Shown piece after piece: positions 1-32,000 of a stretch of 32,000 bases of DNA. The notes beneath the pieces were generated by a model, which was not told the DNA's origin, did not search any database, and was given only the letters and a program-made list of their open reading frames with translations. Made by a program: the position numbers and the translations under genes. Positions within the stretch are counted from its first letter, which is position 1, and each line of letters begins with the position of its first letter. The stretch is from Promethearchaeia archaeon (GTDB lineage: Archaea; Asgardarchaeota; Lokiarchaeia; Sigyniarchaeales; SOKP01), in the NCBI GenBank assembly GCA_046497275.1, contig JAWOFX010000054.1, forward strand, positions 1-32,000, written 5' to 3'.

Positions 1-122
1 ACTTCCGAATTAGTTTCTAAAATTTCGTTTAAAAATTTATTGAGATCTTCCATAGATGAATTCATAGCATTTTTACCAAAGAAAGAAATTATTATTAAAT
101 TAGATTTATGAATATAAATAAT

Positions 123-1301
123 TTATTCAAAAATTATTTGAGAACCACAATAACGACATGCTTTAATTTCTTTAAACATTTTTTCAAGACAAGGTTTGTG
201 GTAATGGGCTCCACATTTCTGGCATCTAAATACTTGATAATCTCCTAAAAATACACTATGACAATATGAGCAGGAAGCATTTATTTTTGGGATTTCTGTT
301 TCTGGAATAAGTTGCATTTTAGTGGTCTCTGTTTCTGATTCTTCTAATATTTGAATCTTTTGAGAGTTTTCTGCTTTTTCATCAATTAATTTTAAGATAG
401 AAGATGGTACACGTAAGAGAAAGAAACAAAATGGGCATCTGAATATATTTTCTTTATATTCTGTTTTTTTAGCCCATAGAGATGCACAAGATAAATGAAA
501 TGCTCTCCCACAAGAGGGGCAATAGCGCCCTTCTGAAAAAAAATCTGCATTAGTTATTGGAGATTTCACAGAATGACATATTTGACACCTATCTTGCCCT
601 GAACCCTGATTATTCATCATTAATCGTATTTCCATAATCGTTGGGCGTCTTAATGGCAATGCCACTTCACTGATGAGTGGGGGCATTTTCTTTTTCTTTT
701 CCGGAGAAAAATAATCTGATGTTTTTTTTATATTTTTTTTAGAAGCAAAAGATTTTCCAGCAGTAATTACAGCTTTAGAATTTGTAAAAAAGCCGTATTC
801 TCCTTCCGTAAGCTGTGAAATTCGCTTTAATGTATTTTTTTGTAAATCCTCTGTCAAACCTAATTGACATGAATCAATAATCACCCCCAATCCTTTAGCA
901 ATATCAACTATTTCTTTAAGTTTTTGAGATTCATTAAATTTCCCATCGCTAATAATAATAATCCGAGGTATCTTGCCTCCAATCTTTCGCATTTCTTCTA
1001 CCAAAATTTGAAGAGCAAAAGCAATTCCGTCATGTAAACCGCCCTCACCAGAGATTTGCACTTTTTTTAAAGACTTAATTAATTTATCTTCTTGATTTAT
1101 AAAAGGGCTAATTTTTTTAGTATTTGCCCCAAAACTAAGAATCGCGATACGATCTTTTGGATCTATTATAAATTTATTTAGAATAAAATTTTTAACTGCA
1201 TTCAATGCAACAATTATACGATTTGGTTTAAAATCTCTCCTTAACATAGAACGAGACGAATCGATTAAAATAACCACATCTTCTAATTTTATTTCTTCCA
1301 A
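123..1301 (-). CDS. vWA-domain protein (Ssl1/p44- or Rpn10-like N-terminus) with two C-terminal C4HC3 RING-variant/PHD-like zinc fingers
   Basis: N-terminus DVVILIDSSRSMLRRDFKPNRI has an intact MIDAS DxSxS, with a later ISDG. Finger 1 is CQIC-x18-CPSC-x4-H-x2-C-x16-CPFC; finger 2 is CSYC..CQKC-x4-H-x2-C..CRYC. TTG start. Confidence 0.8.
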   Translation of the reverse strand: MEEIKLEDVVILIDSSRSMLRRDFKPNRIIVALNAVKNFILNKFIIDPKDRIAILSFGANTKKISPFINQEDKLIKSLKKVQISGEGGLHDGIAFALQILVEEMRKIGGKIPRIIIISDGKFNESQKLKEIVDIAKGLGVIIDSCQLGLTEDLQKNTLKRISQLTEGEYGFFTNSKAVITAGKSFASKKNIKKTSDYFSPEKKKKMPPLISEVALPLRRPTIMEIRLMMNNQGSGQDRCQICHSVKSPITNADFFSEGRYCPSCGRAFHLSCASLWAKKTEYKENIFRCPFCFFLLRVPSSILKLIDEKAENSQKIQILEESETETTKMQLIPETEIPKINASCSYCHSVFLGDYQVFRCQKCGAHYHKPCLEKMFKEIKACRYCGSQIIFE

Positions 1302-1344
1302 AGCTCGTTTTACTCTTTTTAGTTAATGAATTAAATTAATGATT

Positions 1345-2697
1345 TTAATTTTTTTGTAGAAATTTATAGGCAAATAATGTATATGTTTTCACAGCATTGA
1401 TAAAGTCTTCAATTTCTATATTTTCATCTACTGCATGGGCAGTAGAGGCATTTCCTGGACCGAATAAAATTGTGGAATGACAAAACCCACTATTCCTAAG
1501 ATAATGAGCATCAGCGCAAGGAGGATAAAGAGTATAAAATGAATCCTTATTATATACTTTCTTAACAATATCAGAGAATAATTTCAAACTATCTGATTCT
1601 TTCCAATTCTCCCAATATGATCCTTCAGATTTATGTATGATCTCAAATCGAAAATAAACATCATTTTTATCATCATTCGTCACTTTAATTTTATAACCCA
1701 TTTCATTTATTAGTTCTTCAAGCGCATCTAAAATCTGATTAGGATCTTGTTTTGGCAATAGCCTAAAATCCATAACTATTTCACAAATGTCTGGAATAAC
1801 ATTTTCTTTAATACCCCCCTTTATCATAGTCACACTCTTCGTAAATTTTGTAAGTGAATATAAGAGACTTTGGAGTAATTCTTGTTGATCGAAAATATTT
1901 TCAAAAATTTCTTTACTTGGAAATGCTTCTGCAGTCAAATCTTTAAGTTCATTTATTGAGATCGGTGGTTCAATAGAAGGTATTTTATCATCTAATTTAT
2001 CTAAATTCTGAATAAATTTATTGATCATTATAATTGCATTAGTTCCTATAGATGGCATTGAAGCATGACATGACACTCCATGGGCAATAATTTTAAGCTG
2101 AAGATGACCTCTCTCCCCTAAGATTATCGCTTTCGGTAGGGGATTTAACCCCGTTGGTTCTCCAATTATAGCAAAATCACATTTTATATCGTTTAATTTA
2201 TTTTCCAGTACCCATTTTGTACCTTCTTTACCCCCAGTCTCCTCATCAGATACTGCGGTTAAAATTAGATTTCCATTTAAATCTAAATCTAAAACCTTTA
2301 GCACTTGTAGTGCTATAATCATAGCAGTCAACCCCCCTTTCATGTCGGCAGCTCCCCTTCCATAAATATATTTATCCCTTTTTTTATATGCAGATAATGG
2401 AGGATATTTCCAATCAGATTCCTCCCCAGCTGGAACTATATCCATATGACCATTAAAGAGAAGATTCTTGTTATAAAAATTCTTATTCAAATACGCAATG
2501 AGATTTGCCCTATTTTCCCCATACTTAAATACTTCCACGTCTATATTATACTTTTCTAAATATTGTGCTATTTTTTTGGCACCATTTAATTCATTACCAG
2601 GTGGGTTGTATGTATCCACTTTTATCATTTCACGGAAAAATTCTATAAAGTTCTCTCTATTTTTTTCTATATACTCAATTATTAACTCTTCTGACAT
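1345..2697 (-). CDS. M20 family metallo-hydrolase (ArgE/DapE-like deacylase/peptidase)
   Basis: Motifs NGHMDIVP, GRGAADMKGG, DEETGG, GEPT, HAVDENI. Start moved from the ORF-track 2829 to the ATG at 2697 (MSEELII) because the upstream extension is low-complexity AT-rich intergenic sequence. Confidence 0.9.
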   Translation of the reverse strand: MSEELIIEYIEKNRENFIEFFREMIKVDTYNPPGNELNGAKKIAQYLEKYNIDVEVFKYGENRANLIAYLNKNFYNKNLLFNGHMDIVPAGEESDWKYPPLSAYKKRDKYIYGRGAADMKGGLTAMIIALQVLKVLDLDLNGNLILTAVSDEETGGKEGTKWVLENKLNDIKCDFAIIGEPTGLNPLPKAIILGERGHLQLKIIAHGVSCHASMPSIGTNAIIMINKFIQNLDKLDDKIPSIEPPISINELKDLTAEAFPSKEIFENIFDQQELLQSLLYSLTKFTKSVTMIKGGIKENVIPDICEIVMDFRLLPKQDPNQILDALEELINEMGYKIKVTNDDKNDVYFRFEIIHKSEGSYWENWKESDSLKLFSDIVKKVYNKDSFYTLYPPCADAHYLRNSGFCHSTILFGPGNASTAHAVDENIEIEDFINAVKTYTLFAYKFLQKN

Positions 2698-2854
2698 TTC
2701 AGAACACAAAATTATAATTTTTAGATTATTTAATATATAGAATTTAAAAAATTTAAAAACTCTTCTATACCCTTGAATTTTAATAAATTTAAAAAATTTG
2801 AAAATTTTTATTATAGTAATATCAAACAATAATTAGAATTAAACGGGTAATTTT

Positions 2855-5800
2855 TTGTCTCATCACAATATATTGGTTAGAAAAAAACGTTTTATTGCTT
2901 TTACGATAATTTTTTTAATATTTCTATCGGGATTTTTGTTTTTGGGTAATTTTAATATGAATTGGAATGATCCAAACAACAAATTTAATAATCCACAATC
3001 TTTAACATTATCCGACACAGAATTAGATAAAACCATTACAGGATCGGGGGATAATCAAACTGTTAGAGTATATATGGATAATCAATCATCTTCGAATGAT
3101 AATAGTGGTGGGACATTTAAAATATCCGGACCTCAAGATAATACCTTCCTTGATTATGGAGATTTTATATTTGAATTCGATAATAGTTTTACTACGAACC
3201 ATACTTTAGAAGATGATTCTGCTCCTAATAGAAATTTTAATCTTTCGATTAGTTCAGATCGTTTAATCGGTCTAGAATTCGATATTAGAGGAAATAACAC
3301 AATAATAAATGGATTCTATGCCTGGATTAGCACAGTTAATTCAACATTAGCAGAAAATACAAGCTTAAATATTTCAATATATAAATCCAGCGAATTGATT
3401 CCTTCAAGAAGTTCATTATATGATGATGTGGATCCTAAAGATGTGTACCCTTCTACCCTTGAATATTCAACTATTATAACAGATTTCATTCCCGACGATC
3501 TTAATTATTTCGATTTTCCCGATATTATAACGCTAGACATTGATAATTATTTTCTTGTTTTAGGAACAAATAATACATTAGATGCATATCGTCTTGTAGT
3601 GTATCCAAGCACGGATGGAGATGGTGATAACGAGCATGTCTTAGAAGTGAAAGATGGAGGCTCTTGGTGGATCGCGAATATAACTAAAACAAAAGAATAT
3701 AGGAGGCTAGATGCGTCTTCTTTTACTTTAAATATCACTAGAGGATATATGCCATCTGATTTTATTATAAATACAAATAATACTTTAAGAATCCAAAATA
3801 TCCCCCTAAATAACAATAAAGAAGCCATTTTTCCATATATTGATACTAATATATATCAATGGGGATTAGGCTCTTGGAATGCTTACTTTCCAAATCCCAT
3901 TCCAAATGATGGTAGTATTGAATATCCTGTATCTTTAACATGGAATAAAACAGGGACAGATATCGATGATTTTGATTTTAATGTTTCATATTCAATATTA
4001 GTATATTCTCAAGAAGATTCTATAGTCAATTATTACGCAGATTATAATGGAGATATTTTATGGACAATAGATTATACGTTAAATTTATTTAATTATAATT
4101 GGAATTTTACAGAATTGTGGTTTCTCTATCCCTCTTATCATGACAATATTAGCTTGATAACTCCTAGTACGGGAACAGAAAATGTATTAGACCAAACACT
4201 AGGTGAAAGTACTTTAAACGAAAATCCAAGTCTTGATAAGCTTATAATACCCTATAATTTATCTAATTTTAGTGGTAAATATCAACTTAATCTAACTAGC
4301 TATAATGCTCTTAATGAGATTCATAGCTACCTCTATTATCAAGGAAATCTATTAGAAACATCAGGGTTTATGTATGGAGATACTATTAAAGCAGGAGTTG
4401 ATATTTCTGGACCTAATATTTTCTCCCCTGATGGAGGAACCGCGCAATATACCTTTTATAACCCCAATCAATCTATAAATGATTCATTTAGCGATTCTAC
4501 TGGAACTTTGTCTTCTGATAAAACTATACTTAATTTTGATTTTAATAATAAAACACTTTTATTTGTTGATAAGAATGCCGAATATGGTACTTATTATCTC
4601 GGAATGTTCTGGGAAAATGGGAGTTTAATTGGTATTAATAATGTTCCAATTTATATCGAATATTATGATTTATCTTTCAGTGATGTGGTAATAAAGGAAT
4701 TGGAGAATAGAATTTTGATAGAAGATATAACAAGATTTGATGATATTAAGGAAAACTACTATTATTATTTCTTAGGAGCATCCATAAATAAAACAGATCA
4801 GTTTCCTCAAAACTTTTATGCAATTACTCTTGAAGGTATTGATCAACACTTTTCCTATGAAATCTCTGGAACAAATATAGATCTTGAATTTAACGATTTC
4901 CTCCAAAATGAATCAATTTTAAACCCAAGTGAAGAGATTAATTTTAAAATTTCCATGAAAAATAATAATCCAATCATAAAAGTTGAAGATGTTAAAGTTT
5001 CAGTTAAATTAGTATCTCCAATTAATGATAATTGGATTATGACTCTAGGCAATTCCTCATCTCAAACTTTAGAAATATTAGGAGATCCTAATGGTGGAAA
5101 TCAGAAAGAGTTCTTACTATCTCTTCAGATGCCTGATATTAATCCTGATGGAATTTGGAAAGGATATAATTCTCCCATTAGGCTCGGCGGCGCAAAAACA
5201 ATAGTGACAGTCTATATTGATAATGAACCGATATATACTTATAATTCACCTGAATATTCATTATTAGTAAATAAAACAGATGATGAATTTGAAGGATATG
5301 TTTTATCCTTATCAGAAACACTTGAAGGCACCTCAACTAGCACAGCAATTAGAATTCCTAGAGATAAGTGTATCTATGCACCAGATAAGACAAATATTCT
5401 AATAAATATACAAGACTATAACCATATTAGCTCATATAAACTATTTAATAATTCATATTTATTTAATAAATCCAGTAGATTTGAAGATATATCCACTAGC
5501 CCAGATCCTCCTATAAAAGGAGAATCCTTCAATCTCAGTTCTAAATTAATTAGTGAATTTGGACAAATTATATCAGGAGAAGTTGTCAATTGTGAATATT
5601 ATAATGGAACAAATTGGAGAGAGGTTGATGACTCCCCACAAACCACAGATGTAGATGGAATCTCTATTTTCGAAATAGATACAAATGATGTAACGGTTGA
5701 AGATGATAAAATTTTATTCCGTTTATCTTGGGCAGGCTCGGAAGATATATTAAATAGAACTCAAGAATTTAATATTACTCTATTTGCTTATAAAAATGAG

Positions 5801-6403
5801 CTTACGATTAACGCAAGAATTAATAATCCTCCTATATATAGAAACGCAGATAAACTCTTGGATATAACATTAATTAACACTGGAAATTCTAATCTCAATA
5901 TCTCAAGCATTATATTAACATTTTCGGGTATCAACCCTTCCTATGAAATAATGCAACAAGACATCTATAAACTAGAGAGATTAAAACCTGGGATTTCCAC
6001 ATTAATTATTTTTAAAATCCGTTTTAAAGCAATACCAAGTGATACTTTAACTATAAATATTTCTGTTACTGCTAATAACATAAATACTCAAGAAACTATT
6101 GTTTCAGAAAAGAGTATTTCTGAAAGCGTGATTAATAGTTCTATCTTCCAGAATCTGAGGAATTTTCTTCCGATTATCATTCTTTCTCTTTTAGGATTAA
6201 TTATTGGCCTGTTATTATGGTACTCTTATATTCTAAAACGGCGGATAGAAACTCCTGTTGCAAAACCTGCTCCAAAGAAAAAGCGGAGGGGAGTCTATAA
6301 AAAAGTTTCTGAATTAAAGAAAGAAACACCTGAGAAAGAGGAAGAAGCCGAAGAGAAAGAAAAAACTGATTTAGATTCCTTATTAGAAGAAGAAGGAATA
6401 TAG
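2855..6403 (+). CDS. Large membrane-anchored cell-surface protein (N-terminal signal/TM, beta-rich extracellular region, C-terminal TM plus charged cytoplasmic tail)
   Basis: 1182 aa. Basic-then-hydrophobic N-terminus (RKKRFIAFTIIFLIFLSGFLFL), Asn/Ser/Thr-rich body with many NxS/T sequons, a CARDB/Ig-like segment (LDITLINTGNSNLNI), TM FLPIIILSLLGLIIGLLLWYSYIL, then a Lys-rich and acidic tail. Confidence 0.75.
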   Translation: MSHHNILVRKKRFIAFTIIFLIFLSGFLFLGNFNMNWNDPNNKFNNPQSLTLSDTELDKTITGSGDNQTVRVYMDNQSSSNDNSGGTFKISGPQDNTFLDYGDFIFEFDNSFTTNHTLEDDSAPNRNFNLSISSDRLIGLEFDIRGNNTIINGFYAWISTVNSTLAENTSLNISIYKSSELIPSRSSLYDDVDPKDVYPSTLEYSTIITDFIPDDLNYFDFPDIITLDIDNYFLVLGTNNTLDAYRLVVYPSTDGDGDNEHVLEVKDGGSWWIANITKTKEYRRLDASSFTLNITRGYMPSDFIINTNNTLRIQNIPLNNNKEAIFPYIDTNIYQWGLGSWNAYFPNPIPNDGSIEYPVSLTWNKTGTDIDDFDFNVSYSILVYSQEDSIVNYYADYNGDILWTIDYTLNLFNYNWNFTELWFLYPSYHDNISLITPSTGTENVLDQTLGESTLNENPSLDKLIIPYNLSNFSGKYQLNLTSYNALNEIHSYLYYQGNLLETSGFMYGDTIKAGVDISGPNIFSPDGGTAQYTFYNPNQSINDSFSDSTGTLSSDKTILNFDFNNKTLLFVDKNAEYGTYYLGMFWENGSLIGINNVPIYIEYYDLSFSDVVIKELENRILIEDITRFDDIKENYYYYFLGASINKTDQFPQNFYAITLEGIDQHFSYEISGTNIDLEFNDFLQNESILNPSEEINFKISMKNNNPIIKVEDVKVSVKLVSPINDNWIMTLGNSSSQTLEILGDPNGGNQKEFLLSLQMPDINPDGIWKGYNSPIRLGGAKTIVTVYIDNEPIYTYNSPEYSLLVNKTDDEFEGYVLSLSETLEGTSTSTAIRIPRDKCIYAPDKTNILINIQDYNHISSYKLFNNSYLFNKSSRFEDISTSPDPPIKGESFNLSSKLISEFGQIISGEVVNCEYYNGTNWREVDDSPQTTDVDGISIFEIDTNDVTVEDDKILFRLSWAGSEDILNRTQEFNITLFAYKNELTINARINNPPIYRNADKLLDITLINTGNSNLNISSIILTFSGINPSYEIMQQDIYKLERLKPGISTLIIFKIRFKAIPSDTLTINISVTANNINTQETIVSEKSISESVINSSIFQNLRNFLPIIILSLLGLIIGLLLWYSYILKRRIETPVAKPAPKKKRRGVYKKVSELKKETPEKEEEAEEKEKTDLDSLLEEEGI

Positions 6404-6467
6404 AACTGTAGAATAATAATTATTATCTATTTTAATAACTTTTTTTCAAAAAGAGAGAAAAATAAAA

Positions 6468-6818
6468 TTATAGATTGGAAATTGAAATCAAATTCCTTTT
6501 TAAAAGTCCTAATGAAGCTCTGCCATCTACTCCAGCAAGAGCAATAAGTACAACCTGTTCAGACCCAACGAGAATAGCAAAACCATCCTCTAATTCGATT
6601 GTAATGTTTCTTACACTTCCTTTTCCAGTGTCTTGACCTAAAGTATTAGAATCATTTAAAATTTTTGTACAAGCTTTAGCAATTTTGCTATGGTTCATCT
6701 CAATTAATGTCTGCCCGACAATTACATTTCCCTCTTGATCTGCAGCAATTAAACCTTCACATTCGGGAACTAGATCCATCAATTGTGCTAATTTTGGTTC
6801 AATGTCTTTTTTACTCAT
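6468..6818 (-). CDS. Roadblock/LC7 (MglB/LAMTOR-like) domain protein
   Basis: 116 aa with a roadblock pattern: helix, EGLIAADQEGNVI hairpin, long helix, ITIELEDGFAILV strands, C-terminal helix GLLKRNL. Confidence 0.8.
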   Translation of the reverse strand: MSKKDIEPKLAQLMDLVPECEGLIAADQEGNVIVGQTLIEMNHSKIAKACTKILNDSNTLGQDTGKGSVRNITIELEDGFAILVGSEQVVLIALAGVDGRASLGLLKRNLISISNL

Positions 6819-6982
6819 ATTGTTAGAATCCTCTTTTTAACAATTTCTTTAGATAAATAGTGAAAATACTTCTTAAAGTATATATATAGAACTTTCTATT
6901 AATATTTTTATACTATTTGATACTCAATTTAAAATTCTCCTTTTAGAAATAAGAAACGAATGGAGAAGAAAAATTCGAACCT

Positions 6983-7267
6983 TTATTTTAAGATTATGAG
7001 AATTAATTGCTCTTCCAATGCAATCATTATTTCTCCTTTTGATGTTTCTAAACGAATAAATTGCATTGATCCTTCCTTCAATGCATCCACGACTTGCTTT
7101 GCTTTGCCTATTAAGGATGTTATGTATGCTGAAACTTGTTCTGTCATATCCATATCAAGATTAGATTTGATTGGTAAACCACTGGTGTCTGTAATTATAA
7201 CTCCTCGTACACCCTCTTTTTCTTCAAAGCGCCTTATTATCTGCTTGACTTGATTGATGTCTATCAA
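6983..7267 (-). CDS. Roadblock/LC7 domain protein, dynein light chain roadblock-like
   Basis: 94 aa: GVRGVIITDTSGLPIKSNLD ... FIRLETSKGEIMIA..QLILIILK parallels the eukaryotic DYNLRB pattern (GV.G.IV....G.PI.T.LD ... FLRIRSKK.EIMVAP). TTG start. Confidence 0.85.
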   Translation of the reverse strand: MIDINQVKQIIRRFEEKEGVRGVIITDTSGLPIKSNLDMDMTEQVSAYITSLIGKAKQVVDALKEGSMQFIRLETSKGEIMIALEEQLILIILK

Positions 7268-7450
7268 AATTTAATACCCTTTTAAATATCTACAAATAAA
7301 GTATGAAATATTCAAATTTATTATTAATAAAATAATCAGTGTATTTAATAATTTACTTCTAAAAAAAATTCATAAATGAAATAAAATAATCTAATTTTCA
7401 CACTCTTTTTACAGAAATCTCTAGCCTTTTTCTTATTTAATGATTAATAA

Positions 7451-8092
7451 TCAAAGGAAATAATTTCTGTAAAAATTATATTGCCTTTCATCAGCAATTG
7501 TGGTTGTTCCCATATGTCCCGGAAACACAACAAAATTATTCCTTATGTTTGGATTATTCATTATCTTTTGTTTAATACTTGAAAATAGTTGTTGTTGATT
7601 TCCACCTTGGATATCTGAACGTCCTATACTCCGTCGAAATAATAAATCACCAGTAAATATTACTCCATCAACTTCTTTTCCATTATACTCTTTTACATCC
7701 TTAGTATAATAGGATAAAGCTCCAGGGGAATGACCAGGTGTTTCTAAAACGTGGAGAGTAATATCACCAATTTCAATATTATCGCCCTCTTTTAGCCATT
7801 TATCCGCCTTTTTTTGAGTATAAATGCCAGAATCAAATTCTGTTTTATTATACATTAAGGGAATATCAAAATAACGTTTAATTCTTCCAACTTTCATAGA
7901 ATGATCAAAATGCCCATGAGTCAGAAGCACAGCTATCGGTTTAGCTTCCAATTTCTCTATAGTTTCAATTATTTGTTGCGCATCTCCGCCTGGATCAATA
8001 ATCACAACCTCTTTTGTATCTTCGGATCCAAAAATGTAACAATTCGTACCGATGGGTCCTACAATAAGTTTTTTAAAAATCATAATTTCCAT
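7451..8092 (-). CDS. MBL-fold metallo-hydrolase (glyoxalase II/YcbL-like)
   Basis: THGHFDH metal motif, TPGHSPG, FTGDLLF, PGHM. Confidence 0.92.
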   Translation of the reverse strand: MEIMIFKKLIVGPIGTNCYIFGSEDTKEVVIIDPGGDAQQIIETIEKLEAKPIAVLLTHGHFDHSMKVGRIKRYFDIPLMYNKTEFDSGIYTQKKADKWLKEGDNIEIGDITLHVLETPGHSPGALSYYTKDVKEYNGKEVDGVIFTGDLLFRRSIGRSDIQGGNQQQLFSSIKQKIMNNPNIRNNFVVFPGHMGTTTIADERQYNFYRNYFL

Positions 8093-8205
8093 TAAGAAAA
8101 AATTATAGCAATTTAAAATATAAAAAGAAAATTGAAATAAAAACTATTGAATTATAGAATCTAAACTCAAACCCAATGATTTTATCAATTTTTATTTATT
8201 ATATG

Positions 8206-8499
8206 CTATTCTTCCTTGATAAGCTCATTAATCTCAACTAAACGATTATAGACCTCTAAGCCTTTATCGGTTAATTTTATAACTTTTGCATTTTCCTTTT
8301 CGTTTGGAACGATTTCAATTAATCCTCTTTTTATCAAGTCTTCTTTAACCCTGAAATAAGAGTTATAATAACTAAATTTATTTAATTCATTATAGAACGT
8401 ATGCTTGTCGACCTCATTATCTTTAAAACTTGTTAGAACTTTCAAAGTATCTCTAAAACCTTTCTTTTTAAGAAATGTAATTAATTCTTCAATTGCCAT
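8206..8499 (-). CDS. Small winged-helix DNA-binding protein
   Basis: 97 aa, basic, with the wHTH wing signature LIKRGLIEIV...KVIKLTDKG. Confidence 0.7.
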   Translation of the reverse strand: MAIEELITFLKKKGFRDTLKVLTSFKDNEVDKHTFYNELNKFSYYNSYFRVKEDLIKRGLIEIVPNEKENAKVIKLTDKGLEVYNRLVEINELIKEE

Positions 8500-8740
8500 G
8501 CTTATCCCTCGATCTTACGATTCTTTTTGTTTAATTTGGCTCAATACACTAAAAAGTATTTATATTAAAAAATATTTACATTATAATTTCTAAATTTTTG
8601 TCCAAAACTGGTATTATTTAACGATATTTTTCTTATTCTAAAAATGTTTTCTTAAAAATATCAAATTATCCTTTATTCAACAAACTAAAGTTTTTTTAAT
8701 TTCCAAATATTTCAAAAATCAAATTAGATATGATTTAAAC

Positions 8741-9502
8741 GTGGATTTTAATAGATATTTTGAAATTGAAAAGGGTTCTATACCAATTGTATTATCTTGT
8801 CCTCACGGAGGATTTCTAAAACCCAAATTTCTCTTAGATAAAGAAAGTGGAGTAAATATCGCAGATAAAGTTACTTATTTGGCTGCGAAACATACATTGA
8901 ACCTTTTAAAACAAAAAAATATCAAAATTTATTATATTTTAAATAAAATTCACCGTAGTAAAATAGATGTGAATCGCCCTCCTAAAGCCACTAATGCGCT
9001 AAATCAAAAGGCTAAAAATGTAGAAATTGCAAAAAGGATCCATAGTTTATATCATCAGCAAATTAAGAAATTAACAGAAGAATGTATCTCTCTTTTTAAA
9101 GCATGTTTTTTCATTGATTTTCATGGGTTTACTAAGCCTCATCAAGAGTATCCTGATATAATAATTGGTAATATTTTTGGAAATACACTAAATATTAAAA
9201 TAGAAAATCAAGGGAAAATTAAGGGAGAGAATCATAAATATTGGGGACATCATCAAATCGTACATGAATTTTCTAAAAATTTTACCTTAGACGATGGCTT
9301 AGGATTGAATAATTATAACTTCGCATATTCAGGAGGGTATATTACCCATCAATTCTATAATAAAGACCACATAAATGCTATACAATTAGAAGTAGCCAAA
9401 TATATTAGAAAAAATCCTGTACTTCTCAGAATTTTTATTTCTGATTTAGTTAATGCTATTGAAGAGATAGTAAAAAAATCTCTGGGTCTAACACATATTT
9501 AA
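8741..9502 (+). CDS. N-formylglutamate amidohydrolase family protein
   Basis: PIVLSCPHGG, IDVNRP, IDFHGF, YSGGYIT, AIQLEV motifs of the FGase fold. GTG start. Confidence 0.8.
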   Translation: MDFNRYFEIEKGSIPIVLSCPHGGFLKPKFLLDKESGVNIADKVTYLAAKHTLNLLKQKNIKIYYILNKIHRSKIDVNRPPKATNALNQKAKNVEIAKRIHSLYHQQIKKLTEECISLFKACFFIDFHGFTKPHQEYPDIIIGNIFGNTLNIKIENQGKIKGENHKYWGHHQIVHEFSKNFTLDDGLGLNNYNFAYSGGYITHQFYNKDHINAIQLEVAKYIRKNPVLLRIFISDLVNAIEEIVKKSLGLTHI

Positions 9503-9605
9503 AATCTTATTAGAAATTTTTTATATCTAATGTATGATAAAACCTAATATAAGCAAATTTTTATATTCATAAAGCACCATAATAAAATATTTTAAGTATA
9601 TTGCT

Positions 9606-10361
9606 ATGAATGTTGGTGGAATCGTGGATCTTTCCACTAAAGATATCCCAGGAAAAGCGTGTATGGTAATATTCACAATAGGGTGCAATTTTAGATGTGA
9701 TTTTTGCCACAATAAACATTTACTTATGAAAGATGCTGGAAGGGAATACTCAACCAAAGAACTTTTAGCATTAGTAAAAAATAACTTTTTAATTACTAGT
9801 GTGAGCGTCACTGGAGGGGAACCAACTCTACAAACAGATCTTATTGAGTTTTGTAAAGAGGTTAAAAAATTAGAAAAATTCGTGAGTATAGATACTAATG
9901 GTTCTAATCCTGTTATAATTGAAACATTAATTCCTTATATTGATAGGATTGCGGTAGACTTAAAAAGTCCATTAATAAGAGAGAGATATAAAAATATTAC
10001 TCATATCGATATTGATCCCTCTATTATAGAGAAGACTATTAAAATAATTAATCAGAATAAAAATGTTGATTTTGAAATACGGACGACCTATGTAAAAAAT
10101 CTTTTGGTCCAAAACGATATTCATCAAATAATTCAATATTTAAATAAGATTCGCTTTACTGGAACGTTCGTTCTCCAGCAATATCAATATTCTGAAGGAG
10201 TGGGTGAGGAATTCAAGGATAAATTTCAGAAACCAGAGCATACCTTATTGTTAGATATATTGCAACAATATTTAGACGAAGATTTACCTTTCAAAATATA
10301 TATTAGAGATGAGATAATAGGTTATTCGGAAATTCATGAAATTTTTTCTAAATTACTTTAA
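9606..10361 (+). CDS. nrdG: Radical SAM glycyl-radical activase, anaerobic ribonucleoside-triphosphate reductase activating protein type
   Basis: GCNFRCDFCHN (CxxxCxxC), VSVTGGEPTLQ, IDTNGS, EIRTT; N-terminus resembles the NrdG2 family. Confidence 0.75.
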   Translation: MNVGGIVDLSTKDIPGKACMVIFTIGCNFRCDFCHNKHLLMKDAGREYSTKELLALVKNNFLITSVSVTGGEPTLQTDLIEFCKEVKKLEKFVSIDTNGSNPVIIETLIPYIDRIAVDLKSPLIRERYKNITHIDIDPSIIEKTIKIINQNKNVDFEIRTTYVKNLLVQNDIHQIIQYLNKIRFTGTFVLQQYQYSEGVGEEFKDKFQKPEHTLLLDILQQYLDEDLPFKIYIRDEIIGYSEIHEIFSKLL

Positions 10362-10468
10362 AAAACAACTAATAATAATTAGGTTGCTTTATAGATTATA
10401 AATCTAAAATAAATGAATAATTATGCAAAATTCAAAAATTATCTAACTTTTTCTATATTGAATTAATT

Positions 10469-11602
10469 ATGAATGAAGATAAAATCTTAGATCAAATTGA
10501 GTCTTGTATAGATTGTATGAGTTGTTTGGAAGTATGTGATACTTATTTAGCAACAGATAATGATTTGCAATCTCCCAATGGACGTTTAAAAATTGCGGAG
10601 AAAGTTTTTACCAATCAAAAGATTTCTGAAGAAGAAAGATTTGGTATATACACATGCACTCTATGTTCTCTTTGCGATACTGTATGTACTCAAGAAATTT
10701 CGATTTCCGAAATAATTCACGCAACGAAGATTAAACTATCTAAAACAGAAATGGGTCCATATGAAATTCACAATAAAATTTCTAAAGGTATTATTGAGAA
10801 AGATAATTCTGTGAATGGTAAACCGGAGGAAAGGTTGGATTGGTTGCCTGAAAAATATAAGGATTTAGAGAATTTCGATAATCGAAAATCAGATACATTA
10901 CTCTTTCTTGGATGCATGTCATCCTTTAAAGTTAAAGAGAGTGCGAGTGCATCTTATCAAATTTTAAAAAAAGCTGATTATGAATTCAAAATATTAAAGA
11001 ACGAGCCTTGTTGTGGAGAGTATCTATATTCTGCAGGAAAATTAGAAGAAGCAAAAAAATATTTCAAAAAAACATATGAGATTCTAAAACAAAATGGAAT
11101 AAAGAATATAATAGTGACATGTGCTGGGTGTTTATATGCTTTCAATAATGTATATCCTCAATATATTGAAGGATATGATATTGAAGTTCGTCATGTCGTT
11201 CAAGTTATTTATGATTTGGTAAAAGAGGGAAAAATTAAATTAAAAAAATTGGATGGAAAAGAAATTACATATCATGATGCATGTCGAATGGGGAGAAAGA
11301 TAAAAGGTATGGATATATATGATGAGCCAAGAGAATTATTAAACCAAATAGGGATTAACATTCAAGAATTACCTAAAAATAGGGTAGAGAGTCCTTGTTG
11401 TGGAGCAGGTTCTGGAATTAGAGGTGTTGCTAAAGATCTTTGTATAGATATAGGAACTTCGGTATTAAACAATTTAGATAATGGAGAGATCGTTTCAAGT
11501 TGTCCTTTATGTATTTTCAATTATCGATATGTTAATTATAAAAATCAATTAGATAAGAGTATAAAATATATTACTGAATACATTCTCGATGCTATGGAAT
11601 AA
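10469..11602 (+). CDS. Fe-S oxidoreductase, HdrD/GlcF-like (two 4Fe-4S motifs plus two CCG domains)
   Basis: CIDCMSCLEVC, CTLCSLCDTVC, CCGEYL, TCAGC, YHDACRMGR, CCGAGSG, SSCPLC. Confidence 0.88.
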   Translation: MNEDKILDQIESCIDCMSCLEVCDTYLATDNDLQSPNGRLKIAEKVFTNQKISEEERFGIYTCTLCSLCDTVCTQEISISEIIHATKIKLSKTEMGPYEIHNKISKGIIEKDNSVNGKPEERLDWLPEKYKDLENFDNRKSDTLLFLGCMSSFKVKESASASYQILKKADYEFKILKNEPCCGEYLYSAGKLEEAKKYFKKTYEILKQNGIKNIIVTCAGCLYAFNNVYPQYIEGYDIEVRHVVQVIYDLVKEGKIKLKKLDGKEITYHDACRMGRKIKGMDIYDEPRELLNQIGINIQELPKNRVESPCCGAGSGIRGVAKDLCIDIGTSVLNNLDNGEIVSSCPLCIFNYRYVNYKNQLDKSIKYITEYILDAME

Positions 11603-11821
11603 AGCATAATCAAAATGTTCTAAAAAATAAGTACTGTTATACTTTATTTTCAATATAATCCAATTACATTAGGATTATATTTTTTTAAATTTTCAAACGG
11701 TTAATTCTTTCATTTTTTTTAAGAGAAAAAAGATGTTTGTCTAAAGAATCATTTATATATTTTTGTAAATAGGACCCATTTATATTAAAAAACTATATTA
11801 ATCAATTAATTAGGAAATTAT

Positions 11822-12553
11822 TTGAAAAAAATGACGTTAACATTAGTTGATTATGTAAATGGATCCTTAAGTTTGCTATTTGTAATAATTTCTGTATATA
11901 TAGGGATTATATTAATATTGAAGTATAAACAATATCAAGAAATAACTTTACTTTACGTTGGTATTACTTGGATTATCATGTGTGAACCTTGGTGGCCGCA
12001 TAGTGTTTCGTTTATTGTATCGTTACTTACAGGAACGGGATTAGATATAAGGACTTTTTATTTCTTAGCAGTGACTTTTATTCCTATTGGTTTGTTAACT
12101 TGGTTGAAAGCTTCTCTTGAGTTCATGAATGTAAAGAAGCAAAAAACTATTTTAATACTCTCAGCCATTATTATGGGAATATTTGAAATCATCTTTTTTA
12201 TCGTTCTAATAATTAATCCTGCTATAATTGCTACGATGCTGACCGATGTGGATGCAGTAAATCATCTATTTATTCTGTTGTACTTTTTAGTAATTTTGGG
12301 GCTATTTTTAATCACTGGGATTTTATTCGCATTTAATGCAATGAAAACTGATCTAAAAAAAAATAAGATTAAAGGAAGAATCTTACTTATTGCCATTTTG
12401 GTTTACACTCTTGGTGGAATTATCGATGGTGCTTTTGAGATGGGGATTGGTGTTCTAGTTGCCAGCAGAGTATTGTTATTGCTAAGTTCTATATTATTTT
12501 ATTTTGGATTTATCTTGCCAAAATGGTTAGAAAATATTCTTATAAGGGAATAA
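11822..12553 (+). CDS. Stand-alone seven-transmembrane protein of unknown function
   Basis: Seven hydrophobic segments counted by eye in 243 aa and no soluble catalytic domain. The ATG at 11831 is an alternative start. Confidence 0.65.
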   Translation: MKKMTLTLVDYVNGSLSLLFVIISVYIGIILILKYKQYQEITLLYVGITWIIMCEPWWPHSVSFIVSLLTGTGLDIRTFYFLAVTFIPIGLLTWLKASLEFMNVKKQKTILILSAIIMGIFEIIFFIVLIINPAIIATMLTDVDAVNHLFILLYFLVILGLFLITGILFAFNAMKTDLKKNKIKGRILLIAILVYTLGGIIDGAFEMGIGVLVASRVLLLLSSILFYFGFILPKWLENILIRE

Positions 12554-12590
12554 TAAATATTAATAATCTTAATGAGTTTAGATCAATAAA

Positions 12591-13811
12591 TTGCCAAAAA
12601 ATACCACTAATGAGGTTTTTACACCTCATAAGATAGGGAATTTAGAAATTCCAAACAGATTAGTTCGATCAGCAACATATTTGAGCAAGGCTACCGAAGA
12701 TGGATACGTCACAGATGATTTAATCCAAGTATATGAAGAATTAGCTGAGGGGGGTCCAGGTTTATGTATTACCGGTGTGTCAATAGTGCGAAAAGATGGA
12801 CGCCAATTGGCAAAAATGTTAGGAAATTATTCGGATGAATATCTGGATGGATTAAATAGACTTGCAGTTGCTTATCATAGTAAAGTAAAAGAATTAGGTA
12901 ATAATTCAAAAATATTTTTGCAAATAGGACATTGTGGAAGTCAGAGTACTCATTGGGGTTATCATGGAGAACTAGTATCTTCTTCTTCTGTTGAGAATAC
13001 TATTTTGAAAAAAACCCCAAAAAAATTATCCATAAAAGAGATAGAGAAAGTAGTTGATTGCTTTGCAGATGCAACCGAAAGAGCTAAAAAAGCTGGATTC
13101 GATGGAGTACAATATCATGGTGCTCATGGATATTTAATCACACAATTTTACTCACCTTATTTTAATAAAAGAACCGACAAGTATGGTGGATCTACTGAAA
13201 ATAGAGCTAGATTCGCAATAGAAATTTTAGAAAAGAGTAGAAAAAAAGTTGGAAATAATTTTCCAATAAATTTAAAGATGAATGGTTCTGATAGAATAGA
13301 GGGAGGATTAGATATAAAAGAAGCTTTGGAATTAGCTAAAATCTTTGCTAAAAATGGATATGATTCATTAGAAATATCATCATATATTCACGAGGCTGGA
13401 AGAACTGAAGAAGTAATCTCACTTCCACCAGAAACACAAAAAGACTTAAGAAAAAGGAATAAAGAAGCATACAATCTTGATTTAGCAAAATATATTAAAG
13501 AAGGACTTAAACAACAAAAAAATACTGATATCCCTGTTATCTTAGTTGGGGGGCTTTATAAATTTGAAACAATTCAAGAAATTATTGAAAAAACACCAAT
13601 TGAATTTTGTTCGATGTGCCGTCCTTTTCTTCGACAACCTAATTTAGCGATGATATGGAAAAATGGTCCTCCATATCCAGAAGCTACATGCACCCATTGT
13701 AATTTATGCACTAACGAATTTTTAATTAAGGGATCCAAAAGTAAAGGTGTTAGATGCATTCTAGAAGAAAAATTGGAGAAAAAAAGACGAAGAAAACAGA
13801 AAAAAAAATAA
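12591..13811 (+). CDS. NADH:flavin oxidoreductase (Old Yellow Enzyme family)
   Basis: NRLVRSAT, LQIGHCG, AGFDGVQYHGAHGYLITQFYSP..NKRTDKYGGSTENRARF; C-terminal CTHCNLC. Confidence 0.93.
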   Translation: MPKNTTNEVFTPHKIGNLEIPNRLVRSATYLSKATEDGYVTDDLIQVYEELAEGGPGLCITGVSIVRKDGRQLAKMLGNYSDEYLDGLNRLAVAYHSKVKELGNNSKIFLQIGHCGSQSTHWGYHGELVSSSSVENTILKKTPKKLSIKEIEKVVDCFADATERAKKAGFDGVQYHGAHGYLITQFYSPYFNKRTDKYGGSTENRARFAIEILEKSRKKVGNNFPINLKMNGSDRIEGGLDIKEALELAKIFAKNGYDSLEISSYIHEAGRTEEVISLPPETQKDLRKRNKEAYNLDLAKYIKEGLKQQKNTDIPVILVGGLYKFETIQEIIEKTPIEFCSMCRPFLRQPNLAMIWKNGPPYPEATCTHCNLCTNEFLIKGSKSKGVRCILEEKLEKKRRRKQKKK

Positions 13812-13929
13812 TTTCATTTCAATTTTTTATTTTATCTTTAATTTCCATTTTTTAAAATAGATTTTTATAATATATCCATATTAGCATTTCAACGTGAAAC
13901 AGAAGTTTCACGACTATTTCTTAGAAAAT

Positions 13930-15345
13930 CTAATAATTTTTTATTAAACTCTTAATTTGAGTGAAATTCTTATTTAAAAAAGCCTCCTTAAATAATGCTT
14001 TATCCTCATTATTTAACTCAAGAATCGGAAATGTTTTAATTAATCTTCTCACTTGACTTAACCCTAAATATTTTCGAGTATATTCGGCATTAGAATATTT
14101 ATATGTTGTTAAGAATTCACTATCTAATCTTTCTCTAAAATATTCAAGAGTAAAATTAAAATAATCTTTTAATATCCTTTGATCAGAGATCTTCAATAAA
14201 GGGTTAAAAAAGATTTGAATAGGACAAGTTCTATAGGTATTTTTGGAGACAAATATACCATCTACATTGAAATCTTTTTGAATTTCATAAAGTCCTGCTC
14301 TTCCTTGAAATGTTCCACTATCAATAGTTTTTACGTACAAAATATTTTCCTTTACCTTCGTTGCCAATCTTTCATTTATATATAATATAGTTGATTCATA
14401 TCCGCCAGAGACAAATTTATTTGTATCAATTACCTTTATTTTCTCATCTCCTTGATTACTTTGAATAATGTCCTTTTTCAAATAATAACTCACCTTAGGA
14501 GATTTATTTGTTTTATATGTTTCTAAAAATTCATCGAATTCAAATCCACCTCGAAAATTGTAGGTACTTAGGAGAATATAATCTCTTTTAATTATACTGT
14601 TAGTTTTATATTTTATACCTTTGAATTTAGAAGGATTAAGATTTGGATTTTTTTTTCTTTGAAAGAAACCAATCATTATATTAGTTCCTGTAGAATCAAA
14701 AATTTGGGTTTCGAAAATTACAACTTTATTAACGTTATAGTATTTTAAAAAATCTAATCTGAATTTATTTGAAACAGACGCCCCAAAAAGAAAATTAGTG
14801 GGAATTAAATAAATTAAATTTTCTAATTCATTTCGTAAGTCATTAATTAGAGCGATTTGATATAGATCTTGATATCCCATATTCTCTCCCTCGAAATATT
14901 GAAGAAGAGGCTTCATTTCCTCATGTTTTCTGATATATCCCAAGTATAAATAAGGTGGATTCGTAATATGAAATAATGGATATTGTTTTAATTTGAGAAA
15001 ATCTGGGAAATTCTTAAGATTATCTCTGCATAAAATATTATTTTCAGCAATTTTCTGAGGGATAGAAAACTCTTTCGCTTTTTTTAAGCAATCTTTTACC
15101 ATAACCTCTTGAGTGTCAGATAAGAAAATATGATGTTTAAAGAAAGAAATTCGCTCATCTTCAGGAATAAATTTCAAGATAGGAAAAATTAAATCACCCT
15201 TTCCACAAAAAAGGTCAATCCATACATAATCATAGAGATAATCTTTAATATAGGGAAAAATATGGTCAATAAATATATCAGAAGGTGTCAGATGAACTCC
15301 TAATTTTCTCCTATTTCCTTTATCTATAGGTTTTTTTCTTTCCAT
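13930..15345 (-). CDS. Adenine-specific DNA methyltransferase (gamma-type motif order), no adjacent restriction enzyme
   Basis: HLTP (motif X), IDLFCGKGDL (motif I, SAM binding) and then ITNPPY (motif IV). Confidence 0.8.
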   Translation of the reverse strand: MERKKPIDKGNRRKLGVHLTPSDIFIDHIFPYIKDYLYDYVWIDLFCGKGDLIFPILKFIPEDERISFFKHHIFLSDTQEVMVKDCLKKAKEFSIPQKIAENNILCRDNLKNFPDFLKLKQYPLFHITNPPYLYLGYIRKHEEMKPLLQYFEGENMGYQDLYQIALINDLRNELENLIYLIPTNFLFGASVSNKFRLDFLKYYNVNKVVIFETQIFDSTGTNIMIGFFQRKKNPNLNPSKFKGIKYKTNSIIKRDYILLSTYNFRGGFEFDEFLETYKTNKSPKVSYYLKKDIIQSNQGDEKIKVIDTNKFVSGGYESTILYINERLATKVKENILYVKTIDSGTFQGRAGLYEIQKDFNVDGIFVSKNTYRTCPIQIFFNPLLKISDQRILKDYFNFTLEYFRERLDSEFLTTYKYSNAEYTRKYLGLSQVRRLIKTFPILELNNEDKALFKEAFLNKNFTQIKSLIKNY

Positions 15346-15438
15346 TATCTTTAATCTCCCTAATTACTTACATAATGTGAATAAAATTATCGATAAAATA
15401 AATCAATAATATTTTTGAAAAATAGCTTGTTTTTTTAT

Positions 15439-16146
15439 CTATTTCAGCCTAAAGTAAAGTCTTCTGTTATCTTTTCCCTTATTCACGCTTTTGATAAAAA
15501 AGATTTTTCCAATTTCTTGTAAATTTCTAACATGTGTTCCGGCATCTGCTTGTTCATCAATCTCCCCAATTTTAACAATTCTAACGTGCTTAATATTATC
15601 TGGTAATCCCATTGATAATCGTGTTATTTCAGATCTTTTCATTGCTTCCTCTCTGGAAATAGTAAAAATCTCAATCGGAATTTTCTTTTTTATAATCTTA
15701 TTAGCTTTATCTATTGTTTGTTTAAATTTATTTGGATCATAATCCTCCATAGAAAAATCTATTCTTGTATGGTCTAAACCAATTTGATTACCTGTAATCA
15801 TCGCTCCATAATTATCATGCACTAAAGCTGATAATAAATGACTAGCTGTATGATAGCGCATAAATGTATATCTTCGTTCCCAGTCTAATTCACATTCTAC
15901 TAAATCACCAGGTATTAACCCTTCTTTATCTACTTCATGACTAATTTTTCCAGAAAATTTCCCTACATAAACAACTTTATACTTTTCACCGTTTTTCCGT
16001 ATAATACCTTTATCGTAGGGTTGTCCACCTCCTTTCGGATAAAAAGCGGTTTCTGAAAGAATAATAAATTTTCCTTCTGAAACAGAAATAACTTTAGATT
16101 TCCAAGTTTTTAAATATGAATCTTCTAAATAAAGAGGAGATTCCAT
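15439..16146 (-). CDS. alaX: Free-standing alanyl-tRNA editing protein, AlaX-M type
   Basis: ETAFYPKGGGQPYDKG, MRYHTASHLLS (HxxxH), GNQIG...RIDFS, QADAGTHV. Confidence 0.9.
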   Translation of the reverse strand: MESPLYLEDSYLKTWKSKVISVSEGKFIILSETAFYPKGGGQPYDKGIIRKNGEKYKVVYVGKFSGKISHEVDKEGLIPGDLVECELDWERRYTFMRYHTASHLLSALVHDNYGAMITGNQIGLDHTRIDFSMEDYDPNKFKQTIDKANKIIKKKIPIEIFTISREEAMKRSEITRLSMGLPDNIKHVRIVKIGEIDEQADAGTHVRNLQEIGKIFFIKSVNKGKDNRRLYFRLK

Positions 16147-16262
16147 GAATAGAATTAAATGAGGATTCTATAAATTTTTTTTGAAGCATAGTTAATATTG
16201 AAATGTATTTAAATAAATATTATTGGATTTATTGAATATGTTAAAATAATGCTAAAATAGAA

Positions 16263-16571
16263 TTAATCAAGACCAACCAAAAGTTTAAATTCATCTGGTT
16301 CTGTTTTCTCGTCAATAGCTGAAATCTTATAATCAATTGCAATTCTATCTCTAAGATTAGATGATTTCCTCGCTGCAATAAATTTTAAACGGGGTTCTGC
16401 TTCTGAGCCATGCCATAACCAGAGAGTTTTTGATAATTGATCAAGAAAAATTAAAACTGAATTTGAATTTAATAAATCAATCAAAAGTTTTCCTTCAGGA
16501 TTAATCTCTATAAATTCTTCTGATTCCAAATCTAATTTATAGACAACATAATCCTTTAGTTCTTCTTCCAA
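16263..16571 (-). CDS. Single-domain gelsolin/villin-like protein (Asgard eukaryotic signature protein)
   Basis: LNSNSVLIFLD...LWLWHGSEA..RLKFIAAR...I..IDE..EPDEFKLLVG matches the gelsolin repeat pattern (LNS.D.FILD..I..W.G..A...EK..A...V.EG.E...F). TTG start preceded by GGGGTTGA. Confidence 0.8.
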   Translation of the reverse strand: MEEELKDYVVYKLDLESEEFIEINPEGKLLIDLLNSNSVLIFLDQLSKTLWLWHGSEAEPRLKFIAARKSSNLRDRIAIDYKISAIDEKTEPDEFKLLVGLD

Positions 16572-16820
16572 ATTTCAACCCCTTACTTTTTATTTGTTTA
16601 AATTGAATATCTAACATTAATATTATATGATTATAACATTTATTATAATATTTACCAATATAACTCGAAAATTTCAATTATAGAAGAATCTAAAACTAGA
16701 TTTCACATCTTTTTATAAATAAAATTATGTTAATTATGTTTTAATAGAAATTATTAAATAATTAATGCAAATTTTACTTAATTAAAAAAAACAGAACTTA
16801 TAAAATAGAGGAGAATTTGT

Positions 16821-17498
16821 TTGGTTTTAGAAGCAGAAAGTGACAAAATACCATTTTTTAAACAATATTTTTCAGTAATTATCTTAGCAGCTAATGTTCT
16901 TGTATTCATATGGCAGGTTACCGACCCTACAGGAAATATGCAAATAGAATTTGCATTCGTTCCCTCAGAATTTTTCGCCGGGCAAAAGTTATGGACCCTT
17001 CTTACTTCAATGTTTATGCATGGCGATATAATTCATATTGTTATGAATATGTGGTTTTTTATTATCGTGACAGATAATTGTGAACATGCTATGGGACATA
17101 TTGTGTATATTATTACGTATTTTGCCTCAGGATTTTTAGGGAGCATTCTTCATGCACTTAGCACACTGATTATACCGGTTTATGGACCAATATTAGCCAG
17201 CATTCCCTCATTAGGAGCATCTGGGGCAATCTTTGGACTTATGGGAGTATATATTATCTATTATCCTCAAAATAAGTTTTATATGCCATCAACAACTGGA
17301 ACTTCAATGCGGAAAGTTAGTGCATACTATTTCATTATAACATATTTTATTACTGAATTGACCTACGCAATATATTCGTTATATGACCCATTTGGAATGG
17401 GTTCAACAGCTCATTTTGCTCATATTGGAGGATTTATAGCAGGTATAGTTATTGCAGGGATAGTGAAAGCAACTAAGAGCACTAAAAAAAAGACTTAA
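16821..17498 (+). CDS. Rhomboid family intramembrane serine protease
   Basis: W.LLTSMFMHGDIIHIVMNM, catalytic GASG, AHFAHIGG. Confidence 0.95.
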   Translation: MVLEAESDKIPFFKQYFSVIILAANVLVFIWQVTDPTGNMQIEFAFVPSEFFAGQKLWTLLTSMFMHGDIIHIVMNMWFFIIVTDNCEHAMGHIVYIITYFASGFLGSILHALSTLIIPVYGPILASIPSLGASGAIFGLMGVYIIYYPQNKFYMPSTTGTSMRKVSAYYFIITYFITELTYAIYSLYDPFGMGSTAHFAHIGGFIAGIVIAGIVKATKSTKKKT

Positions 17499-17672
17499 GT
17501 TTAAACTCGAAAAATTGACTCAATTTTTTTTATTTTTTTAGATTTAGTTTTTAATTATATTCTTACACGAAAAGGGAATAGAATTTATTATAGACTGGAA
17601 AGCAATTTTCATATTCTGAGTATGTTAAAATCATCTTAAAAATATTTGAAAAGAAAAAAAAGAAAAAAATGA

Positions 17673-18464
17673 TTATTCGATCGAATCGATAATTTTATCT
17701 AGCTCCTTATCTGATAAAAATCCTTTATGTTGCATAATTTCTTTAATTTGAGCAACAATTTTCGGAGCATCTTTTATTTTTTCTAGATCTTGTTTATGGT
17801 GTTCAATATCTTTAGTTAATGCATCTATTACATTATTTTTATCATCGATTTTCTCTTTTAACTCTCTAATTTCATTGTCTTTAGCCGAAATTTCCTCTTT
17901 CAACCTTGAAGTTTCAGTATTGAGTTCAGTTCTAATTCTACTAATCTCGTCATCCTTCTCTTTAATAGTTTCTTCTAAGTCATTGTTTAATTTATTTATC
18001 TCGTTTTTATTCCCTTCAATTGAATTTTTTAATTCTTCTATTTCGTCTTTTTGTTGAGAAATTATATTTTCTTTTTCTTTAATCTGCTCTTCAAGATGCT
18101 TCTTTTCGTTTTGAAGTACACCTAATTTTTTATTTAAATCTCCTTCAATTTCAAGTAATTTTGATTCTAGATCAGATCTTTCGGATTCTAATCTTTCTAT
18201 CTCTTCATTATTCTGATTTAATTCTCGCTCTAACGTTTTTAGCTTTTCTTGTTCAGATTCTAATTCCGTTTCAGTTTTTTTTAATTTTTTATTTAGCTTA
18301 TCTATAGTTTCCCTTTTTTCTTTAAGTTCTCTTTTACAAGAAGAAATTTGGCTTTCAAGATCGTTAATTCTATTTCTTAAATCAATCAAATGCGTCCCTA
18401 CGATCTTGTGTTTTTTATCTGGTTTTTTTTCTATATCTTCCCATTCAATGCTAATGACTCTCAC
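17673..18464 (-). CDS. Long coiled-coil protein with short globular/helical ends
   Basis: About 210 residues of continuous E/K/L-rich heptads. The ORF-track start at 18524 is probably too long; GTG 18464 or ATT 18455 (behind a GAAGGTGA SD) are more likely. Confidence 0.7.
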   Translation of the reverse strand: MRVISIEWEDIEKKPDKKHKIVGTHLIDLRNRINDLESQISSCKRELKEKRETIDKLNKKLKKTETELESEQEKLKTLERELNQNNEEIERLESERSDLESKLLEIEGDLNKKLGVLQNEKKHLEEQIKEKENIISQQKDEIEELKNSIEGNKNEINKLNNDLEETIKEKDDEISRIRTELNTETSRLKEEISAKDNEIRELKEKIDDKNNVIDALTKDIEHHKQDLEKIKDAPKIVAQIKEIMQHKGFLSDKELDKIIDSIE

Positions 18465-18637
18465 CTTCGTATTATGGTTGTAAATAATAAACTTATAACA
18501 CACTTTAGATAAAAATGTTTTCATTTAAATCTAAATCTTTATTTCATTTTTGTAAAAAATCACTTTATCAATTTAATTCGTTGCTTTCAACTTAGTTTTC
18601 CTTTTTAAAAAAATTTAATAACATTTAAATATGAATG

Positions 18638-18673
18638 ATACTTTGTGTGACATAGTATTGAGCCACATAGTAT
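18638..18673 (+). promoter_or_regulatory. Candidate PadR operator: imperfect palindrome plus direct repeat
   Basis: ATACTtTGT-gtg-ACAtAGTAT (18638-18658, 8/9 arm match) and a second ACATAGTAT at 18665-18673, about 70-100 nt upstream of padR. Confidence 0.45.
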
Positions 18674-18743
18674 AAGTGAAATAATATATCAAAAATATTA
18701 TGGTACTCAAAAAAACCTTTAAAAAAACACGGAGGATATAAAA

Positions 18744-19274
18744 ATGATAAAAAGAGTGAAAGAATTACGAGCCGATGTGGAAATAGCATCTCCAAAATTT
18801 AGAGAATTTTTAGAGAAATTTGAATCTGAAATAAATCGCGGTATCAGTACCTTATGTATTTTGTCTATTATTGATCAGCATAAAAACGATGGAACATATG
18901 GATATCAATTAATGAAAGAACTGGAAGAGAAAACAAGTGATATGTTAATAATTGAGGAAGGAACCTTGTATCCTCTTTTGAAAAATCTAGAACGGGATGA
19001 ATTAATCGAATCAAAAAAGCAAAAAACGGGTAGACGCAGAAAATATTATTTTATCACAGAAAACGGTAAAAAAATTTTAAACTATTTAACTGGTTATTAT
19101 TCAAAATTAACAAAGGCTATATCTGGAATAATTGATATCAATGTTGAGTTAAAAAACAAATATATCTATTGCCCAATGTGTGCAAATAAGATGGATATAA
19201 CTAAAAATAAGTATAAATATTGTCCCGTTTGTGGATATAACCTTGAAGAAGATTTAAAAAAAAGAAAGGTGTAA
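18744..19274 (+). CDS. PadR family transcriptional regulator with C-terminal zinc ribbon
   Basis: YGYQLMKEL...EEGTLYPLLKNLE...RRRKYYFITENGK, then CPMC-x13-CPVC. Confidence 0.9.
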   Translation: MIKRVKELRADVEIASPKFREFLEKFESEINRGISTLCILSIIDQHKNDGTYGYQLMKELEEKTSDMLIIEEGTLYPLLKNLERDELIESKKQKTGRRRKYYFITENGKKILNYLTGYYSKLTKAISGIIDINVELKNKYIYCPMCANKMDITKNKYKYCPVCGYNLEEDLKKRKV

Positions 19275-19278
19275 AAAA

Positions 19279-20310
19279 ATGAATAAACAATCAGAAAAGA
19301 TGATAGAAGGATATTTAAAAGAAGTTAAGGAAAAGCTGCCTGAATGGTTAAAAGATGATAAAGATGAATTGAATGGAGTTCTAGCAGAACTAGAAGATCA
19401 TATTAGGAATAAAGCAATGGAAGTATCTAAGTCAGAAGAACTTTCAGAAGAATCAGTAGAATACGCTTTATCTTCTATGGGAAATCCGAGCAAAATTGCA
19501 AGAGAATATAAAAAGAGAGGGACTCCCTATGTATATATTACCAAAGAATTATGGCCAACCTATAAGAATGTGGTGTTAATCGTTTTTACAGTGCTTGCTA
19601 GTGTATTCACATTTACTTTTATCTTGAATTTAATCTCGGGAAATTTCAAAGATGCGTTCAATTTTGCGGGATATATGTTAGGATTTTTTGCTTCCTTTAC
19701 TATAATAACTGCAATTTTTGTTGCTTTATCAATGGAAGGATACTTACCGGAGGATTTTATATCTAAAGAGGAGAAGGAGAAAAAGGAAAAGGAATTGAAA
19801 AAAGCAGAAGAAATGGGAATGCCAATATCTCCTAAAACTGGTAAGCCTATGAAACCATTTGTAAATAAATGGGAAAAATTAATAGGTGGAGCGATTGGTG
19901 CAATAATTGGAATTATTCTAATAGTTCAACCAGTTTCAGGATTCTTTGGGTTAATGGATGCTGAATTTCGATTTTATTTATTAATAATTGGTGTGCTTTC
20001 ATTAATCGATGCTTTTACTACAATAGTGAGAGGAGTTTTAGGAAATACTCGTGTAGAAATTCATCAAGCGATACAAATCTTTACAATTGTTCTAAAATTA
20101 ATAGGAATTCCTATTCTTATATTGATACTTCTACAACCGGAAATTGTGCCAATTATTTATTGGAATGGATCTACATTCATCAACGTGGGAATACCAATTG
20201 ATTTCTACGATTCTTTCAGAATTACTTTAGGCATCTTAACAACCATATTCAGTATTTCTATAGCAGCAAATGTTTATGAGACTGTTAAATTAGAACGATA
20301 TAAATTATAA
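19279..20310 (+). CDS. Multi-pass membrane protein with N-terminal HAAS-like (PadR-associated) helical domain
   Basis: IEGYLKEV...ELEDHIR...LSSMGNPSKIAREY is the HAAS/DUF1700-type signature, followed by about 5-6 TM helices. The gene starts 4 nt after the padR stop. Confidence 0.75.
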   Translation: MNKQSEKMIEGYLKEVKEKLPEWLKDDKDELNGVLAELEDHIRNKAMEVSKSEELSEESVEYALSSMGNPSKIAREYKKRGTPYVYITKELWPTYKNVVLIVFTVLASVFTFTFILNLISGNFKDAFNFAGYMLGFFASFTIITAIFVALSMEGYLPEDFISKEEKEKKEKELKKAEEMGMPISPKTGKPMKPFVNKWEKLIGGAIGAIIGIILIVQPVSGFFGLMDAEFRFYLLIIGVLSLIDAFTTIVRGVLGNTRVEIHQAIQIFTIVLKLIGIPILILILLQPEIVPIIYWNGSTFINVGIPIDFYDSFRITLGILTTIFSISIAANVYETVKLERYKL

Positions 20311-20317
20311 AACAATA

Positions 20318-20350
20318 TTTATTTTTTTTTATTTTTTTATTTTATTTTTT
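20318..20350 (+). terminator. T-tract intrinsic terminator after the padR-HAAS operon
   Basis: Runs of T7-T9 immediately after the stop at 20310. Confidence 0.5.
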
Positions 20351-20446
20351 AGGTTATATAGTACTAATACTTTTTAATTAGAATTTTAAAAAACCTTTCT
20401 TTTAGTAAGAATATTATTTTAACAATATTTTAAAATTAATTAATCA

Positions 20447-21270
20447 ATGAAGGAAATTTTAAAAGAGAAAGAAGTAGTTAATAATACACCTCATCCTAAC
20501 ACAAAAAATTCATTAAAAAGAGATCTAAAAAGATTAGGATTAATTAAGGAAGATATCATAATTTTACATACTTCCTTAAGTAAAATTGGATGGACTATAG
20601 GTGGATCTGTAACTGCTATTAATGCTCTGATGGAAGTTTTAACATTAAATGGAGCAATTGTAATGCCGACCTTTACCTCTGATAATAGTGAACCATCGAG
20701 ATGGGAAAATCCTTCTGTTCCCCAAGATTGGTGGCCTTCAATAAGAAAACACATGCCCCCATATAATCTAGAATATATACTCCAACGAGAGGTGTTGGGA
20801 GAATTCCAGAAGTTTTTAGAAAATTCCCAAATGTAATTAGGAGTGATCATCCAATTTCTTCTTTTGCTGCGTGGGGTAAACATGCGAAAGAAATAATTGA
20901 GAATCACAAGCTTGAAGCCGATTTAGGAGAAGGATCACCACTTTCCAAAATTTATGAGTTAAATGGAAAAATCTTATTATTGGGTGTTGGTCATTCTAAT
21001 AATACGTCCCTTCATCTTGCAGAATATAGAAGTAACTATAATGGAAAAGAATTTAGAGATACAGGTTCGGCCATGAATGTTGATAATAAACGAAAATGGG
21101 TGATATGGAGGGAGTTAAATCATAATAGTGATGATTTTAATAAGATTGGGAACGATTATGAACGGAAAATAGGGTATATACCTAAGAAAGTTGGATTAGC
21201 AACCTCAAGATTGTTAAATCAGAGAGATTTAATTGATTTTGCTGTGGAATGGATGAGAAAAAATCGATAA
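20447..21270 (+). pseudogene. AAC(3)/YokD-like N-acetyltransferase interrupted by a frameshift
   Basis: ORF 20447 gives [26 protein letters not shown]. From 20779 another frame reads [33 protein letters not shown]...[31 protein letters not shown], continuing into ORF 20980-21270. The shift lies in TATATA at 20774-20779. Confidence 0.88.
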
Positions 21271-21566
21271 AATTGGTTTAAATTAACTTTTTAAATTAAT
21301 TATTTAATCGATATTTATTAGTGGTTTTTTACAAATAATTGATCTATTTTTATTAGTATTCAAAAAATATTGAATTGAAAATTTCAATTTCCATTATTAT
21401 CAAGTAAACTTTTATAAATTAAAAAAAAGAATTTAGATTTGTCAAAAAAACTTAATGGAAAATTTAGAAATCTTATTATTCAGTAATAAAATTCAACTGG
21501 ATATGATATTTTCTAAAATTTTTTTGAGATTTAATTAAAATTTAATAAAAATTGGAGGTAAATTTA

Positions 21567-23717
21567 ATGTCGAAACCTGATAGAGAAATTGGAAATTTTA
21601 CTTTAAAAGCAATTGCACTTGATACTGGAGGGACTATGACGGATGCATTTATTATTGATGATAAAGGGAATTTTTCAGTAGGGAAAGCGGTTACCACTCC
21701 AGAAGAAGAATCTAAAGGTATATTAAACTCTATTAATGATTCTTTAATTCCTTGGAAAATTACCATTGATCAAGCTGGTGGGGGTGTTGATGCATTGGTA
21801 TATTCAGGTACAGCTATGTTGAACCGTTTATTAGAAAGAGAAGGAAATTCTAATATTGGAGTTATAATAAATGCAGGTTTTGAAGATTTACATAGATTAG
21901 GAAGAGCTCTTCAGTGTTGGATATGGCTTGATTATGGAGGACGTCTACATGCTCGTGAACATGAACATCCTGAACCTCTAATATCTCATAAGAATATCAA
22001 AGGTGTGAGAGGGCGAATTAATTTTTGGGGTGAAGAACTCATTCCCTTATATAAAGACGAAGCAGAAAGGGCTGTGAATGAATTATTAGATATGGGAGTT
22101 GATAGTATATGTGTATGTTTATTGTGTTCTTATATGAATCCTCGACAAGAAAAGGCAGTCGCGAGAATCGCTAAAAAAGCAATGAAAAAACGAGATATTG
22201 ATATACCTATAGTCTTATCTAGTGAGCATAATCCGGTAAGAGGAGAAACCCCTCGATTGAACGCATTAATAATTGAACAATATGCTGCTGAGCCTTCTCG
22301 AGCTCAAATGATTGATATTGCAGAAAAGCTTAAAAATAAGGGAGTAACAGCACCATTAAGGATATTAACTTCATATGGAGGAACGATTTCTCCTTATCAT
22401 AAAACTCTTATTCCTACAATGGTTTCAGGACCAATAGGAGGGATGATTGGGACAAAGTTTCTCGCTGAGACCTATAATATTACTAATTTAGTTTCTTCAG
22501 ATGTGGGTGGAACAAGCTTCGATGTAGGTATTTTAAGTCAACGATATATACCTACTAAATGGGAATCTAGTCTAGGAAGATTTATATTAAATATTCCAAT
22601 GATCGCATTAGATTCAATTGGAGCAGGTACGGGAATGTATGTAAGATATAATGATATTTCAGGCAGATTAGAATTTGGACCTGAAAGCGCTGGTCATTTA
22701 ATAGGTGTATGTAATGAGAATTCAGGAGTAGAAATTGTTACAATGACAGATTGTAGTTTAATTTTAGGCTATATAAATCCAGAATACTTTTTAGGGGGTA
22801 GAATTAAATTAAATAAAGAGAGAGCCTATGAATACATTGAAGAGCAGCTAGCAGAGCCTTTAAATGCTGATGCATATAGTACTGCACGAGGTTCTTTAGA
22901 TTTAATCGAAATTAATATGAGAAACCACCTTAATGGAATGATTCAAGGATTAGGGTTTAGACCAGAAAATTATACTTTAGTATCTTTCGGAGGAGGGGGA
23001 CCATTACATGTGGCAGGATATGCAAGTGGTCTGAAATTTGAAAATATAATGATACCAGAATGGGCTCCTGCATTTAGTGCATTTGGCTGTGCGTGTGCCG
23101 ATCATTCTTACCGTCATGAAAAATCCGTTGATTTAATAATCACTCCTTCAGGAGATCTAAATGCTGCTGTCGCGATGATGCTTAATGCTACATGGTCAGA
23201 ACTCAAGAAAGATATTATAAAGGAATTTAAAAAAGAAGGAAGGGATCCAGAGGAGATGGTATTTCAACCGTCCTTACGGATTCAATACTTAGGTATGTTA
23301 GATGATTTAGAGGTTGAATCTCCTTTTGAGGTTGTTAAAGAAGAAGATCTATCAGTCCTTACAAAAAAATATGATGATCTTTTCGAACAAATATTTAGAA
23401 GAGGTACCAAAAGCCCAGAACTGGGTTATCATATAACCAAAGCTGTTGCAACAGGCATAGTTCCTGTACCCAAACCTAAACTACCAGATGATCAAGAGAT
23501 GGGTAAAACTCCTCCTGAAAAAGCATCGAAAGGATATAGGGATATCTTTTGGGAAGGAGGATGGCATGAGGCTTCCCTTTGGGAAATGAGTCTGCTGCAG
23601 TGTGGTAATATAATTGATGGTCCATCAGTTATTGAAGCACCTGCTACTACCCTTCTTGTGCCTCCAGGATACCGTGTTAAACTAGATAATCATAGAATTT
23701 TTCATATGGAGGTGTGA
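21567..23717 (+). CDS. acxA: Acetone carboxylase-like beta subunit (hydantoinase A/oxoprolinase family, ATP-binding)
   Basis: DTGGTMTD, SGPIGG, SDVGGTSFDVG, GAGTG, FGGGGPLH, IDGPSVIEAPATT. ATG 21567 lies behind GGAGGT (21554-21559). Confidence 0.85.
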   Translation: MSKPDREIGNFTLKAIALDTGGTMTDAFIIDDKGNFSVGKAVTTPEEESKGILNSINDSLIPWKITIDQAGGGVDALVYSGTAMLNRLLEREGNSNIGVIINAGFEDLHRLGRALQCWIWLDYGGRLHAREHEHPEPLISHKNIKGVRGRINFWGEELIPLYKDEAERAVNELLDMGVDSICVCLLCSYMNPRQEKAVARIAKKAMKKRDIDIPIVLSSEHNPVRGETPRLNALIIEQYAAEPSRAQMIDIAEKLKNKGVTAPLRILTSYGGTISPYHKTLIPTMVSGPIGGMIGTKFLAETYNITNLVSSDVGGTSFDVGILSQRYIPTKWESSLGRFILNIPMIALDSIGAGTGMYVRYNDISGRLEFGPESAGHLIGVCNENSGVEIVTMTDCSLILGYINPEYFLGGRIKLNKERAYEYIEEQLAEPLNADAYSTARGSLDLIEINMRNHLNGMIQGLGFRPENYTLVSFGGGGPLHVAGYASGLKFENIMIPEWAPAFSAFGCACADHSYRHEKSVDLIITPSGDLNAAVAMMLNATWSELKKDIIKEFKKEGRDPEEMVFQPSLRIQYLGMLDDLEVESPFEVVKEEDLSVLTKKYDDLFEQIFRRGTKSPELGYHITKAVATGIVPVPKPKLPDDQEMGKTPPEKASKGYRDIFWEGGWHEASLWEMSLLQCGNIIDGPSVIEAPATTLLVPPGYRVKLDNHRIFHMEV

Positions 23718-23719
23718 AA

Positions 23720-25936
23720 ATGGATAAAAACGAAATTGGTTGGGATGGAAAAAGCTTAATAGAAATGTTTGAAGAAAGTGAAAAATTAATCAATGAAACG
23801 GGAAAATATTATGGCATAGATATATTAAGTTTGAAAGAGAGGAACCCATTTAGATATGAGAGATCATATGCGAGCTTAAGGGGTGCGTTAGTGTCTGCAA
23901 GGGAGACAGCATTACATATTGCTGCTTCGCCTATTGTGAAAGAAATTGGTGAATTATGTTTTGCTTTATATACTCCAGAAGGCGACTCCATAGTAGTTTC
24001 AACGGGTATACTCGTTCACGTTCATACTATGAGTGAAGCGATAAAATTTATGATACAACAGGATTATGAAGATGACCCTGGGATAAATCCCGGAGATATT
24101 TTTTTAAATAATGATCCAGAATGCGGAAATGTTCATACTACAGATGTACAAACTATCATACCCATTTTCTGGAGGGATGAATTAATTGGATGGGCTGGTG
24201 GGGTCACACATCAAATCGATTCAGGGGGTATTACTCCGGGTCATGATCTAGTTGCAGCAATTCAAAGATTTGATGATGGAGTATATTATACGTGCCGAAA
24301 AATTGGATCAAATGATAAAATTTGGAAAGATCATATGATCAATGCTCGCCGATCGGTAAGAACACCATTATACTGGGAACTTGATGAGAAATGCAGATTA
24401 GCCGGTAATCTTATGATTAGAGATGCAGTACTAGATTTTATAGAGAAAGAAGGAATTGATTATTATAAACAGTTTATAAGAGAAGCAATTGAAGAAGGAA
24501 GAAGAATCGTCTTAAAAAGAGTAAAAGAGCGATTAATACCCGGTAGATATCGAGCAGCATCTTTTTTTGATGTACCATTCAAAGAAGAAGCGTGGCAACC
24601 TAAAGCTAAAGTAGATAAAGTAACAAATGAGCCAATTGAAATAATTATTGATAAAGATGGCAGACTTTCAATAGATTTTGAAGGGGCTAGTGGACCAGGT
24701 CCAAATCCTATGAATTGTGGAAAAGGAGCAATGGAAGGAGGTCAATGGGTTTTACTAACTCAAATATTAATTTACGGAGATAAAGTTAATGATGGAGCAT
24801 ATTTTGCAGTTGAAAAAAATTATCCCTTAGGAACTTGGTGTAATCCAGGCGATCCATATTTAAGTTATCAAAGCCCTTGGGGAAATCTTATTCCAGCCTA
24901 TACTGGGATGATGAAATGCCTTTCTTTTGGATTATACTCTCGTGGATATCGTGAAGAGGTTGTCCCAGGGTATGGATTTACGGGTGATGCTATACAAGGC
25001 GGTGGGATTTACTCGAGTGGGCCATTAAAGGGAGATAGATGGGCTTTATCTACTTTTGAGATTAGTGGGCAAGGTCTAGGTGCTAGTGCTGTGAGAGATG
25101 GGCTGGACTGGGGATATGCGATGTGGAATCCTGAATCAGATTTAGGAGATGTTGAAACATGGGAGTTATTTCAAGGAGGGATTCCTTATTTATCTCGAAA
25201 AGTAAAGCCTAACACGGCGGGACATGGTAAATATAGAGGTGGGGCAAATTATGCTGGTGTAGCGATGATTGCAAATTCAGAAGATGTGGACTTTTTTGGA
25301 GCGCGAGAGGGAATGGTATTCCATGGATCAGGAGGAATGCATGGCGGTTATCCCCATGGAACAGGATATAGATTAATTGCTAAAAACACAAATTTTAAAG
25401 AAATTATTGATAACCAAGAAGAATATCCTTTAGGAGATCCGGATCCAAGTAACGGTGAATTTGAAAGATTATTAAAAGGTGATATCATTAGAAAACCTTA
25501 TTCTTCAATATACCCTGTGACATTAGAAAATTATGACTTAGTTCACTATGCTTTAAGTGGAGGACCTGGATATGGTGATCCTTTGGAAAGACGTCTTGAT
25601 AAGGTACGACAAGATTTGAATGATGGAATATATACTGATGATATTGTTTATAATGTCTATGGGGTAAAAGCGGGATATAATGAACATGAAAAAAGCTGGA
25701 GTATTAATGATGAGAAAACAGAACAAAGACGTGAGGATTTGAGAAATGAACGAAAAGAGAGATCAATGACCTATGAAGAATTTTGGAAGTATGAAAGAGA
25801 TAAGATAACAGAAAACAAATTGACTGAACCGGTAAAAAGAATGTATTCTGAGAGTTTAAACCTTTCAGAAAAATGGAAAAGATTATTCATCGAATATTGG
25901 GAATTACCAGAAGATTTCAAATTGGAGGTGAAATGA
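23720..25936 (+). CDS. acxB: Acetone carboxylase-like alpha subunit (hydantoinase B family, metal-binding)
   Basis: ASPIVKEIGELCFALYTPEGDS, NNDP..GNVHTTD (HxxD), GGVTHQIDSG, GHGKYRGG, GGPGYGDPLER. ATG 23720 lies behind GGAGGTG. Confidence 0.88.
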   Translation: MDKNEIGWDGKSLIEMFEESEKLINETGKYYGIDILSLKERNPFRYERSYASLRGALVSARETALHIAASPIVKEIGELCFALYTPEGDSIVVSTGILVHVHTMSEAIKFMIQQDYEDDPGINPGDIFLNNDPECGNVHTTDVQTIIPIFWRDELIGWAGGVTHQIDSGGITPGHDLVAAIQRFDDGVYYTCRKIGSNDKIWKDHMINARRSVRTPLYWELDEKCRLAGNLMIRDAVLDFIEKEGIDYYKQFIREAIEEGRRIVLKRVKERLIPGRYRAASFFDVPFKEEAWQPKAKVDKVTNEPIEIIIDKDGRLSIDFEGASGPGPNPMNCGKGAMEGGQWVLLTQILIYGDKVNDGAYFAVEKNYPLGTWCNPGDPYLSYQSPWGNLIPAYTGMMKCLSFGLYSRGYREEVVPGYGFTGDAIQGGGIYSSGPLKGDRWALSTFEISGQGLGASAVRDGLDWGYAMWNPESDLGDVETWELFQGGIPYLSRKVKPNTAGHGKYRGGANYAGVAMIANSEDVDFFGAREGMVFHGSGGMHGGYPHGTGYRLIAKNTNFKEIIDNQEEYPLGDPDPSNGEFERLLKGDIIRKPYSSIYPVTLENYDLVHYALSGGPGYGDPLERRLDKVRQDLNDGIYTDDIVYNVYGVKAGYNEHEKSWSINDEKTEQRREDLRNERKERSMTYEEFWKYERDKITENKLTEPVKRMYSESLNLSEKWKRLFIEYWELPEDFKLEVK

Positions 25937-25937
25937 A

Positions 25938-26435
25938 TTGCCGAAATATGATAAAAGAACATTAGAGAGATTGATCGAAGGTGATTTAAAATGGGAAGAA
26001 TTAAAACCTATTATTTCAGGGGATAAGGATACAAATAGATTTGATATGATCTTAGAAATACTTCAAGAAAAAGTTCCGTGGGAAGAAAAAATCATTTTAC
26101 CGCTTCATGAACACCTTTATATTGTAGCGAAAGATGGTAATAGGATTGTTAAATGTGATTGCGGATATGAATTTGGAGATTACAAGGAAAATTGGAAGAA
26201 AAAATGCCGAATCCATGTCAGAGATAAGATTGAAGATATAGAAGAACTCTATCCAAAAGATATGGGGTGCGATCCAGATTGGATGGAAATTAGAGAATAT
26301 TATTGTCCGGGATGTTTCACTTTATTAGAGGCAGAAAGCGTCCCTCCAGGATATCCTTTAGTTTTCAACTTCTTACCAGAAATAGATGTGTTTTATAAAG
26401 AATGTTTAGGAAAAAAGGCTCCAGATAAAGAATAA
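25938..26435 (+). CDS. acxC: Acetone carboxylase gamma subunit
   Basis: LPLHEHLYIV...KCDCGYEFGDYKENWK...IREYYCPGCFTLLEAESVPPGYP.VFNFLPEID, with two Cys pairs for Zn. TTG start behind GGAGGTGA (25924-25931). Confidence 0.9.
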   Translation: MPKYDKRTLERLIEGDLKWEELKPIISGDKDTNRFDMILEILQEKVPWEEKIILPLHEHLYIVAKDGNRIVKCDCGYEFGDYKENWKKKCRIHVRDKIEDIEELYPKDMGCDPDWMEIREYYCPGCFTLLEAESVPPGYPLVFNFLPEIDVFYKECLGKKAPDKE

Positions 26436-26454
26436 TAAACAAATTAATATTAAC

Positions 26455-26479
26455 TTCTTTTTTTATTTTATTTTATTTT
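26455..26479 (+). terminator. T-tract terminator after the acx operon
   Basis: TTCTTTTTTTATTTTATTTTATTTT directly after the acxC stop. Confidence 0.5.
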
Positions 26480-26498
26480 GAAGAATCTTTAAAAAATT

Positions 26499-26770
26499 TT
26501 AGAAATTTAATTCATATTGCTTTTTCTCATCATAAATACTTTTTAATTTAACCTTTTTCAATCGTTTTAATATTTCTCGTTGATTATCTTTTTTATCAAA
26601 TATTTTTGGAATATTTTTCCTAAACTCATGATATTGCCATAGGCTATTTGATGAAAAAAATCATCCTCTTCAAAATTAAGTGCGAAAATATTTGCTATTC
26701 CTTCGATCGCCTTTTGTATATCTTTTATCGATTTAATAGGATCAATGACTTTTTTAATATTGCTTCGACA
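26499..26770 (-). pseudogene. Frameshifted paralog of the 93-aa hypothetical protein at 27994-28275 (not in ORF track)
   Basis: Manual translation IKSIKDIQKAIEGIANIFALNFEEDDFFHQIAYGNIMSLGK / NIPKIFDKKDNQREILKRLKKVKL aligns without gaps to the 27994-28275 protein (36/65 identical by hand). One A is missing in the run at 26614-26618, and there is no in-frame ATG. Confidence 0.85.
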
Positions 26771-26784
26771 ATCAGTTTAAATTA

Positions 26785-26921
26785 ATATATAAATGTTCTC
26801 AATGCGGAAGTTTTCAAAAAATCTTACTCGATACCAATCTTGCATCTGGGAAATAAAGAATTTCAAATGTTCAAAATGCGGCGGAACAACAGTAATTCTA
26901 AAAGATTTTAAAATTGCCTAA
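26785..26921 (+). pseudogene. Possible degenerate small zinc-ribbon gene (CxxC...CxxC) split by a 1-nt frameshift
   Basis: IYKCSQCGSFQK in one frame and NLTRYQSCIWEIKNFKCSKCGGTTVILKDFKIA* in another; they join if the A6 run at 26816-26821 had one more A. No start codon seen. Confidence 0.35.
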
Positions 26922-26998
26922 AAATCTTCTAATTTTTAGCCTTTTTTTTTTATGGAATTTGCCAAAATTTATATTAGGTTGGTTTTATATTCCTATCG

Positions 26999-27595
26999 TT
27001 GAAAATGTTTAGAAAAGGAAAAGAACTTGTAAAAAAATTGAAAGAAGCAGAAAAAAATTTGGAAAAATATCGTATTAAACATACCGTAGAAAAGGCAAAA
27101 AACCTAAATTTATCTTTTAAATTAGAACCTTTCTCTAAATACAAACTTCGGGTATACGGAGAGAATAGCATAGGTAAAGCCTTAACCTCTGGGGGTGTAG
27201 GAGCGGAGAAAGTTGTAAGCGTAGAACCTATTTATGTTGTAGGGGAATTCACTATTTGGGTGGATGGAAAAAAATACGATACCTTTAAATTTAATAAATC
27301 AGGAACTAGTTCTGAATTAACTCGTACAGTAATTCAAGGCTCAAAACTATATGATTTTAAACCCACAGAAGAAACTGAGATAACCATCGAGGGTACTAGG
27401 TATAAAGGAAAACATCTTGGCGTCGAGATATTTAAAGACATTCCAGAACACATAGAATTGGACGTAGAGGAAGAAATGGAGCAAGCAAAAGATTATACGA
27501 AAAACCTTATGCGTCAACTGAAGATACTACTTACTATTGCGGCAATCGTTCTTACTGGCTTGATTGTTACCTTTATAATTCTCATAGCAATTTAG
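26999..27595 (+). CDS. Hypothetical tail-anchored membrane protein
   Basis: 198 aa, soluble beta-rich core with a single hydrophobic helix at the extreme C-terminus. The ATG at 27005 is an alternative start. Confidence 0.65.
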   Translation: MKMFRKGKELVKKLKEAEKNLEKYRIKHTVEKAKNLNLSFKLEPFSKYKLRVYGENSIGKALTSGGVGAEKVVSVEPIYVVGEFTIWVDGKKYDTFKFNKSGTSSELTRTVIQGSKLYDFKPTEETEITIEGTRYKGKHLGVEIFKDIPEHIELDVEEEMEQAKDYTKNLMRQLKILLTIAAIVLTGLIVTFIILIAI

Positions 27596-27790
27596 ATTTT
27601 GGAATAATGATCTAAGATCTTATCTTTTTTTTTGATTCTTTTATACCTCAGAAATAAGATATATCTTAGTTCCAATCTTTAGAATTTATCATAGAAAAAA
27701 ATAAACTAATTTCTCCATTATTATAAATGTAAAATCTTTGAAAAAATTGAAACTTTGAAGTTATGAGAAAATCTAACCATACGAATTACA

Positions 27791-27862
27791 GTTTTCAACC
27801 TCTTGCCTGAGATAGATGTATTTTATGAAGATTGTTTAGGAAAGAAAGCTCCAGACAGATAA
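27791..27862 (+). pseudogene. Remnant 3' end of a second acxC copy
   Basis: Translates VFNLLPEIDVFYEDCLGKKAPDR* versus acxC VFNFLPEIDVFYKECLGKKAPDKE* (26361-26435). 58/69 nt identical. There is an in-frame TGA at 27764-27766 upstream and no start. Confidence 0.92.
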
Positions 27863-27993
27863 TTTATAAATAATTATTAATTCATTATTTTCTTTTTTTT
27901 ACCTTAAGATATATCATTATATCGAACATCCAAAGAAGAAGTAGAAATTATTTCCAATTTTTATTTATTATTATTTGAAAGAAACGAATAATA

Positions 27994-28275
27994 TCACTTT
28001 AAAAAATTACTAAAAGGTTTCTTTTTTTGATATTGATTTAATTTAACCTGTTTAAGTTCTTTTAGTATTTTTGATTTGTTTTCCAAGTTTTCAAATATTT
28101 TTGGGATATTTTTTGCTAAGATGGTGATATTATCATATGCTGCGGTACGAAAAAAGTCGTCTTCATCAAGACTCATCTCAAATATTTTTGCTAATCCTTT
28201 GATTGCTTCTTTCATATCACTTATTGATTTTAAAGAATTAATGGTTTCCATGGAATCAACTTGTTCAGAATTCAT
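27994..28275 (-). CDS. Hypothetical small helical protein (gene X), convergent with the acxC remnant
   Basis: 93-aa ATG-started ORF; conservation with its paralog at 26499-26770 supports that it is coding. Confidence 0.7.
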   Translation of the reverse strand: MNSEQVDSMETINSLKSISDMKEAIKGLAKIFEMSLDEDDFFRTAAYDNITILAKNIPKIFENLENKSKILKELKQVKLNQYQKKKPFSNFLK

Positions 28276-28512
28276 TTTTAAAAAGCTTTTTATTTATTCT
28301 TATGATATTATAAATACTAATTGTATAAAAATGTGCAGAAAAAGGTATTAATCTTTATATAGTCATGACTCTTTTCATCACTTTCACTAATATTTTGCAT
28401 ATAAAAAAATCATAAAAATTTAATACTGTTCCATTTTAAATACTGATTCAAATGCTTATTGATATAATTTTAGGATAAAATTTTAGAATTTTACATTATT
28501 TGTGTATATAAT

Positions 28513-28911
28513 ATGGAAGAAAACAATAAAGAAGAAACAACAATAAAGGAGTATATTGGTCCCGGATTGGGATTAATTGGAGGGATAATGCTTCTTTTGG
28601 TTTCTATTCTCTTTTTCTCAGAATATAGTCTTATATTAGAATTTTATCCTTTATTAATAGTTCCAGAAATAATCACTCCTATTTTGGCAATTAGTGCCAT
28701 TATTTCTTCATTATTGACTATGAATAGAAGGAGCTATGGAAAATTTATTCTTTTTTTTGTAGGAATAGTTGCTTGTATCACCAATTTCATCCCAATTCAA
28801 ACTATACCTATTGATGGTGGAATGTTGAATATAACAATAAGCGGAAACTTTTTTATTATTGATCCTCTCCTTGTTGCTGTGGGGGGTCTTTTTAGCCTGT
28901 TTTTTAATTAA
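28513..28911 (+). CDS. Hypothetical membrane protein (about 4 TM)
   Basis: 132 aa, mostly hydrophobic helices after a short acidic N-terminus. Confidence 0.6.
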   Translation: MEENNKEETTIKEYIGPGLGLIGGIMLLLVSILFFSEYSLILEFYPLLIVPEIITPILAISAIISSLLTMNRRSYGKFILFFVGIVACITNFIPIQTIPIDGGMLNITISGNFFIIDPLLVAVGGLFSLFFN

Positions 28912-28992
28912 GATTAAAAAATCAATCTTTATTTTGAAGATCTAATTTTTAAATAAAGTAAAAAGAGGATTAAGAAAGATGTTCTTTCATCA

Positions 28993-30057
28993 TTATTTCA
29001 AAAGGAGATCCCAATCCAATGTATCTTTAACTAAATCAACAACAATATCAATTTCGTCCTCTTGTATTCCAGGTTTTATTTTTTCCATATTCCTAAGGGT
29101 AGTATAAGTATCAGAAGGACTAAGAATAATCGGAATATTTTTATTGTTAGCGGCAGTAATTACGGAAGTGTCAGGTTTAATAAATCCCGTTAAGATCAAG
29201 CAAGACACATCCTCATTAAGAGCAGTGAGAAGAAGATCAGACCTGTCACCTCCAGTAATAAACGCAACATTTTTGACCTGTCGTAAATATTTTAAAGCCG
29301 ATTGGGGACCCATAGCTCCCACTAAATAAGTTTCTGCTCGATTTTCGAGGGCAGACGAAGCAGCTTCATTTATTAATGTTCCTCCAATTGACTCTTTGAT
29401 CTCTGATACGCGTGGAGCTAATAATTTTAGACTTTTTCCTACAATTCCAATTATAGGAATGTCATATCTTTCAATATGTTCTTCTTTTAATTCTTTAATT
29501 CTGGCGAAATATTCATGATCAATCTTATTAAAAATAATTCCTTTAATTTTGATGTTTCGATAATCAAAATATTTCTTAGTAAAGAACAAATTATCGATAC
29601 ATTTATCTGACGATTCCGTTTCAATGTATACTAATTCATTTATAGCTAATGCTTGAGCAATACTTACATCATCTACCCCTACACGTATATATTTCTTTAT
29701 ACTTTGAGCGCCCTCTATTATGATATAATCATATTGCTTTTGAGCCTCTTGGTATGCGTTTTTAATATCATTCAGAAAAATTTCCTTTTGGTCAGCATTA
29801 ATAAGATCGATATAATAACATTCTGGAATTGAAATTGGAGAGAGTATATCATATGGAAGTTCTGTAATATCTACACAACTTTGCAAGAATCCCACATCAG
29901 TATCTGCTTTATTGGTAAACGTTGATTTTGGGATTCCAATAGGTTTAAAATACCCAATTTTTTTACCTTCTTTTTTCAATTTCTGTATAATACCGACAGA
30001 AAGTAAAGTTTTTCCCACTCTCTCGTTTAATGAACATAAATAAATTCCTTTAGCCAT
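28993..30057 (-). CDS. Phosphotransacetylase N-terminal (BioD-like + DRTGG domain) family protein
   Basis: P-loop-like RVGKTLLS, IGYFKPIG, IIIEGA, and ITGGDRSD...LILTG of the DRTGG domain. No Pta catalytic domain. Confidence 0.85.
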   Translation of the reverse strand: MAKGIYLCSLNERVGKTLLSVGIIQKLKKEGKKIGYFKPIGIPKSTFTNKADTDVGFLQSCVDITELPYDILSPISIPECYYIDLINADQKEIFLNDIKNAYQEAQKQYDYIIIEGAQSIKKYIRVGVDDVSIAQALAINELVYIETESSDKCIDNLFFTKKYFDYRNIKIKGIIFNKIDHEYFARIKELKEEHIERYDIPIIGIVGKSLKLLAPRVSEIKESIGGTLINEAASSALENRAETYLVGAMGPQSALKYLRQVKNVAFITGGDRSDLLLTALNEDVSCLILTGFIKPDTSVITAANNKNIPIILSPSDTYTTLRNMEKIKPGIQEDEIDIVVDLVKDTLDWDLLLK

Positions 30058-30128
30058 TGTTATCTTCTCTAATTTTTTATTTTTAATCTATTTTATTATT
30101 TTATAAATTCTTTAATATTTTTATCAAT

Positions 30129-32000
30129 CTAATTTTCTTTTCGTGAAATCACACATTTAATATCCACAGCACTATATCCATCAATAAAAGATAATAGGGG
30201 ATTAATGTCTATTTCGACAATTTCAGGGAAATCATTCACTAATTGTGCCATTCTTTGAAGTACTTCGATTACAGCATCTATATCTGATGGCTGTTCTCCC
30301 CTTACGCCTTGAAGTAAACGATATACTTTAGTTTCTTGTAGCATAGATATTGCATCCTCTCTCGTAAATTTATATGAAAGTGCAAATGCTACATCTTGTA
30401 AAAAATTTGCATATATACCTCCTGATCCTACCATCAACATAGGACCAAATTGTGGGTCTCTGGACATTCCTAAAATTAATTCATTCACTTTTTCTTTCTT
30501 GCTAAAATCAATCATTTCTTGGACTTCTACTCCATAAATTTTAGCATTTTGTGGTCCAAATTTTTTTGTTTTATTTACTATTTCAATGTAGGCTTCAAAA
30601 GCTTCTTCAGGTTTATTAATATTTTTTACAATTCCCCCGATATCCGATTTGTGGGTGATCTGGGGGCTGACAATTTTCATTATTGCTTTTCCTATTTCTG
30701 GTTGTATTTCCATAGCTTCACGTGGCGTATTTGCTAATCTTGATTTAGGAGCTTTTATTCCGTAATATTCAAACATCTCTGCAGTTTCTGTTCCTATTAA
30801 AACTGTTCTTTCATCTTTTCTGACATTCTGGATTATCTCACTCACTCTTTCCCGGTTTACTTCAAATTCGGGGATATCTAACTCTGAAATTGGTTTTTCA
30901 TCAAGATACCATCTCCTTTTTATCATAGTTTTTAGTGAATGAGCTCCTCGATCTGGAAATTGATAACAAGGAATATAATGGTCTTTAAGGAACTTTTTTC
31001 CTTCTGCAATTGATTTTTGCCCTATAAAAGAGCAAATTAATGTTTTATTTGCAAGGTGCTTCGATTTTGTTTCATAAATTAACTCAGCCACTTTAGTAGG
31101 TTTCGTTTGTGGTTGGGGTGTTAATATTATTAATACTCCTTCCGTATTAATTTGATTTTGATCAAGATTCTCATCATTAGCTTTACTATTAATTCCAAAT
31201 AAAGTTTTCAAGGTAAAAATGTATCTTTCTGGAGTAGCATCTCCTACTATATCTACGGGATTAAAAATAGCAGCTTCTTCAGGTAAATTTTCTCTAAGGC
31301 TGTGCAAAATATTTTCTGAAAATTCAGCTAATTTTAAACCCTCTGAAGAAAAAGCATCAGTGGCAACTATTCCAGGACCACCAGCGTTAGTTATAATTGA
31401 GAATGAATTTTTTTTTGGAATCGGTTGAAACAAAAATATTTCGCCAAAATCGAAGAGATCCTCAATTGTTTCTGCTCTTATTACCCCACATTTATTAAAT
31501 GCTAAAGAATACGCTTTATCTGAGCCAGCTAATGCTCCTGTATGACTGGATGCTGCTCTTGCGCCTGCCTCACTCTTTCCAGCTTTTAATATTACAATTG
31601 GTTTTTTCCTGGAAGCTTTAGGCACAACTTCTAAAAATCTATCTCCATCTTTGACATTTTCTAAATAGCATAGAATTACTTTTACATTATCATCATTCGC
31701 AAGGTATTCAATAAAATCGACGGCACCTAGATCAGCTTTATTTCCCAAACTTATATTACAATAAAATCCATAGCTTTGTTCCATAGAATAGTCCATCATA
31801 CCTGTAAGCATCGCTCCAGATTGAGAAATCATAGCAATCTCTCCTTCTTTAGGTGTCTCCATCGCAAAGGAGCCATTATAATGAGTTCCAATAAAACCTA
31901 AGCAGTTGGGACCAAGTATTCTCATATTATATTTTTTTGCGACTTCTTTTAATTTTTCCTCTCTTTCTGCCCCTTCGCCACCAATTTCCTTAAAACCCGC
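30129..32000 (-). CDS. ADP-forming acetate/acyl-CoA synthetase, fused alpha-beta type (5' end outside window)
   Basis: The frame is open to the window edge (AGFKEIGGEGAEREE...MRILGPNCLG). Motifs ISQSGA, SLGNKAD, ASSHTGALAGSD (phospho-His), TNAGGPG, NPVD, and an ATP-grasp region MKIVSPQITHKSDIGG...DINPL. Confidence 0.93.
   Translation of the reverse strand, partial: AGFKEIGGEGAEREEKLKEVAKKYNMRILGPNCLGFIGTHYNGSFAMETPKEGEIAMISQSGAMLTGMMDYSMEQSYGFYCNISLGNKADLGAVDFIEYLANDDNVKVILCYLENVKDGDRFLEVVPKASRKKPIVILKAGKSEAGARAASSHTGALAGSDKAYSLAFNKCGVIRAETIEDLFDFGEIFLFQPIPKKNSFSIITNAGGPGIVATDAFSSEGLKLAEFSENILHSLRENLPEEAAIFNPVDIVGDATPERYIFTLKTLFGINSKANDENLDQNQINTEGVLIILTPQPQTKPTKVAELIYETKSKHLANKTLICSFIGQKSIAEGKKFLKDHYIPCYQFPDRGAHSLKTMIKRRWYLDEKPISELDIPEFEVNRERVSEIIQNVRKDERTVLIGTETAEMFEYYGIKAPKSRLANTPREAMEIQPEIGKAIMKIVSPQITHKSDIGGIVKNINKPEEAFEAYIEIVNKTKKFGPQNAKIYGVEVQEMIDFSKKEKVNELILGMSRDPQFGPMLMVGSGGIYANFLQDVAFALSYKFTREDAISMLQETKVYRLLQGVRGEQPSDIDAVIEVLQRMAQLVNDFPEIVEIDINPLLSFIDGYSAVDIKCVISRKEN

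Follow-up and report, generated by a model that had tools for sequence, protein, structure and literature searches.

The 3′ end of an acetone carboxylase-type operon in a Lokiarchaeia-type archaeon probably preserves a recombination scar, in which DNA from a diverged lineage (D) would have been imported through homology on one side only and joined illegitimately on the other side, 72 nt before the stop codon of the resident acxC gene. We put the probability of this reading, which draws on comparative sequence analysis, at about 0.75. The window, i.e. the whole stretch of DNA that was analyzed, covers 32,000 nt of contig JAWOFX010000054.1 in assembly GCA_046497275.1; the corresponding genome, labeled G000, is a metagenome bin with 98.9% completeness and 4.4% contamination. 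Lineage D is represented by two metagenomic contigs, L068 (D1) and L069 (D2), while the resident type was compared with R65, a close metagenomic relative of G000 available as two short contigs only (L065 and L067), and with R64, available as a single contig.

The operon comprises acxA (21552-23717; Pfam Hydantoinase_A, E 9e-66), acxB (23714-25936; Pfam Hydantoinase_B, E 6e-71) and the gamma subunit gene acxC (25938-26435; PF08882 acetone carboxylase gamma, E 3e-39), all on the forward strand, the three subunit genes being adjacent and abutting or overlapping. The first two belong to the resident (N-type) backbone and the third is a mosaic gene. The same arrangement of adjacent Hydantoinase_A, Hydantoinase_B and PF08882 gamma genes is found in the bacterial acetone carboxylase AcxABC, an enzyme of the hydantoinase/oxoprolinase superfamily with a zinc-binding gamma subunit, and homologues of the gamma gene are named acetone carboxylase subunit gamma in the sources. 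By its subunit make-up the Asgard operon would be of the acetone carboxylase type, its ketone substrate and activity being putative; a literature search for acetone carboxylase in Asgard archaea returned nothing relevant. G000 harbors one acx operon in its whole genome, where a search for further acxA or acxB relics gave none. A short match to the acxC end in genome G016, examined as a candidate second relic, was rejected as an acxC gene cut by the end of its contig.

A repeat search and blastn confirmed what the initial annotation had noticed, namely that positions 27791-27859 repeat the final 23 codons of acxC (26361-26429) and that each occurrence is followed, in the same order and orientation, by a member of a small gene family termed X. 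The recurring codons are identical at 58/69 nt and 19/23 residues, with the stop codon retained. Extended with gaps, the match pairs 26360-26464 with 27790-27899 (81% nucleotide identity, blastn E 2e-23) and defines a 110-nt repeat, while a second, collinear match pairs 26542-26747 with 28037-28243 (71%, E 5e-25); these are the two longest direct repeats in the window. The first copy consists of tail1 (26361-26435, forward strand), i.e. the last 24 codons and stop of the working acxC, of donor type and nearest to D1, followed by spacer 1 (26436-26498), a T-rich tract that lies between the convergent acxC and X1 and is part of the 110-nt repeat, and by X1 (26499-26776, reverse strand), a pseudogene of the X family that came with the donor segment. 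The second copy consists of tail2 (27791-27862, forward strand), the orphan last 23 codons and stop of the resident acxC, followed by the resident spacer 2 between acxC end and X2 (27863-27993) and by X2 (27994-28275, reverse strand), an intact resident X of 93 amino acids. The proposed division into a first copy with acxABC and a broken X and a second copy with an intact X and an orphan acxC end is borne out by the lesions of X1 and by the closed frame of tail2. X1 has its stop codon at 26499-26501, an in-frame TAA at 26777-26779 with no ATG, GTG or TTG after it, a 1-nt deletion within 26608-26626 and strain-variable indels at 26595 and 26652. Tail2 has no start codon, its frame is closed by a TGA at 27764-27766, 8 codons upstream, and it is no longer translated. 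No acxC similarity was found upstream of 27790.

When the two copies are compared with relatives, they are not mutual nearest kin, copy 1 going with D and copy 2 with R64 and R65. Tail2 matches the working acxC of R65 at 64/69 nt, while tail1 matches D1 at 61/69 nt and both R65 and tail2 at 58/69. Tail1 also carries D's extra codon before the stop, and tail2 keeps the ancestral ...APDR-stop ending. Spacer 1 and tail1 together are 87% identical to D1, and X1 is 69% identical to the X1 relic of D, vs 48% to X2. On the resident side, 27790-27914 matches R65 (L067:3712-3835) at 85-87%, and from about 27930 onwards spacer 2 aligns with the X-proximal part in R65 and R64. X2 shares 82% amino acid identity with the X of R64 and R65, which in each stands beside orf132-DRTGG-acd, and its dS to R65 is 0.31. 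The membrane protein gene orf132 (28513-28911, forward strand), the resident neighbor of X2, marks the resident right flank; it shows 81-85% amino acid identity to its counterparts at the same place in R64 and R65 and 68% nucleotide identity to orf135 of D1/D2. The right flank as a whole is 90-92% identical to R64 over 8.7 kb, with a dS of 0.37 to R64 for DRTGG.

The differences between tail1 and tail2 (7 synonymous, 4 non-synonymous) follow the pattern seen between two working genes, while those between tail2 and R65 (2 synonymous, 3 non-synonymous) are as expected of a recent neutral relic under drift. Topology tests limited to the short repeats did not reject the two copies as sisters (p-AU 0.37-0.45), and the copies clustered together (support 87/87) when the outgroups comprised G002, G005 and G006 only. 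Trees of these repeats do not separate the hypotheses, and the argument relies on branch lengths, dS and collinearity instead. Unlike all relatives compared, the gamma subunit of G000 has a Cys replacing a Trp ten residues before its C-terminus: the TGT (Cys) codon is shared by tail1 and tail2 in G000, and all relatives have TGG (Trp). This sharing was considered as proof of a duplication within the lineage and rejected, as TGG is present in tail2 of another strain, 97% identical to G000, and in the tail of D1; the shared TGT is a recent coincidence or a micro-conversion.

The left boundary of the donor-like DNA lies inside acxC itself. Up to position 25500, the operon backbone is about 93-94% identical to R65 and about 82% to D. 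In the 5′ part of acxC (25938-26179), dS amounts to 0.65 between G000 and R65 and to 1.64 between G000 and D1, and in its 3′ part (26180-26429) the values swap to 1.45 and 0.28, respectively. Site patterns alternate across this stretch, G000 agreeing with D1 at 26180-26219, with R65 at 26227-26268 and prevailingly with D1 from 26277. These values describe a mosaic gene, with a 5′ part of resident type and a 3′ part of donor type from about 26180-26280. The nearest relative switches within an intact gene, in homologous sequence and with no indel, and the dS swap at about 26180 lies 180 nt to the left of the repeat boundary. Along the locus, identity to D is 0.76-0.86 over most of 21525-25500 (with single windows at 0.70 and 0.89) and 0.90-0.95 over most of 26103-27720 (0.85 at 26663-26851). 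A second discontinuity was detected further upstream (maximum chi-square 49.4 at 25507/25513, with 0/1000 permutations as high), where dS between G000 and R65 rises from 0.31-0.33 to 0.92 for 25511-25936, with no affinity to D1. We had first placed the left crossover there, at about 25510, and dropped this placing when the D contigs shifted it to 26180-26280. The discontinuity at about 25510 does not follow from the main event, and reflects either more than one exchange or a recombinant history of R65 itself at that point.

The right boundary is mapped to the base. The contigs L068 and L069 are collinear with 21404-27789 of the window, and the blastn match stops at 27789. The D locus sits at the same chromosomal place and contains a single operon, with PadR-HAAS upstream (73% nucleotide identity) and DRTGG-acd downstream (78%). 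There, acxC precedes a dead X1, a zinc-ribbon relic and orf196, after which come a small Cys-rich ORF and D's own X. Loss of the start codon is common to the X1 of G000, D1 and D2 and the remaining lesions differ; X1 being start-less in D already, it arrived dead. The zinc-ribbon relic (26791-26921, forward strand) contains a 42-codon ORF (26793-26921) and two CxxC motifs in different frames; it is collinear with D1 and differs by 5% from its counterpart in the 97% strain, which has one nucleotide inserted at 26881. Next comes orf196 (27005-27595, forward strand), an intact gene of 196 amino acids with a C-terminal membrane helix that was imported with the donor segment and is present at the same place in both D contigs. 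All five of its differences from the 97% strain fall at third codon positions, its dS to D1/D2 is 0.17-0.21 (D1 0.17) and its dN 0.04, a pattern of purifying selection; over the same comparison with the 97% strain, X1 differs by 4.3% and orf196 by 0.8%. No orf196 homologue was found in the 60 family genomes searched, and the only hit among 1.84 billion 50%-cluster representatives was its own cluster. The idea of an orphan gene was rejected, the D-clade copies having been found via the members of the acxC cluster; the blanks reflect sampling and clustering. The donor-like stretch ends in the small Cys-rich ORF, 28 codons long in D1, of which the joint leaves the first 9 codons (27763-27789, forward strand). 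Past 27789, D1 runs on into this ORF and G000 into the acxC tail, while the match to the acxC end of R65 begins at 27790. At this illegitimate joint (27789/27790; donor to 27789, resident acxC end from 27790), at most one base is shared when G000 is compared with D1 and R65, taken as stand-ins for the donor and the recipient. Within the genome, no paralogues of the zinc-ribbon relic, of a 19-codon ORF (27724-27780) or of orf132 were found, and a word-based protein search with the X1 relic as query gave no result.

The sequence of events was probably as follows. The resident N-type locus would have had acxABC followed directly by a convergent X, the order also found in G002 and R65. Once this lineage had separated from R65, DNA of lineage D would have entered the cell, and its left end would have paired with the resident acxC, with a crossover within about 26180-26280 leaving the mosaic sites, while its right end would have been attached, with no homology involved, within the resident acxC at 27789/27790. 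About 1.6 kb of D DNA would have overwritten the end of the operon in this way. AcxC would have stayed whole, ending in a donor tail, at the cost of the resident stretch of the gene that began at about 26180-26280 and ended 72 nt short of the stop codon. About 1.4 kb would have been gained (spacer 1, the dead X1, the zinc-ribbon relic, orf196 and 9 codons of the small ORF), and tail2, the resident spacer 2 and X2 would have been shifted downstream unchanged. We infer the direction of transfer (from D to this lineage, by parsimony, since R64 and R65 are without the block and D1 and D2 both have it), its occurrence as a single event, the molecular route and the entry into the cell. The donor-like and recipient-like types do co-occur, D1 (L068) and R65 (L065, L067) both originating from the same sediment sample (JGI 3300022699).

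Among the alternatives, it is unlikely that two paralogous acx loci, each with its X, existed in one ancestral genome, recombined ectopically and were then reduced by loss of the second locus. Such a history would produce the mosaic pattern, which is expected of any recombination between homologous loci, and a genome of another genus in the same family (G014) does contain two acxC matches, of which one is interrupted by an internal stop. However, the D-type is the sole operon at the orthologous position of a separate lineage, with flanks 73-78% identical, and there is one full acxC each in G000 and in all six other genomes of the genus. Moreover, dS between the imported segment and D1/D2 (0.17-0.28) is below the background between G000 and R65 (0.31-0.37), which argues for a recent arrival from D rather than for an old resident paralogue. 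The earlier suggestion of recombination between two acx loci came close to the data, but the loci are those of two lineages and not paralogues within one genome.

Tandem or segmental duplication within the genome, of the acxC end, spacer and X or of the whole operon with X, followed by reciprocal decay, is highly unlikely, although it was the main proposal of the initial annotation. The arrangement seen, a pair of collinear copies alike in order and orientation and each with one part intact and one broken, is what such a duplication with reciprocal loss would leave; the copies cluster when only the three outgroups are used and are not rejected as sisters with closer relatives included, the tail differences are mostly synonymous, and lineage D also has two X genes at the locus. 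Against this, each copy has a closer relative outside G000 (tail2 and X2 in R64/R65, tail1 and X1 in D1/D2), the segment 26103-27720 is 90-95% like D vs about 82% for the backbone, and a duplication starting at 26360 cannot explain a dS swap inside the single-copy acxC. No acxA, acxB or acxC 5′ remnant was found left of 27790, a unique spacer of about 1 kb separates the copies, and no second copy of this spacer follows X2. The claim of two operons with reciprocal decay is not supported, as the copies come from two lineages, there is one operon, X1 was broken before arrival, and the body of the resident acxC would have been removed by the event itself and not by decay. A chimeric contig joining two co-occurring strains or species, the repeat being an artefact, is scarcely credible, despite the co-occurrence of donor-like and resident-like lineages in at least one sample and the 4.4% contamination of the bin, because 27789/27790 offers an assembler no common sequence on which to jump from one source to the other and because the junction is real: it is crossed in three independent assemblies, namely a second NCBI assembly (GCA_964385245.1; 99.86% over 23005-31587), a Logan contig (SRR14492185; 100% over 26979-28554) and a Logan contig of a different strain from a third study (SRR7614767; 97.2% over 26617-27853).

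The one-sided import favored here resembles, in its presumed route, homology-facilitated illegitimate recombination (HFIR), which is known in transformable bacteria and in E. coli conjugation (PMC3240628; de Vries and Wackernagel 2002, as cited in PMC5361080). As in HFIR, one end would have been integrated via homology (acxC, 26180-26280) and the other without (27789/27790), with foreign DNA gained beside the anchor and some resident DNA lost; at the joint of G000, no microhomology is visible (at most one base), an observation that speaks neither for nor against an illegitimate join. HFIR was shown experimentally in bacteria, whereas the present case is deduced from genome comparison of an uncultivated Asgard archaeon. 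A second likeness is found in the effector-immunity arrays of the Vibrio cholerae type VI secretion system (T6SS) and in Rhs loci, where 3′ ends are displaced and persist as orphan 3′ regions with their downstream genes (PMC5361080). In both settings a module anchored in the conserved upstream part would overwrite the resident 3′ part, and the old downstream gene, sometimes with the old 3′ end, is moved downstream and kept, which mimics a tandem repeat. Those arrays diversify through toxin-immunity conflict, whereas here a metabolic carboxylase subunit and a gene X without known role are concerned, and G000 has only one orphan end.

To our knowledge, there is no genetic system for Asgard archaea, and little is known about their DNA exchange. 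At this locus, sequences are available for the donor-like type, for the recipient-like type and for the recombinant, with one crossover confined to about 100 nt within a gene and the second joint pinned to a single base. It would represent a clean natural record of homologous and illegitimate gene flow, suggesting that Asgard lineages about 18% apart at a locus recombine via a short homologous anchor and can bring in non-homologous genes such as orf196. It also calls for caution, as the look of a relic tandem duplication with reciprocal decay can also arise when a replacement is one-sided and the old gene end stays behind, and a neighbor-gene argument of the type "X was co-duplicated, so X is a partner" fails in such a case. 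The biology of the acx operon is little changed by the finding.

With the duplication reading unsupported, the argument that a co-duplicated X is a functional partner of acx fails too, and the distribution of the family speaks against co-occurrence of X homologues with acx across genomes. X is present in 54/61 genomes of the family in 1-6 copies, mostly away from acx; three genera (g3, g4 and g6) have X while acxC was not found in them, and in genus g8, 4/4 genomes carry acxC and 0/5 carry X. A convergent X within 3 kb downstream of acxC is found in G002, G005, G006, G017, G018, R65, D1 and D2; four more genomes have X on the same contig within 15 kb of acxC, and in the rest it is elsewhere or absent. 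X would be an old neighbor of acxC in this genus, with a conserved neighborhood and genes that are not co-transcribed. X2 evolves with a dN/dS of about 0.33, and its AlphaFold model comprises three helices (pLDDT 73). X belongs to no Pfam family, the model gave no Foldseek match at E <= 0.001, and ESM Atlas provided no usable lead. In two metatranscriptome runs, contigs cover acxC, part of orf196, 27632-27782 and the 5′ region of X2; the X1 relic is without such cover, these contigs being indicative of neither strand nor absence.

It is rather doubtful, though conceivable by analogy with the arrays above, that the acxC-X spacer is a recurrent landing site and that X, which is fast-evolving and multi-copy, could be a small protein of the conflict or addiction type rather than a bystander; repeated overwriting of the acxC end, with orphan ends and additional X genes left behind each time, would make the locus comparable to the Rhs/T6SS arrays of orphan 3′ ends. 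This reading draws on several observations. Lineage D carries two X genes, with a 21-nt match to the acxC end beside the second X (2/500 shuffles reached its score), which goes back either to an older duplication or to a previous event of this type in the history of D. In R65, a surface-protein gene of about 2.5 kb is inserted between the two halves of the spacer 2 equivalent, and in G006 an IS-like gene lies in the acxC-X spacer.

The window is the opening 32 kb of contig C44 from a metagenome bin (here G000; 3.85 Mb, 30% G+C), which the public names of homologues assign to Lokiarchaeia-type Asgard archaea. At 21552-26435 it carries an operon of the acetone-carboxylase type, whose products bear Hydantoinase_A, Hydantoinase_B and PF08882 gamma-subunit domains, the only acx operon of that genome. 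The initial annotation had read the sequence downstream as a relic tandem duplication of the operon and a convergent small gene, X, followed by reciprocal decay. The repeat itself was recovered as two collinear matches: 26360-26464 against 27790-27899 (81% identity, E 2e-23), comprising the terminal 23 acxC codons (58/69 nt) and the beginning of the spacer, and 26542-26747 against 28037-28243 (71% identity, E 5e-25), corresponding to X on the minus strand. The contrast between the X copies was likewise confirmed, X2 (27994-28275, minus strand) being intact whereas X1 (26499-26776, minus strand) lacks a start codon and has a 1-nt deletion. No operon-like sequence was found left of 27790. A suspected misassembly can be dismissed, as the layout across 27789/27790 is shared by the second NCBI assembly (GCA_964385245.1, 99.86% over 23005-31587), a Logan contig of another run (SRR14492185, 100% over 26979-28554) and a third-study contig covering 26617-27853 with 2.8% of positions different; the repeat is not an assembly artefact.

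Protein searches identified two close metagenomic relatives, R64 (contigs L064/L066) and R65 (L065), whose X genes are 82% identical to X2 and adjoin the same orf132 (28513-28911, plus strand), DRTGG and acd genes. Contig L067, from the same sample as R65, carries acxA'-acxB-acxC and overlaps L065 via a surface-protein gene of ~2.5 kb. The orphan acxC end of the window (tail2, 27791-27862) matches the working acxC end of R65 at 64/69 nt and terminates in ...APDR-stop, as in R65 and in the closest species representative, G002; the end of the working acxC (tail1, 26361-26435) matches R65 less well, at 58/69 nt. Tail2 and its spacer together are 85-87% identical to R65 over 125 nt. Since the R65 acxC end and spacer are closer to copy 2 than to tail1, copy 2 is the end of the resident locus. 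The background divergence from the R64/R65 clade is uniform, with dS of 0.31-0.33 in acxA and 5' acxB, 0.37 in DRTGG and 0.31 in X2, and the right flank shows 90-92% nucleotide identity to R64 over 8.7 kb.

Copy 1 has a different affinity. Two further contigs, L068 (D1) and L069 (D2), were reached through members of the acxC protein cluster; they are 95% identical to each other and hold the orthologous locus of another lineage, D, flanked upstream by PadR and HAAS genes, at 73% nucleotide identity with the window, and downstream by DRTGG and acd genes, at 78%. Both contain, in this order between acxC and their own X, a broken X1, the zinc-ribbon relic, a 196-codon ORF (orf196; in the window 27005-27595, plus strand) and a 28-codon Cys-rich ORF. 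The collinear alignment with the window runs from 21404 to exactly 27789, past which D continues with the remainder of the small ORF and the window with the resident acxC end. Identity to D is ~82% as far as 25500 and mostly 90-95% in 26103-27720, with one window at 0.85. The nearest relative of G000 swaps within acxC: dS to R65 and D1 is 0.65 and 1.64 in 25938-26179, and 1.45 and 0.28 in 26180-26429. Site patterns there form a short mosaic, D-type at 26180-26219, resident-type at 26227-26268 and predominantly D-type from 26277. For orf196, dS to D is 0.17-0.21; tail1 matches D1 at 61/69 nt and shares D's additional pre-stop codon. Further upstream, the segment between the HAAS gene and acxA (20447-21270) is lineage-variable, with two ORFs in G000 and a HEPN and nucleotidyltransferase pair in D1 and D2 (L068:1554-2281).

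The simplest history is that a genome of the resident type received a single import from a D-clade relative. On the left, the crossover would have been homologous, within acxC, and on the right the end would have been joined illegitimately, 72 nt upstream of the resident stop codon; no microhomology was seen at the 27789/27790 joint. Such an event would leave acxC whole with a donor tail, add about 1.4 kb of donor DNA and leave the resident tail, spacer and X2 stranded downstream. In neutral distance, the block is closer to D1/D2 (0.17-0.28) than G000 is to R65 in the background (0.31-0.37), and it is absent from R64 and R65; both observations indicate that it arrived after the split from these relatives. 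D1 and R65 share a JGI sample of origin, and the two types thus meet in nature. The direction of transfer, from D to the resident lineage, is suggested by parsimony over a few contigs. The proposed mechanism matches homology-facilitated illegitimate recombination, known from bacteria (PMC3240628). Its outcome, an orphaned 3' gene end with a kept ancestral downstream gene, agrees with a model of displacement put forward for Vibrio T6SS effector-immunity arrays and Rhs loci (PMC5361080). The novelty lies in the host and the resolution; the kind of event is already known.

Reciprocal decay did not hold up. The loss of the X1 start codon is common to G000, D1 and D2, and only the later lesions differ, so X1 was dead on arrival. 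Tail1 and tail2 differ by 7 synonymous and 4 non-synonymous changes, a pattern explained by their having diverged as functional genes, each in its own lineage; tail2 differs from R65 by 2 synonymous and 3 non-synonymous changes, as expected of a young neutral relic. Against a 97% identical strain (SRR7614767), all five differences in orf196 fall at third codon positions and the relics and spacer differ by 4-7%; on this pattern, orf196 is under purifying selection. The zinc-ribbon relic (26791-26921), a 42-codon ORF, resembles a four-Cys zinc ribbon with a frameshift, CSQCG and CSKCGG lying in different frames, and has a 1-nt insertion at 26881 in the other strain; it is probably a pseudogene that came with the block. 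Between 27718 and 27780, local divergence from that strain reaches ~20%, against 0.8% in orf196, with nine differences in a single codon phase (27718, 27730, 27739, 27742, 27748, 27751, 27754, 27757 and 27760). Eight of them (27730 to 27760) are synonymous in a 19-codon minus-strand ORF (27780 to 27724), for which the genome yielded no homologue, and 8/9 are synonymous in the plus frame running into tail2. Position 26419, 14 nt upstream of the acxC stop, is a shared end of RNA-library contigs from two salt-lake metatranscriptome studies; these continue into adapter, and DNA contigs extend beyond.

On the short repeats, topology tests do not reject a copy 1-copy 2 clade; the copies cluster together (87/87) when only G002, G005 and G006 serve as outgroups. 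A Trp-to-Cys codon common to both tails was considered as proof of a duplication within the lineage and rejected. The working acxC has Cys (TGT, 26403-26405), also in the 97% strain, at a position that is Trp in all acxC sequences compared, those of R65, D1 and D2 among them; tail2 has TGT (27833-27835) in this strain only, the other keeping TGG, which reflects either chance or a tail1-to-tail2 micro-conversion.

Import from D does not account for a second divergence break at ~25510 (25507-25513; maximum chi-square 49.4, reached in 0/1000 permutations), where dS to R65 increases from 0.33 to 0.92 in 3' acxB, and is 0.65 in 5' acxC, with no D1 affinity. A further exchange from an unsampled lineage, in G000 or R65, is likely. 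D itself has a 21-nt match to the acxC end (L068:8919-8940, also in L069), encoding ...KAPDK, between the small Cys-rich ORF and the second X; its score was reached in 2/500 shuffles, and it may be a trace of an older orphan end of acxC in D. Together with D's X pair, it points either to an older duplication or to a previous event of this type. The X tree leaves this pair undecided because X evolves too fast, X1, D's second X, X2 and the X of G002 forming a polytomy at 34-48% identity.

X, predicted to fold into three helices and found to match no known family or fold, had also been proposed as an acx partner on the strength of co-duplication, an argument that no longer applies. Nor was co-occurrence borne out: X is present in 54/61 genomes of the taxonomic family, in 1-6 copies mostly distant from acx, including genera in which no acxC was found, and was not found in genus g8 although acxC occurs in 4/4 genomes. 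G000 has further X-family genes or matches (C172:31218-31484, C103:9715-9999, C91:4877-5062), none near acx. In three genera, a convergent X is found within 3 kb of acxC; the association is hence a conserved neighbourhood, not a co-occurrence. X faces acxC in G002 (85 nt on), in G005 and, with an IS-like gene between, in G006, and this is therefore the old arrangement of the genus. In another genus, G014 has two acxC matches (C41:17047-17526 and C34:13848-14327), one with an internal TAA. The spacer between acxC and X looks like a hotspot for insertions, holding a 426-aa IS-like ORF in G006 (L025:4434-5714) and, in R65 (L067:3985 to L065), a gene whose product of ~810 aa has beta-helix repeats and a membrane helix.
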